A DNA stretch of 64,000 nucleotides, taken from the NCBI GenBank assembly GCA_963662465.1, contig OY759599.1, positions 6,400,001 through 6,464,000 on the forward strand, read 5' to 3'. Each line of letters begins with the position of its first letter. Position 1 is the stretch's first letter. The notes beneath the pieces were generated by a model. It was not told the origin of the DNA. It saw nothing but the letters and a program-made list of their open reading frames with translations, and did not search any database. Made by a program: the position numbers and the translations under genes. The DNA is from Desulfatiglandales bacterium (lineage in GTDB: Bacteria > Desulfobacterota > DSM-4660 > Desulfatiglandales > Desulfatiglandaceae). Shown here in pieces: positions 1 through 64,000 of the stretch.

Positions 1-89
1 CAGTTCACAGGGTGCAGTTGTCAGGGTGCAGAAAAATCAGCTTCGAATTATATCCTGCCCCCTGACAACTGTCCTCTGCCCCCTGTGAA
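1..89. repeat. Inverted arms of 7-nt CAG-N4 tandem repeats forming a gene-less hairpin
   Basis: cagttca cagggtg cagttgt cagggtg cag (1-31) faces ctgcccc ctgacaa ctgtcct ctgcccc ctgtgaa (55-89); the left arm may be cut by the window edge. Confidence 0.8.
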
Positions 90-103
90 GATAACGCCTT
101 GAA

Positions 104-1213
104 TTAAATTTTAATCAACTCATATTTTCGACTGCCAAGTCCGATATGTTCGCCGTGATCCAGTTGAATGGTCCAGTCAATTTTGGGATATACCGCACGG
201 AATTTATCTTCCCCCGATTTTAGACCTTCCTTGAGGCAGCTTCCCACGACCGCGACCTGATGGTTGACCAGATCCGCGGAAGCCTGATCAATGGCGATGG
301 GATCTTTTGAGGCCACAATTCCCACATCATGGACAATGGCTGCATCGCTGTGTCCGTAACAGTCACAGGCCGGAGAAATATTCGTCAGGAAATTCAGAAA
401 AAAGGCTTTTTGATCTTTCCCCTGGAGGACGGCCAGGGTGTATTCCGCCATCTTTTTTTGAAAAAGCGGAATATCCGCATTCCAATTGACATCAATGGCG
501 CCGTTAGGGCAAATGAGAATGCATTCGCCGCATCCCACGCATTTTTTGGGATCGATGAATGCTTTTTCTTCCTTCAAGGAGATGGCCTTGCTGGCGCAAT
601 GCTGAACGCATTCACCACACCCCACGCATTTTTTCTTTTTAACCTTTGGGGATAAATCAGAGTGCTGGGCCATTTTCCCCTTTCTCGACGCACATCCCAT
701 GCCCAGATTCTTGAGGGTTCCGCCAAATCCGGTAAGTTCGTGTCCTTTGAAGTGGGCCACGCTGATCAAAGCATCCGCTTCTACGATGTCCTTTGCAATA
801 AAGGCTGTTTTGATATACTCTTGATCAATTTTAACCCTCTTAAAGGAAGCGCCCCGGATCCCGTCCGCGATAATGATGGGCGCGTTTACCACCGAGTAGG
901 CGAACCCGTTTAAAACGGCGGTATGCAGGTGTGAAACGCTGTCGCTTCTTGTTCCCGCATAGAGTGTGTTGGCGTCGGTTAAGAAAGGGATTGCCCCAAG
1001 TCCTTCAACTCGATCCACGATCGTCCTGAGGAAGTTGGGGCGAACAAAAGCGGCATTCCCCTTTTCGCCGAAATGCAATTTAATGGCTGTAAGGTTCCTT
1101 TCAGCCACCACATCGTCCATGCCCGCTGTTTCCATAAGCCTGTTTAACTTCATAAAGATATTCTCTTTAAAAGAAGTTCTGAGGTCCGAAAAATATACTT
1201 TGCTCATTGCCAT
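104..1213 (-). CDS. DUF362 family protein with 2x[4Fe-4S] ferredoxin domain
   Basis: KLHFGE and HFKGH...GGTLKNLGMG motifs, two CxxCxxCxxxC clusters, CDC motif; GGAGG SD upstream of ATG 1213. Confidence 0.85.
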   Translation of the reverse strand: MAMSKVYFSDLRTSFKENIFMKLNRLMETAGMDDVVAERNLTAIKLHFGEKGNAAFVRPNFLRTIVDRVEGLGAIPFLTDANTLYAGTRSDSVSHLHTAVLNGFAYSVVNAPIIIADGIRGASFKRVKIDQEYIKTAFIAKDIVEADALISVAHFKGHELTGFGGTLKNLGMGCASRKGKMAQHSDLSPKVKKKKCVGCGECVQHCASKAISLKEEKAFIDPKKCVGCGECILICPNGAIDVNWNADIPLFQKKMAEYTLAVLQGKDQKAFFLNFLTNISPACDCYGHSDAAIVHDVGIVASKDPIAIDQASADLVNHQVAVVGSCLKEGLKSGEDKFRAVYPKIDWTIQLDHGEHIGLGSRKYELIKI

Positions 1214-1301
1214 TTCTTTTCCTCCCGTTGGAATATTTGGCTTAAACCACCCATAACCGGAGACCGGATTTTTCATTGACAAAGGTACGGTACTGGATTA
1301 T

Positions 1302-1994
1302 TTGTTTATACTCAAGTTTTATAGTGAGTCTATTTTTTTGATGGATGGCATACACATCCGAGAAGATAACAGAATGAACGGAAAAGCTTTTTTTGCCGGT
1401 TTTGTGGTTGTGGCGCTCCTGTTAGCTTCCTTTGTGGACGGTTTTGCTGAGGAGCCCAAGAGCATATTGAGCATCGAAGCTTATGATATGCTGAATACGG
1501 TTCCCGACACTTACCTCATTGATGTGAGGACAAGGGCGGAGTACCAGCTTGTGGGTCACCCCATCAACGCCTATTTGTTCCCGTATGTGTTCTGGGCCGC
1601 CAAACTCGACAAAGCGGGCGATCGGTACGAATATGGCATGGATAGGAAGAACAGAGCGTTTCTAAAGGAGGTTGGCAAGGTATTCAAGAAGACGGACAAT
1701 TTATTGATTCTGTCGAGGGATGGGACGATAGGCGCGCTTGCGGCAAAAGAACTCTTGGATGCCGGGTTCAAAAAGGTTTATGAAGTTGAAGATGGCTTTG
1801 AAGGTTCCGAATTTCCGGTTTTTAAGGATAGCCATAAGAACAAGTTTTACCGTCAGCTTGCAAAAAGAAATAAAATTTACAGTTTTAACCACCGACGACA
1901 CTATGGGTGGCAATGGTGGGGGCTCCCCTGGACCTATGATATAGATCCGAAGTTTGTATATCCTCCGGATCTGGCGCCATCTGAAAGGAATTAG
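1302..1994 (+). CDS. Exported rhodanese-like domain protein (true start probably 1373)
   Basis: LIDVRTRAEY..VGHP and VEDGFEG motifs, C-terminal GW...GLPW; signal-like hydrophobic N-terminus. Confidence 0.8.
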   Translation: MFILKFYSESIFLMDGIHIREDNRMNGKAFFAGFVVVALLLASFVDGFAEEPKSILSIEAYDMLNTVPDTYLIDVRTRAEYQLVGHPINAYLFPYVFWAAKLDKAGDRYEYGMDRKNRAFLKEVGKVFKKTDNLLILSRDGTIGALAAKELLDAGFKKVYEVEDGFEGSEFPVFKDSHKNKFYRQLAKRNKIYSFNHRRHYGWQWWGLPWTYDIDPKFVYPPDLAPSERN

Positions 1995-2059
1995 GGAGGC
2001 AAAAATGGATTCTCAAGCGCTGGTTGATTTGATGAACCAGGTAGAAGAAAAGGAGGCGA

Positions 2060-2386
2060 ATGATGGTGGATATATTGCACGTTACGGATGCGGATTTTGA
2101 GCAGGAAATAATCAAGTCGGAAATCCCGGTGATGGTTGATTTCTGGGCGGAATGGTGTGGTCCCTGTAAAATAGTTGGGCCAACGGTGGAAGAATTGGCA
2201 AAGGACTACGCAGGCAAGGTGAAGATTGCCAAAATGGATGTGGATAAAAACCGTGAGACCCCGACGCGTTTCGGTATCCGGAATATTCCTACCCTCATTC
2301 TTTTCAAAAACGGCGAAGTGGTGGAAACCATTGTGGGGGCACATCCCAAGAGCCACCTGGAAGAGGAATTAAATAAGCTCCTCTAA
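2060..2386 (+). CDS. trxA: Thioredoxin
   Basis: [11 protein letters not shown] active site, 108 aa, AGGAGG SD. Confidence 0.97.
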
Positions 2387-2417
2387 GAAATGATCGGACA
2401 AGGAGTCGGAAGATACA

Positions 2418-3332
2418 ATGGAAGATCTTATTATCATCGGTGCCGGACCGGCGGGTCTCACGGCGGGTTTATATGCGGCAAGGGCTCGTCTTAAAACTGT
2501 TTTGCTTGAAAAACTGGCGCCCGGAGGCCAGATTCTGACCACGGACTGGGTTGAAAATTACCCCGGTTTTCCCGAGGGTCTCTCCGGCTATGACTTGGTG
2601 GACCGAATGAAGCGTCAGGCTGAACATTTTGACCTGAAAATTCAGGGAGACGAGGTCGTCCGGTTGGAATTGACGCCTGAAAAAAAAAGGGTTGTCACGA
2701 ATAAAGGGGTCCTGGAAACAAAGGCCTTGATCCTGGCCACCGGTGCATCGCCCAGAAAACTGGGGATCGAAGGTGAAGGCCTTCTCACGGGAAAAGGCGT
2801 CTCTTATTGTGCTACCTGCGATGGACCTTTTTACAGGGATCAGGCGGTTGCGGTGATCGGCGGCGGTGATACCGCCGTGGAAGAGGCGCTGTTTCTCACC
2901 AAATTCGCCAGCCGGATTCACCTGGTACACCGACGGGATGCGCTGAGGGCTACAAAATTGCTTCAGGAGCGTGCCGCGGCCGCTGAAAAGGTGGCCTTCG
3001 TATGGGACTCAGTGCCGACCCGAATTCTGGGGCAGGCAGGCGTCGAAGGGGTTGAACTCAAAAATGTGAAAACCGGGGAATTGTCCATCCTTCCCGTTGA
3101 AGGGGTTTTTGTATTTATCGGTTATAATCCCAGCAATGATCTGGTTGTGGACCTCCCGCTTAATTTTGATACTTTAGGTTTCATAGAAACGGACCCCAAC
3201 ATGGAAACATCTATGCCGGGTGTGTTTGCGGCGGGCGATATTCGATCAAAACTGCTGCGGCAGGTCAGCACGGCGGTAGGCGATGGCGCCACGGCCGCTT
3301 TTGCCGCTGAAAGGTATATTGAAGGTCTTTAG
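2418..3332 (+). CDS. trxB: Thioredoxin-disulfide reductase
   Basis: GAGPAG FAD motif, GVSYCATCDG, GGGDTAVEEA, VFAAGD. Confidence 0.97.
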   Translation: MEDLIIIGAGPAGLTAGLYAARARLKTVLLEKLAPGGQILTTDWVENYPGFPEGLSGYDLVDRMKRQAEHFDLKIQGDEVVRLELTPEKKRVVTNKGVLETKALILATGASPRKLGIEGEGLLTGKGVSYCATCDGPFYRDQAVAVIGGGDTAVEEALFLTKFASRIHLVHRRDALRATKLLQERAAAAEKVAFVWDSVPTRILGQAGVEGVELKNVKTGELSILPVEGVFVFIGYNPSNDLVVDLPLNFDTLGFIETDPNMETSMPGVFAAGDIRSKLLRQVSTAVGDGATAAFAAERYIEGL

Positions 3333-3341
3333 ACCTGGATT

Positions 3342-4064
3342 GTGATGATGAGAATCAAGCGGTTAAAATGGGTGTTGTTGATCATTTGCGGGCTTTTTCT
3401 TCTGAGCGGCTGTTCTCTGTGGCATAGTTTGTTCGGGTCGGAGGATGAACCGACCCCCGCCGAGATTATGAGCGAGGCCATGGAGGATTTTAATGAGGGT
3501 CGATTCGAAAAAGCCGTTGAGACGTTTCAAAAAATCAAGGACCGCTATCCTTACAGCACCTTCGCCATCACCGCGGAGCTGAAAATGGCCGATGCCCTTT
3601 ACGAGCGGGGGCAGTATGACGAAGCCCGTGATGAATACGCCGAATTTGAAAAAATGCATCCCAGAAATAAAAATGTCCCCTATGTCCTCTATCAGCAGGG
3701 GATGTGTTATTTCAACAAATCATCGTCCATTGACAGGGATCAGTCCAATACGCTCAAGGCCAGGGAAGAGTTCGAGCGGCTGATTAAACGGTTCCGCAAA
3801 AGCGACTATACGGAGCAGGCTCGCAGAAAGGTCCGGGAGTGCTATGTCAAGCTGGCGGAACATGAACTTTATGTGGGGGATTTCTACTTTAAAAAAGGCA
3901 AATACAAAACCGCCATGGACAGGTATCTTTACCTGATTGCCCATTATCCCGATGTGGGCCAATATTACCAGGCCCTTGAATCCGTTAAAAAATGCAAGGA
4001 CAAAATCAAGGCATTAAACGGGTCTGAAGAAACCTCCTGGCTGGATGGTTTCCTATACGAGTAG
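3342..4064 (+). CDS. bamD: Outer membrane protein assembly lipoprotein BamD
   Basis: Lipobox LSGC, TPR repeats, DRDQ and LAEHELYVGDFY motifs. Confidence 0.92.
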   Translation: MMMRIKRLKWVLLIICGLFLLSGCSLWHSLFGSEDEPTPAEIMSEAMEDFNEGRFEKAVETFQKIKDRYPYSTFAITAELKMADALYERGQYDEARDEYAEFEKMHPRNKNVPYVLYQQGMCYFNKSSSIDRDQSNTLKAREEFERLIKRFRKSDYTEQARRKVRECYVKLAEHELYVGDFYFKKGKYKTAMDRYLYLIAHYPDVGQYYQALESVKKCKDKIKALNGSEETSWLDGFLYE

Positions 4065-6686
4065 GTTGTAAAGAGCTTCAAGGGCTTCCGCCAGTTTTTC
4101 CGGTTTGTTGCCCCCGCCCTGGGCCATGTCCGGTCGTCCGCCGCCTTTTCCGCCAACGATGCCGGACAATTCCCTGATAATCCGACCGGCATTAAATTGA
4201 CCCGTCAAATCTTTCGTCACGGCACATATGAGCATGACCTTGTCCTGGGCCTTGGCCCCCAGCAGGACAATGCCGGAACCGATTTTGTCTTTGATTCGAT
4301 CCACGGCCTCCCGAAGTTCTTTGGGCGTATCGGCTTCCAGTTCTCTTGCAACCACTGAAATCCCTTGTATTTTTTTGATGCCCTGAACCAGGTCCTCCGA
4401 CTTTTCCGTAAAAAGACGACCTTTCAAGGATTCAATTTCTCGCTCCTTTTCCCTGGTTTCATCCAGCAGTCGTTTAAGCCTATGGAGCAGCTGGTCTGGA
4501 GAAACTTTCAGCAGTGCGGCTGCATTTTTCAGGGTTTCATCTCGTTGTTGGTCGTATCGAAGCGCTGCTTCTCCCGTGAGCGCTTCAATGCGGCGGACAT
4601 TGGCGGCAACAGCGCTCTCACCGAGGATGCGAAAAGTACCGATATCGCCTGTTCGTTCGGCATGGGTGCCGCCGCACAATTCCAGGCTTACGTCGTTCCC
4701 AATGCCGACGAGTCTGACCTCGTCCCCGTATTTCTCTTCAAAGATGGCCATGGCCCCGGTTTTCATGGCGTCCTGCTTGCTCATGATCCGGGTGTTGAGC
4801 GCCAGATTTTCGCGGATACGGTCATTGACCCACCGTTCCACTTCCAACAGGGTCTCCGCGGAAACCTGGGTGAAATGGCTGAAGTCAAACCGAAGCCTGT
4901 CGGAAGCCACACGACTTCCTGCCTGTTTGACGTGATCCCCCAGAATTTCTCTCAGGGCCGCATGAAGCAGGTGGGTGGCGGAATGGTTGCCGGCGACCCT
5001 TATCCGCTGTTTCCGGTCCACGGCAGTCTTGACTGTGTCCCCAATCGCCAGGGCGCCTTCTTCAACCTGGCCCCGGTGGACAATAAGATCCTGGCCGTAT
5101 TTGAAGGTTTTTTCGACCCTAAATCTCGCCGTCTCCCTTGAGAGCAGGCCCATATCTCCCACCTGTCCTCCGGATTCCGCGTAAAAGGGCGTTTGATCCA
5201 GTATGACTTCCACCCAGTTGCCTGTTCCAGCCGAGGTGATCTCTTGTTGTTCGGCCACCATCGCAATGATCTTTGACTCGGTTTCAAGGGTTTCATAGCC
5301 GAGAAAGCGGCTTTTAAGACCGCGAGACAGAAAATTGCGAAAGGTCTCCGGCACCGCAGCTTCGCCGCTTCCTTTCCAGGATTCCTGGGAGAGCAAGCGT
5401 TGTTTGCCCATGGCTTTTTTGTACCCGATCAAGTCCACCTCAAGATTTTCATCCCGGGCCACATCTTCCACCAGGTCCACGGCCAGGCCGTAAGTGTCAT
5501 ACAGCTTGAAGGCAACGTCACCGGGTATGGTCCGTTCCCCTTTGTCCCGCAGCCTCCGGATTTCTTCTTCCAGAACCCTCATACTGTATTTGAGGGTGTC
5601 GGCGAACCGCCGTTCTTCGTTTTCCACAACGCCCAGGATAAAGCTCCTGGCGCCAAGGAGTTCCCCATAATCCCGGCCCATCAAATCAATCACATGGTTG
5701 CAAACGGAGCGGAGGAAAGTGTCTTCAAGGTTCAGGCCCTGGCCAAATCGGCCGGCGCGTCTGATAATGCGTCTCAACACGTATCCGCGGCCCTCGTTGG
5801 ACGGCATGATGCCATCGCCGATGAGAAAGGAAACCGCGCGTGCATGATCGGCGATGACGCGGAACGCCACATCCATTCGGTTATCGGCGCCGTAGTTTTT
5901 TTGCGACAGGGTCTCAATATGTCCGATGATGTCCCTGAATAGATCGGTGTCATAATTGCTTTTAACCCCCTGAATGACCGCTGCCAGTCGTTCCAGGCCC
6001 ATTCCCGTGTCGATATTGGGCTTTGGCAGCGGCGTGAGGGTGCCGTCAGGACTTCGGTCAAACTGCGTGAAGACCAGATTCCAGATTTCCAGGTAGCGGT
6101 CGCAGTCGCATCCCGGCGCGCAACCGGGCTGTCCGCATCCCACCGACGGTCCTTGATCAATATGAATTTCAGAACAGGGGCCGCAGGGTCCGGTGTCCCC
6201 CATGGCCCAGAAATTGTCCTTCTCCCCCAACCTTACGATTCTTTCCGCCGGCAGACCGATTTCTTTTTCCCAGATCTTATGGGCTTCGTCGTCATCCTGA
6301 TAAACGGAGACATGCAGAAGATCGGCCGGAAGTTTAAAGCCTTCCGTCAGCAGTTCCCAAGCCCAGAGAATGGCCTCTTCCTTGAAGTAATCCCCAAATG
6401 AAAAGTTTCCCAGCATTTCAAAAAACGTATGGTGCCTCGGGGTGTAACCGACGTTTTCCAGGTCGTTATGTTTTCCGCCGGCCCGCACGCATTTTTGGGC
6501 CGTGGTCGCTCTGGTGTAACCGGGCTTGTCTTCACCTAAGAAGGCGCCTTTGAACTGGACCATGCCGGCATTGGTAAAGAGCAGGGTTGGATCATCCCTG
6601 GGGATTAGGGATGAACTTTCTACAATTTGGTGGCCGTGTTTGCTGAAATAATCCAGAAACTGTTTCCTGATTTCCCTGAAATTCAT
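4053..6686 (-). CDS. alaS: Alanine--tRNA ligase
   Basis: DPTLLFTNAGM, HHTFFEMLGNFSFGDYFK, NHSATHLLH editing motif, ELCGGTH, GGKGGGRPDMAQ. Confidence 0.99.
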   Translation of the reverse strand: MNFREIRKQFLDYFSKHGHQIVESSSLIPRDDPTLLFTNAGMVQFKGAFLGEDKPGYTRATTAQKCVRAGGKHNDLENVGYTPRHHTFFEMLGNFSFGDYFKEEAILWAWELLTEGFKLPADLLHVSVYQDDDEAHKIWEKEIGLPAERIVRLGEKDNFWAMGDTGPCGPCSEIHIDQGPSVGCGQPGCAPGCDCDRYLEIWNLVFTQFDRSPDGTLTPLPKPNIDTGMGLERLAAVIQGVKSNYDTDLFRDIIGHIETLSQKNYGADNRMDVAFRVIADHARAVSFLIGDGIMPSNEGRGYVLRRIIRRAGRFGQGLNLEDTFLRSVCNHVIDLMGRDYGELLGARSFILGVVENEERRFADTLKYSMRVLEEEIRRLRDKGERTIPGDVAFKLYDTYGLAVDLVEDVARDENLEVDLIGYKKAMGKQRLLSQESWKGSGEAAVPETFRNFLSRGLKSRFLGYETLETESKIIAMVAEQQEITSAGTGNWVEVILDQTPFYAESGGQVGDMGLLSRETARFRVEKTFKYGQDLIVHRGQVEEGALAIGDTVKTAVDRKQRIRVAGNHSATHLLHAALREILGDHVKQAGSRVASDRLRFDFSHFTQVSAETLLEVERWVNDRIRENLALNTRIMSKQDAMKTGAMAIFEEKYGDEVRLVGIGNDVSLELCGGTHAERTGDIGTFRILGESAVAANVRRIEALTGEAALRYDQQRDETLKNAAALLKVSPDQLLHRLKRLLDETREKEREIESLKGRLFTEKSEDLVQGIKKIQGISVVARELEADTPKELREAVDRIKDKIGSGIVLLGAKAQDKVMLICAVTKDLTGQFNAGRIIRELSGIVGGKGGGRPDMAQGGGNKPEKLAEALEALYNLLV

Positions 6687-7732
6687 TATGTCTCCTGTGT
6701 TTTTTCTTCGACCGTTTCGCCCGATTTTTTATCGGTTTCTTCCGGGTCTTTTTTAAGCCCCGTTTTACGAAGAATCAGATCCTTAATTTTGTCTCTGATA
6801 TCCGTGTTTTCCGCCAGAAAGCGTTTTACATTTTGCCGGCCCTGGCCGATACGGTCGTCCTGAAAGGAATACCATGCGCCGCTTTTCTCCACGATCTCTA
6901 AAGATACGCCCAGATCGAGAATATCCCCTTCTTTTGAAATGCCTTCTCCATAAATGATGTCAAATTCCGCTTCCTTGAAGGGCGGGGCCACCTTGTTTTT
7001 CACCACCTTAACCCGGGTACGGTTTCCCACTACCTGATCGCCGTCTTTCAAGGCGCCGATCCGCCTGATGTCAAGGCGTTGGCTGGCATAGAATTTCAGT
7101 GCGTTGCCGCCCGTGGTGGTTTCGGGATTTCCAAACATGACGCCGATTTTCATGCGGATTTGGTTGATAAAAATGACGGAGGTTCTGGATTTGCTGATGG
7201 TTCCGGTGAGTTTTCGAAGGGCCTGGCTCATGAGCCTGGCTTGAAGACCCACATGGTGGTCGCCCATTTCCCCTTCAATCTCGGCTTTTGGCACCAGGGC
7301 GGCCACTGAATCGATAATGAGTACATCAATGGCGCCGCTCCGTACCAGGATTTCCGTGATATCCAATGCTTGTTCTCCCGTGTCCGGTTGGGAAACCAGC
7401 AGATTGTCCACATCCACCCCAAGCTTCCTGGCATACACCACGTCGAGAGCGTGTTCCGCATCCACAAAGGCCACCATGCCGCCCTTGGCCTGGGCTTCCG
7501 CCGCGACATGGAGCGCCAGGGTGGTTTTGCCGGAGGATTCCGGTCCATAAATCTCAATGACTCTGCCCCTGGGCACCCCGCCGACCCCAAGGGCCAGATC
7601 CAGGGTTAGAGATCCCGTGGATATCGCGGGGATATCGATGGCTTTACTGTCCCCCATCTTCATGATAGATCCCCGACCAAACTGTTTTTCTATTTGGGAA
7701 ATGGCTTGATCAACCGCTTTTTCTCTATCCAT
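6686..7732 (-). CDS. recA: Recombinase RecA
   Basis: [41 protein letters not shown] 7732 preferred from SD; stop overlaps alaS start (TAATG). Confidence 0.99.
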
Positions 7733-7772
7733 TTGTCTCCCCTCTGTTACCTTTGGCAATGGTTCACTCCCT

Positions 7773-8363
7773 TTACAGGTTTAAAGATTTCCCAAACTCT
7801 CCCAGAGGCCAGGCATCCAACTTTGTGTAGATGGCGCCTCGGGGTGTGAGATCGCTCTTAAAAAGTACCAGCCCCCCCAGGGGGCAGGTTGGACCCTCCA
7901 GGTCTGCATATTCCGAGATCATATGATCCAAATGGGGCCAGGGCCGGGCATCCCTTTTGAATCGCCCCAGGGTCAAATGCGGCTTGAAAGACCTTTTTTC
8001 AGTTTTGATCCCAAAGGGTTTCAGGGTTTTTTGGAGTGCGTCCCTGAAACGCTCCATCCGATGAACATCCCCGCCAAGACCCATCCAGAGAACCCGTGGA
8101 TTGCGTCGATTGCCAAAAAACCCCAATTTTTCGATGGTTACAGTGAACCCTTCGTACTTGGCACAGACCTTTTTGACCGCTTTTCCAATGGGCGCTATCT
8201 GTTCCTCGGAAATATTCCCCATAAAAATTATGGTCAGGTGAATATTAGCCGGTTTCACCCATCGCACGTCCAGGGGCAACTCTTTTCCTGCTCGTGAAAC
8301 CTTTGAAATGATCGTTTTGATGTCAGGGGGCAGTTCAAATGCCAGGAATGAACGGATCTCCAT
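7773..8363 (-). CDS. thpR: RNA 2',3'-cyclic phosphodiesterase
   Basis: Two HxT motifs (HLTI, HLTL); usual position between cinA and recA. Confidence 0.93.
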
Positions 8364-9591
8364 TAAGATACCTGCGAACCCAGTCCAGGGCCATCATGGC
8401 GCTGTTCAACTTCACCTGTTTCCTTTTTCCCCAGAACCGGTATTTTTCCGTAAAAGTCTCTTTTTCGCAACAAAGGCCCACATGAACCGTCCCGACGGGT
8501 TTGTCCCTGCTTCCCCCGTCAGGCCCGGCAATTCCGGTTACGGCCAGACCCAGGTCCGTATGCATGCATGCCCGCACCCCTATTGCCATTTCACGGGCCG
8601 TTTCAGCGCTGACCGCGCCATGGGTTTCAATGGTTTTGGGCGAAACTCCCAGTAAATCCACTTTTGCCTCATTGCTGTAAGAGATCACGCCGCCTTGAAA
8701 ATACCCTGAACTGCCCGCAACATCCGTCAATCGGTTTCCGATGAGCCCGCCAGTACAGGATTCCGCGACACCGAGGGTTTTGCCGGTTTTCAACAGCATT
8801 TTGCTCACAACTTCTTCCATTTCACGGCTGTCATTGGTGAAAATATAAGGGCCGACCATTTCGCTAATGGTTTTTTCGACCTGATCCAGCGTTTTTGAAA
8901 TGGTGGGCTCGTCTTTACCCCGTAAGCTGATGGTAATGTGGTTTTCAGGAAAATGGGGGTAGAATCCCAGAACCACTTCACCGATCTGTTCCTGCAAAGA
9001 TCTGAATATTTCAGCAATGCGTGGCTCATTAAGACCGTACAGCTTCATGATCCGCTGTCTCATGACCGGAAGCGTCTCATAGCGGCCCAGGATATCGGGT
9101 AGAACAAACGTGTTGATAAGGTAGCGCGTCTGGTCGGGAACGCCGGGGAGAAAATAGAAATTAACGCCCCGTTCCACAAGGGAAAAGCCGCAGGTCGCCC
9201 CCTTTGGATTAATCATCCTGGCCCCCTCAGGCATTAGCGCCATCTTTTTGAGGGGGTCCGTCATCTCAATTTTGCGTACCCGTGCGTATTGCTCGATTTT
9301 TTCCAACATCTGATCATCGAGACAAAGGGGGCGGTCAAGGGCATCGGCGGCAATCTCACAGGTCATGTCATCGGTCGTGGACCCCAATCCCCCGGTGACG
9401 ATGACAAAGCGGGAAGATGCCAGTGCGTTTTTGAGCGCATCGGCGGTTCTTTGTTTATCATCGCCCACGGATGTGACGCGAATCACTTTCAGGCCGGATG
9501 CGGTTAATCTGCCCGCGGCATACCAGGAATTCAGGTCCTGAGTCCTTCCGGAAACCAGTTCGTTTCCGATGGTGATGATTTCTCCGTGCAT
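8335..9591 (-). CDS. cinA: CinA family protein (MoCF-binding domain + NMN deamidase)
   Basis: IGNELVSG, VTGGLG, AESCTGG, HGAVS, TGIAGPDGG..KPVGTV. Confidence 0.95.
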   Translation of the reverse strand: MHGEIITIGNELVSGRTQDLNSWYAAGRLTASGLKVIRVTSVGDDKQRTADALKNALASSRFVIVTGGLGSTTDDMTCEIAADALDRPLCLDDQMLEKIEQYARVRKIEMTDPLKKMALMPEGARMINPKGATCGFSLVERGVNFYFLPGVPDQTRYLINTFVLPDILGRYETLPVMRQRIMKLYGLNEPRIAEIFRSLQEQIGEVVLGFYPHFPENHITISLRGKDEPTISKTLDQVEKTISEMVGPYIFTNDSREMEEVVSKMLLKTGKTLGVAESCTGGLIGNRLTDVAGSSGYFQGGVISYSNEAKVDLLGVSPKTIETHGAVSAETAREMAIGVRACMHTDLGLAVTGIAGPDGGSRDKPVGTVHVGLCCEKETFTEKYRFWGKRKQVKLNSAMMALDWVRRYLNGDPFIPGI

Positions 9592-9603
9592 TGTTTTCCT
9601 ATT

Positions 9604-9638
9604 TTAGCTATTAGCTTTTAGCCATTAGCTATTAGCAA
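9604..9638. repeat. Solo array of five 7-nt TTAGC-N2 repeats
   Basis: ttagcta ttagctt ttagcca ttagcta ttagcaa in the pgpA-cinA gap. Confidence 0.85.
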
Positions 9639-9649
9639 AAAACAAAAAG

Positions 9650-10207
9650 TCAAAAAGAGGCAAAGCAAAGGATAAATCTTAAACTCAAATTCGCATACAG
9701 CCCGGCCACCAGATCGTCCAGCACAATTCCCAGTCCCCCGTGGAGTCTTTCCGCCGCTTTTGCGGGCCATGGCTTCCAGATGTCAAAAATTCGAAACAGA
9801 ACAAAACCCACGGTCAGCGTTCCCCATGAAAGGGGAATCAGCAGCATGGTTAGCAGAAAACCTGCCACCTCATCAATCACCACTTCCGACGGGTCCACTC
9901 TTTCCAGAAGGTTCTGAACAACCTGTGACGCCCAAATGGCCACAAGGGTGATGATGATCAGGAGCAGGGCCCTGGCCAAGGGGGAGAGAATCGCCGACAG
10001 TGCCGCCAGAGGCACGGCCGCCAGGGTGCCGAAAGTTCCGGGCGCCATCGGGGATAGTCCGGCGCCAAACCATATGCCCAGAAGCAAGGCTGTTTTTCCG
10101 TAAACGCCGGCCTTCCTGAAAACCATCAGTGGCGTCATTTGTTCAGATCCGGTCTTTTGCAAACCCAAACCCTCTTTCACCCTTTCCGGTTCAGGGCGGT
10201 TATCCAC
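9650..10207 (-). CDS. pgpA: Phosphatidylglycerophosphatase A (start may be 10138)
   Basis: APGTFGT, DPSEVVIDEVAG, FRIFDIWKPWP, GGLGIVLDD. Confidence 0.95.
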   Translation of the reverse strand: MDNRPEPERVKEGLGLQKTGSEQMTPLMVFRKAGVYGKTALLLGIWFGAGLSPMAPGTFGTLAAVPLAALSAILSPLARALLLIIITLVAIWASQVVQNLLERVDPSEVVIDEVAGFLLTMLLIPLSWGTLTVGFVLFRIFDIWKPWPAKAAERLHGGLGIVLDDLVAGLYANLSLRFILCFASF

Positions 10208-11370
10208 TGATAGACGTCACGTAATGGAATCCGGTTTTTCAAGGCGATTTCCCGGCAAACGTCATATTCCGGTATCAGTCGGGGCGATTCACCCTGAATT
10301 TCCACGCGCTTGACGCGTATATTTCCCCAGGGACTTTCTACCTCTTCAGGGTTCCGGTCAAGGACCATCCTCCGGCTGTAACGAAAACGGATGCCTAGTG
10401 TGGTGGTTTCCCGAACCATGATGTCCATCAGCAGGTCTTTTTGATCCGGCCTTCCCATCACCTGAACCTGCACCCCGGGGCGATTTTTCTTCATCTGGAT
10501 GGGTGCGAAAACCACATCCAGGGCGCCCGCATCGAACAAACGCTCCATGAGGTAGCCTAAGCATTCCGGGTGCATGTCATCCAGGTTTGTTTCAAGGAGA
10601 ACCACCGTATCCGTTTTCTTTTCATGGCCATGGCCATGGCCATGGCCAATGATAATGCGAAGCAGATTGGGGCGATCCGGCAATTCCCGCGAGCCGACGC
10701 CGTAGCCGACGGTTTGGACCACCATGGACGGCATGGGGCCAAAGGCTTCAGCCAGTCCGGTTGCCAGGGCCGCGCCGGTGGGAGTTACCATCTCCTGCCG
10801 AACGCCTGAATTCAATACCGGGACGCCCTTTAGCAACGCCAGGGTGGCCGGCGCGGGAACGGGAATCCTGCCATGGGCGGTGTTGACAAATCCCGATCCC
10901 AGGGGAAGGGCTGAAACCAGCAGACGTTTGATCTCCAGGCATTCAAGGGCGTACACCGTGCCGACAATGTCAATGATAGAATCAACGGCCCCGACTTCAT
11001 GGAAATGGACCTGCTCCGGCGGCAGGCCATGGATGTGGCCTTCGATCCGGGCCAGAGATTCAAAAATCGCCATTGATTTTTGTTTGACCGAATCGGACAA
11101 GTCTCCCTGGCCTATGATTTTACGTATGTCTTCCAGTCCTCTTTTTTTGTGCCCACCTTTTTTGTCATGATGCTCCCGCAAATGAACCTGAAACCGTGAT
11201 CCGGAGATTAGATTCCTTGATTCTCGCTTTAATCCAAGTTCATACCCATGAAAGGGCAAGGTATGCAGGCATTCTTTCAATCGATCGAAGGAGAGCCCCG
11301 CGTCCAGCAAAGCCCCCAGGAACATGTCCCCGCTCAGGCCGGAAAAGCAATCCAGATAGGCTGTTTTCAT
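10177..11370 (-). CDS. larC: Nickel pincer cofactor biosynthesis protein LarC
   Basis: DCFSGLSGDM, VHFHEVGAVDSIIDIVG, HGRIPVPAPAT, ETNLDD, MKKNRPG; His-Gly repeat encoded by (catggc)x4 at 10623-10646. Confidence 0.93.
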   Translation of the reverse strand: MKTAYLDCFSGLSGDMFLGALLDAGLSFDRLKECLHTLPFHGYELGLKRESRNLISGSRFQVHLREHHDKKGGHKKRGLEDIRKIIGQGDLSDSVKQKSMAIFESLARIEGHIHGLPPEQVHFHEVGAVDSIIDIVGTVYALECLEIKRLLVSALPLGSGFVNTAHGRIPVPAPATLALLKGVPVLNSGVRQEMVTPTGAALATGLAEAFGPMPSMVVQTVGYGVGSRELPDRPNLLRIIIGHGHGHGHEKKTDTVVLLETNLDDMHPECLGYLMERLFDAGALDVVFAPIQMKKNRPGVQVQVMGRPDQKDLLMDIMVRETTTLGIRFRYSRRMVLDRNPEEVESPWGNIRVKRVEIQGESPRLIPEYDVCREIALKNRIPLRDVYQWITALNRKG

Positions 11371-11402
11371 AAAACACTCAAAAAAAGAAGGACCAGAACC
11401 AC

Positions 11403-11432
11403 AAAAAGCCCTGCCGGCAGGGCAGGGCTTTT
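11403..11432 (-). terminator. Intrinsic terminator, possibly bidirectional
   Basis: aaaagccctgcc-ggcag-ggcagggctttt 12-bp stem just downstream of the 11452 stop. Confidence 0.75.
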
Positions 11433-11451
11433 GATCTCAAAAAACGGATGG

Positions 11452-12600
11452 CTACAGCGCCTCGGCAATGAGTTCGGAGATGTCCTTGATTTCGATCTCA
11501 TCTTCCTTGTTGACGGTTTTGCGGCTATCCTCCAGCATGGAGATGCAGTAGGGGCATGCCGTGGCCAAGATGGTGGCGCCCGTTTCAATGGCCTCGTGTA
11601 TTCTCAGGTCGGAAAAACGCCATTCAGTGGGCGTTTCCATCCAAAGGCGCCCACCGCCGGCGCCGCAGCACAGGCTCTTGCTTCGATTTCGTTTCATTTC
11701 CACCAGGTTTCCGCCCGTGGCGGCATTGATCAATGCACGGGGCTCGTCATACACCTCGCTGTGCCGGCCCAGATAGCAGGGATCATGGTAGGTGACTTTT
11801 TTATCAATGGTTCCTGACAGGGTCAACGTTCCATTTTCAATGAGTTCCGCCAGGAGTTGGGTATAATGAACCACCTCGAATTCTCCGCCGAACTCCGGAT
11901 ATTCCTGGGTATAGGTGTAATAACAATGGGGTGAAGTGGTGATAATTTTTTTGACGCCTTTGCCCTGATACAGTTTGATGTTTTTCTGCGCCATGTTCAT
12001 GAAGAGGTCTTCATCGCCGATTTTTCGAACCGATTCCGCACAGCAGCTCTCTTCTTCCCCGATGACCCCGAAACTGACGCCGGCGGCTTTGAGTGCCTTG
12101 ACCATGGCTTGGGCAATTTTCTGACTTCTGGGATCATAGGCGGAGGTGCAGCAGACAAACAGCAGATACTCCGTGTTTTCATCAAATACCGGTACATCCA
12201 GACCTTCCATCCAGGCGGTCCTTTTTTCCCTGGGCTCGGACCAGGGGTTTCCATTGCTGCGCACGCTTCCCGTGGCGGTCTTCAATACCCCGGGAATGGT
12301 GCCCGCCTCAGCCATCATGCCTCGCATGGCTTTGACCACATCGATGATGTTGACGCCCCTGGGGCATTTTAAAACGCAGGTGTTGCAAGTGGTGCATCCG
12401 TAAAGAATGTCATCCGATTCATACCCTTCAACGCCCAATTGGGCCATGCGGATCAACTTTCGAATATTAAAAGGACCGTCAACAATACGCCAGGGGCACG
12501 ATCCCGCGCACATGCCGCACTGCATGCAAAGGTTCAGGTTTTCCGCGCCCATGGCGACGAGGGCCTCGTTAACTTCATAAAATGGGGTTAGCGCTTCCAT
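11452..12600 (-). CDS. HdrD/GlpC-like Fe-S oxidoreductase (ferredoxin + two CCG domains)
   Basis: CMQCGMCAGSCP, CTTCNTCVLKCP, ESCC, TYHDPCYLGR, CCGAGGG, TACPYC. Confidence 0.9.
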   Translation of the reverse strand: MEALTPFYEVNEALVAMGAENLNLCMQCGMCAGSCPWRIVDGPFNIRKLIRMAQLGVEGYESDDILYGCTTCNTCVLKCPRGVNIIDVVKAMRGMMAEAGTIPGVLKTATGSVRSNGNPWSEPREKRTAWMEGLDVPVFDENTEYLLFVCCTSAYDPRSQKIAQAMVKALKAAGVSFGVIGEEESCCAESVRKIGDEDLFMNMAQKNIKLYQGKGVKKIITTSPHCYYTYTQEYPEFGGEFEVVHYTQLLAELIENGTLTLSGTIDKKVTYHDPCYLGRHSEVYDEPRALINAATGGNLVEMKRNRSKSLCCGAGGGRLWMETPTEWRFSDLRIHEAIETGATILATACPYCISMLEDSRKTVNKEDEIEIKDISELIAEAL

Positions 12601-12730
12601 TATAAGGTACTCCTTTCACCAAGAAATTATAGCATTCAACTCTTCAAGAAAGAATGGGATCAAAACAATCGGATTTTTTTAGCAAATGCAAGTATTGATG
12701 TCAACAGGGGAATGACTTCCATTGTAAATG

Positions 12731-12780
12731 TTTATGGTTTACGGTTGTTGGTTCGCGGTTGAAAAAACGGTGAACCTTGA
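12731..12780. repeat. Degenerate 7-nt repeat arm with partial opposite arm
   Basis: tttatgg tttacgg ttgttgg ttcgcgg ttg followed by aacggtg aaccttg in the divergent gap before clpB. Confidence 0.5.
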
Positions 12781-12929
12781 CATGTCTCTTTATGAAGCTT
12801 AACGTAGTGAATGTTTACGCAAATTGTTTTAAAATCCCCTTAAAAAGGATTGTTGAAACGATTTATATGAATTATAAATAACATTGTAAAGAAAAATTAC
12901 CCTTTTCAAAATCTTTCCAAGGGAGGAAT

Positions 12930-15518
12930 TTGATGATGAGATTTGATAAATTTACGTTGAAAGCACAGGAAACCATCCAAAATGCGCAGCAGTTGGCTGA
13001 GCGATTCGGGCATCAGCAGATGGAACCCGAACATATTGTCAGGGCCATTCTGGACCAGAAGGAAGGGGTTATTCCCCCCTTGCTGGGAAAAATCGGCGCG
13101 GATCGGAATCAATTGGCAAGCGCTTTTGAGGCGGCACTCGAAAAACTGCCCAAGGTATCGGGTGGCGGCTATGGTCAGGCTTACCTTTCTCAACGGGCCA
13201 AGGCCATGCTGGACCGTGCGTTTGCGGAAGCGGAGCAGGTCAAGGATAAGTTCGTGAGCCTTGAGCATATTCTGCTGGCGGCTTTGGAGGAAAAACAGGG
13301 TGAGGCAGCCCGTCTGCTGGCGGCCGCGGGGGTAACCCGCGATGCTGTTTTGAAGGCGCTGGTGGACATTCGAGGCGGGCAAAGCATTACGGATCAGAAC
13401 CCTGAAGATAAATATCAGGCTCTTGAACGGTTCTGCACGGACCTGACGGATATTGCTTCAAAGGGAAAGCTGGACCCGGTCATCGGCAGGGATGATGAAA
13501 TTCGAAGGATTATACAGGTCTTGAGCCGAAGGACCAAGAACAATCCCGTGCTGATCGGAGAACCCGGAGTGGGAAAGACCGCCATCGTGGAAGGGCTTGC
13601 CCAGCGCATCATTCAGGGTGATGTCCCTGAAACCCTGAAGGACAAAAGGGTGGTGGCCCTGGATATGGGCGCCCTCATCGCCGGGGCCAAGTATCGGGGG
13701 GAATTCGAGGACCGCCTCAAAGCCGTCCTCAAGGAAGTGACCGATGCCGAGGGACAGATTGTTCTTTTCATCGACGAAATGCACACCCTGGTGGGTGCGG
13801 GCGCCGCCGAAGGGGCCGTGGATGCCTCCAACATGTTGAAACCGGCCTTGGCCCGGGGGGAACTGAGATGCGTGGGCGCCACCACCATCAAGGAATACCG
13901 GAAATATATTGAAAAGGATGCGGCATTTGAACGGCGGTTCCAGCCGATTATGGTCGAAGAACCCACCGTGGAAGATACCATCAGCATCCTTCGGGGGTTG
14001 AAAGAAAAATATGAAGTCCATCACGGGGTTCGGATCAAGGATTCCGCTTTGGTTGCGGCGGCAACCCTTAGCAATCGGTATATTACGGACCGTTTTCTTC
14101 CGGATAAGGCCATTGATTTGATTGATGAGGCCACCAGTCGGCTGCGCATTGAAATTGACAGCATGCCTGCCGAGATCGATAACATTTCGCGAAAAATTAC
14201 GCAGCTCGAAATTGAAAAGGAGGCGCTGAAAAAAGAGCGGGACCAGGCTTCCAAGGATCGGTTGAGCAAGATAAAGGATGAGCTGAAAGATTTGAAATCC
14301 CAGACCGGGGAGATGACAAAGCACTGGAAAAAAGAGAAAGAAGCCATCCACAAAATCCGGAGCATCAAGGAGCAGATGGAAAAAACAAGGTCCGAGGCCC
14401 AGATTGCGGAACGGGAAGGGGACCTCGCCCGGGCAGCCCAATTGAAATATGGAAGTCTCACGGAGCTGGAGAAGACCCTGGAAGAAGAGAATAAAAATTT
14501 TGAGGTGCTTCAGAGCGGGCAAAAAATGCTTAAGGAAGAAGTGGACAGTGAAGATATTGCCGAGGTAGTGGCGAAATGGACCGGAATCCCCATATCGCGA
14601 ATGATGGAGGGAGAAAAGGAAAAACTGCTGAAGATGGAGGAAAGGCTTTCAAGGCGGGTCGTTGGTCAGCAAAAAGCCATCGATGCCGTGGCCAATGCGG
14701 TGCGTCGTGCCCGTTCCGGGCTTCAGGACCCCAATCGACCCATTGGATCCTTCATTTTTCTGGGACCCACCGGTGTGGGCAAAACGGAACTGGCGCGAAC
14801 CCTGGCGCAGTTTCTCTTTGACGACGAACAGTACATGGTTCGCGTGGATATGAGCGAATACATGGAAAAGCACTCGGTGGCGAGATTGATCGGAGCGCCT
14901 CCAGGTTATGTGGGGTATGAAGAGGGGGGGTATCTGACTGAGGCCATTCGAAGGCATCCCTACTCAGTGGTCCTGTTTGATGAAATCGAAAAGGCCCATC
15001 CGGATGTGTTTAACGCCCTGCTTCAGATCTTAGACGATGGGCGTATGACTGACGGCAAGGGCCGGACCGTGGACTTCAAAAACACCGTGCTGATTATGAC
15101 TTCCAACGTAGGCAGTCAGATCATTCAGGAGATGCAGGGAAAAAGCGGCCAGGATATGGAAAAGGCGGTTCTGGAAGTCCTGCGGGCCACTTTCAAGCCG
15201 GAGTTTTTAAACCGCATCGATGAAATCGTTACCTTTAATGCGCTGGGGCAAGCGGAGATCCGGAAAATCGTGGGGATCCAGATCGGTTTTCTGGATAAAC
15301 GCCTTGAAGGCAACAAAATTAAGCTGACGTTGACGGATGCGGCCGAAGCATTCCTGGCCGAAACCGGTTTTGACCCTGTTTACGGCGCAAGGCCATTGAA
15401 GCGGGCCATTCAACATTATATCCAGGATCCGCTGGCCATGAAAATTCTCGAAGGGTCGGTAAAAGAAGGGGATCATATCGCCGTGGATATGAAGGACGGA
15501 AAGATCGTTTTTGAGTAA
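12930..15518 (+). CDS. clpB: ATP-dependent chaperone ClpB
   Basis: Two AAA modules ([16 protein letters not shown]), coiled-coil middle domain, GAPPGYVGY. Confidence 0.98.
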
Positions 15519-15536
15519 AGTCATAGGACTTAAGCC

Positions 15537-16931
15537 ATGAAATTTCTGGGAATGCGACAAACAAGCTGGAACCGTGGACTTTTGTTCATGGGGGATATCG
15601 CCTTTGTATTGATTGCCACCCAGCTTTCCGCATGGATCAGGTTCGATTCCGCCGATCCGTCCTATCACGTCTTTTCGGCCCATACCGGCGGCGCCACCTT
15701 TACCCTCCTGCTCTACTTGATGGCATTCTATGTGTTTGATCTTTATGATGTTTACCGTCCTGTTCTGTCCCGGGAAACGGCCATGCGAACCACTGCCGCG
15801 GTGAGCATGGCCGGGGTTTTCTTGGCCTTTTTGTTTTATTCATTACCCCATTGGGAATTTGGACGCGGTATTTTTCTCCTGCAGATGGCCTTCGTGTGGT
15901 GTTTTGCCTTTCTATGGCGAAACCTTCTTTCTCGTCTTTATCCATCTACTTCCGGGAAACAGAAGGTTTTGATTTTGGGGGCAGGGGACAGCGGCGTGGC
16001 CTTGCTTCGATTGCTGCGGATGTCCCATTCACCCTATGAGGCCGTGGGTTTTCTGGATGACGATCCTCAAAAAAAGGGCCGGGAGGTTGAGATGCTGCCG
16101 GTTTTGGGAAATACCTTGCAGTTAAAAGAAATCGGAAAAGAAACGGGGGCAACCACTGCATTCCTGGCCATTACCAAAGAAAGGTCCCATGCACTGATTA
16201 AATCCATTTTAACTGCAAGGCTGGATGGTATGACCATCAAAGACTTGCCGGCGGTTTTTGAAGATGTCACCGGAATTGTACCGGTAGAACATATCAGAGA
16301 CGATTGGCTGGTCTTTACGGAAGGTTTCAACCTTATTACAAAACCATACGTTCAAAAAATCAAACGGGTGATAGATTTCGGGATTTCGGGGATGCTGCTT
16401 CTGTTGTCCCTGCCGGTTATTCTGGCTACGATTCTGGCTATTCGGATGGATTCCTCGGGCCCCATTTTTTTCAGCCAGCAACGGGTTGGTAAGGGCGGAA
16501 AACCCTTTACGGCCTGGAAATTCCGTTCCATGAGTCAGGATGCGGAGCGTGACGGCGCCAAATGGGCCTCTAAGGAAGATCCCAGGACAACCCGGGTTGG
16601 TCGTATTATTCGCATTTTCCGCATCGATGAATTGCCCCAGATCTATAACGTATTCCGGGGCGATATGAGTCTCATCGGCCCCAGACCGGAACGCCCTGAA
16701 TTTGTACGGCAACTGGAGGCTGAGATCCCCTATTACGGCATTCGCCATGCCGTCTCTCCCGGCATTACCGGGTGGGCCCAAGTCAACTATCACTATGGCG
16801 CATCCGTCGAGGACTCATTGCGAAAGCTGGAATACGATATCTTTTACATTAAAAACATGAGCCTGCTCCTTGATGCCAAGATTGCGCTTAAAACCATGGG
16901 GGTTGTGGTATTCGGTGAAGGGGCGCGATAA
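15537..16931 (+). CDS. Priming polyprenyl-phosphate sugar transferase (PEP-CTERM/EPS type)
   Basis: N-terminal TM helices, GFLDDDP CoA-binding-like domain, KFRSM, RIDELPQ, GPRPERP, PGITGWAQV. Confidence 0.92.
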   Translation: MKFLGMRQTSWNRGLLFMGDIAFVLIATQLSAWIRFDSADPSYHVFSAHTGGATFTLLLYLMAFYVFDLYDVYRPVLSRETAMRTTAAVSMAGVFLAFLFYSLPHWEFGRGIFLLQMAFVWCFAFLWRNLLSRLYPSTSGKQKVLILGAGDSGVALLRLLRMSHSPYEAVGFLDDDPQKKGREVEMLPVLGNTLQLKEIGKETGATTAFLAITKERSHALIKSILTARLDGMTIKDLPAVFEDVTGIVPVEHIRDDWLVFTEGFNLITKPYVQKIKRVIDFGISGMLLLLSLPVILATILAIRMDSSGPIFFSQQRVGKGGKPFTAWKFRSMSQDAERDGAKWASKEDPRTTRVGRIIRIFRIDELPQIYNVFRGDMSLIGPRPERPEFVRQLEAEIPYYGIRHAVSPGITGWAQVNYHYGASVEDSLRKLEYDIFYIKNMSLLLDAKIALKTMGVVVFGEGAR

Positions 16932-17009
16932 GGAGGGTGCCAAAAAAAAATGGCAGCGTGGGTTACCGCTGCCATCCGTACCATATTCACTAAAACGCCG
17001 GGAAGGGGA

Positions 17010-17447
17010 TCAATTCCGGGTTTGTGCCGCCACAACAAGTTCGAGGGCCTTTTCCTTGATTTCTTGTGCATCCACTCTTTTTTCAATTTCATGGGTGTCA
17101 AACATTCCCTCGAAAGCTTCAAGAGATGCCCGGTCCAGGGCAGCCTCGTAAGCATCTTCCAGCATTTCCATCAGCTCTACCGCTGATAAGTAGTACCCCC
17201 CGGATTTTCTGCGTTTATTGCTGCGCACGATGGCCCTGACGGCATTGCGTATGGAGACTTCCCAGGATCGAGTGGATCGGTTTTCAGCATTGATTTTGAT
17301 CAGGTGAAGGAGCAGGATTTCAAAGAAACTTTCGATTTTGTTGATCTTATCATCCCGGCTCATTTCCTCCATCTCCCCAATCAGGGTTAATGCTTCGGCG
17401 TATCTGCCCTGTTCCACATGGCTTTTTAATTCAAACAGCTCTTCCAT
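17010..17447 (-). CDS. DUF29 family protein (copy 1)
   Basis: EEMSRDDKINKIESF..LLLHLIK...E.RSTRSW..SI pattern. Confidence 0.8.
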   Translation of the reverse strand: MEELFELKSHVEQGRYAEALTLIGEMEEMSRDDKINKIESFFEILLLHLIKINAENRSTRSWEVSIRNAVRAIVRSNKRRKSGGYYLSAVELMEMLEDAYEAALDRASLEAFEGMFDTHEIEKRVDAQEIKEKALELVVAAQTRN

Positions 17448-17470
17448 TCATGCCTCCCGGAAGTTTTTAA

Positions 17471-18133
17471 CTATAATCCCTCGGCTTTCATGAGTTTGAA
17501 CACCGATTTCCACATGATTCCCAGGTCGTATTTCAGAAGCCTTATGGGGCCGTATGACTGACATCGTTTTAAGTATTCCTCACTCAGGGGCATCAGGTTC
17601 TTGACTTTACCTTTGGATATCTGGGCCGGTCCGGTGATACCCCCTTTGAGATACTTCAGGGCAATATATCCTTCCGACAGGTCTTCATCATAGATGGGGG
17701 GAACATGGGGTCGGGGTCCTACAAAACTCATTTGTCCCAGATAAATGTTCAAAAGCTGTGGCATTTCATCCAGATAACACTGGATCAGGATTTTTCCCAT
17801 AATCGTTGTGTTCTTTTGATCAAACTGAATAAACCATACGGAGTCCTCCGTTACCGCCTTTTGAAGTGCTGAAGTCGTGAGGGTTCTGAATTTGAACAGA
17901 GTGAAGGGTTGTCCCCTGGATACTCTTTTTTCGCGATAGAAAACCGGTCCCCTGGCATTCGTGAAAAACAACCCTTCGATCCACATGCAGCAACCAATGA
18001 AAAAAAACAGCGGGCTTGCCAGCATTAACAATAACCAGGAAATGCACCTATCGACGGTAAATTTCAGATAGAGATTCCTGATAAATCCATTTTCAGCACT
18101 ATATGTTGAAATATTATAAGCGTTATTAGCCAT
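17471..18133 (-). CDS. Short bacterial sugar transferase
   Basis: GPVFYRE.RV, FKFRT, YLDEMPQL, MSFVGPRP, GITGPAQ. Confidence 0.88.
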   Translation of the reverse strand: MANNAYNISTYSAENGFIRNLYLKFTVDRCISWLLLMLASPLFFFIGCCMWIEGLFFTNARGPVFYREKRVSRGQPFTLFKFRTLTTSALQKAVTEDSVWFIQFDQKNTTIMGKILIQCYLDEMPQLLNIYLGQMSFVGPRPHVPPIYDEDLSEGYIALKYLKGGITGPAQISKGKVKNLMPLSEEYLKRCQSYGPIRLLKYDLGIMWKSVFKLMKAEGL

Positions 18134-18139
18134 TTATCA

Positions 18140-18244
18140 TTATCCTTTGGGTCTTGGTCTTCGCCCACTATCTGTCAGGCTGGAAAGCCGGTTATGGGTT
18201 TGATTGATCCACCATATCCAAATGTGTGTATCCAGAAGAAGCAT
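18140..18244 (-). pseudogene. Truncated VapC/PIN toxin (34 aa stub)
   Basis: ATG overlaps upstream stop (TGATG); reads MLLLDTHIWIWWINQTHNRLS.. then stops; absent from ORF track. Confidence 0.75.
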
Positions 18245-18468
18245 CACGAAATACCCCAATCATCTTTCGTCGCGGAAGAAAAGATGTCACCTTTTTCAAT
18301 GATCATTCCTTTAAGTTGTTCAGGAGGGCTCCTTTTCCGTAACGGAGGAAGATTTTCCTGGTCCGGAAAAAGCAAGATCAATTCAACACGCTGCTTAGGT
18401 TGTAAAGTAGGCATATCCACAAGCCTACCGGATTCATCCGTAGAGGTAGTAATCCTTTGTGCATGCAT
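18244..18468 (-). CDS. Probable antitoxin of the VapC stub
   Basis: 74 aa, GGAGG SD, C-terminal GDIFS...DW pattern, coupled to a PIN start. Confidence 0.65.
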   Translation of the reverse strand: MHAQRITTSTDESGRLVDMPTLQPKQRVELILLFPDQENLPPLRKRSPPEQLKGMIIEKGDIFSSATKDDWGIS

Positions 18469-18584
18469 AATTTAGCCTCCAAGAATTAGAAACTATATTG
18501 TAGAAAAATTAAAAGAAATTGACAGAATTTATAAGCTGTTCCTCTAAACCGGTCAATATGGATTCAATGACGTAAGGAAAAACC

Positions 18585-19691
18585 CTAAAGTTCATCGCAA
18601 AATGCTTTCAGGCCCAAAGCGACAATCGGGCCTTGAGGTTGGTATTCGCCCGTTACCGGATTGTAAGAAAAGAGGTTGTTTCGAACCAGGATTCCCAGTT
18701 CTTCCTTTAGTTTGGCACGATCAAATTTCCCCATGAGGTCTTTTTCATGAAAAAGCCCTGCATTTCGAAGGATTTCATGAATGGAAACAAAAAGGTCATA
18801 GTCGTAAGATTTTCCGAGATAGTCCTGAAACCGGTTCTTCCAGGCCGCAACTTCTTTTTGTGCTTCATTTTCCAGGAAAATATCCTCTATTCGGTTGCCC
18901 ACGGCACCAGCCATAAGTGTCGATAAAAAGCTGCTAACCTCCCAGACACTGCCGCCAAAATAGTGCCAGATCCTCTCAATTTGGGAGTCTGAGAGAACAA
19001 GATCCGTTATCCCGGACTCACGATACAAATTATTCAGCCAATAGAGCATATCGTCCTTCTTAAGATAGGCTATTTCGTAGAATTTGCTTGTTTTCGTTAG
19101 CTTACTGTCAGAATAAATACGTTCGATAAAATAACCATCAGAACTGGCAATGATTACATGGCATAAATGTGATTCTTTTGTTATGGCAACAAAAAAATTG
19201 AATAACTCTCTTATTAATTCCCTCTGACCATTCATGTATATCCCTTCGAGGGCTTGTAATTCATCAATCACGATTAAGGGCCTGATGTTTTTTGATGCCA
19301 GTTTTATAAGTTCTCTCTTCATAATGACAAAAGGATCCAGCTCTTTTTGTTTAAGGCCTTTTTGTACCTCCGTTGTTAGTTTGAAAACTTTCAGGTTATA
19401 CTCTCGCTTTTCTTTTATATCTTCTTTGCCCTTCGAATAGTCAATTTCAAAGAAAGTTTGGATAAAATCCTTATAGTTACAAATCAGAATTTCGCGGAGA
19501 TTGAAATGTTTTACGTCCCAATTTCCAGGGCTCAGGCTATTTTTTATAAACCGGTTAAGGAGGGTGGTTTTTCCACTGGATTTAGGACCGAAAAGAAAAA
19601 GAATGTTCTCGGGTTGTTCCTTAATCCATCGATTCAGGAATTTGAGTTCATCCTCGCGGTTAATAAATGCAGCTTTTTTCGTCCATTCCAT
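18585..19691 (-). CDS. Archaeal-type P-loop ATPase (ATPase_2-like)
   Basis: FINREDEL, GPKSSGKTT Walker A, IVIDELQ Walker B, TKESHLCHVIIASSD. Confidence 0.85.
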   Translation of the reverse strand: MEWTKKAAFINREDELKFLNRWIKEQPENILFLFGPKSSGKTTLLNRFIKNSLSPGNWDVKHFNLREILICNYKDFIQTFFEIDYSKGKEDIKEKREYNLKVFKLTTEVQKGLKQKELDPFVIMKRELIKLASKNIRPLIVIDELQALEGIYMNGQRELIRELFNFFVAITKESHLCHVIIASSDGYFIERIYSDSKLTKTSKFYEIAYLKKDDMLYWLNNLYRESGITDLVLSDSQIERIWHYFGGSVWEVSSFLSTLMAGAVGNRIEDIFLENEAQKEVAAWKNRFQDYLGKSYDYDLFVSIHEILRNAGLFHEKDLMGKFDRAKLKEELGILVRNNLFSYNPVTGEYQPQGPIVALGLKAFCDEL

Positions 19692-19748
19692 ATTCTATTC
19701 GTATTGTGTTAATTTTTTTGACAGGATTTATAAAAATGACAGAAGGGT

Positions 19749-20195
19749 CTATTCATAAGGGAGGATCTCTTCATCCTTTACCGCCATTTTCAATGCTTGC
19801 TGAATGATTCGATCTTTTTGAATTTTCGCTGCAAGTTCCGATTCACTGATCATTCCTTCAAATACTTCGAAGGCGGCATTTTTTAGTGCCCTGTCATATG
19901 CATCCCGACATGCCTGCTCCAATTCTGTTTCGTTCAGATAATATCCTCCTGATTTTCTTCTTTTATTCGTCAATCGTATTCCTTCAACAGCGTTATAGAT
20001 CGATTGATTCCAGGACCGCGTTGTGCGGTTTTCGGCCTGTTGTTTGATTAGGTGCATCTGAAGGATTAGAAAATAGCGCAGTATTCTATTGATCTTATCG
20101 TCTTTGCTCATCTCCTCCATCTCTCCAATCAAATTCAAGGCATCGTCATAATGCCCCTGCTCGATATACGTTCGCAGTTCATGCAGCTCTTCCAT
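19749..20195 (-). CDS. DUF29 family protein (copy 2)
   Basis: Paralogue of 17010-17447, sharing LIGEMEEMS.DDKIN and NKRRKSGGYYL. Confidence 0.8.
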   Translation of the reverse strand: MEELHELRTYIEQGHYDDALNLIGEMEEMSKDDKINRILRYFLILQMHLIKQQAENRTTRSWNQSIYNAVEGIRLTNKRRKSGGYYLNETELEQACRDAYDRALKNAAFEVFEGMISESELAAKIQKDRIIQQALKMAVKDEEILPYE

Positions 20196-20254
20196 TTAAG
20201 TACTCCTGTAACCTTTTTGATCCGCGGCCTTCGCGGATTTCCGGTGGGCCTTGG

Positions 20255-20518
20255 TCATCGTTTCGGCCAACGTCGATATTGCTTGTAGGGGCAGACCTGT
20301 GTGTCTGCCCAGGTAAAGGGCGAACACACAGGTTCGCCCCTACATTTGGTGGCCGAAAGGATGATCAAGGCCATCATTTGCAACGTCCGTTCTACGATCC
20401 TCTGCGTCTTCCAGTCGTCTGCATAGGCTTGCACGGTTATAGACGCATATTCCCCGATCTGTTTCAGGTATTCGTCCAACGTGGACAGTTTTCTGAGTAT
20501 GAGGGTCTTATCAACCAT
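20255..20518 (-). pseudogene. Truncated HEPN/DUF86 (HepT-like) toxin
   Basis: First ~50 codons (MVDKTLILRKL...VERTLQMM) are DUF86-like, then the frame runs into REP sequence; no R-x4-6-H motif. Confidence 0.8.
20284..20344. repeat. GTAG-type REP doublet (REPIN-like)
   Basis: tgtaggggcagacctgtgtgtctgccc ... gggcgaacacacaggttcgcccctaca; each half is itself a hairpin. Confidence 0.85.
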
Positions 20519-20525
20519 CTAAGTA

Positions 20526-20667
20526 GTGCCTTAAAGAAAACTCAAAAATATAGTTTTCCAATTTTGATTGGAGATTTACAAATAACTGAGCTTGTTCCTT
20601 GTTTTTAACTTAAAACTTAAAACCTAAAACTTAAAACCGTGTCTGAACGGCGTTTTCGTTCAGACAC
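20526..20667. mobile_element. 142-bp MITE-like insertion with 6-bp target duplication
   Basis: TAAGTA at 20520-20525 and 20668-20673; imperfect TIRs gtgccttaaagaaaactc / gcgttttcgttcagacac; removal restores mnt-hepn overlap. Confidence 0.8.
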
Positions 20668-21060
20668 TAAGTACCGTTGCTCCAGAATTCGGTTTTCTAT
20701 TTTTGAGAAATCCATATAAGCCCGCATGGTTCTTGACTCGAAGATGTTGCGGACAAAAGGGAGATTGTCAGCCAGAATCACTCTGCTTCTGATGACCCTT
20801 GCCTTGAGGCCTTCCGAAGCGGTGTTCAAAATGACCAGGTCGATATCGTCCGTGCGCAGGATATCTATCAGATCACCCAGGATTTCCAGTCGTTTCTCTG
20901 AAAACGGTCCTTCTGTGAGATGAACGGCTATGTCCACGTCGCTGAACGGGGTGGGTACTCCCCTGGCCCGGCTTCCAAAGAGATAGGCAAAGGAAATATC
21001 ATCTCGTCCATTGAGGTAATTCTTGACAGCAAGCAAGTTTTCAGGAAGAGTTGCATTCAT
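20617..21060 (-). CDS. Minimal nucleotidyltransferase (MntA-like antitoxin); C-terminus altered by the MITE
   Basis: AYLFGSRARG....SDVDIAV, IDLVILN motifs. Confidence 0.88.
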   Translation of the reverse strand: MNATLPENLLAVKNYLNGRDDISFAYLFGSRARGVPTPFSDVDIAVHLTEGPFSEKRLEILGDLIDILRTDDIDLVILNTASEGLKARVIRSRVILADNLPFVRNIFESRTMRAYMDFSKIENRILEQRYLVSERKRRSDTVLSFRF

Positions 21061-21237
21061 AGAGGGCGTTAAAGTACAGCTCCATCGCCTGATTTACATG
21101 GCGATGGAACGGTTTCTCCAAGGTACTACAAATACTTATGGTCGATTATGATGAAATAATGATCTTTACCGCATCATGGAGCTTGCCCTATGAATTGTCA
21201 AGGTCTTCCTGTTGAACGACCATGATGCACCTGACGG

Positions 21238-21621
21238 TCATGGAGACTGGGGGAGCAAGACATCAACAATATCTCTCTTGATGGGGCTCACATCGGCTGC
21301 GTAGATCAGCAGTCCTCTTCCAAAGCAGTGGGCAAGACGGCAGAGAATCCCTTTATACTCCTTCCCCTCAAAGACAAAGGTCACCTCGGTTTCACTGTGG
21401 TCCGTCAGCCATTTGGAAAGGGTTTCCCTATCGGCGCTGTTGGCGTGATGAAGGAGAAGATACCGAATCCCATTCAGTTTGGCCGAAGAACTCTTAAGGG
21501 AATCGGATGATTCCATGACTTCGCACGGGAGTCTCATTTCCTCTTGACAGAATCCCGAGGATGCAGCGAAAAAGGACATGAGCGTACATACTACCAAAAA
21601 TAGCCATTTTCTCACAAACAT
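21238..21621 (-). CDS. Hypothetical exported protein
   Basis: AAGGAG SD, signal-like N-terminus, CRLAHCFGRGLL motif; family not recognised. Confidence 0.65.
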   Translation of the reverse strand: MFVRKWLFLVVCTLMSFFAASSGFCQEEMRLPCEVMESSDSLKSSSAKLNGIRYLLLHHANSADRETLSKWLTDHSETEVTFVFEGKEYKGILCRLAHCFGRGLLIYAADVSPIKRDIVDVLLPQSP

Positions 21622-21770
21622 GATTCAACTCCTTTCTTATCTTTTTTCCCAGTCCCGCTAAAGACGGGGGCTTCGACTTCCCAGCATTTGTTGTTATCTC
21701 TCTTTGCGGCTTTGCGCCTTTGCGCGAGGATTTTTAGAATTTTAGGACGTCCCCTGCTTTACAAATAGAC

Positions 21771-22439
21771 TTACAACCTGAATATCTCATCCATTTTGTT
21801 GGCTGTGAGAATTTGTTTTCCCCATCTCAACAGAGTTTCACTGTCAGCCGATTGAACCCTTTTTCGATCTATCAGGCTCATTTGTCCAAATTTCATCTCA
21901 ATAAGCTTTAAAAGAATGTTCGCTTCACCCTCCTTCCGGCCTTCGTTCCGGCCTTTCTTCAGGCCTTTCTTCAGGCCTTCGTTCCGGCCTTTCTTCAGGC
22001 CTTCTTTCAGCCCATCCCTCTTCCATTCTTCTTTCCATTCCGCAACGGTTTCAGCCAGCATGGCACGTACCTCCGTCAGTTCTTCAAATTCAGGGGGTAT
22101 CATTTCCTTTCCTCGGGACGGAAAAAATACCCGATTAAACCATACCGTAAAGGCGCGTCTCAAACTCGCCTGTTCGGGCGCTGCCAGCCAATCTAACAGC
22201 GCTGTTACCACCTCCCTGATCCGTTCCGGGTCCCGGCTGTTTTCCAAACGGAACAGGGCCGAAACAAGATTCTTAAGCGGTTTCAGATCTTCATCCCGGT
22301 AAACACCTTCGTCATGGGAATTTGGGCTTTCTGCCCATGCCGGGTCTTTCACGATTACGGTCGTTATTTGCGCCTCAGGCTCAAAAGGTATTTCCATCGC
22401 AAGCATATCTTCAGCCCCAATTTTTAATGAGTCAACCAA
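21771..22439 (-). pseudogene. Rpn/YhgA-like nuclease lacking its N-terminal nuclease domain; C-terminal RpnS-like ORF 22061-21771 intact
   Basis: NLVSALFRLENSR, SLRRAFTVW, xxEG repeats and DUF4351-like tail; first ~42 aa unrelated; internal GGAGG (22074-22070) before ATG 22061. Confidence 0.75.
21933..22016. repeat. Seven 12-bp coding tandem repeats (4-aa xxEG/xxKG units)
   Basis: cttccggccttc gttccggccttt cttcaggccttt ... read directly. Confidence 0.9.
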
Positions 22440-22540
22440 GTCCTTTCGAGTCTTTTCTTGCGCATTTACACCTGGTAAATCAACTAGCCAACCAATCCAC
22501 CAGTCGCCTGATTTTTTAATGATCGCTCTAAATTTTATGT

Positions 22541-22705
22541 CTACCTCACAAAAGGAATGTTCAGATCCTTACAGATTTTTCGAGCCAATTCATCCACCAC
22601 ATGCCTGTGTCTCGGGACTTCAGTTTTTAGTAGTCCTCTTTGGAATATGCTATGACGGCTACCCTCCCGCGCAAGAAATGCATCGTAGTTCTTGAGATGA
22701 GTTGA
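22541..22705 (-). pseudogene. HicA/YcfA-like toxin remnant, N-terminus replaced
   Basis: HLKNYDAFLAREGSRHSIF...VPRHRHVVDELARKICKDLNIP matches the HicA REG..H / VPRH pattern. Confidence 0.65.
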
Positions 22706-22909
22706 TTTCTTTTCACGGTTATCCATGTTTTCCGGGAAAGGTGAATTGTACTGGAAGGCTGTATAGAAGCACAGGGCTCGCAGGCTTAGGTGAAGAGTTT
22801 TCGGAACGCACCCTTTCGGTAAGTGCGTCCTCCAGGAATACCCCTCCCCATAGAACCGTTTAACGGGATGAAATGGGGGCAAATGAAGCAACTATTCACG
22901 TTTGTCTTC

Positions 22910-23128
22910 TCATTTTTCAAAAACATCTGCAGGCAGATCAAATTTCTTTATCAGGTCTTCAAGTGCGTATGGCAAGATTGTTGTTTTCTTGCCATGGGAT
23001 TTAACAGGGTAACTTCTATCTGTTTCAGGATCATAGAATTTGGGATGTCTGCCTTTTCCTGAAACATAGACTATGCCGTATCTCTTGAGTGAGTTAATTA
23101 CTTTTCTTAATTCCAGAGCTTTAGGCAT
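22910..23128 (-). CDS. HicA-family toxin
   Basis: 72 aa basic, GKGRHPKF, PVKSHG; overlaps upstream partner. Confidence 0.75.
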   Translation of the reverse strand: MPKALELRKVINSLKRYGIVYVSGKGRHPKFYDPETDRSYPVKSHGKKTTILPYALEDLIKKFDLPADVFEK

Positions 23129-23525
23129 AATGTATTTCGGTTGAAAATTCAGACATATTCGCGCTCGAAACGGAGCTAAACGTCTTTTTTAGCGATTTTT
23201 TCAACTGCCGTTTTAACTGCCTTGATTCCAACTCATTATACATCCTCCAATACTTCCCATGCGCGGGGTCAAATATCTTATCAACCGCATTGTTCTCGAC
23301 TGCTGTCAGGACGTACTCTTTTATCGATTCGGCCAAGGCATATAGAGCCTTGCTCTCATTCTCTCCATGGGAAGAAATTGTAAAATCAAGACAACGAGCA
23401 ACAGTGACATCGTCCTCTCTTGTTATGAGAATGTGGAGTATCGGACTTTCCCATAAGTTGCCAACTTTGATCTTTATTCTATCTGCTCTTTCACCTTTCA
23501 TGGTTCCCTCGTACTGTCGCAGCAA
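23121..23525 (-). CDS. HicB-like antitoxin
   Basis: VARCLDFTISSHGENESKAL..L.ESI partial RNase H-like motif; coupled to HicA. Confidence 0.7.
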   Translation of the reverse strand: MLRQYEGTMKGERADRIKIKVGNLWESPILHILITREDDVTVARCLDFTISSHGENESKALYALAESIKEYVLTAVENNAVDKIFDPAHGKYWRMYNELESRQLKRQLKKSLKKTFSSVSSANMSEFSTEIHYA

Positions 23526-23684
23526 TTTCCGCTGAACATATAACTCATTGAATCCTATAGCTTTTTACAAAGTCCGCTTCGAAAGCATTTTGACATCAAG
23601 TTAAGTTTTTTCAATAAGTTAGGTCGTTTTACTCCGGGAATTGCTGAACATTTCTGTAAAGGGTCTTTTGAGAATGATGTCAAG

Positions 23685-24836
23685 TCATTTTTTCCCTTTA
23701 TTCAGAACAGATATGACGGTTTCAGGTTCAAAAGTCAATCCTGTGGTTAAATTGCAACCATGGATGCAGCAGCACCTGCTAATGCGTTTTCGCATATTCG
23801 CGGCATCATCACACTTCCACAATCTTTTGAAATCATAATCAAATTGCCTAATATTCGCAAAAGGTTTTGACAATTCACAAAATGAAACATCTCCATCTGC
23901 AAACAGTACCGATTCCATAAAGCGGGCATAACAAGGAATTTCAGACTTGTGCTCCTCAAGCATCTTGATCGACAATTCCCAGATTCGTTGTTGACGGGAC
24001 GGCCAGAAATGGAAGTTGTTGTCGTCGCTCATTTTTTTTAGCAAAGTGTATACACCTTTAATACTTTCCAATGAAAGGAAGGCACTGTTTTGATCCTTGG
24101 GATCAAAACCGCTGTAAGTGCTTATTGGTAAATTGAAAACACCAAAGTTTCCTCCTCTGACAATATTGAACCGCAAAGGGATATTCAACGGCAAAAGATA
24201 TTCAACATACTCTTTAAGCTCCGGAAGATTACTCTTTTGAACCGCCAAAGCTGTCTTTAATTGAAGATGAGGGTGATGCTCACCAATCTTTTTCAGTTCC
24301 ATAATTGTAATCATTGCTTTTTGAAAAGAACCTTTCACTCCCCTGATGGCATCATGGGTTCCTTCCAGGCCATCTAACGAAACCTGAACACTGAGACTTG
24401 ACAAATTGCCGGCCTCAAGAACAGAACGAATTGTTTCAACGATATTTTCAGTCAGCGTACCGTTTGTTGCAATGCCCACTTCCCGTGTCCCACATCCTGC
24501 ATGAAAGGCCTCGATGATTTCCTTGAGATCCTTTCTAAGAAAAGGCTCTCCTCCCGTCAGAGACAGAGAAACGGGATGCATAAAGGATTGCGCAATTTTC
24601 CTGATTTCGTCAATGGATAATTCCGTGTCTGAAGCCGTATTGAGTTCTCGCCAATAGAAACAATGGCTGCAGCGAAGGTTGCATCGAGAGGTCACAAAAA
24701 AAATCAATGCGACCGGGGTTTCCAACTGTTGAACCCATTTCTTTTTGTGATTGCAATAGGCTCTGGCAATGGGAAGCTGAACAAAATGTGGCAGTTTGGA
24801 AAATATTTCTTTTTTGTTGGGGGGCGATGGAAGCAT
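23685..24836 (-). CDS. Radical SAM protein with SPASM/twitch-like C-terminus
   Basis: CNLRCSHC, TGGEPFLR, VSLDG..THDAIRG, C-terminal Cys cluster. Confidence 0.92.
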   Translation of the reverse strand: MLPSPPNKKEIFSKLPHFVQLPIARAYCNHKKKWVQQLETPVALIFFVTSRCNLRCSHCFYWRELNTASDTELSIDEIRKIAQSFMHPVSLSLTGGEPFLRKDLKEIIEAFHAGCGTREVGIATNGTLTENIVETIRSVLEAGNLSSLSVQVSLDGLEGTHDAIRGVKGSFQKAMITIMELKKIGEHHPHLQLKTALAVQKSNLPELKEYVEYLLPLNIPLRFNIVRGGNFGVFNLPISTYSGFDPKDQNSAFLSLESIKGVYTLLKKMSDDNNFHFWPSRQQRIWELSIKMLEEHKSEIPCYARFMESVLFADGDVSFCELSKPFANIRQFDYDFKRLWKCDDAANMRKRISRCCCIHGCNLTTGLTFEPETVISVLNKGKK

Positions 24837-24839
24837 TTT

Positions 24840-25952
24840 TTATGACCTTTTGGTTAGCGATTTAATATCAATGGGCAAAACGTCGAGCGATGGATTACCT
24901 GAAAAAAAGATTTCATTTTCAAACCGTTCCATTTCCTGGTCACACAAAAAATCGACATTTCTGAGTTTTTTAAGTTCAGCATAGTTTGATATGTTCACCC
25001 CATATGCCTTCAATAGAAAATACCCTCCAAAATAGTTTTCAGGCACCAATTTGATATTATTACGCTTCTTGATAAATATTTTTGGCGCCAGAGCGAGATA
25101 AAATAAAACAAAGTTGGAGAAATCCATCATGAAAACAAAAAGGTTTCTTGGAAAGGAAAAATGTTTCAGATTGAACCGAACACGGGTCCGATGGTAACGA
25201 AGGGTTTCGTCCGCATACCTGCCCAGCGTTGATTTATGGTGATGAACGCCCAGTGGGAAGCTTACTCTGTTAACATATCCTTTTTTCAGAATTCGAAAGC
25301 CGAAATCCGTATCTTCCCCCCCGAATTTGTAGTAGGGGTCAAAACCGCCAACCTCAAAGGCCACTTCCTTTCTTACCATACAGTTGCAGGTGGCCAGATA
25401 GGTGCATTCCTTCATCTGATTTTCGGTCTTTTCATCCTTTCTTGAAATGACGTCATGATTTCGGCCGAAGAAATCTCTTCTTATGCCTTTCGCTACATCC
25501 ATCATGTTCCGATACACCGGAATTTCACCCCCGATTTCTCCAATGCTTCGGTCCTGGGATAAGGTTTCAACCATCCGTCGAACCATATCCTTTTTTGGAA
25601 GAATCACATCGCTGTCCAGAAAAAGGATGAATTCTCCCCGTGCTACCCTCAAACCCAGATTTCTAAGATGGGAAGGTCCGTAACGACGGGCACATGAGAT
25701 CAAACGAACATCCGGATAGTTTAGCCTGAGAAAGGCAATGGTATCATCTTCACTGCAATCGTCCACAACGATGATTTCAAGGGCGGCCGAAGTTTGGGCC
25801 AGTAAGGAATCGATGCACCGGCAGAGATCATATTTCCTGTTAAATGACGGGATGATAACGGAAACCAACGTTTTGGTTGTGTTTTCAGGCATGCGGTTTA
25901 TCATGACAATTGTTTCAAATACATTTCCTTGTTCAGCCGACAATCGTTTCAA
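24840..25952 (-). CDS. Glycosyltransferase family 2
   Basis: VSVIIPSFNR, VVDDCSED, FLDSD, GGFD...GEDTD. Confidence 0.93.
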   Translation of the reverse strand: MKRLSAEQGNVFETIVMINRMPENTTKTLVSVIIPSFNRKYDLCRCIDSLLAQTSAALEIIVVDDCSEDDTIAFLRLNYPDVRLISCARRYGPSHLRNLGLRVARGEFILFLDSDVILPKKDMVRRMVETLSQDRSIGEIGGEIPVYRNMMDVAKGIRRDFFGRNHDVISRKDEKTENQMKECTYLATCNCMVRKEVAFEVGGFDPYYKFGGEDTDFGFRILKKGYVNRVSFPLGVHHHKSTLGRYADETLRYHRTRVRFNLKHFSFPRNLFVFMMDFSNFVLFYLALAPKIFIKKRNNIKLVPENYFGGYFLLKAYGVNISNYAELKKLRNVDFLCDQEMERFENEIFFSGNPSLDVLPIDIKSLTKRS

Positions 25953-26136
25953 TTATTTCTTCAACGACGTCTCTCAGGTTTACAGGCCCGCTTTCAACAA
26001 CGCTATTGGAAAGATGTTTGTGATGAGGGAAGGTCGAAAGATCCGAATGATGTGGAACATTATTCGGATTGACGCTAAACCAGTCGGAAACTTGACAGGC
26101 AATTCTGATTCCCTTCAGCTCTTTTTCAACATTCAT
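25933..26136 (-). pseudogene. DUF6516/TumE-like toxin with central deletion
   Basis: Retains C-terminal NVPHH....FPHHKH but only 67 aa; start overlaps partner stop. Confidence 0.65.
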
Positions 26137-26413
26137 ATTTTAGATTTTTAAGATCGTCTAATTTTTTTTTCAACAAAGTTATGACTGCCGCGACATGTTC
26201 CCACTCAACCCACTCTTTTCTATCACCGAGGTCTCCCCTATTAAACGACATCGTAAAAGTTTGGGTATCCATGCCGTTGGCGTGCTCAAATTTTGTGGCC
26301 TTCTTTTTATAAACCGATAGTTTCCTTTCCAAAACTGCCTTGCCGATATTGATACTCTCCTGCAAACTTGACAGGCTATTCTTTTCGATCAGGATCGTTG
26401 CATATTCGTCCAT
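26126..26413 (-). CDS. TumA-like antitoxin
   Basis: FE...GM....F...F..GDLGD..EW.EW pattern; AAGGAGG SD. Confidence 0.65.
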   Translation of the reverse strand: MDEYATILIEKNSLSSLQESINIGKAVLERKLSVYKKKATKFEHANGMDTQTFTMSFNRGDLGDRKEWVEWEHVAAVITLLKKKLDDLKNLKYEC

Positions 26414-26485
26414 TGATTCCCTCCTTTATCTGCGCTAATCGTATAGTATCCACATCTTTTCTCCTCCCCTGGTAAGCGCCGTCGA

Positions 26486-27064
26486 CTACCCCCAGACCTC
26501 GGATAAATCAATCTTCAATCCTTCAAGCGCATTGCTTTCAAGAATATCATTTTCGATCAGATATTCCGGTTTGCCGTATTCCGACCCCTTAAGGCGGTAT
26601 AATAAGACGTACTTTGCGTCGGGATTGAAAATCCAGTATTCTTTAACGCCGTATTTTTCATAGAGGAGCAGCTTCTCGGTCTGATCTTTATAGGACGTAG
26701 TGGGGGACAAAATCTCCACCGTAATATCGGGCACACCAAGACAACCCCTCTTATCAAGCCTGCTTTGGTCGCAAATAACCGTAAGATCCGGTTGCACGAC
26801 CGTTTCAATCTCTTCGTTTGCCTTGTCTTTATCAGCGGCAATCCGGACATCGAAAGGGGCGGCAAAGGCCTGACAGCGTTTGTCTTTCAGGAAAGCATAC
26901 AATATTCCCGATAACCTAAAAGAAACGCGCTGGTGCTCGGTACTCGGTGCAGGAGATATATCATAGACCACGCCTTCGATTATTTCCCACCGTTCATTTT
27001 CAGTCCAGGTAAGATAATCGGCGTAAGTGAAGGGTCTATTCAGTTTCTTGGCTAATGGGGGCAT
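26486..27064 (-). CDS. Uma2 family endonuclease
   Basis: FTYADY, SPAPSTEHQ, VVQPD, PDITVEILSP, YEKYGVKEYW; ATG 27064 has GAGG SD. Confidence 0.92.
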   Translation of the reverse strand: MPPLAKKLNRPFTYADYLTWTENERWEIIEGVVYDISPAPSTEHQRVSFRLSGILYAFLKDKRCQAFAAPFDVRIAADKDKANEEIETVVQPDLTVICDQSRLDKRGCLGVPDITVEILSPTTSYKDQTEKLLLYEKYGVKEYWIFNPDAKYVLLYRLKGSEYGKPEYLIENDILESNALEGLKIDLSEVWG

Positions 27065-27096
27065 TTTTTTCCTCGAGGATCGTATCGATAACAATA

Positions 27097-27330
27097 CTAT
27101 TCATCAGTTCTACCGCGGAGTTGATCCATCATACGATCCATGCTCGCTCTGCTTTGGCTCTCTCCGCGACCAAGCCATTTCATGAATTTATTTTCACCTC
27201 TGCTTTTCACAATAAGCGCCTTGTTACCCTCAACAAATATTTCAACATCCATTCCCGGCATGAAGCCAAATTTATTTCTTATAGTTTGAGGAATGGTTAT
27301 TTGTCCCTTGCTTGTTATCTTTGATATTAT
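27097..27330 (-). CDS. AbrB/MazE/SpoVT-type antitoxin with no ATG/GTG/TTG start (ATA or mutated start)
   Basis: Hand translation: IISKITSKGQITIPQTIRNKFGFMPGMDVEIFVEGNKALIVK...DQLRGRTDE*; overlapped by a PIN-like start MNSIVIDT at 27104. Confidence 0.75.
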   Translation of the reverse strand: MISKITSKGQITIPQTIRNKFGFMPGMDVEIFVEGNKALIVKSRGENKFMKWLGRGESQSRASMDRMMDQLRGRTDE

Positions 27331-27350
27331 CCTAGTCCTTTTCGCGAAAA

Positions 27351-27376
27351 GTATTACATCCCCATCGCTGTAATAC
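27351..27376. promoter_or_regulatory. Probable TA operator palindrome
   Basis: gtattaca-N10-tgtaatac just upstream of the AbrB-type ORF. Confidence 0.55.
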
Positions 27377-27678
27377 CAAGAAAACCGAACGTCAAGCTCA
27401 TTTTCAGCGTCGCCTTTGGCCGAAAAAAGGGTTAGGCAGATGATACAAAAACTTTGCTGATACCACGTCTTTGCAGGCTACACGTTGCATGTTTCGGGCA
27501 TTCACGAATGCACCCCCACGCTTCTTCTTTTACGAAGGATTGTTCCCACGAAGAATTCAGAAGTCTGAATTCTTCGTACAACAACAAAAAAAACCATGTA
27601 ATCCGTCAAATCCGCCTGCCCCGTTAAATTTGCTTTTTCTTTTATTTCGACATCGGTGCAATCTGTGAAATCTGTGGA

Positions 27679-29541
27679 CTATGAATAAATATCGAGCCAG
27701 TGATACAGAACCAGTAGAGAAAAGATCCGCCTGCTGTAATCTTCCTTTTTTTTGCTGTGCCTTTCAAACATGTTTTCAAGATATTTTCTCTGAAACCAAC
27801 CAGTTCCCAGCAGTTTTCCACTGAAAATGATATCTTTGGCCGGTCCCAGCAGATCCCCTGCAAACCAGTGCTGGGTGGGGACCGTGAAACCCTTCTTCTT
27901 TCGGTAAATGATCTCTTTTGGGAGAATGCCCTCCATTAGTTTTTTGAGGATGAATTTACCTTCCCCATTGCGGATCTTGTAATGGGAGGGCAGCGAAGAC
28001 GCAAATGAGACGATCTCGTGATCCAGAAAAGGAACACGGAGTTCGATGGAAGCGGCCATGGTCATCTTGTCCGCCTTCAGGAGGAGATCGTCTGGAAGCC
28101 ATGTCTTTGCATCAACGTACAGCAGTTGCGACAGGGTGTCGCGGTGCGCTACATCCCTGAACCATCCATGAAATGCATCATCCACATGGCGGCCTTCATG
28201 CACATAGGCTAGAAAGTCCGGTGAGTAGAAGGATTGCCTGATTCTGTGGGTCACATCAGCCGAGGTCCCCCGGTATCGATCGGACAGGGGGCTTGAAAAC
28301 CAGTCTATATATTTCTTGATTCGGTCCCCGGGCGTCAGGTTGTGGGGAAGGTGTTTGAGCGCCCTGAAGAGGGGAAAGTGCTTCTCTATCTGCAACATCT
28401 TTCGATAGAGACCGTAACCGCCGAATATTTCATCGCTTCCTTCCCCTGACAGCAGGACCGTGGCGTGGGGTTTTGCAGCTGTGGCGATCTGGTAAAGGGG
28501 AATGGCAGGTGTCTCTACCAGGGGTTCTTCTGCCATTTTTACCATCTGAGGGATGGAATCGAGAAAATCATAGGGTTTCAGAATGAACTCGTGGTGTTCG
28601 GTCCCGAACAGTTCCGCGATTTTCCGGGCATGAGGAAGTTCGTTTGCCGCATCGTCTCCCTCATAGCCCACTGAAAAGGTCTTGATCCGTTGATTGCTTA
28701 CACGGCACATGATGGCTGTGATGGCGCTGGAGTCCAGCCCCCCGCTCAGGAATACCCCCAACGGCACCTCGCTCATAAGCCGCATTTGGACGGACTCCCA
28801 CAGCAATTCCCGGAGTTTTTTAACGGCATCCGTAAATGTAAGGTTGGACGGCACAACCCGGTTGAATTTCCAGTAGGGGTATGTTTGTACGTTTCCATTT
28901 GCACTAACGGTCATCGTATGTCCCGGCATGAGTTTCAGGATGCCTTTGAACATGGTTCCGGGGCATGGCGTGTATCCCAGGGTCAGGAAGGCGTCAAGTG
29001 CGGTTTTTTCGAGATTGCTGCGGACTAGGGAAGAGGCCAGGATGGCCCTTATCTCGGAGGCAAACACAAAGTCCTTATGGCCCGGATAATAATAGAGGGG
29101 TTTGATGCCCATGCGATCCCGGGCAAGGAAAAGAACTTTGCAGGCCTCGTCCCAGATGGCAAAGGCGAACATGCCTCTCAAACGATCCACACACCGTTTA
29201 CCCCATTGACGGTAGGCTGCAAGGAGTACCTCCGTATCGGATGTGGTGCAGAAAGTGTGTCCCAGGCCTTTCAGTTCCCGGCGGAGCGTCAGGTAGTTAT
29301 AAATCTCTCCATTATAAACAATCACCTGTAAGGATTCAGGGCCACCGCTCTTCATGGGCTGATGTCCGCCCTCGATATCAATGATGCTCAGCCTGCGATG
29401 GCCGAGACCGATCCTACCGTTCACGTAAACGCCGGCGTCGTCGGGGCCCCGGTGGCCCAGGGTGGCCGACATACGGGCGATCAGCGATGGATCAACTTCG
29501 CCGTTCTTATCAAATCTCAGTATCCCGCAAAATCCGCACAT
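27679..29541 (-). CDS. asnB: Asparagine synthase (glutamine-hydrolysing)-like amidotransferase, EPS associated
   Basis: MCG N-terminus, HRGPD, HRRLSIID, NGEIYN, LSGGLDSS, SGEGSDE, ELRVPFLD. Confidence 0.92.
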   Translation of the reverse strand: MCGFCGILRFDKNGEVDPSLIARMSATLGHRGPDDAGVYVNGRIGLGHRRLSIIDIEGGHQPMKSGGPESLQVIVYNGEIYNYLTLRRELKGLGHTFCTTSDTEVLLAAYRQWGKRCVDRLRGMFAFAIWDEACKVLFLARDRMGIKPLYYYPGHKDFVFASEIRAILASSLVRSNLEKTALDAFLTLGYTPCPGTMFKGILKLMPGHTMTVSANGNVQTYPYWKFNRVVPSNLTFTDAVKKLRELLWESVQMRLMSEVPLGVFLSGGLDSSAITAIMCRVSNQRIKTFSVGYEGDDAANELPHARKIAELFGTEHHEFILKPYDFLDSIPQMVKMAEEPLVETPAIPLYQIATAAKPHATVLLSGEGSDEIFGGYGLYRKMLQIEKHFPLFRALKHLPHNLTPGDRIKKYIDWFSSPLSDRYRGTSADVTHRIRQSFYSPDFLAYVHEGRHVDDAFHGWFRDVAHRDTLSQLLYVDAKTWLPDDLLLKADKMTMAASIELRVPFLDHEIVSFASSLPSHYKIRNGEGKFILKKLMEGILPKEIIYRKKKGFTVPTQHWFAGDLLGPAKDIIFSGKLLGTGWFQRKYLENMFERHSKKKEDYSRRIFSLLVLYHWLDIYS

Positions 29542-29545
29542 GGGT

Positions 29546-32278
29546 TCAGATGTCTCTTACAAGGCGAAATCCAAGGTTGGCATAATGTTCACTTGGGTTA
29601 ATCCCACTTCTGTTACCGGAACGGCAGGCTTTTGCATAGCTGTTCCATCCGCCGCCGCGTATGACGCGAAATTCGCCGGATGGCGGTCCTGTGGGATCGG
29701 TGGCTGAATTATCGGAATATTTTCCAAGCAAATCCTGACACCATTCCCAGACGTTGCCATGCATCCCCATTAACCCCCACGGGTTTGGTGGAAAAGCTTT
29801 GGCGGAAATCGGCTTTTTTCGGTAAAGTCCCTTCTCACATTGAAGGTAAGGACGGTCACTGTCGTAGTTCGCTTCTTGAGAGGTCAAACAGTCTCCAAAG
29901 GAAAAAGGCGTTTGCGTCCCTGCTCTGCAGGCATATTCCCACTCGGCTTCAGTTGGTAATCTGTATTTTTTCGTTTTTTCGAGTTGATTCAGTCGTTTGA
30001 TGAATTGCTGAACGTCATCCCAGGATACCTGCTCTACGGGGCAATCATCTCCACATTTTTTGAAAAAGGAGGGATTTTTGTCCATGATTCTTTTCCAATG
30101 CCCCTGGGTGGCTTCTGTCTTCTGAATGTAGAAACTCTTGGTTAAAGTAACTTGATGTTGTGTCGTTTCCTGTTCGCCGGAGAGAATTCCCGTGGTAAAA
30201 GTACCTGGGTTTATCAGCACAAATTCCATTCCAAACTGGTTGGTAAATTGTTTTTCTGCTGTTTTTGGGTTTTCGACATTTCTTTCTTTTTGTGCTGGTA
30301 GGACAGCGGACTCTTTACCTGTGGACAGCTTCTCGGGTTTTCCAGGTGTCGCCCGAACTTTATAGGAAAGTCCGCTTTCTCCCTTTTCCTTATCAATTGC
30401 TGTAACAGCGAACTCATAGGCGCTGCCGTTTTGGAGCCCTGATATTGTTTTTGAACAATTTGTGTTTCCGGCGACGGTTCCGCCTACTAACATTTTGGTT
30501 TGGCCAACAAGTTTATAAACATTAAAACCCGTAATGGAATCAATGGCAATTTCAGCAGGGGGATCCCATTTCAGGGTGATCTTTCCGTTAGCGGGAATTG
30601 CTCTGACATTAAATGGTGGCACTGTGTTTCCAAAATATCCCCATATATAGTTTGTAAGCGACTGGCCGTCCCCACAGAATCCATAAATGCCGCTTACGCC
30701 GTCCACGGTTTTCCGCATCAGCTCTCTTATCTTTTTCTCATTGGGGAACGGCCAAAGGTTGTCATGTGTCACTTTGTTCCATCCTTGTTCTCCATAAAGT
30801 GTTTCCGATACGCCGATCTTTTTAAGAATTGTGGCCCCACAGACTGTTCCATTGCGCCCCATCGTGGTTAATTTAGAGCCGGGATCGATTTTGATCGGAT
30901 ATGTTAGTCCATTTTTATATGGGTTAACACTTTCAGAATTTCTAGTGTGCTTGTTACTGCCTACGTTGTAAGAAACGACATTCCTAATCACAACCGTCTC
31001 TGACTTTGAGCTTGGATTTATCCCTACGCTTTCATCATTAACATCGGCTAAAACACAATTCTCAACATGTTTTTCCCCTTTTTTCTTGAAATATATGCCA
31101 TCATATCCCTCAAGTTTAGCGCCGACTCCTGTGATATTAGAAATGTCAACATTTTGATTTTGTGCTAGCACGAATGCAGATAATGTTGTGGTATTTGGTC
31201 TCTTGTAGGCCATGTCTAATGCAACGCAATTCCTTATATTGGTTGATCCGGGATGTTTTTCATTGCCACAAATATAAAAGGCTATGATCATGTCTCTAAT
31301 TGACATACATCCATCTAAAATATGTCCTGTTGCCCCATACGAATCACCAGCCCAAAAGCCCCCTGTTTCAGGGTTTAACGGTTTTGGGTAATTCTGGATC
31401 CTATCCGAGTCAATACTAATGCAATTTTGATAAATCGTATCATCACATGCATATGCTCTAAAATTAAAAATTGCATATGCTCTAGACTTATAAATATTTT
31501 GTGGGTCGGACTGATCATGCCTTGCGACACATCTTCGGAATATATTGTATTTTCCGAACTTACAATAAAAAACATATCTTCCACTGCCCCAGGCAATGCA
31601 TTCCTCCATAAGATTAAATTGGTTTATTGCTCTTGAGCTGTCCGCGCTACCAAAACCACAGTTGTGATTGTTTCCTTTCAGTCCATGTGCCAAAAAACCA
31701 CAGCGAATAAATTTAGTATGATGCATATGGTAACAGATATGGTTTTTACCCAATCCAATATACTTATTGTCAAACACTATTCCACGGAATTCTAAAAAGC
31801 CTTGGGGGTGCTCCATTTTCGCTTGAATATGGATATAGGGTAGCTTTACCTTCCAGTCACTTTCAGCCTTTACGATGCTGAATTTCTCAGGTGTGCCGTC
31901 CGGCGGTGTATGTTTATTATCGATAAACATTTCGGGAGCTTGCCGCCAATCTCCATCGGCAATGATTACCTCATCACCTGGCGACATGACGCTCAAGGCT
32001 TTGTGCAGCGATATGTATCCTGAAACTTTTGAATTTCCGTCAGCTGAACCGACATTCGCGGGATTGCACCAAATAGTCGTGGCAAGCACGGCAGAAGTCC
32101 CATTTACAGCAAAAATGGAAAATGACAATGCCAACGAAAACAAAACCATTTTAAATGAGGCAAGAAAATCCCGCTTATTTTTTCGTAACCTAGAGAGAAA
32201 CCTTTGGATTTTAAAAAAAATTGGCAAAATGATCATTTCGTAATAAAAACGGCCAGTGAATTTCATTTTTCTGTCCAA
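29546..32278 (-). CDS. Secreted protein: beta-helix-like + FN3 + FGE/SUMF1 domain
   Basis: PGDEVIIADG beta-helix entry, ITLKWD..GFNVY..LQNGSAYEFAV (FN3), RLPTEAEWEYACR, NPWGL..MHGNVWEWC, LGFRLV. Confidence 0.8.
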   Translation of the reverse strand: MDRKMKFTGRFYYEMIILPIFFKIQRFLSRLRKNKRDFLASFKMVLFSLALSFSIFAVNGTSAVLATTIWCNPANVGSADGNSKVSGYISLHKALSVMSPGDEVIIADGDWRQAPEMFIDNKHTPPDGTPEKFSIVKAESDWKVKLPYIHIQAKMEHPQGFLEFRGIVFDNKYIGLGKNHICYHMHHTKFIRCGFLAHGLKGNNHNCGFGSADSSRAINQFNLMEECIAWGSGRYVFYCKFGKYNIFRRCVARHDQSDPQNIYKSRAYAIFNFRAYACDDTIYQNCISIDSDRIQNYPKPLNPETGGFWAGDSYGATGHILDGCMSIRDMIIAFYICGNEKHPGSTNIRNCVALDMAYKRPNTTTLSAFVLAQNQNVDISNITGVGAKLEGYDGIYFKKKGEKHVENCVLADVNDESVGINPSSKSETVVIRNVVSYNVGSNKHTRNSESVNPYKNGLTYPIKIDPGSKLTTMGRNGTVCGATILKKIGVSETLYGEQGWNKVTHDNLWPFPNEKKIRELMRKTVDGVSGIYGFCGDGQSLTNYIWGYFGNTVPPFNVRAIPANGKITLKWDPPAEIAIDSITGFNVYKLVGQTKMLVGGTVAGNTNCSKTISGLQNGSAYEFAVTAIDKEKGESGLSYKVRATPGKPEKLSTGKESAVLPAQKERNVENPKTAEKQFTNQFGMEFVLINPGTFTTGILSGEQETTQHQVTLTKSFYIQKTEATQGHWKRIMDKNPSFFKKCGDDCPVEQVSWDDVQQFIKRLNQLEKTKKYRLPTEAEWEYACRAGTQTPFSFGDCLTSQEANYDSDRPYLQCEKGLYRKKPISAKAFPPNPWGLMGMHGNVWEWCQDLLGKYSDNSATDPTGPPSGEFRVIRGGGWNSYAKACRSGNRSGINPSEHYANLGFRLVRDI

Positions 32279-32350
32279 TCTTAAGCCTTTTATTTCTCTA
32301 CCATATGAATTTTTTTTAGGGAATATCCCATGGGCTTATGCAACCTGCAT

Positions 32351-33670
32351 CTATAGCATATTGGGATCAGAATCCATAAGGTTTGAAAAAACCATTGCCA
32401 ATTTCCTTGTCAGAGACTTTCTTTCGTATTGTGAAATATCAATATCCTGCCTATTTCTGATTGTTCCTTTATTTGTAACAAGCTTTAAAATCTGATTCGA
32501 AATGTTTTCTACCTCTTTTGGATGAGCGATAGTGGCATTGCTGTATTCCCTTTTTAACAATCCGGAAGTCTCTCCCTCTGGAACAATGGCAAAGATGTGT
32601 TTTCCGGTTGCCATATACTCAAATGTCTTGCCCGGTATGATCTGATCCGATCCGGGTAGATCACTTAACGTCAACAAAAGAATATCCCCTGAATTCATGG
32701 CCTTTATGGCATGGCTATGGGTTACATAGCCCTCAAAATTGAAAATATTTTCAACGCCCTGCTCTATCAGATGTTCCATTTCCTGTTCCACCACGCGCCC
32801 AAAAACTTGGACCGACATCTTAATTCCCAAATTCGGATCCTTCTTAAGAATAATCTTAACAGCATCAATAAAGGGGCGTAGAGATGTGGCCTGCCATACA
32901 GTTCCACAGTAAACGAAGGTGACTTTTGAATTACCTCTGTCATCATTCTCCCTTTCTGTCAAAAAATATTTAAAATCATCACGGTCATAGCCGTTGGTAA
33001 TGACGTGTGCCTTATTTCTATCAACTGACGGGTTCCTATCAATTATACTCCTAACATAGCTTTCCGTTGCGGCCGTAAATGCCCAGCAGTTTGAAACCAC
33101 ATAACGCTCCAAAACCCTGTCAGCTTTGATGGCAAATTCTGACTTACTTGCATTCTCCAGAAATAATCGCGAAAACTGCCAATCATCCCTGAAATCGGCA
33201 ACCACGGGTAGACCAAGTATTTTTCCCAGCAAAACGACGGCAACTAACGTTGAAAAAGGTGGAGCAGTTACAAACAGACAACTTATCCTCTCAAGACGAA
33301 CAATTCTTATGAGAGATGTGAAAAGTCCCGGCCACCATAATATTTGTGAGTCTGGTACCATTAGCATTTGTTGAATATTCCTGAGTGCCTTTTTAATCCA
33401 CAGATTGGTCTGGAAAGGACTTTCCTTCCGGAAAAAGTCTCCTTTAAATTTGTATGATGGCTCAAAGGTTCTTGCGCTGTATATCCTGGAATTAGCCGCT
33501 AGGTCTCTCATTTGGCTAAAATCAAAAACAGGAACCGACGGATTTTTGACCGTCAACAAAACCGGATCCCATCCAAATTCTCTCAGATATTTTGAAAACT
33601 TGGTTACCCGCTGAACACCTGCACCCCCGACAGGAGGAAAGGCGTATGCAACGACTAAAACCTTTTTCAT
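32351..33670 (-). CDS. Glycosyltransferase family 4
   Basis: AYAFPPVGGAGVQR, ADFRDDW, ITNGYD, IPGKTFEY. Confidence 0.9.
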   Translation of the reverse strand: MKKVLVVAYAFPPVGGAGVQRVTKFSKYLREFGWDPVLLTVKNPSVPVFDFSQMRDLAANSRIYSARTFEPSYKFKGDFFRKESPFQTNLWIKKALRNIQQMLMVPDSQILWWPGLFTSLIRIVRLERISCLFVTAPPFSTLVAVVLLGKILGLPVVADFRDDWQFSRLFLENASKSEFAIKADRVLERYVVSNCWAFTAATESYVRSIIDRNPSVDRNKAHVITNGYDRDDFKYFLTERENDDRGNSKVTFVYCGTVWQATSLRPFIDAVKIILKKDPNLGIKMSVQVFGRVVEQEMEHLIEQGVENIFNFEGYVTHSHAIKAMNSGDILLLTLSDLPGSDQIIPGKTFEYMATGKHIFAIVPEGETSGLLKREYSNATIAHPKEVENISNQILKLVTNKGTIRNRQDIDISQYERKSLTRKLAMVFSNLMDSDPNML

Positions 33671-33859
33671 TTCAGGAAGCCTCCAGATCCTTCCAGATCG
33701 AGACCTTTGAATTTTAGGAAAAAAAAAGAAAATGGTCCTTTTCCAAAAAAAATATGACAAAAATTGTCAGTGAATTTCAATGTTCCATCCAAGAACCAGC
33801 CTCTGTTTTCGGTCCAGTATAGCATATTTTTCCTAAGAATATCGCCCTCCAAGAGTTTC

Positions 33860-34165
33860 AGCCGGAAAGGCTTGTCAAGGCCCAGTCTTGAAAATTTCTT
33901 AAAATGATATCCATTCTCTAATTTGATTCTCAAGTTCAGGGTCTGAGGGAATTTGAAACCACTTCTGGAACAGCATGCGCTTCATCAACAGCAACGGGGG
34001 GAAATCATCCGCGCCTTCTTTGCTTTTTCCAACATCGTAGTGTTCCAACAATATTTCCTTGATGTTCGCCCATTCCACAAAATCGTTAATTTTCTCCATC
34101 ATTTTGAGGCTGTGGTCATGTTCCAGAGACTTTGAAATGGCCAAATCGGTGAAGCTCAAATTTAC
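33860..34165 (-). mobile_element. IS5-family transposase N-terminal remnant, frameshifted
   Basis: LSFTDLA...MEKIN..VEW...GADDFPPL...QKWFQIPSDPELENQI (DUF772-like); no DDE domain or ends seen. Confidence 0.75.
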
Positions 34166-34167
34166 TA

Positions 34168-35376
34168 CTATTTGTTTGTACCCCGGTGATCCACACTTTT
34201 TCTTAAGACTTTTTGGAATGTACGCATGTATAATGATGCGCACTGCTCCCAAGTAAATCCGAGTACGGATTCCCTGATCGTTTTCCTATCCCAAGATCGG
34301 TTAAGGCAAACAAGGATTTGTCGACGAAGGTTTTCCGGGTCGCCCGCCTGGGCTATGCGCCCATTGCCTTCGTTGATGATCTCCGGGACTGATCCTACGC
34401 CTGACGCAACCGCCGGAGTACCGCATGCAAGGGCCTCCATGAGGGCGTTTGGCCGGCCTTCCCGGATGCTGGGCAGACAGAACAGATCTGCTGCGTTCAT
34501 CCAGATGGGGATCTCATGGTGGGGTCTTCTTCCAAAAAAGGTTATTTGTCGGGTAAGGCCCAAGCTTTGAGCTTGTGAGAAAAGGGCCTGTTTTAAAGGT
34601 CCATCTCCCACCATGAGGAGGTGTGGCAGAGCCTTTAAAGCATCAGCCATTTTATTCAGCGCTTCCAACAGGTAACAGGTTCCTTTTACTTCATCTAAAC
34701 TTCCCACTGTTAAAAGAAATGGGCCGTTTCCATGGATGCCAAGCTCCTGGCGGGCTGCGCTCCTGTCCATAATATGAAAACGGTGGAGGTCTATGCCGTT
34801 TGGGATCAAGAAGACTTTTTCATCTGGAACCTGCAGATCAAGGACTTTTTCTTTGAGGCTGTTACCCTTGACCGTAACGGCGTCTGCCATGCGCAATGCC
34901 CCCTTTATTTGGCTTTTTCGGAAAGTCAAGGTTGGATAGTAGTTGATGTCGCATCCGAGAGCCGTAAGGATGATCGGTTTTCCGAGCTTTCTGGCCACCC
35001 ATCCGGCAGCCACGCCGTCCGGAAATATCCAGTGGGCACTAATGAGATCGATTTGGTTTTGCCGGTCCAATCGTTTAACGAGTCTTAAAAGCGGCCCAAA
35101 CATGAACACAGGATGCATGAACCCCAGTACTCTGGGGATAACCACATACCGGGGATGGTAAACCCTCAATCCGCTGATTTCCTCCCTAACGGGAACCTGA
35201 GCGTGGGCATACTTTCCCTTATTCTTCTTTCTTAATATGGGCGGAACCCATGGAAGGGGTGCCACCACATCAACCCGGCATAGGGCTCTCAATGCCATGG
35301 CAATTCGGTAGGTAAAAACACCCCGCTCCTTTTCAGCGGAATTGGGAAAGATATTGCTTACCAGAAGGATTTTCAT
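34168..35376 (-). CDS. Glycosyltransferase family 4
   Basis: AHWIFPDG, IPNGID, VGDGP, EGRPNALMEALACG. Confidence 0.93.
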   Translation of the reverse strand: MKILLVSNIFPNSAEKERGVFTYRIAMALRALCRVDVVAPLPWVPPILRKKNKGKYAHAQVPVREEISGLRVYHPRYVVIPRVLGFMHPVFMFGPLLRLVKRLDRQNQIDLISAHWIFPDGVAAGWVARKLGKPIILTALGCDINYYPTLTFRKSQIKGALRMADAVTVKGNSLKEKVLDLQVPDEKVFLIPNGIDLHRFHIMDRSAARQELGIHGNGPFLLTVGSLDEVKGTCYLLEALNKMADALKALPHLLMVGDGPLKQALFSQAQSLGLTRQITFFGRRPHHEIPIWMNAADLFCLPSIREGRPNALMEALACGTPAVASGVGSVPEIINEGNGRIAQAGDPENLRRQILVCLNRSWDRKTIRESVLGFTWEQCASLYMRTFQKVLRKSVDHRGTNK

Positions 35377-35381
35377 GGGTA

Positions 35382-36510
35382 TTAGCTCGGCGTTTGTTCT
35401 TTCAGGGTTGATGCAACGATTTCAGGATCAAAGATCAGGCCCGTGGTCAGGTTGCATCCGTGGATGCAACAACAGCGGCTGATCAATTTTCGCATTTTGT
35501 CCGCTTCTTCAGATTCCCAAATCTTTCTGAAATCGTAATCATTTTTTCGAATATTGGTATAGGTTTTTGACAATTCGCAGAATACCACATCTCCGTTTGC
35601 ATAAAGGACTGACTCCATGGCGTTGGCATAACACAATATTTCACAGCGACCCTCTTCAAGCATTCTGATTGATAGTTCCCATATCTTCTGCTGTCTGGAA
35701 GGCCAGAATTGAAAAGTGTTTTTATCGCTCTTGTCTTTCAGCCAAGCGTAGGTCTTTCTGATTTCTTCCAGTGAAAGAAACGTGCTTCCTTCATCTTTGG
35801 GATCAAAGTCGCTGGAAGCATTTTTCGGTAAATTAAAAACCCCAAAACGACCCCCTCTGACAATATTTTGAATCGCAGAGGGATGTTCAGGGGTAAAAGA
35901 TATCCTATAAATTCCTTAAGCTCTGAGATATTTTGCTTTTGAACGGACAAAGCTGTTCTCAGATAAAAATCCGGGTAGTCCTTCCTGATTTTTTCAAGAG
36001 CCTTCAGAGTTGACATGACTTTCTCAAAGGAACCCTTGGCCCCCCTTATGGCATCATGGGTTTCTTCCAAACCGTCAAGGGAAACCTAAACGCTGAGGTT
36101 TGACAATAAACCTTCATCAAGAATAGAACGAACTGTTTCAACAGTAGATGCTTCAAACGTTCCGTTGGTTGCGATGCCGACTTCCCGTGTACCGCAACCC
36201 TCATGAAAAGCCCAAATGATTTCCTTAAGGTCCCTTCGCAGAAATGGTTTTCCACCCGCCAAAGACAGGGACACTGGATGCTCAAACGAGCGTGCAATCT
36301 TCCTGATTTTACCAATTGACAGCTCCTTTTCGGAAGCTGCATTAAGTTCCCTACAGTAGAAGCAATGTCTGTAGCGCAGGTTGCATCGGGATGTGACGAA
36401 AAAAATCAAAGCGACCGGTGTTTGTAGATGTTGAACCCATTTTTTTTGCGATTGCAATAGGCTCTTGCCAGGGGCAGTTGAAGATGTGGAAGTTTCGAAA
36501 ATAGTTTTTC
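35382..36510 (-). pseudogene. Degraded paralogue of the radical SAM gene at 23685-24836
   Basis: Collinear fragments; frameshift in A-run near 36445, CxxxCxxC changed to CNLRYRHC, TAG at 36086-36088 where the intact copy has Gln, frameshift near 35865. Confidence 0.9.
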
Positions 36511-36822
36511 TTGTCGATTATTTCTGCCTTCCGACTAAGGTGGCAGACATTTTGGCAATCCCCGACGTTTCAACACCACTATTGCGTTTAAAGCTCAAAA
36601 TGCCACAAATTCCACACATCACTTACACCCAGTATATCCGAATTAAGGGGAGGTCTTAAAGGTTGTCTTTCACAAATGTCGCTGGCCTTCATTGTCACCC
36701 TGAAATTCAGGGGCGTATTTTTCATCCTTTACTCTATGTCCGTTTATCCCCACTTACGGTACGTCCTTCAGATCCCAAACGTTGTTCATAGACAATTTCC
36801 GGTCAAAATGAAGGTAGTTGAA

Positions 36823-37899
36823 TCATGAATTTTGAAATTCTGCAAAATCGCCATCAGAGTCACCTGCCATAATGAACCAGTTACTCTCAGGCTTGCGATC
36901 ATTTTCTATATTAGAGTATATATAAAACCGAGGTCGGTGCTTATATTTAATGAAGCCCAGAATTTCTAAAGATTTTTTGAGCTCGATATCAGTACAAATA
37001 CATGATAGCAATCTAGAATGAGAACATTCCTTTTTAAATGTCTTTACGATTAAATATTTGATTTGCCGCAAACCTTTTGCCGGGCCAACATAATCAACTA
37101 ATCTTGACTTATCTTTATTTTTTATGAAAACGCCTAGTCCAACTAACTCGTTACCTCTTTCTACAATTATAAGTTGGTATTTCGCTAAAGGACAATTTCC
37201 GTACTTCCATTTTATGTATAAATAGTTTCTTATGACTATATTCGAATATCCACTTTGAACTTTTTCCCATAAATGATCAATTTGTTTTGGCGAATCTGAT
37301 GCATCTATAATTCTTACATTTAAGTCGCACCTTTTGAGTCTAAACGAAATATTTTTAAATATTTTCATATACTGAAAAAATTTTTTAATAACGTTTTTCA
37401 AACTATATAATTTAAGAACATAGAAATATTCTTCAATTTCTTTATTAACTTTATAACCATTTTTTATCCTAATGTGCGACTGAATGTCACTAATACCAAA
37501 TGCCATAACAATCGGACGCATAATTTTGACTTCATTGACCATCTTTCCGCCATAGCCTTTACCTCTATATATTGGATCTATTATCGCATCAACACTCCAA
37601 TAAGCTTCAACAATATTACCCATATAATTTAACTGAACCGGCATCAATCCAGTGAAACCAACAAGTATTCCCTCTTCAAATACTACGATATTATTTCCTG
37701 ATTTATTAGAAAAAGGATTTTCAATGTACTGCCAATTCCATATCTTATGCCTTTTCTTAAAATAATCAGAATCCTTTCCCTGGGACAATAAGTCTATCAC
37801 AGTATTTTTATATTTTTCTTTATATTCAGCAATATACATAATATTAACGCCCATTTTACAAAATTTTACATATATTTCTTCGCACAACTCAACCGCCAA
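36823..37899 (-). CDS. GNAT-family acyltransferase
   Basis: WNWQYIENP, IDPIYRGKGYG acyl-CoA motif, C-terminal GDSD. Confidence 0.82.
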   Translation of the reverse strand: MAVELCEEIYVKFCKMGVNIMYIAEYKEKYKNTVIDLLSQGKDSDYFKKRHKIWNWQYIENPFSNKSGNNIVVFEEGILVGFTGLMPVQLNYMGNIVEAYWSVDAIIDPIYRGKGYGGKMVNEVKIMRPIVMAFGISDIQSHIRIKNGYKVNKEIEEYFYVLKLYSLKNVIKKFFQYMKIFKNISFRLKRCDLNVRIIDASDSPKQIDHLWEKVQSGYSNIVIRNYLYIKWKYGNCPLAKYQLIIVERGNELVGLGVFIKNKDKSRLVDYVGPAKGLRQIKYLIVKTFKKECSHSRLLSCICTDIELKKSLEILGFIKYKHRPRFYIYSNIENDRKPESNWFIMAGDSDGDFAEFQNS

Positions 37900-38911
37900 A
37901 TTTCACAAATAGCTGTGGAAGAAGAAGATTTGCTTGGAACAAAGTATAATCAACATCTGTCTCCACATGAATTCTTGGTATATTAAACAGATTATTCTCA
38001 TCAAATTTTTTCACATTATGTTCGTAAGAGATTCCAAATTGATATCCGCAATTCTTGGCACAGTTCATGACCCTATGGTCATAGCTTCCAAAAGGATAGG
38101 CTATACTTTTAATTTCTTTACCTAACTGCTGTTCGATGAAATTTTTTGATTCCAGAAGTTCATACATCATTTCGCTTTTTGTTAAATTTGACAAAAAGGG
38201 GTGGCTTACAGTATGCGAGCCGAATTCTATTCCCCCGTCACTCATTTCCAAGATTTGATCCCAGGAAAGGGGCCGGGCTAACGCAATATGCTCAGATGGT
38301 ATGCTTACATTACATTGTTTTTCCAAATAACTATACAACTTGACTCGCTCCTTTTCGGAAACGGACCGAAATATCAGCATTACCGACTCTCTTATCATTT
38401 CCCTGTTTTTGTTTCCTGTTTCAAAGACATATTTTCCAAAATTTATCGAACCCCCTGAAAACCTTTTTATTATGTAAGACAATTTATCAAACCAAAAAAG
38501 ATTTGAAGACTCGACGAAAGATGTGGCCAAGAAAATTGTTGCAGTCAGTCCATACTTTTTCAAAATTTCCCAAGCTATTTCATAGTTATCGGCATAACCA
38601 TCGTCGAAAGTAATAATAAGTGAATTTTTTGGAAGTGGCTTCCCGGATGATATAGCATTAGATAATCTCTCAAAATTGATTACACTAAAATTTTTGCTTA
38701 CGAACTTCATTTGTTTATCGAATTCTTCTGGAGTAGCACTTATCGTTCCTTCCGAAAAAGGATAATCCTTTCCAGGCAATGGAAATATTCTGTGATAGGC
38801 TAATATATAAAGAAGGTTAGGCCTTATTGATATGAAAAACGGGGAAGAAATACATCTCAGATATTTAGACAATATTTCAGCTAATAGTACTTTTTTGCTA
38901 ACCTTTTTCAT
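37889..38911 (-). CDS. Polysaccharide deacetylase (CE4)
   Basis: LAYHRI, ITFDDGYADN, GSHTVSHP, AYPFG. Confidence 0.92.
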   Translation of the reverse strand: MKKVSKKVLLAEILSKYLRCISSPFFISIRPNLLYILAYHRIFPLPGKDYPFSEGTISATPEEFDKQMKFVSKNFSVINFERLSNAISSGKPLPKNSLIITFDDGYADNYEIAWEILKKYGLTATIFLATSFVESSNLFWFDKLSYIIKRFSGGSINFGKYVFETGNKNREMIRESVMLIFRSVSEKERVKLYSYLEKQCNVSIPSEHIALARPLSWDQILEMSDGGIEFGSHTVSHPFLSNLTKSEMMYELLESKNFIEQQLGKEIKSIAYPFGSYDHRVMNCAKNCGYQFGISYEHNVKKFDENNLFNIPRIHVETDVDYTLFQANLLLPQLFVKFGG

Positions 38912-39120
38912 CTAAACTTATATGTCCTCCAAAAAGATCTATTTTCATTTTTACCTTGCCGCATAACCCATTGGACGGAACAGCTTCGTTGAAACACTCT
39001 CGGCACTTTTCACCCATTCTACCTTTTCTTAATAGGGGCGATCAGGGATGGATCGGCGGCGGCGTTTTTTCAAACCAAAAAATGCTACAAAATTCACACA
39101 TAGGTTATACTCATTTGCAC

Positions 39121-40047
39121 TCAGGCATTAGAAAGACGTCGCAGGATAGACCGTCCAAAGCTTATCAGGGGCCTGGGGAGGAGGGTCAAGAGGAAATAGG
39201 CTATGATGCGGGAGTCCCATATACTCAACTTCAGAAGATGACAAGCGGTTCGATTGCAGGCGGCAAAAAATCCAGAGTGAAAGTAGTTCATCATCATAGC
39301 CTTGCCTCTGTTCCGGTAGGCCCCGGCCATGACCGGATAGATTTTTGGGTCTGTCTCGGGAAACAACCGGACAATCCGATCCAGACAGGACAGCGTGCCT
39401 ATAGCAACATCCACCCGGTTCTTTAGATTGCAGTCATGTATCCTTCGCCTCACCAATACGTCTGGGACCCCGATGATTTTATGGTTCCGTGCAATCCTGA
39501 GATACAAGTGAGTGTCTTCGGCCGTTGTCAGGCCTTCGTCAAACCCTCCCAGTTCTTTCAGCACCTGATTCCTGACGACCACGCTGGAAAGGAGAAACAG
39601 GGGAGCCGTCAGCAAAAGGTCAAACAGCATTCCGGAATGTATTTCCCTTGGATAAATACGCAGTTCCTTCCCTGTGCGGTCACGGAAATCCACGCTTCTC
39701 GAATAGACCAGGCTGGCTTCCGGATCCTGCTGGAATGCTCTGAGTTGCTTTTCCAACTTGGCGGGAAGCCATATGTCATCAGCGTCCAGAAATGCTATGT
39801 ATGCCCCCTTCGCCTTTGCGATGCCTCTGTTGCGGGCTCTGGAAGGACCTGATTGCACTTGCCTGATATACACTGTGCGATCGGTATAGTCCGCCATTAC
39901 AGCTGCCGTGTTGTCAGTGGACCCGTCGTCTATGACAAGAACTTCAAGGCAGGTATGGGTTTGAGCGAAAACGCTTTCCAGGGCTTCCGACAGGTATGGG
40001 GCGGAATTGTACGTGGGGATGATAACGGAGATCAGCGGGGCAGTCAT
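39121..40047 (-). CDS. Glycosyltransferase family 2
   Basis: SVIIPTYN, IDDGSTD, ARNRG, FLDADD. Confidence 0.94.
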   Translation of the reverse strand: MTAPLISVIIPTYNSAPYLSEALESVFAQTHTCLEVLVIDDGSTDNTAAVMADYTDRTVYIRQVQSGPSRARNRGIAKAKGAYIAFLDADDIWLPAKLEKQLRAFQQDPEASLVYSRSVDFRDRTGKELRIYPREIHSGMLFDLLLTAPLFLLSSVVVRNQVLKELGGFDEGLTTAEDTHLYLRIARNHKIIGVPDVLVRRRIHDCNLKNRVDVAIGTLSCLDRIVRLFPETDPKIYPVMAGAYRNRGKAMMMNYFHSGFFAACNRTACHLLKLSIWDSRIIAYFLLTLLPRPLISFGRSILRRLSNA

Positions 40048-40125
40048 ATGGTTTCAGGGGAGGGGTTTAGGCAAGTTCGGAAATGTTCTCTTGCTCTTTC
40101 AAATACTGGTTGGTATCCTCAGGCT

Positions 40126-41469
40126 TCAAAATCCACGGCATTTTTTTACGGCCCATTTAAAAAAATCTTTATGATCAGGTCGGCGAACCACGAGAAACCA
40201 CAATAGCTTCTGTATGAAAAACATGCATTTCATAAAAAACGTCGGCGGATATTTTATTAATCTTTGCGAAAGAAAGCGGTTATCTCCTATCCATCGTTGT
40301 AGATTCTCAAAGGTCAGGTAGATTTCATCATAAACGCTCTTGCTTTCGAATAATTTTTTGAGCCCATTATGATCTTTGCAGCCATTGAACAGGTTTGATT
40401 TGTTTAGCCTCTTTTTCCGAATGATATTGCTCGCGAAGTCCTTTTTCACTTCCATTGCGTTGACAGGCCATAGGCTCAATATGCCCTTTTCTCTCATTTT
40501 GTCAATAATCGCCTGAGCCTTACTCGTTCGAGTTATTATGAGGGACCTCCCGACAGTATCATTTTCAATGCTATCCAACCACGCATCTCCGAGTGAAATA
40601 TCTGATAGTTCGGCAAAGAAATCTTCACACATAAGGCAGTGTTTTAGTGCGAAATAGTTCGATCCCAAAAAATATTTCCAGCAATTTTTATACTCGATCT
40701 TGGAAGCACCCGAATCGGATGCTATTCTTACAAAGCCTGGCCAGCCTTGCCCTCTGTAGGCAATGCTTAAAACATGCGCGGGGTTATGGCCTAGCGCCCG
40801 GCACAGACAATTGGTAGCATTAGCGGAAGGTGTTTTTCCGCAAAAAAGTCCAATATAGGCGACAATCAGCTCATTTAGCTCTGAATTAGCAGCCGAAGCG
40901 AGACGGAGTCCATGCAAATGGCACGGTAGTCCCACAACCGCGACCTTTATCTTTTTCTCCAATATTTCCCTGATCTTAATATTTAGGGGAACAGGGTAGT
41001 ATCGTGATCCCTTAGCCTCAAAAGCATCAGAAGATGAATAAGCAAGAAAGGGAACCGGACGAATTGGATTGTTTGGATTGCCTTTTACCAGCAGTGCGGC
41101 ATCAATTGCGCCCGACTGGAGAAGGTAGGATATCAAAGTCGTTCCTACGCCACCGGAGGAGCCTTCATGCCGCGCTTTAACATCACTCGAGAATCCTTGA
41201 AATAAATCAATATAATGTCCAATCTCACTGTCTTTTGGAGGGTTTCCGAAAAGCTTTTCGGCAAAATCGCCTAAGTTCAAGCTGAGGGGTGGGCAGGTTC
41301 CAATACACATGTTACACCTAGTGCATTCTTTTCCACTGGTTATTCTGGGTCGATAGGAGCCTGCTTTGCTTTGAAACATCTCGACGACTTTGAAAGGGCA
41401 AATCCCAGCACACGTACCACATCCTGTACATTTATTAGGATCTTTGAGTACCTCAAATGCTCTACTCAT
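40126..41469 (-). CDS. FrhB/FdhB-like protein with ferredoxin domain
   Basis: CTGCGTCAGICP, SSGG, VVGLPC, IGLFC, YRGQGWPG, DISLGDAW. Confidence 0.88.
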   Translation of the reverse strand: MSRAFEVLKDPNKCTGCGTCAGICPFKVVEMFQSKAGSYRPRITSGKECTRCNMCIGTCPPLSLNLGDFAEKLFGNPPKDSEIGHYIDLFQGFSSDVKARHEGSSGGVGTTLISYLLQSGAIDAALLVKGNPNNPIRPVPFLAYSSSDAFEAKGSRYYPVPLNIKIREILEKKIKVAVVGLPCHLHGLRLASAANSELNELIVAYIGLFCGKTPSANATNCLCRALGHNPAHVLSIAYRGQGWPGFVRIASDSGASKIEYKNCWKYFLGSNYFALKHCLMCEDFFAELSDISLGDAWLDSIENDTVGRSLIITRTSKAQAIIDKMREKGILSLWPVNAMEVKKDFASNIIRKKRLNKSNLFNGCKDHNGLKKLFESKSVYDEIYLTFENLQRWIGDNRFLSQRLIKYPPTFFMKCMFFIQKLLWFLVVRRPDHKDFFKWAVKKCRGF

Positions 41470-42691
41470 TTTCCACGGCCCTTAACAAACGGATCAACTC
41501 ATGACGATTATGCTCGAATTCAGTCCTTTTGGCTTCCAGCGATCTTTGTATTTCTTCACGTCTTTTCACGAGTTCCGACAGAATATTATCGATAGGTGCA
41601 GCAAAACCAGAATATACCCATCTCTCAAGGCCCAATAGTTTCATTATCCCTTCAGTTTTGTGGCTATAGGAAATTGCCAAAGTCGGTACACAGGAGGATA
41701 ATGCCGCAATGTTTGCGTGCATTCTCGCACCGATGAAGATCCGGCATTGACTAATTAGTCCCTTGAGTTCGTCGGCTTTGTAGTGGCCCTTTAATAGAGA
41801 AATATGAGCTTTGTGTTCTGAAAGTTTGTAAAGATTTCTGCAGGCAATCCTATCATCATGCCTTTCTGTGTCCGGCCCGGTTACATGGGGTATCAAAAGT
41901 ATATTTGCATTTAATTTGTTTACACAAAAATCAATGGCATCTAACATTGAATTAAAATAGTTTTTTTCCACATTACAATTTGAGTCAGAACGAAATCGAA
42001 CAAAAGACTGACTAACTGAAATGCCGACTATAGGTAAATGGGTATTTATTTTTTCCGATCCAATAATTTCTTTTAGCCGGTCTTTGTTCGCTGGTTTAAG
42101 CCAAAACCCTACATCATTAATAATGACATTGCTAATGGTTTTGATACCAAGGCCCTTTAGAATGATATTCGTAATTGGCTCACGTGGAATGACTAGCTTG
42201 CATCTATTAAAAATATATTTCGCAAAGATTCTGTTTCGTTGATAAATATACGGTCCGATTGACTGAGGTAAAATGACAATCTTTCGTTTATAGCATATGG
42301 AAGGTAGAAAATGCAGGAGCTCTTCGAATGAGTTCTTCTTACCATAATGATCAGATAAAGTATCTCCGGAAATATCTACCACAAGGTCAGCTTTTTGAAG
42401 GACGTGACTGTCACGATGATCGAGCAGTCTTTTTACAAGGCTTGTGGACAACTTATTTAAAAATAAGCCGAACAAAAGTCTTTTATATCCGTAGCCATAT
42501 GCTAAAAATGGACTTACATTCAAACGGTATTTTTTTATTATTCTTTGTGTGGGTTGTAAATCACTTTTGGAAACAGGAACGTAGAGACGCGGAGACTTAA
42601 ATGTCTGCTCAAGCAAGTTTATAGTGCTGAATAGCATGGCAACAGCACCTTCGTTATGTAAGAATCCCGCTCCTTGGATTATGATATCCAT
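41462..42691 (-). CDS. Polysaccharide pyruvyl transferase (WcaK-like)
   Basis: NEG..AM, SGDTLSD, PQSIGP, RE, IGARMHANI, ISYSHK. Confidence 0.88.
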   Translation of the reverse strand: MDIIIQGAGFLHNEGAVAMLFSTINLLEQTFKSPRLYVPVSKSDLQPTQRIIKKYRLNVSPFLAYGYGYKRLLFGLFLNKLSTSLVKRLLDHRDSHVLQKADLVVDISGDTLSDHYGKKNSFEELLHFLPSICYKRKIVILPQSIGPYIYQRNRIFAKYIFNRCKLVIPREPITNIILKGLGIKTISNVIINDVGFWLKPANKDRLKEIIGSEKINTHLPIVGISVSQSFVRFRSDSNCNVEKNYFNSMLDAIDFCVNKLNANILLIPHVTGPDTERHDDRIACRNLYKLSEHKAHISLLKGHYKADELKGLISQCRIFIGARMHANIAALSSCVPTLAISYSHKTEGIMKLLGLERWVYSGFAAPIDNILSELVKRREEIQRSLEAKRTEFEHNRHELIRLLRAVENE

Positions 42692-42780
42692 TGTTTACCT
42701 CCACACTGAAGGGCAGAGAGAATGGCGAAGTTTCGGCCGTTGCCGGAAAAAGAAGCCACACCCATAGATCGGAAGCTCAT

Positions 42781-44313
42781 TTAGCCTGCACGACCAACGC
42801 GCAGCCTTCCGATTCTATCACGGATTTTCAAGTAATACTTTTTCTCATCTTTAGAGAATGCAATTAAATAAATAATTGGAAAATATGAGAGTGAAAAAAA
42901 ACATGCGATCGACAAGCGAAGGTAGTCTGGGACCAAAAACGGCGTTATGATAAAATATAATCCAAATATCAGTAAGCTGGATTTGATAAAGCTATACAGC
43001 AATCCGCCAAAGTAAAATTCATAGAAAGTAATAAAACTCACCTTTTTACTTGTCAGATAGGGTACAAATATTAACTTAGATACAACCATCGGCAACATGG
43101 TACCTAGTGCAACCCCTACTATCCCATAATTTCTGACAAGAATTAGGCTTAATGATATATTGACAAAACCTTCACCAATATTACAGAACATAATTATCTG
43201 ATGTTCGGAAATCCCACGAAGCAGATTTATTGTTGGCACCTGCGAAAGAGCAATAGTAAGGCCAAAAGTGAGCACAGTCAAAACAACATAACTTTCATCG
43301 AAACCAGCCCCCATCCAACGCTGAATAAAAGGTTTGCCCGTTATTATGAGCATCCCCCCCAAATATACGCTCAGCACCGTTGAAATCTTGACAAGAAAAA
43401 AATATGTATTTCTTAGACCATCAAGGTCATTTTTTCCTTCCAGATGACTGAAGACCGGAACTGTTTGTCCCAAAAAGGCAGAGATCGCCTCAACAAAGTA
43501 GTTGCTTATTTTATTCGCTATTGCGTACGGAGTTACTGCTGAAAGGCCCACAAATTTCGCAATAACAAAATAGTCAATTTTGAATCTAAGCACGTCTCCA
43601 ATTGCAGCAATTATGTTTTTATAGCTATAGTTGAAAAGCAGTTTAAATGTACTTGAATTGACGTTGTATAATTTAATTTTTATGTCTTTTTCCCTGATAG
43701 AGAAGAATGCTATGAGAAAGACGTAACCAAAGGAGTCAACCACAAGTGTAATGATTGCCATTGAAACTATGGTGTATTCGTACGAAAGAAAAATGTATAT
43801 TAGTATTGATCGTACTATTGCCTTTACTAAATCAATCTTGGCAAGCAAATCATACATCAATTTCGATTCAAAATATCCCAACAACGTTTTCATGGGAAAG
43901 CCAATGGCGGCGCTCATACCCATTACAATGACCAATGTATTGAAGATTCTGGCTGCTGCCTCTTTTGCGAACCATATGTGCAGGGGGTGAATGAGCAAAA
44001 TGAAAAAGATAGCAATAGAAGCGCCAATTATTGAAAACAGAAATAGAGAGGATGAAAAGACTTCATTGATTTTCTGAATATCATTGTTTGCATAGTATTT
44101 TGGAAAATATCTTTTTAAAGCAGAGCTCAATCCAAGATCCAAAAATCCGCTAACACCTATAAGACTGCTGATTAGACTCCACAAGCCGAACATTTCCTCT
44201 CCAAGCTGTTTGATGATGAAAGGAGTGAGGAAAAAAGTTATTATGACCATAACGCCTAAAGTCAAAAATCTCCAAATTGAACCAGAAATTAGCTTATTTC
44301 CAATATTTTCCAT
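42781..44313 (-). CDS. Wzx-type oligosaccharide flippase
   Basis: 510 aa polytopic, LG...FGLW, LDLGL, YGIVGVALGT. Confidence 0.9.
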   Translation of the reverse strand: MENIGNKLISGSIWRFLTLGVMVIITFFLTPFIIKQLGEEMFGLWSLISSLIGVSGFLDLGLSSALKRYFPKYYANNDIQKINEVFSSSLFLFSIIGASIAIFFILLIHPLHIWFAKEAAARIFNTLVIVMGMSAAIGFPMKTLLGYFESKLMYDLLAKIDLVKAIVRSILIYIFLSYEYTIVSMAIITLVVDSFGYVFLIAFFSIREKDIKIKLYNVNSSTFKLLFNYSYKNIIAAIGDVLRFKIDYFVIAKFVGLSAVTPYAIANKISNYFVEAISAFLGQTVPVFSHLEGKNDLDGLRNTYFFLVKISTVLSVYLGGMLIITGKPFIQRWMGAGFDESYVVLTVLTFGLTIALSQVPTINLLRGISEHQIIMFCNIGEGFVNISLSLILVRNYGIVGVALGTMLPMVVSKLIFVPYLTSKKVSFITFYEFYFGGLLYSFIKSSLLIFGLYFIITPFLVPDYLRLSIACFFSLSYFPIIYLIAFSKDEKKYYLKIRDRIGRLRVGRAG

Positions 44314-44351
44314 TGTTTGGGTGCCAGGGATAGAAGAGCATTTTTTTTAGT

Positions 44352-45551
44352 TCATTTAATCTTTCTATCTGGCAGATAAGAATAACGGGGAATTATATAA
44401 TCCCTATACCTGTTCGGGTTTCCTTCTTCACCGCACTCTGCCGCCTTTACTATATTATACATCTCTCTTGCTGATACGTAGTGAAGAGCGAACTTTTTCA
44501 TATCATTGTACTCTTCTTCAAGATAACTAAACATTGTGTCAGAGTCCTTGTTTAACAAAATCTCGCTATCTGCTTTTTCAGCGCTCGCCCCATGTCCATG
44601 GATCTTAATGAATATCCAATTTGGTCTTCCTTTAAGATGTATTCCTTTATTTATCCAGTAGTCAATACGGGCTGGAAATGGGACATCGCTACTGGACATA
44701 TTAGATTGCTCCAGGCTTGGTCTGAATAAGTGAATACGAGATTTCCATCGCAAGCCAATAATTCCCTGAATAAAAAGTAGGCCTTTTGTTTGCCTAATTC
44801 CAACTTTGGCGACCGAATGGAGTTTATTGTATCCCTTTGGGTAGGAAGAACAGCTTTGGCCGTAAAAGATTGTATTAGCAAATTTTGGCTGTGCCTCGTT
44901 TGATATTGGGAAAGTAAAATCTGCATAACATCCGGTCTCTTCCAAGACGGAAAGTTCGTCATTAACACCGCAATGCTCACCATTTTTCAGAGAGTTCGCG
45001 AGTGCCCAGTCTCCGTGAATAAACCCGTATGCCTTTCGACCCTCAGGAAGACAAAAAATGCCATATCTTGAATACGTTTCTATGCAGTCAAGAATTTTCT
45101 TTTTGAGGGATAAGCTGTCATCCGGCCAAGGTTGTTGTCTGTCATGGTGGAGATGCATTTCCACTTCTCCGAATCCTTGGGAACACAATTTAGCAATTTT
45201 TTCCAAATGATCATGAGTGTCGTAGTGGGGGGGAAAGAAAAACGTGTGTTGGGGACACACTCCGTCGCTGTCTTTATGATTGCCAGCTAACTTCGGATAT
45301 CGTTCGACCCAGGCATTAACCCTTAATATTTGCTCTTCCAGGCTTGCATTTCCATTTCCTGGTTCAAAATGGTCAACAAAAGCAAACATAATGTGGATGG
45401 GTCCTTTCGACTTCGACTGGAAAAACCTGATTATGCTTCTTTTTAAATCCGAAAATATCCAGTACTGCATCTTTTTTTTGAAGATGCCGAGCAAAAGTAA
45501 ACCAAACATCAGGAGGAAGACTATGGCGAAACTTGATCCTAAGAATAACAA
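44352..45551 (-). CDS. Conserved hypothetical protein, possible metallo-hydrolase fold
   Basis: N-terminal TM, DHFEP, HTFF, EMHLHH, FIHGDWAL, GCYADFT, KIHGHG. Confidence 0.75.
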   Translation of the reverse strand: MLFLGSSFAIVFLLMFGLLLLGIFKKKMQYWIFSDLKRSIIRFFQSKSKGPIHIMFAFVDHFEPGNGNASLEEQILRVNAWVERYPKLAGNHKDSDGVCPQHTFFFPPHYDTHDHLEKIAKLCSQGFGEVEMHLHHDRQQPWPDDSLSLKKKILDCIETYSRYGIFCLPEGRKAYGFIHGDWALANSLKNGEHCGVNDELSVLEETGCYADFTFPISNEAQPKFANTIFYGQSCSSYPKGYNKLHSVAKVGIRQTKGLLFIQGIIGLRWKSRIHLFRPSLEQSNMSSSDVPFPARIDYWINKGIHLKGRPNWIFIKIHGHGASAEKADSEILLNKDSDTMFSYLEEEYNDMKKFALHYVSAREMYNIVKAAECGEEGNPNRYRDYIIPRYSYLPDRKIK

Positions 45552-45590
45552 TACTCAGGCCCCAGTTATATTTCGACTGGCGTTCTTCAT

Positions 45591-46295
45591 TCAGACCGCC
45601 GGCTCAGGGATGACATCGTACCTGTTTTTTCTGTTTGGCCGCTTTTCTGCCAGCACAATGATTTCCTCTGAATATAATCTGAAAATGTATCTTTTTTTCT
45701 TTATAATTAATCCGGCATTGCCCAATAACTCGGAAATGTCTGCTAATGAAAGCGATTTTTCCTGTATTGTCTTCGGTGAGATAAATCTTTTTGAAAAGCG
45801 CTTAAATTTAGCAAAGAAGGAATCATAGGAGAAGGAGACGATTAAGAACCTACTTGTTACTCTATTTATCTCTTCTGCTATTGATAGTTTCGTGGAATCC
45901 GGTATTAGGTGCATTAATTTAATCGTGAGCACACAGGAAAAAGAATTGGAACAAAAAGGCATAGCGCAACCATCTAGAGCCAATGCACCCCAAAAAGAAG
46001 GACAATGCTTTTTTTGAATTCTCAATTTGGTATGTTTGAGCATTTCGTAGGAAACATCCGCTACAAGAATTTTATACCCCTCGTTCATCAATAGACTATC
46101 TAACCGCCCGGTTCCACAGGGCATATCCAATATCGTAGATCCTTTCGGAACAGCTTTCATCAATACTTTGATAGCATTTCGTTGTAATCTGGCATAAAAT
46201 TTGCCTTTCAGGCTTGAGAATCTAACTTTGTCGTATTCATTTACAGTATTTGTCTTTCTGTATCCATATTTTGCTTCATAGGATAAATTGTTCAT
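45591..46295 (-). CDS. Class I SAM-dependent methyltransferase
   Basis: ILDMPCGTGR, ADVSYEML, MPF..NSF. Confidence 0.88.
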   Translation of the reverse strand: MNNLSYEAKYGYRKTNTVNEYDKVRFSSLKGKFYARLQRNAIKVLMKAVPKGSTILDMPCGTGRLDSLLMNEGYKILVADVSYEMLKHTKLRIQKKHCPSFWGALALDGCAMPFCSNSFSCVLTIKLMHLIPDSTKLSIAEEINRVTSRFLIVSFSYDSFFAKFKRFSKRFISPKTIQEKSLSLADISELLGNAGLIIKKKRYIFRLYSEEIIVLAEKRPNRKNRYDVIPEPAV

Positions 46296-46372
46296 GTTTT
46301 ATGACTCTAATTTAATCCGTAAATTTGTCGCCAAAATGCTACACCAAAATACTTTAAAAAAACATGCAATTT

Positions 46373-47440
46373 TTAAATTATTGGTATTTTTTTTAAATAA
46401 GACTCTATTTTGAACAATACACCCGATAACTTTCGGCGATAGATACACTGCAAGTACATTGAAGCGAATTTGCCAATTACGGGATTGATCCTATTCATTG
46501 TTAAATGATGACGCATACATGATTTCAATAGTGCCTGTAACTCATAGACAGAAAGCACAAATCGCAACTCAGCATCTATGTTTTGTGGTTGAAAATAGGT
46601 TTGTAAAAAAATGCTTTTATACCGGGCTGAATGTTTTCTACTGAAAAGGTATAGATAAGGCATAAGCTCCATGGCTACTAAAAAGGCGGAAATGTCTTGC
46701 GCTACCGGCTCAATTCTGTTTGAATCAATGTCTAGTACCGTAATCGCACGATCATGGATAATAATATTGGACAAACCAAAATCTCCATTTCGATTTGCAT
46801 ACTCACATAAAACCTTACTCTTAATTAAGAGGAGTTGGTTTAGAACTCTTTCAATTTCAAATAAAATCTTGCCACTAAACGCAAACTTGTTCCTTTTCCC
46901 TTCATAAGGCTGCCTGTCGGAGAGGTACCGCATGTATCGAATTGTATCTTCGAAATATCGCTCATTTATCGCTTCTTTCTTCGCTGTTTTTGCTATTGAA
47001 TGAAACGTCCTCAACCACAATGCGCAGAGCTTGATGATTTCAGCTATTTCTGCCTTGTCAACCTTTTTGAATATCCTATGAATATTTTTAAAAATACGAT
47101 GTAGGTTATCTCCAGGGACAGCTTCTGTCAGTAAAATGTTTAAGTCTTCAATGAAATCCAGCGGACGAGGGCATGCAATATTGGGATTGGTGTTTATTTT
47201 GTTAAACTGCCGGTAATGATTAAATTCAGTAAGACCTTCGTTGTTTTGTTCACTTCTCGGTGTGCATTTTGCGAACACCTTTTTTGTCACGCTTTCTGAT
47301 TCTATCTTACAATAATACATTTGATAAGTTGACCCAACGTATGGCGTAACCATTACCGAATACCTTTCTCCCAAATCAGGGAAGTAGGTCTTTGCATTTT
47401 TGAGGATGTGATTCTTGATCAACGTGGATTTATGAGACAT
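46373..47440 (-). CDS. APH/choline-kinase-like phosphotransferase
   Basis: WLRTFH, NGDFGLSNII, VLDID, QDISAF. Confidence 0.75.
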   Translation of the reverse strand: MSHKSTLIKNHILKNAKTYFPDLGERYSVMVTPYVGSTYQMYYCKIESESVTKKVFAKCTPRSEQNNEGLTEFNHYRQFNKINTNPNIACPRPLDFIEDLNILLTEAVPGDNLHRIFKNIHRIFKKVDKAEIAEIIKLCALWLRTFHSIAKTAKKEAINERYFEDTIRYMRYLSDRQPYEGKRNKFAFSGKILFEIERVLNQLLLIKSKVLCEYANRNGDFGLSNIIIHDRAITVLDIDSNRIEPVAQDISAFLVAMELMPYLYLFSRKHSARYKSIFLQTYFQPQNIDAELRFVLSVYELQALLKSCMRHHLTMNRINPVIGKFASMYLQCIYRRKLSGVLFKIESYLKKIPII

Positions 47441-47455
47441 TTATCCCTTCCGAAC

Positions 47456-48754
47456 TTACCATACCTGCCTGAGAAATAGATACCATGCAATCAGTACGGC
47501 GATGGTGATTCCGAAAATGTTCTTATTCCAGAGATGAGCTGTTTCTATAGGGAAAAGTATGCCTTCAGCACTGACTTCATCAGTGTCGCCAAGGGCCAGC
47601 CTGCCCATCGTTCCAACCAAAGCAACGCAAATTAGAAAAATCAGGTCGTATGTTCTGGTCGAAAAGACGGAGGCGGCAATATAGGAAACAAAGAACGCTC
47701 CAAAACCGGCATAATATGGACGCCATTTTTCGTCAAAAACCGGTTTCTGTAGACTTAAAATAGTCAATGCTACGGCATAGATCATCCCTATGAAGGCATA
47801 TAGACCCAACAGCCCCAATTCAGCGCCTGCACGAACATAGGAACTGTGCGTATCCTTTTTATGATGCTCACGAAATTGGTCCTTTCCAACGCCAGTTATT
47901 GGGTTGCTTTTTAGAAGTTGCCATCCCTTAGCCCAGGCCTCTATCCTACCCATGGCTGATTCATCTTCCCGATATCCGGTTGATTGTGCCACTCCGACGG
48001 CTATAATGCCCGTAATTGCCAAAAGCATTAACTGGCGTTTTCTTTTTGGATTGTTGATCCATAAATAGAACCAGGTACCCAAAGAGGCAGCCAATGCAAC
48101 TTGTCCACCTCTTGACTTTGTAAGATAGATGCAGTATCCAGAGACTATCAGAAGAATGAGGGCGATAATTCTACCCAGGAAGCCTTTTGTTTGAAAGAGG
48201 AGGCCCAATGCGAAAGGGACAACGAGAACAACGGAATAGGCTAAGTCATTAGGATTATCAAAATTCCCAATGCCTTTGATCTGCCAAACGCCTTTGTCAC
48301 CAGCAAAAATCATGCCCGCTCCGGTTATGTCATAACCATAGTGTTGCAGAACACCCATTAGGGCTACCAATCCCATAAGAATGACCATTGCCCAGACTGT
48401 TTTTGTAAACCTATCCTCACTGTTTACAACTATGATGATAAAGTAATAAATCAGAGCTGTTTTCATTGTTGCGATTGCAGTGTCGACGACATAGGACAAC
48501 CAAAACAAACTTAAAGTAGACAGCACAATAGATGCAAGGAACAGCCCTGTATATTTATCCTGAGGACTTTTAATCAGCTTTTTCTCAATCGGGCTAAATA
48601 AAAGACCAATAAGCAACGTGACCATCAAATATAATACCAAACGCGTACCCTGCAGACCCGGAACAAAATCCTGGGGGCGAATGATTTGAAGGAATATAAA
48701 CAGGAGTAAGCCGAAAAACAGCATTATCTTATGGCTACGTTTGAAGTGAAGCAA
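47456..48754 (-). CDS. O-antigen ligase/Wzy polymerase family protein
   Basis: IRPQD, NPNDLA, TKSRGG, SAMGRIEAW, PITGVG, THSSY..AELG. Confidence 0.88.
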   Translation of the reverse strand: MLHFKRSHKIMLFFGLLLFIFLQIIRPQDFVPGLQGTRLVLYLMVTLLIGLLFSPIEKKLIKSPQDKYTGLFLASIVLSTLSLFWLSYVVDTAIATMKTALIYYFIIIVVNSEDRFTKTVWAMVILMGLVALMGVLQHYGYDITGAGMIFAGDKGVWQIKGIGNFDNPNDLAYSVVLVVPFALGLLFQTKGFLGRIIALILLIVSGYCIYLTKSRGGQVALAASLGTWFYLWINNPKRKRQLMLLAITGIIAVGVAQSTGYREDESAMGRIEAWAKGWQLLKSNPITGVGKDQFREHHKKDTHSSYVRAGAELGLLGLYAFIGMIYAVALTILSLQKPVFDEKWRPYYAGFGAFFVSYIAASVFSTRTYDLIFLICVALVGTMGRLALGDTDEVSAEGILFPIETAHLWNKNIFGITIAVLIAWYLFLRQVW

Positions 48755-48817
48755 ACAGATGTCGGTAGGAATGACGCATTGTGTACCGATGAGGTTGCGG
48801 CGTTTGTATCTTGATGT

Positions 48818-49960
48818 TTACAGAGCCGAATTGTTTTGGAACCCGGATAATTTGTCATAAAAGGTTGCGTATTTCTTAATCATCCTATTCAATGAGAATT
48901 TTTCCTCAACGGTTCGCTTTGCATTAGATCCAAGCCTGCCTGCGAGATCCGTGTTTGTTGTCAGCGATGCAATCGCCTCAATAAATTTTCCAAGGTCATT
49001 GGAAGGGTAAAGGATGCCATTTTTCATATGATCAATGATTTCAGGGCATCCCCCGACATTAGCAGAAATCACGGGGAGGCTCATTGCCATGGCTTGAAGC
49101 AGCACGTTGGGGAAACCCTCCTTCAATGAACAAAGGACAAAGACGTCCATGAGGGAGAGATACTCGCCCACATTCCGGGAGTAACCGGTAAAAATTATTG
49201 CTTTTTCGAGATGGTATTTCAGGGCCATACGCTTGATATCATCCAGATCATAACCGCCTCCCACGCAGATAAGCTTCAAGTTTTTGTTTCTATGAAATAG
49301 AATCTTAAATGCCTTTATCAGGAATGGATAGTTTTTTATTTTTCTGAAATTCGCGACTGTCCCCAATACAAAATCATTTTTTTCTATGCCATGGATTTTT
49401 CTGAATCTTTCAGCTTGGGATATCTCTTTCCTGAAAAAATCAATATCGATGCCGTTTTTTATAACTGATATTTTCTTTTCAGGGACGAAAAATGTTTTGA
49501 ATAATTCCCGTGATTTTCCAGAATTGCAAAGCACTTTGTTTGTCAATTTCAATAAGATTACAAGAAAAAATTTATGGCGGACACCATAGTGGTGAAGCAG
49601 ATCAACCGAATGGTGGATAGTTTTTATTCTTCGGCTGCTCATGCATTTTATGGCCGTCGACAGAAACAATTCCTTCAAACCAAAAGAGTTTATGATCGAA
49701 ATATGATTTTTTATAACATATTTATAGATTTTCCATGCCTTATTTAATTCTAAATAACCTCTCGTAACAGGTTCAACATGAACCCTGGCATTAGTTTCGA
49801 GAAATTCGGGAAGCAACGCCAGATTTTTACTCGTCACGCAAATGTGCATCTTGATATGAGGAGGGAAATGCCTTGCAAAGTCGAGCAGCCTCATCTCTGG
49901 GCCACCGCGTTCCAGATCATATATTAGGAACAGAACATTTATTGATTCCGAATTCCACAT
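48818..49960 (-). CDS. Glycosyltransferase family 4
   Basis: GGPE, IKNGID, EGFPNVLLQAMA, VGGCPE. Confidence 0.92.
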   Translation of the reverse strand: MWNSESINVLFLIYDLERGGPEMRLLDFARHFPPHIKMHICVTSKNLALLPEFLETNARVHVEPVTRGYLELNKAWKIYKYVIKNHISIINSFGLKELFLSTAIKCMSSRRIKTIHHSVDLLHHYGVRHKFFLVILLKLTNKVLCNSGKSRELFKTFFVPEKKISVIKNGIDIDFFRKEISQAERFRKIHGIEKNDFVLGTVANFRKIKNYPFLIKAFKILFHRNKNLKLICVGGGYDLDDIKRMALKYHLEKAIIFTGYSRNVGEYLSLMDVFVLCSLKEGFPNVLLQAMAMSLPVISANVGGCPEIIDHMKNGILYPSNDLGKFIEAIASLTTNTDLAGRLGSNAKRTVEEKFSLNRMIKKYATFYDKLSGFQNNSAL

Positions 49961-49979
49961 CGAGTCACACTTTTCCTTT

Positions 49980-51122
49980 TTACCAGAGTTTTCTGGGATT
50001 CAGAGCTAGCTTCAGCGGCGCCAGAAATGCGAAATAATTTAGAAAAATGATACTTCTAAAAATTCTGGTAAATTTGGATAGTAACCTGAATCGCCCTTTC
50101 ATGGGAGGTAGAAATGAAATCAGAAAAAAGAGCGCAACGGTTGCGAGAAAAAGGTAAGAATAAACATCTTCTAATTTCAATGCGACAAATAGAAGTGTAA
50201 TCAGGCAATATGGAATTAACAGCCTGAAAATTTTATGGCTCATGAATCTTATCCATAACGGATTCTTCAATGGATTCAGAAGCGCTGGTTCCAAAAAAAG
50301 CAACTGCCAGTTGCCGGCAAGAGTCCTTATTTTTCTTTTCTTTTCCAAATCAAGGGTATTTGAAACAACATCGTAGGCGATTGCTTTGTTTTCAAAAACG
50401 GTCCTGTATCCCAGCATGCACACATGCATCGGAACCAGCACGTCATCCAAGAGTGTTTGAACCGGAAGCGGTCGAAACAGCTTTTTTCTGATAGCGTATA
50501 TGGCCCCCGTGGCGCCCGGCACGGAACCCGTGGCGCTCTCAAGTTTTCTTAGCCATTTCTCAAAGCGCCAGTAAGCTCCCATTTCGGATTGTATTGAACT
50601 TCCAGGCGTTTCTTCAAAAACCAGTTCTCCGCTTACACATCCCACTTTCCGGTCACCGAAATTTTTGACCAGTTCTTTAATGGCGTTATCGTCAAATCGC
50701 TGTCTGCAATCCGCGAAAACAACAATATCGCCGGTGGCGGAAGCCACACCCGTATTTATGCAAAAAGGTTTTCCAAGAGAAGGCTCGTGAGAATGCATTC
50801 TTAAAAAGCCTTTCGTCAAACCGTCGGTTTCATGTATAATTGTTTTCACGATATCATCAGTTGCGTCCATAGAACCATCGGATACAATAATTATCTCCAG
50901 TTTTTCTTTTGGATAATCCTGGTTCATTATGTTGCGTATGCGTCGCTCTATGTTTTTCGCTTCATTTCGAGCTGCAATGACAATGGATACGCGAGGGAAA
51001 TCTTCCATATGCCCGTATGAAATCGGATATTTTTTAAATACGGATTTAATGTAGAGCCCCAAAGGGTAGCCCAGATAGGTATAAAAAATGAGGAATAGCA
51101 GTATCCAGAAAAGGAATTCCAT
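49980..51122 (-). CDS. Glycosyltransferase family 2, membrane-anchored
   Basis: YTYLGYP, AARNE, SDGS.D, GATGAIYA, LLDD, RKIRTLAGN, SHK..R. Confidence 0.92.
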   Translation of the reverse strand: MEFLFWILLFLIFYTYLGYPLGLYIKSVFKKYPISYGHMEDFPRVSIVIAARNEAKNIERRIRNIMNQDYPKEKLEIIIVSDGSMDATDDIVKTIIHETDGLTKGFLRMHSHEPSLGKPFCINTGVASATGDIVVFADCRQRFDDNAIKELVKNFGDRKVGCVSGELVFEETPGSSIQSEMGAYWRFEKWLRKLESATGSVPGATGAIYAIRKKLFRPLPVQTLLDDVLVPMHVCMLGYRTVFENKAIAYDVVSNTLDLEKKRKIRTLAGNWQLLFLEPALLNPLKNPLWIRFMSHKIFRLLIPYCLITLLFVALKLEDVYSYLFLATVALFFLISFLPPMKGRFRLLSKFTRIFRSIIFLNYFAFLAPLKLALNPRKLW

Positions 51123-51512
51123 TTTTTCTTAAGTTCGGGCTTATCTTGGCCCCAATAGAACAGCTCTGACCCGATATCTTTGATTACAATTATGTTCCCT
51201 TATCGTATCTGTTTTCATGGCTCCGCTTGGTGGGTTACGAAATACTCCAAATCGCATCCCATTTTTATCAGATAAATTGAGGGTAGTACCCGTTTGCAAA
51301 TTGATGCATATTACGCCGAACTCTATACTAGTCAGGCGTAAAATGCAACGCAGACAATGAAATTTTCAGCGGGAATTTAAGCAGGCTGCTCAGAAAAAAA
51401 CGGTTTCCTGATCTAAATATCATTGTTGCCATTTATAGGTCGATGTTGTTATAATACTAGAGATGCTGGGTTTAAGCCTGATATATTGAAACAGAAAAAG
51501 GGTTTATAAACG

Positions 51513-53978
51513 ATGAAAAGATCCATTGTTCTGAGTATGTGGCAATTATGGCTTATTTTGTTTTTTTTTACATCGACTGTTTATGCGGATTACGGGTTGA
51601 TGCTTGGTTCTTTTAAGGATCAGGCTAATGCACAAAAATATTTGAATGAGTTCCAAAATGGAAACAAGGTTTCGACAGAGAATGCCTTTATCGAAAACAT
51701 ACAGATGCTCGGAAAAGGCATTTGGTACAGGGTCTGTTTGGGACCCTTTGTCAGCAGGGAGGATGCTGTAAAAAAACAGATTTTTCTTCAATCCAGGGGG
51801 CATGACAGCGTTGTTGTTTCCATAAATGCGCCTGAAATACGCCTCTCATCGGGAAAATCTCTTGAATCTTCCCCCCAACCTCTTTCATTAATACCATCCG
51901 AGCCGGATGCTGCTCCCTTGAAAAATGACCCGCCGTTGATTGCCGCTGACGCTTCAGGACCCAAGGATGTCCATGCCGGGACCGCAACGTCATTGCCTGT
52001 TGATGGATCATCACATTTGCCCGAGAGAGAAGACAGCGTTTCCACGAGTGAATCGACACTACAATCGAATACCCATGAGGGACAGACGGCTTCAACGGGA
52101 TCACAGGCAAATTCGATGATTGTATATCCGGGGGACATCCTGAATATCGAAGTCCCCACCCAGAAACAGATGAGTCAAGATTATGACGTTGATCCCGAGG
52201 GTAGGATATTTATGATGTCGGTCGGGGAAATCAGGATTGGCGGTCTTGATCTTTCTTTGATTCAGAAGAAAATTACAGTCCTTCTGAAGCAGCTTATTCC
52301 CAAAGAAGAAAAACCGACCGTAACGCTTGTTGGCAGAATGCGGTATATCAATATCAGAGGCGGGGTCAATTACCCGGGTTGGTACCGCGTTTCAGCAGTA
52401 TCTAACCTGGATGATCTGGTGGAAATGGCGGGTGGCCTTGTTGCGGGAGCGGATTTTTCGGAAATCAAAATCAAACGTCCCACAAAGACCGGGTTCCGGG
52501 ATATAAACGCCAGAGGTCGGATTTCCCTGGAACCAAATGATGTCCTGATGGTGCCCACGCCCCAAAAATATGAGAGAAAGATTGACAGCGGGGATCTTTT
52601 GTTTATCAACATTCCTGAAAGAGCAAGTGGTGAACCAGGTTTATCCGAGATAGAAAGAAAGGTGACGCAAAACAAGATTGAGGTTGATAAATCCGGCTAC
52701 ATCTACATTCCGGACTATGGGCACATTTATGTCAAAAATTTACTGACAACAGAAGTATCCAAGATTATTACAAACCGGCTTCCAAAATACCTTGCTCGTT
52801 CCGCAAAAGTGCATGTGAATATCATAGAGAAAAAGCACTATGTGCAGATCGGCGGCCATGTGGCAACACCGGGGTGGTATAGTGTTCCGGAATCGGATAA
52901 TATTCAGGCGGCCCTGAGTGTGGCGGGCGGCGCCGTGGACGGCGCCATTTTGAGCAAGGTGACCGTAACCCGTAAATGGGGGGGGCAAACTCGAGAGGTA
53001 AGGGTCAATTTATACCAGTTTACCGTTACGGGAGATGTCAGGCTGCTTACTCCTGTCCACGAAGATGATTCTATTTTTGTGCCCATTTCGGCGGCTTTCG
53101 GAGACGTGAAACGTACGCTCAGCAACTGGCAACCGCCCCCATCGAAGTTGGAGGAGGATACGGGCAGCAAGGTTCGCATCTTTGGTGCTGTGGGCAGTCC
53201 CGGAGTTTATGAACCCAAGGAGGACATGAATATCCTCGATTTGTTGATCCTGGCCGGCGGAAACAGGGATGACGCCGATTTGGCCAAAACAATGCTGATT
53301 CGGGAAAACAAGACTCAAATTTATGACCTGAATGCTTTGATACTTGGAAGCACACAGGGTAAAGCGAAGATACCGAAGGTCCAAAACGGGGATGCCGTTT
53401 ATGTCGCCTTTGTAAAAAAGGCAAGCTATGAGAAACAGGACCCTAAGGAAATGATAAGGATTTTCGGAGCGGTTAAAAAGCCGGGCATTTATGAGGTCTC
53501 TCCAGATATGAACATCATAGACGTATTTTCACTGGCGAACGGGCAGACTTATGATGCTGATTTGAAAAAGGTGAATATCGCAAGGGCAAACGGTACATTT
53601 GAAATGTTGGATTTGCAGGAATATTTTGACGCGAAACTATCCGACCCAACGAAACTACCGATAATCAATGCCAGCGATACCGTATATGTTCATTATCTGC
53701 AACATCTGAGTTTGGAGAAAAAGGAGCCTGTTTACCTTTTGGGCAAAGTCAAATCTCCAGGGCAGTATCAATTGGCAACTGGGGGCATGACGGTTTATCA
53801 AATGATTGCATATGCCGGTGGCCTCGATGAGTGGGCTGATACTGAAAACATCATGGTTATTCGGATGGTTAGTGGAAGACAGCGCAATATTCACTATAAT
53901 CTCCGAAAGGCGCTTTCGGGAAAATATCCTGAGCTGAATATTAGATTGAGATCTTTTGATACCATTTATGTGCCATAA
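51513..53978 (+). CDS. SPOR-domain-fused polysaccharide export (OPX/SLBB) protein
   Basis: Sec signal; LGSFKDQANA...WYRVCLGPF.SR..A (SPOR); two Poly_export-like segments; multiple GxV..PG.Y SLBB repeats; ends DTIYVP. Confidence 0.88.
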   Translation: MKRSIVLSMWQLWLILFFFTSTVYADYGLMLGSFKDQANAQKYLNEFQNGNKVSTENAFIENIQMLGKGIWYRVCLGPFVSREDAVKKQIFLQSRGHDSVVVSINAPEIRLSSGKSLESSPQPLSLIPSEPDAAPLKNDPPLIAADASGPKDVHAGTATSLPVDGSSHLPEREDSVSTSESTLQSNTHEGQTASTGSQANSMIVYPGDILNIEVPTQKQMSQDYDVDPEGRIFMMSVGEIRIGGLDLSLIQKKITVLLKQLIPKEEKPTVTLVGRMRYINIRGGVNYPGWYRVSAVSNLDDLVEMAGGLVAGADFSEIKIKRPTKTGFRDINARGRISLEPNDVLMVPTPQKYERKIDSGDLLFINIPERASGEPGLSEIERKVTQNKIEVDKSGYIYIPDYGHIYVKNLLTTEVSKIITNRLPKYLARSAKVHVNIIEKKHYVQIGGHVATPGWYSVPESDNIQAALSVAGGAVDGAILSKVTVTRKWGGQTREVRVNLYQFTVTGDVRLLTPVHEDDSIFVPISAAFGDVKRTLSNWQPPPSKLEEDTGSKVRIFGAVGSPGVYEPKEDMNILDLLILAGGNRDDADLAKTMLIRENKTQIYDLNALILGSTQGKAKIPKVQNGDAVYVAFVKKASYEKQDPKEMIRIFGAVKKPGIYEVSPDMNIIDVFSLANGQTYDADLKKVNIARANGTFEMLDLQEYFDAKLSDPTKLPIINASDTVYVHYLQHLSLEKKEPVYLLGKVKSPGQYQLATGGMTVYQMIAYAGGLDEWADTENIMVIRMVSGRQRNIHYNLRKALSGKYPELNIRLRSFDTIYVP

Positions 53979-54016
53979 AGCGGGATACTCGCAACCCAAA
54001 GATGAAGTTGTAGGAG

Positions 54017-54050
54017 TCAGTTGTCAGTTGTCAGTTATCAGTTGTCAGCG
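54017..54050. repeat. Left arm of TCAGTTG heptamers
   Basis: tcagttg tcagttg tcagtta tcagttg tcagcg. Confidence 0.9.
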
Positions 54051-54062
54051 CTGGAGGCTATT

Positions 54063-54408
54063 TTGAAATTTGAGGATTTGGAAGTATGGAAGAGGTCTTC
54101 ACGATTATGTGCAGATTTGTATAAACATTTTCAAGATATTAAAGATTTTGGGTTTCGTGATCAGATTACCCGGTCTGCTTTATCAATACCAAGCACGTGC
54201 AGAAGGTGTGGAACGAGACTCAAAAAAAGATTTTGCCAGGTTTCTGCAATATTCAAAAGGTTCTTGTGGAGAATTAAGAACACAAATTTATATTGGTATT
54301 GATATTGATTATATTGAACCAGCAGTTGGCAAAAAATGGATTCAGGAAACAAAAGAACTCTCGGCGATGCTCGTAGGTCTTAGCAAATCCCTAAAGAAGA
54401 TAAATTAG
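54063..54408 (+). pseudogene. Four-helix-bundle (23S rRNA IVP family) gene, frameshifted near 54196
   Basis: GGAGG + TTG; MKFEDLEVWK...DQITRSALSIPS then other frame AEGVER...FL.YSKGSCGELRTQ. Confidence 0.9.
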
Positions 54409-54423
54409 TATCGATATGCTTTT

Positions 54424-54444
54424 ACTGACAACTGACAACTGATA
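54424..54444. repeat. Right arm of CTGACAA heptamers
   Basis: actgacaactgacaactga is the exact reverse complement of 54017-54035. Confidence 0.9.
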
Positions 54445-54577
54445 CCATATAACGATTTTCTTGTTTTTTGTGACAGAAAACTCAAGTGATAGGCTATAAA
54501 GGCGCAGAGGCGCAGAGAACAGAGGAAAGATGACGGAGAATGGATGGGCAGTTTGCAGCATAGTGGCTTAGGGGAAC

Positions 54578-54817
54578 TTGATGCCAACGATTAAGGATAT
54601 CAGTGGGGCTTACCGGTTTTTCTTTTACAGCTTCGACTGTAACGAACCAAAGCATGTCCACGTACAACGAGAGAAATTTACATGCAAGTTTTGGCTTAAG
54701 CCAGTTGCTCTCAGCAAGAATTATGGCTTTCCTCCAAAGGAATTAAGAAATATTTTCAAAATTGTAAGGTCCAATCAAAACAGAATTGAGGAGGCCTGGA
54801 ATGAACATTGCGATTAA
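54578..54817 (+). CDS. DUF4160 family protein
   Basis: YRFFFYS....EPKHVHV.....CKFWL.P. Confidence 0.85.
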   Translation: MMPTIKDISGAYRFFFYSFDCNEPKHVHVQREKFTCKFWLKPVALSKNYGFPPKELRNIFKIVRSNQNRIEEAWNEHCD

Positions 54818-55061
54818 TCAAATAGAACCGAGGCTATTGGATGTTCGGGTCTCTGAAGAGGAAATCATCGTTTTTCTTGCTGATGGGCGAACAGTAAGTG
54901 TCCCTCTGGCTTGGTCTTGGCGACTATCAGAAGCATCACAGAAGGCACGCCAAAACTTTCAAATAATCGGAGATGGGCAAGGTATCCACTGGCCGGATGT
55001 GGACGAAGATATAAGCGTTGTGGGTATGCTGGGCGGTTTACCGGCCCGGCGACCATCATAA
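54801..55061 (+). CDS. DUF2442 family protein
   Basis: LADGRTVSVPLAWSWRL..A...R.N....G.GIHWPDVDEDISV; overlaps DUF4160 gene. Confidence 0.87.
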   Translation: MNIAINQIEPRLLDVRVSEEEIIVFLADGRTVSVPLAWSWRLSEASQKARQNFQIIGDGQGIHWPDVDEDISVVGMLGGLPARRPS

Positions 55062-55219
55062 GGGGCATAGGTCAGGAAAAGACAGAGAAAAGATGCCTTG
55101 GGGGGCAAAGCTCCTTGCCTGATCTCATATAAAACGGGCGAACCAAAATACTGCGTAATCTTGCGCAATTATTTTTTGCTGAGGCCCTGAAAAGCCAGAA
55201 AGCTCAAAGCATGGAAGCT

Positions 55220-55370
55220 TCAAAGCTTGACAGTCCAGTAAAAAGTCCCCAAGCCCGTCACCCCCGCGAAAGCGGGGGTCCATAAACCCCTGATGTTACT
55301 GGATTCCCGCGTTCGCGGGAATGACGAAAACGGGTCATTGCTGACTTTTTACGAGTTTGTCAAAGCTTGA
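55220..55370. mobile_element. Nested MITE/REP-like element flanked by 11-bp direct repeats
   Basis: tcaaagcttga at 55220-55230 and 55360-55370; outer IR 55227-55247/55343-55363 (17/21); inner hairpin pair 55256-55282/55300-55326. Confidence 0.85.
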
Positions 55371-55383
55371 AGCGAAGTCAAAA

Positions 55384-57267
55384 ATGAACAGGAATGATGT
55401 TGCGATAGATTTGAAAAAGAATTCAAAAAATAATTCTGCCGTCATATCAGGCGTTGTGGCTTCCCTCTTATTGCCCATCGTGTTCTCTTCTTTTTTTTTT
55501 CTTATCGTCAATCAACTTACTTCTGCATTCGGTGAACAGAGCCAAGCCAACGTGGGTCGAGTGTGTCTTTATTCACTGTTACAGAGATATCCCATTGCTT
55601 CAAGTGAAATACAATCGCGTCTATCCGGCGGACAACGAAACACACGTTCAAACAGGCTGATCGAAGTGCCTGAACATACGTTCATTCAAAAATCCACGAT
55701 AAAGATCAATGATCTCATCGTTTCTCCTGCTTGGGGCGTAAAGATGCAAGGCCGGTCTGTCAACCCTGTATATACTCCCATCCACGCCCATGAAAATGTG
55801 AGAGATGTCGAAGTCAGGACCGGGCGTGATAATGTGGAAGAGAAATTTTACACTGCTTTCAACCTGACCAAAACCCGCAAAGATCCTATGAAATCTCTAT
55901 CTGCTAAGATACCGCCACGCGAAAATCCGTCCGGCGGCGATAATCTATTGGAAGGCGCCGGGGGCTCACTTGGCGATTTTTTTGAGGGTGGAACTGTTTC
56001 CACACCTTCAAAAGGGGCGTATCGAATTGAAGTCTCCCCCAGGATAAGTATAAAAGAAGAATATGATGACAATATTACATTGCTCAATAAAAACCCGATT
56101 GGGGATTATTCAACAACGGTTTCTCCCGGCCTAAAGATAAGTGCTGATTCGGGCAGCAATGGTTTAGACCTGGATTACGAATTTGGTTGGGTTAAATACC
56201 ATAAAAGCACCAAAAATGATTATATCCAACATCTCGGAACTTTAGGATTATGGCAGAAAATCGGCAGCCACTTAACTTTTCGACTGACAGACGCCTATAT
56301 TAAGTCAAATGATTATCTTGCAGATCTTAATCAATTCCCAGTGACCCAAAGGGTTGCTAATACGCTAAGTGCTTATCAAAGAAATGACGCCAAGGCGGTT
56401 TTGGATTTCCAATTTGGCCCCAAAAACCATTTTGTGGTCGGATATATTTACAATATTTTGGATAATGATGATCCGTCCTTAGAAGATGCAAGGGAGCAGG
56501 GTCCATCTGCAGCGCTATCATACTGGTTCACCCAGAAAGATGGACTGGATTTGAGCTATGAGAATCTCAGGTACATTTATGATCAGCCTGATTATTATAA
56601 TAATTGGAAAGACCTGAACGCACATAATATGCGGGGCGCCTATGTTCACCAATTTGGAGTTCGTTCAACCGGTAGCCTTTATTATGCACTTTCCATACGG
56701 AAATCTATCGATTTCCCCATACAATATGAGATCCATGATGTCGGGGCAGGTTTTGACCACCGCTTTTCATCTTCTACCTCTTTATCATTGGGTTTGGGAT
56801 ATTATAAACCAACCGGCGATACTTCATTGCCCGGAACACCCGCTTTGAACCCTGGCGTAACTTCTTTGATTGAGCTGAGAAAAAGTTTTCAACACGGGAG
56901 CGTTTCTTTAGGTGTCACGTCTGGATGGGATGATGGTTTATTGGAGGTGATACCCAGGGGGTTTACAAAGTTTGGGGGGGCGTTTGGTCGCTTTGATTAT
57001 GAACCGATTGAAAATGTGAGTGTTTTTGGTGGGGTAACATATCGAAAAAATAGATATGCGAATGAAGAAATCGACATTCTTCTGAATCAGGCAACGGAAG
57101 ACGAAACGTATCAAGGTCGGTGCGGTGTAGATTGGAGGCTTTGTCGATGGTTTACGTTGGGATTGCTTTATACTTATACGAACCGGATAAGTCCTGATCC
57201 TGAAGATGAGTTTGTGGATAACAGAATTGGGTTGATTTTTACGGCGGAAAAACCTTTTAAATGGTAG
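55384..57267 (+). CDS. Outer-membrane beta-barrel associated with EPS export (start uncertain)
   Basis: VSPRISIKEEYDDNI, D..T.VSPG, alternating aromatic strands, C-terminal YTYTNR.S....EFVDNR and terminal aromatic residue. Confidence 0.8.
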   Translation: MNRNDVAIDLKKNSKNNSAVISGVVASLLLPIVFSSFFFLIVNQLTSAFGEQSQANVGRVCLYSLLQRYPIASSEIQSRLSGGQRNTRSNRLIEVPEHTFIQKSTIKINDLIVSPAWGVKMQGRSVNPVYTPIHAHENVRDVEVRTGRDNVEEKFYTAFNLTKTRKDPMKSLSAKIPPRENPSGGDNLLEGAGGSLGDFFEGGTVSTPSKGAYRIEVSPRISIKEEYDDNITLLNKNPIGDYSTTVSPGLKISADSGSNGLDLDYEFGWVKYHKSTKNDYIQHLGTLGLWQKIGSHLTFRLTDAYIKSNDYLADLNQFPVTQRVANTLSAYQRNDAKAVLDFQFGPKNHFVVGYIYNILDNDDPSLEDAREQGPSAALSYWFTQKDGLDLSYENLRYIYDQPDYYNNWKDLNAHNMRGAYVHQFGVRSTGSLYYALSIRKSIDFPIQYEIHDVGAGFDHRFSSSTSLSLGLGYYKPTGDTSLPGTPALNPGVTSLIELRKSFQHGSVSLGVTSGWDDGLLEVIPRGFTKFGGAFGRFDYEPIENVSVFGGVTYRKNRYANEEIDILLNQATEDETYQGRCGVDWRLCRWFTLGLLYTYTNRISPDPEDEFVDNRIGLIFTAEKPFKW

Positions 57268-57348
57268 GGGTTGTGGGAATCATTTCCGGTGGGGGAAATT
57301 GATTGAACTTAAAGCCTGGCCAAAGCTATTCGGAATTTTTGAAAAGAT

Positions 57349-57658
57349 GAATATCGAATATCGAACAAGGAATGTAGAATGACGAAGGGGAAGTCAGAGT
57401 TTGATCTTGAAGACCGTTTGATTGATTTCGCTGTGCGTATTATTCGAACATCAGAATCTTTGCCGAAAAGTAAAGTTGGGAAACACATTGCTGGTCAACT
57501 TATTCGTATCAGAGCCGACCTGATAAAACCAGCATCGAAACTCGAAGCTTTGATTGATGAAAGTGACCAACTGATTTCAATTTTTGTAAAAAGTGTAAGC
57601 ACCGCCATGCAAAATTTAAAGAAAACTTCATAATTCGACATTCCCTTGTTCAATATTC
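57349..57658. repeat. Inverted GAA-N4 heptamer arms enclosing the second four-helix gene
   Basis: 57356-57387 vs reverse complement of 57626-57658: 28/32 matches plus one bulge. Confidence 0.9.
57379..57633 (+). pseudogene. Four-helix-bundle gene with in-frame internal deletion
   Basis: DLEDRLIDFAVRII...IAGQLIR joined directly to the last helix; the usual SGTS..NY.EA...DF.HK core is absent. Confidence 0.82.
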
Positions 57659-57893
57659 TGCGGTTCAAAAACATATATAATTCCAAATAATTACAGGTCT
57701 TCCTGATAAATTTTTCGGTAAAGAGTTGCATGGAAAAGCACGATTGTATAGAATCGTAAACATAGCGTGAGGTTAAAGGCTGCCAATTCTAAGCTGAGAG
57801 GAAGAATCGCCCCATGATGAAAACAACCGGCATCGCCTGTTTGGCCTGATGCTCATGGATTATTTTTCTGACCGGGGCTTTCGAGTTCCCAGA

Positions 57894-58375
57894 TGGCCAC
57901 TTCAAAATCCCCCACTTGTGGCCACCCCAAAATCCCCCACCTGTGAAGGTGGTCGTGTAGGATCTTGACCGTGGCAATGGAAAGATCTTCAGCGACAAAA
58001 CGGCTACACTTTATTCTTTTTTCTTCCCTATGGCAAGCTTTTCTGCAGCCTCCTTTAGCTTGTAGCTTTTTCCTTCAAATTTGAGCAAATCGCCTCGGTG
58101 GAGCAACCTGTCAAGGATCGCAGAGGATGCGGCATTGTCTCTGAGCAGTTTACCCCAGTCCTCCACCGGACGGTTCGGTTTGATGTTATGAGTGTTCTTT
58201 TTCTTTTGGAATAACGATTCAGTATGATATCAAGAAGATCATCTGCCGCATGTTCAGGGACCCTTTTTCTCAGGAAAAGATCATCTATTATCAGCAAGTC
58301 TGCTTCTGAAAAAAGCTTTGTTATTTTTTTTGTCTTCCCTGTTTGGGCAGCTTCTGAGAGTGGACTCGCAAATTG
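57894..58375 (-). mobile_element. istB: IS21-family right-end remnant (istB fragment + subterminal repeats)
   Basis: DLLIIDD, LITSNR, frameshift, EDWG..L.D...SAILDRLLH...FEGKSYKL, stop 58011; two 25-bp direct repeats 57894-57918 and 57919-57943. Confidence 0.85.
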
Positions 58376-58859
58376 ATGTAAACGTTGCCAACTTATATGG
58401 TGGAGTAGCGAAGAAAAAATCGGAAGTGCTTCTCGGTCTAATGAAAAGTGTTTTTTTAAGGCATGGTCATGAGCTTGAATAATAAGTGATCTTTATGGCA
58501 TCAATGGATGTAAATTTTTCAGGCTGGAAGAGACACTTTGCCGAGGTTATGTTTGAACACAATTTAAAAGATTATAAGGATGGACAGGATTCCAATATCC
58601 TGTTCATCTGAAAAATCCTGTTTATCGTGGTTAAGACAGTGAGGTGATCAACCATGGTGGTTAAACTTTGCCCCTACAATCCTGGCCGAAACGATGATCA
58701 AGGCCTTTTCAATTATGAAATTGGAAACTAAAGAATTGATTCTGGGTTCTTTACTATTGGTCCATTTCTTGATAAGAAGAGTTTCGATTCTGCCGAATTC
58801 CGGGCATGATGAAAAAAAACCCCGGGGCAGGGACCATCTAACAGAAAGGATGAAACAAA

Positions 58860-59201
58860 ATGGCATCAAAGGACAAGGAATCGAGATTGGGGCAAATGAG
58901 CTACTGGGAAGAACAGTTGAACCAGCGGCTTGCCCTGTTGGCTGAAAAAGGCGATGCACCTGAAAAAATCGCCAAGGACACCGAAGTTAAAAAAATCCGC
59001 GCCAAAATAAGGGAAACCCGCGATCGGCTCAAAGCCATCGAGGAAAGAGAAAAAAAGCTGGAGGATATGGCCAAGGCCAAGGTTGAAAAAGCGGCCATGC
59101 CCAAAAAATCCAAAAAGAAGAAAAAGGAAGAGGAATCGCCTGAAGAAAGTAAACGTCAGCAGAAAAAGAAAAAGAAAAAAGAAAAGAAACCCAAGGATTA
59201 A
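58860..59201 (+). CDS. Lys/Glu-rich coiled-coil hypothetical protein
   Basis: 113 aa helical, low-complexity basic tail. Confidence 0.65.
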   Translation: MASKDKESRLGQMSYWEEQLNQRLALLAEKGDAPEKIAKDTEVKKIRAKIRETRDRLKAIEEREKKLEDMAKAKVEKAAMPKKSKKKKKEEESPEESKRQQKKKKKKEKKPKD

Positions 59202-59788
59202 TGTTTTCCTGGGATTTTCAGGCCTTTTTTAAAGCGCTCGGTTTCAGCCTCGTCCATTTTTAGCAGGGATTCGGGGCTGAACTTTAACTTGCAAAACAGT
59301 TTTTCTTCCACCTGCCAACATCGCTTGAAATTCAATTTTATGGCCTTGCACAGCTGTTCCTGATCTCGCCCGTAACGTTTGAGGATGTAATCCTGCCGTT
59401 CTTCGAGGGTAACGATTTTGTCATGCTTTACCCGTTTATCCGCGTAAAACACTACCACCTTTTCAGAATTGGTTCCGTTTAGATGGTAGTCCTTCAACTT
59501 GACATGTTCCCCCACGATATCGGCGATTTCATCAAGACCGTTTTCGATACAGATCTGTTTCCCTAGTTCAGCATGGTTCTCCCCTGATGTCAATGAAGGC
59601 GTTTTTCCGATATCATGCATCAGCGCCCCGACCGTTGTTTTTAAGACGGAGATATCCATGTTGACGTCCCGAAGTCCTTCCGCAATCATACGGGCCACCC
59701 TTGCCACAACCACTGAATGGGCTTTGATGTGCTCAAGCATATGATATTGATCCATGAAATGGTAGCAGTCTCTGATGGATGGGATCAT
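59198..59788 (-). CDS. HD-domain (HDIG) phosphohydrolase
   Basis: HS..VA, LMHDIGK, NHAELG, HV, YADKRV. Confidence 0.88.
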   Translation of the reverse strand: MIPSIRDCYHFMDQYHMLEHIKAHSVVVARVARMIAEGLRDVNMDISVLKTTVGALMHDIGKTPSLTSGENHAELGKQICIENGLDEIADIVGEHVKLKDYHLNGTNSEKVVVFYADKRVKHDKIVTLEERQDYILKRYGRDQEQLCKAIKLNFKRCWQVEEKLFCKLKFSPESLLKMDEAETERFKKGLKIPGKH

Positions 59789-60048
59789 GATTGACCTCTT
59801 CTTTTATTTTTAATTACGGGCCTGATCATTACCAGGTTCACCTCGGTCATTCAAGCAAAAATCAAAAAATACACCACAGACATTGAGCGCACAAAGATGA
59901 CCACGGTAATAGCTTGGAATCAAATGGTTTCCTAAGTATTCTCGGTGTTTTGGTGGAATTTCGCTCCGCCAAACCAGGGAAACCCTTCGAATTTTCCTCA
60001 CGGAACAGCGCCCAAACATGAACGTTATTCATTCAGGGGGGATTGGTC

Positions 60049-61668
60049 TTACACTCGACTTCGCCTGACCCGCCTGATGGCGGCAACAGAAAGCAGCATG
60101 ACCAGCAGAACCATGCCCCATTCACCAAGGGTGGGAATGGGTTCCGTGGCTATGGCCACCCCGCCCTGATCCAGAATGGGCGGCACCGGGGTGTCATCGC
60201 CCAGGTGTGCTTCGGTCAGCGCGAACGCTGTTCAGTTGGACGGTGACGTCCGGGATGCCCGTTTCACCGTCATCCTGAATCCCGTTGCCGTTTAAATCTT
60301 CGAACACGGTTCCGGTTACGACGCCCCCTACCACGGTGATGTCATGTGTCGCTGACCCCAGGCTCATGCCGCTTTTGCGACTGGCGGTCACGGTCGCGGT
60401 ACCCGCGGCTGTGTCCTTGTAGTAGAATGTACAGGTGCTGTTTCCTTCCGTGATGGTGGTCTCCGAGATCTCCGTGCTTCCAGCGGCGTCCCTGTAAAAG
60501 CGGGCCGTGCCCGTTGAGTTGCTGGTGAGATCAAATACCGTGTCTTCATCCACATTCGCCGCATTGTTATCCGCGTCTTGGCTCGTGAGGGTAAACACCG
60601 TGGAGACCGAACCCGCGGTTACCGTCGCCGGGCCGGTGAGCGCTACCTTTTCAGCGGGAGGGTCGTAAGGGTGCTCATAGGCTCCGATGGTCGATCCGGG
60701 ATCGTGGCGGTTCACGCCCCGCTGGTCCGTGGGGACGGCGGCATCGTACAACCCGTTACCCACGGGAATACCGGTTTCGGCCAGAATGGCCAGGGTTTCT
60801 GTGGGGCCGCCGTTGTCGGCCAGGGTATCGGAAAGGTTCAGATTCTGGCGGTCAAGGACCACGCCACGCCGGGTCCAGGTGGTTTCGGTGGTGCTTGCCG
60901 TGTTGTATTTGGTGTTATACACGATTGTGTCGGCATGGTTGAAACCGCCGGCGGCATTGGCGGGGGTGTTGGAATATGCCACCCCGTTGGTTCCGTTATC
61001 CGTCAAAGTCCCCGACGCACGAAAATAATCATCATTTGTCGGCGCCATACCGCAGGCATTGTTTGCCACCAGGCTGTTTTGGACCGTCAAAGTTCCGCCG
61101 TTCAAATAAATGCCGCCGCCGTCACCCCCCCCAAATCCTCGCTGTCACACTGATTTTCGGCGACCGTACCGTAGTGGAGGGTAACGGAAGCGCCGCCATC
61201 CGTTGAAATCCCACCGCCGTTACCGATGGAAAAATTGCCGGCAAGGGTGCAATTGGTCACGGTCGCCGTGCCGGTTACATGAAGGCCGCCTCCCGCGCTT
61301 TCTGCGGCGTTCCCGGACAGGGTCGAGCGGGTCAGGACCACCCCGTCGGCACCGGCAAAAATGCCGCCGCCGTTACGCGCTCTTGAATCTGAAACGGTCA
61401 CTGAATCGAGGTTGACCGTGGCGCCCCTGCCCACATAAATGGTGCCGCCGTCGGGGGCGCCGAGACCGGTAATGTCCCCGCCTTTGAGGGTCATATTGGA
61501 AATATTGACGGTCTTTCCAGATGCATCCATTTCACCGCCGCCACCGGGGCTGTTGTCGGTGTTCAGGGTCACCACCTGATCGGCGGCCCGGACTTCGGAA
61601 AAAAAGAAGCAGAAGAAAAACAGAACAATGGGGAAAACAACCGCTTTGGGGAAATGAAGATGTGTCAT
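60049..61668 (-). pseudogene. Fragmented IPTL-CTERM surface protein (beta-helix/choice-of-anchor Q, Ig-like, SdrD B-like)
   Basis: Signal peptide from ATG 61668; GGGI repeats; frameshift at G8 (61125-61132); LADNGGPTET..TDQRG..IGAYE; GTVFEDLNGNGIQD; out-of-frame tail EPIPTLGEWGMVLLVMLLSVAAIRRVRRSRV*. Confidence 0.85.
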
Positions 61669-62163
61669 GAGAAGACTCCTTCGAATGCAGATACCGTACG
61701 CCATTTGAAATTCAGCCGCATGAAAAATCGCTGGAACATGAGGATTCGATACAACTTTTGCAACTTAATCGAAAGTAGCCATATTTCGACATGTAAAATA
61801 TGTCAACCCTAAAATCACGATACGAAAACTCCGACATAAGGAAGAGCGTACTCGCTTTTGATCCGGTGGATCGGTATATAAGAGGTGTGGTTTGTTCGTA
61901 ATGATTCCAAGTTCTTAGATGATATTTTTTTCGATTCTTATGTCGGAGTTTTAGTCACAATAGCTACATTTCTTGAGGTCCCGGCAACAAAAATCCCTGA
62001 TCTGGAAGAACCTGCCGTGCCCAACCTCCACTGGAGAGTTGACAAAGTCTCTGATTTTGTTTACATTCAAAAAAGTCAAAAAGAAATGGATGCGATTTTT
62101 TTGCGACCGATTTTTAAACAGGCTCTAAACCGGGAATCTGTAAACCGCGAAAGGATTTCGACT

Positions 62164-63528
62164 ATGTCTGATTTTTCCCAAAATAACAGCAAAGTCACCT
62201 CGTTTCATATTCTTCGCCAGGACCGGGAACACCTGAGAAAGCAGCTGACGCTGCATTCCAGATGGCAAAAGACGATTCTGATTCTACCGCTTCTGGCCAG
62301 CGAATATACCGATCCCGCCAACCATCCGGTTTTTGAAAATATCCTAAACCAGCTCAAAGATGTTACCTACGTCTCCACCATTATCTTCGGCCTCGACAGG
62401 GCCACGGAGGAAGAGGCATTTTTATTGCGGGACCTCCTGAATAATGCCGGTATCCAGAATTATATGATCCAGTGGAATGACGGTCCGGGGTTTCGGGGTA
62501 TTTATGACAGGCTGAACGAGGCCGGATTTAATATCAGTGAGCCGGGCAAGGGGAAAAACATGTTCCTGAGTTTCGGGATCGCCATGGCCCTGGGTGGGGA
62601 AACCATAGGTCTCATTGATGCGGATATCCGAACCTTTGAACGGGTGCAACTGGATCGGCTCTTTTACCCGGTGGTGGCTCTGAACTACGATTTTTCCAAG
62701 GCCTATTATTCCCGAATCAAGGATAACCAGCTCTACGGTCGGGTCAAGCGACTTCTTCTTGACCCCCTTCTCATCGCCCTGAAGCGGAAATTCTCCGAAA
62801 CCAGAGATCAGAAAATGCTGAATCTCATCGAGTTTCTTTTGAGTTTCAAGTATCAGCTCAGCGGCGAGGTGGCCTTTCATGTGGATCTGCTGAAGAAGAT
62901 GCGGTTTGCTACCAACTGGGGCGTGGAGATTTTTACCCTCATCGAAGTGTATCGAAAAGCCTCGTCGCCCGCCCAGGTCATGTTCACCCAGGAACCTTTC
63001 GACCATAAGCACCAGGATGTTTCTCCGCAAGACCGCACCAAGGGCCTTAACCGAATGGCCATTGACATTGTTACCACCCTGATGAATGCCCTGATCATCG
63101 AAGAGGGCCTGGAGATTTCGGATACTTTTTTCAGGGACCTGACCGTGACCTACCAGGCCGTTGCGGAAGGGCAGGTTAAAAAATATTCCGATGATGCAGA
63201 TTTCAGTGGTTTGACATACGATCGTGATAAGGAAGAATTCCTGGTCAGGGAGGTCTTTAGTCATTGTATTCTCGAAGCGGGGGATGTGCTCACCTCACCT
63301 TACCGCATGACGGAGAAATTTTTGCGGTTTGTCAATTCCCACAAGGAATTCGGCGAATTCCTTAACAAGGGGTTGGCCCAGACTATTTTGCAGGTGGAAC
63401 AGAAAAACGAAAGACGGCTCTTTGAGACGCCTCAAACGGTTTCCTGGGAACGGGTGAGCAACAAGCTGCCGCGCATCTTTTATGATTTGATCGAAGTGGT
63501 GGAAAACGAGAAAAGACGTTTTTCCTGA
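62164..63528 (+). CDS. Glucosyl-3-phosphoglycerate synthase-like glycosyltransferase
   Basis: MSDFSQN start, PGKGKNM, IDADI, KAYYSR..LYGRVKRL, YQLSGE, WGVEI, DHKHQ; followed by a cognate phosphatase. Confidence 0.82.
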   Translation: MSDFSQNNSKVTSFHILRQDREHLRKQLTLHSRWQKTILILPLLASEYTDPANHPVFENILNQLKDVTYVSTIIFGLDRATEEEAFLLRDLLNNAGIQNYMIQWNDGPGFRGIYDRLNEAGFNISEPGKGKNMFLSFGIAMALGGETIGLIDADIRTFERVQLDRLFYPVVALNYDFSKAYYSRIKDNQLYGRVKRLLLDPLLIALKRKFSETRDQKMLNLIEFLLSFKYQLSGEVAFHVDLLKKMRFATNWGVEIFTLIEVYRKASSPAQVMFTQEPFDHKHQDVSPQDRTKGLNRMAIDIVTTLMNALIIEEGLEISDTFFRDLTVTYQAVAEGQVKKYSDDADFSGLTYDRDKEEFLVREVFSHCILEAGDVLTSPYRMTEKFLRFVNSHKEFGEFLNKGLAQTILQVEQKNERRLFETPQTVSWERVSNKLPRIFYDLIEVVENEKRRFS

Positions 63529-64000
63529 TGCAAAAGCGGGACAATTCAATGGCTGATTCTTTTTTCATCCGGAATTTTCCTCCGCCATCCCATCTGGTGT
63601 TTACCGATCTGGACGGCACCCTGCTGGATCACCACACCTACGGCTGGAAAGAGGCTCTTCCGGCCCTTGAACATTGTCGAAGGACCGGCGTGCCGGTGAT
63701 CCTGGTTTCCAGTAAAACCAGGGCTGAGATGGATGTATTACGCCATGAATTGCGCCTTTCAGCGCCCTTTGTTTCTGAAAATGGCGGGGGCGTCTTTTTT
63801 CCGAGGGAAACTTTTAGCGAAGCGCCGGCCGGTTCATTTCCATCTGAAACCCAGGGGTTAGAGGCCTTAAAGAATACGGCTGCATGCCTAGTCCCCGCAT
63901 CGGAAGGTCTCTGGCAGTGGTCTCTGGGCGTTCCCTACGCCCATTTGATTCGCGCATTGAGTGATATTCGAAAAAGCCTGGGCTTGTCCATCAAGGGTTT
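63528..64000 (+). CDS. HAD-IIB mannosyl/glucosyl-3-phosphoglycerate phosphatase (runs off window)
   Basis: TGATG overlap; VFTDLDGTLLD, SSKTRAE, PFVSENGGG. Confidence 0.88.
   Translation, partial: MQKRDNSMADSFFIRNFPPPSHLVFTDLDGTLLDHHTYGWKEALPALEHCRRTGVPVILVSSKTRAEMDVLRHELRLSAPFVSENGGGVFFPRETFSEAPAGSFPSETQGLEALKNTAACLVPASEGLWQWSLGVPYAHLIRALSDIRKSLGLSIKG

Follow-up and report, generated by a model that had tools for sequence, protein, structure and literature searches.

Two decayed four-helix-bundle cassettes with inverted heptamer arms lie within the ends of an unannotated insertion sequence family

Non-autonomous derivatives of insertion sequences (IS), such as MITEs and elements carrying passenger genes, are short, occur in many copies with variable interiors and keep only the ends of the autonomous IS. 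Single-strand transposons of the IS200/IS605 and IS91 types lack terminal repeats, carry subterminal hairpins, insert 3' of a tetranucleotide and possess a fixed right-end tetranucleotide. Up to now, neither the intergenic heptamer arrays of bacteria nor the PF05635 family of four-helix-bundle proteins had an explanation. A gene of this family is found in Coxiella burnetii within the 23S rRNA intervening sequence (IVS), which, according to the available text, has heptamer repeats on its 5' side and a 28-bp stem that RNase III cleaves in vitro (PMC4990558). G-rich heptamers of Xanthomonas and Nostoc were interpreted by Rehm et al. (2015) as quadruplex motifs, the term 'four helix' occurring 0 times in the main text as available (PMC4692102).

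The window, i.e. the whole analysed stretch of 64,000 nucleotides from a Desulfatiglandales bacterium, contains two cassettes with the same nested order of left end, arm, gene, arm and right end, all on the + strand. With a probability of about 0.68, these cassettes represent four-helix units within IS ends that the transposase of this IS family, acting in trans, placed as DNA at a CTAA-like core, and that subsequently decayed.

Cassette 1 lies 3' of a polysaccharide export gene with SPOR, Poly_export and SLBB domains (51513..53978), whose own stop codon is located within the insertion core, since the target core (53975..53978), ATAA here versus the family consensus CTAA/CTGA/CTAG, overlaps this stop. 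The left end of IS subfamily 1 (53979..54003), composed of a short GC hairpin and AACCCAA and common to autonomous elements in genomes G465 and G004, is followed by the 5' arm of TCAGTTG-type heptamers (54017..54048), four-helix-bundle gene 1 of the PF05635/TIGR02436 family (54063..54408) with a likely TTG start after GGAGG, the inverted 3' arm (54424..54453) and the right end of subfamily 1 (54456..54499), at the terminus of which the CTAA core recurs in degenerate form. The perfect 19-bp pairing of the arms claimed in the first-pass annotation was recovered, with 19/19 complementary positions between 54017-54035 and 54424-54442 and a local alignment score of 20, as compared to 13 at most in 1000 mononucleotide shuffles of the 3' flank. 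Gene 1 exceeds the PF05635 cut-off in two frames upon Pfam profile search, and comparison with an intact 96%-identical copy revealed that it is 2 nt short, pointing to a frameshift near 54196; the intact cassette 1 copy L017 scores 113.8 bits on TIGR02436. A DUF4160 and DUF2442 gene pair (54578..55061) is situated outside cassette 1, within a 1.37-kb block that is absent at the orthologous site of congener G009.

Cassette 2 follows the BBP2_2 beta-barrel export gene (55357..57267). Its left end, belonging to IS subfamily 2 (57316..57345), is degenerate with CTGG replacing the CTAG/CTAA core; both window cores, ATAA and CTGG, are degenerate. The 5' arm of the GAATATC/GAATGTC type (57347..57387) overlaps the start of four-helix-bundle gene 2 (57379..57633), which encodes 84 aa with an internal in-frame deletion of ~126 nt, and the inverted 3' arm (57626..57658) is followed by the likewise degenerate right end (57659..57750), whose outer boundary is approximate and which aligns with L263, an intact nested copy of the cassette 2-type unit at a different locus. 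The reported pairing of 28/32 positions was found between 57356-57387 and 57626-57658 together with a one-base bulge, with a local alignment score of 21 against a shuffle maximum of 14 (1000 mononucleotide shuffles, 3' flank). Gene 2 had no Pfam match and remained below the TIGR02436 cut-off (15.5 bits vs 24) due to its internal deletion, while its intact relative L071 reaches 81.9 bits; thus, the assignment of both genes to the four-helix family holds, for gene 1 by Pfam and for gene 2 via this relative. The first-pass annotation mentioned neither the broken state of the two genes nor the continuation of the units past their arms into IS ends.

The ends of cassette 1 match IS subfamily 1 and those of cassette 2 match IS subfamily 2, and both ends are common to full-length elements coding for an unannotated protein of 520-540 aa, which we infer to be the transposase. 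Subfamily 2 is represented in congener G004 by at least four full copies of 1.75 kb, which share 97.6-100% identity and occupy separate sites, and its protein matches the subfamily-1 profile (E 5e-27). Close copies of the transposase of subfamily 1 are absent from this genome, in which the profile of this subfamily detected just one distant relative (554 aa) whose ends differ. Although unannotated, the IS family is very common, with 4688 clusters of its protein out of 8000 scored. Left and right ends are dissimilar and non-complementary, and the inverted arms are internal, hence the elements are without terminal inverted repeats; the minimal ends measure ~25 and 45-90 nt with interchangeable cargo, and tandem junctions of right end to left end are present. 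The parent protein matched neither a Y1 HUH family nor PF02486, had no Pfam or PDB sequence match beyond a winged helix, and searches with its whole fold returned winged helices only. The modelled core of the candidate transposase (pLDDT 88.7) gave the Rep_trans initiator 4CIJ as a weak top match in Foldseek (E 0.007, probability 0.66, TM 0.20/0.27), with 4CIJ also at ranks 5 and 9 and 4CWE at rank 23 alongside unrelated rows of similar score. Judged from this predicted fold, the enzyme may nick strands in the manner of Rep_trans initiators, and Y142, Y144, Y327, K325, R334 and E336, invariant in alignment A7, are candidate nicking residues only.

Mobility with insertion and loss, one of several possibilities raised by the first-pass annotation, is supported by the distribution of these units. 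Cassette copies occur at many unrelated loci, some internally deleted, including an intact nested copy elsewhere (L170) and nested copies with a deletion (L202 and L204). The proposed comparison of filled and empty sites revealed three sites that are filled with shell 1 in G000 but empty in G010 and/or G005, where a single (C/T)TAA core marks the point of insertion; empty sites have one 4-nt core and filled sites one at either end, a pattern in which duplication and an element-encoded core are indistinguishable. A clean empty site for shell 2 was not found in 26 tries, nor was a wza orthologue carrying the cassette among 40 relatives, of which only G009 is close. Shelled copies start and stop exactly at IS cores at many independent loci with identical inner joints. 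Where the subfamily-1 hairpin is followed by an array (n=43), 40 lie one base after TAA/TGA/TAG; 18 of these 40 stop-like triplets close a long frame, and a C precedes the triplet in 31/40 cases as against 942/5999 real stops. Interpretation of the left end as an integron attC site was abandoned, as the base following CTAA is variable.

Mechanistically, the IS-family transposase would insert the shelled cassette in trans, as DNA, at a CTAA-like core, and decay would follow insertion. The shell would have captured the cassette, probably through a landing of the latter 3' of the transposase stop codon, a stop that abuts the right end, with subsequent deletion of the transposase gene. The adjacency of shelled copies to stop codons is proposed to result from the presence of TAA/TGA/TAG in the core combined with selection against gene disruption.

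Beyond the window, the suggested enrichment of arms around four-helix genes was confirmed, since inverted heptamer arms matching each other flank 167/242 intact relatives as compared to 3/250 control genes. The heptamer period common to both cassettes also stands out genome-wide, with 582 arrays versus 7-120 at every other period from 4 to 12; the mode of 4-5 copies per array is fixed by the detection threshold and hence was unused, and the leading-strand bias (66% of 302 array junctions vs 59% of 2687) is too weak to use. The repeat type tracks the protein tree of the four-helix family in a quick tree. In mutual-information tests for a residue-to-base code, run on 46 and 25 protein clusters, no signal exceeded the 95% null at the 50% level, and all those obtained were hydrophobic markers that reflect how deeply two four-helix subfamilies are separated. 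A register-free test in the larger of these subfamilies (52 and 30 clusters) reached maximal Z values of 2.9 and 2.7, below its 95% null of 3.7; these tests are low in power, and hence such a code was not reproduced but also not refuted. The solved family members 2GSC and 2RLD have five chains each. Most likely, the arms serve the inner cassette as symmetric sites in double-stranded DNA, and the putative binder of these sites is probably the pentameric four-helix protein.

Shell ends are found near 49/563 arrays as compared to 9/563 control spacers, and shells surround only 3/279 intact four-helix genes (1 of type 1 and 2 of type 2, the latter two with both ends). Among the 24 copies of the cassette-1 family, 10, including the intact L017, lack both ends by a strict pattern, and the bias for C before the stop is absent from shell-less cassettes (8/63). 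General targeting of heptamer cassettes by the IS was ruled out on account of the few shelled intact genes and this absent bias, and the same numbers leave the movement of most cassettes unexplained by the IS model. Because the majority of intact cassettes are shell-less, they might instead move by a route of their own, using the four-helix protein with a host or element enzyme and possibly RNA and a reverse transcriptase in analogy to Avd, with IS ends as mere neighbours acquired through tandem insertion and deletion. Consistent with this, a sense gene ends shortly 5' of the cassette in 132/167 cases (median 13.5 nt), arrays favour co-directional junctions (400/488 vs 2694/3866), and PF05635 resembles Avd in the available account (PMC10053308), with a weak NF033474 match (E 0.094). 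However, the exact bounding of shelled copies by IS cores and their identical inner joints imply that the whole shell must move, and no reverse transcriptase was seen among the ORFs at 51.5-58.3 kb, and this alternative is considered unlikely.

An intervening sequence at the mRNA level was also put forward in the first-pass annotation. In such a case, the arms would pair in the operon transcript and RNase III would cut the stem, removing the gene as a loop or dividing the operon into segments, and the Coxiella IVS described above, the folding of both window units better than 100/100 shuffles (z -3.9 and -2.8) and the strict polarity of paired arrays (108 inner vs 3 outer) would agree with it. 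Its probability is nevertheless quite low, because mismatches in 167 stems exhibit no wobble preference (G·U 179 vs A·C 207), as is also the case for 57 hairpins from the same genome as the window (45 vs 52), and this speaks against selection for pairing in the mRNA. Controls gave 14 vs 3 in tRNA and 11 vs 3 in terminator-like hairpins, the rRNA tiling control (20 vs 18) having failed and being uninformative. Furthermore, 411/520 arrays of the genome are without a partner arm, and close relatives alternate between filled and empty sites. The flanks of the cassettes are protein-coding, no rRNA match was found in 53900-58100, and Rfam yielded one chance-level match only. RNase III cleavage of the stems may occur as a side effect. 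The observation that each cassette follows an EPS export gene in the same orientation stands, and several further copies cluster in putatively similar loci near 7.11-7.12 Mb, which could suggest that the arms are host regulatory elements of such genes with the four-helix genes as regulators. This is highly improbable and largely refuted by the broken state of both genes and the empty wza-BBP2 junction in G009; since copies neighbour many unrelated genes and a congener carries cassette 1 in intact form between its atpB and atpE genes, the EPS link is incidental.

The broken small genes are thus likely passengers inserted by an IS-family enzyme and not loops cut from messenger RNA. The window locus connects the unit of gene plus arms to the ends of a common unannotated IS family, and thereby names a candidate enzyme, a CTAA-like target and minimal ends. 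An element with short ends and fixed orientation, lacking terminal repeats and targeting a tetranucleotide, would represent a new transposition chemistry, provided that the resemblance to Rep_trans holds. A broader and speculative proposal, somewhat unlikely as it stands, is that a new Rep_trans-like IS superfamily (non-DDE, non-HUH) drives a large share of the so far unexplained heptamer repeats between genes in these bacteria, whereby CTAA/CTAG-targeting ends would capture Avd-like cassettes, a pentamer would bind the arms as DNA, and cassettes and gene-less remnants would be delivered with precision behind stop codons.

Among known systems, Avd of diversity-generating retroelements has a related four-helix fold (PMC10053308, available text), but the NF033474 score here is 13 against a cut-off of 80, and no template or variable repeat accompanies the genes among the ORFs at 51.5-58.3 kb. 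The S23p-coding IVS of Coxiella is similar in that a decaying PF05635-type ORF lies in a loop of ~28-bp inverted repeats with 5' tandem heptamers, as far as described (PMC4990558). As in 23S rRNA IVS generally, the ORF is enclosed in a terminal stem with heptamers, but the window units lie between protein-coding genes and not inside an rRNA gene, probably spread as DNA, exhibit no wobble preference in their stems and have IS ends around them. The heptamers of Rehm et al. (2015) share the placement of arrays between aligned ORFs, with the G-rich strand near the stop and convergent pairs, in the text available (PMC4692102), whereas here many repeat types are tied to a gene and IS ends. Like IS200/IS605, the window-type elements have hairpin ends, no terminal repeats and a tetranucleotide target, but their parent protein of 520-540 aa has no Y1 HUH match and is not a small Y1 transposase; its core weakly resembles 4CIJ/4CWE of Rep_trans (PF02486), a likeness of fold without a sequence profile match. 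Unlike MITEs, the window-type units have asymmetric ends with a CTAA core instead of terminal inverted repeats, but like them they are non-autonomous and multi-copy, and keep only the two ends that they share with an autonomous IS.

The two four-helix-bundle genes of the window lie within inverted heptamer arms, as the first-pass annotation had claimed, with the arms of cassette 1 (54017-54035 with 54424-54442) complementary at 19/19 positions and those of cassette 2 (57356-57387 with 57626-57658) at 28/32 with a bulge, both pairings being better than all 1000 shuffles. Gene 1, likely at 54063-54408 and matching PF05635 in two frames, is 2 nt short as compared to an intact copy, 96% identical, in the congener G001, while gene 2 (57379-57633) has about 126 nt missing in frame relative to L071, an intact reference locus with the same arms. 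Among the closest proteins, the named records belong to deltaproteobacterial/Desulfobacterota assemblies. Nested anatomy, shared ends, dispersal and decay characterise both units, and the feature is real and mobile, being best understood as two decayed passengers of an unnamed insertion sequence (IS) family.

Heptamer arms are a trait of the four-helix family. The 407 gathered loci were reduced to 279 distinct genes, each full-length and with flanks of 170 nt, by leaving out fragments, fused genes and contig-edge genes, and then to 242 at <90% identity. Matched inverted heptamer arms were found at 167/242 of these loci, a non-random set obtained with the window's proteins as queries and over-sampling two clades, as compared to 3/250 ordinary genes of the host genome, G000, and to 34/242 when arms were swapped between loci. 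At the first 120/242 loci, period 7 was scored in 63 and periods 5, 6 and 10 in none; a minority of genes carried period-8 (11) or period-9 (4) arms. G000 contains 582 period-7 arrays of numerous sequence types (7-120 for other periods). Repeat type tracks protein identity: where two proteins are 70-90% identical, their heptamers differ by no more than one mismatch in 91-93% of cases, as compared to at most 3% of pairs below 50%. Co-inheritance suffices alone as an explanation, and no residue-to-base code between protein and heptamer rose above its null. On contig C1 of G000, about 25 tandem units of about 105 nt, with a heptamer array in each, precede a four-helix gene (86281-88930 and 8147975-8149070), and the final ~15 kb of this contig duplicate the region near 85-101 kb.

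Outside the arms of cassette 1, the window carries a left end (53979-54003) and a right end (54456-54499), together termed shell 1, which align with the ends of full-length and deleted IS copies. In G465 the same pair of ends surrounds a 521-aa gene, and in G004 a copy with a deletion; in G009 the gene for the parent IS protein adjoins the same right end. The intact order of left end, arm, gene, arm and right end is present at another locus (L170), with deleted copies of this nested cassette at L202 and L204. The right end is fixed and closes in CTAA (22 occurrences), and a short GC hairpin starts one base past TAA, TGA or TAG in 40/43 G000 copies. Since a long frame ends at only 18/40 of these triplets, and the base before them is C in 31/40 as compared to 942/5999 true stops, the insertion target is a DNA word and not a translated stop. 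Insertion of shell 1 is core-specific: for three shelled G000 elements, whose interior is a different one and lacks the gene, G010 and/or G005 show the empty site with one (C/T)TAA core, and no filled/empty pair was obtained at four further sites. G000 has no close subfamily-1 transposase; the one family member that the profile detected there is distant, lies at C1 7566362-7568326 (minus strand) and has an intact 554-aa frame, ends of its own and three interrupted copies.

Cassette 2 has a degenerate shell of a second subfamily, whose left end follows CTAG/CTAA and whose right end closes in CTAA, a pattern present in 35/209 genomes of the class and reversed in 0. In G004, such ends bracket four full 1.75-kb copies at different sites (97.6-100% identical), whose protein matches the first IS family (E 5e-27), and L263 represents the intact nested form. 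Both shells also occur with varied interiors, such as several heptamer types, 8-mer arrays, REP-like hairpins or none (L408-L437, L523-L552). Of 8000 scored candidates, 4688 are relatives of the parent protein, and its comparison with Pfam, PHROG and PDB sequences gave no match beyond a C-terminal winged helix, which the fold confirms. A model of residues 1-395 (pLDDT 88.7) has as its top match the Rep_trans initiator 4CIJ, weakly (E 0.007, TM 0.20-0.27).

The cassettes are mobile and independent of exopolysaccharide genes; the proposed tie to EPS export genes fails, as the intact copy of cassette 1 in a congener sits between atpB and atpE. Copies with a deleted interior (arm, gene stub, arm) are common throughout the genus. 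When 16 internally deleted loci of relatives were compared with G000, 6/16 were unpairable and the element was absent at all orthologous junctions of the remaining 10/16 (9 distinct sites), three of which held another repeat and one a left-end remnant. Copies at unrelated loci, empty sites and internally deleted copies bear out the suggestion of insertion and loss. At the G000 sites orthologous to L104 and L120, each genome has a different repeat element at the same junction, therefore some junctions are re-used. The wza-BBP2 junction of G009 lacks a whole 1.37-kb block, including the DUF4160 and DUF2442 gene pair (54578-55061), of a kind often interpreted as toxin-antitoxin-like, and a convergent gene lies downstream of BBP2. 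A nested palindrome with 36-nt outer and 32-nt inner arms occupies 55217-55373 within a short heptamer-like run, while two 25-nt direct repeats and an IstB-like remnant (minus strand, E 0.037) at 57894-58297 are likely an IS21-type fragment interrupting synteny downstream of cassette 2. In L138 of G009 (7945-9206 and 12797-13787), arms of the cassette-2 type surround an Rpn-like gene that has a second palindrome, and also flank an exosortase-like gene; heptamer arms can bracket other cargo.

The annotation had also envisaged arms looping out the gene in mRNA. As RNA, the two units are predicted to fold well, which is true of any inverted repeat. Pairing selected in the sense transcript predicts more G·U than A·C among mismatches, and this excess was absent in 167 stems (179 vs 207) and in 57 G000 hairpins (45 vs 52). 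Small control samples gave 14 vs 3 for tRNA stems and 11 vs 3 for terminator-like hairpins (Fisher p 0.026 against arms), and rRNA tiling (20 vs 18) failed as a control. No partner array was found within 600 nt for 411/520 arrays, partners lying on the inner side in 108 and on the outer side in 3. The lack of a G·U excess and the many partnerless arrays argue against a selected mRNA-level stem and favour arms acting as symmetric DNA sites, with which incidental RNase III cleavage would be compatible. The Coxiella IVS carries heptamers and is cleaved by RNase III (PMC4990558), PF05635 is similar to Avd (PMC10053308), and heptamer arrays of the same polarity were described with four-helix genes not mentioned there (PMC4692102). 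Among the papers listed by literature searches that covered few subscription titles, none connected a four-helix gene with an IS family or with arms other than those in rRNA.

The IS accounts for both window units and for some of the local arrays, but not for the class as a whole, because few intact four-helix genes are shelled (type 1 in 1/279, both type-2 ends in 2/279) and shell-less cassettes show no C-before-stop bias (8/63). Shell ends lie near 49/563 G000 arrays as compared to 9/563 control spacers. Going by its closest shell-less relatives, L171 and L173, cassette 1 may have acquired its shell within this lineage. A heptamer cassette may have been captured behind the transposase stop with subsequent deletion, and the 520-540-aa protein would mobilise shelled cassettes in trans, probably via nicking at the core, with arms as putative DNA sites of the four-helix pentamer (2GSC, 2RLD). 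Reading the cassettes as IS passengers gives them a testable route of movement. The window units resemble two known kinds of element, the IVS-type cassette and the non-autonomous IS derivative.
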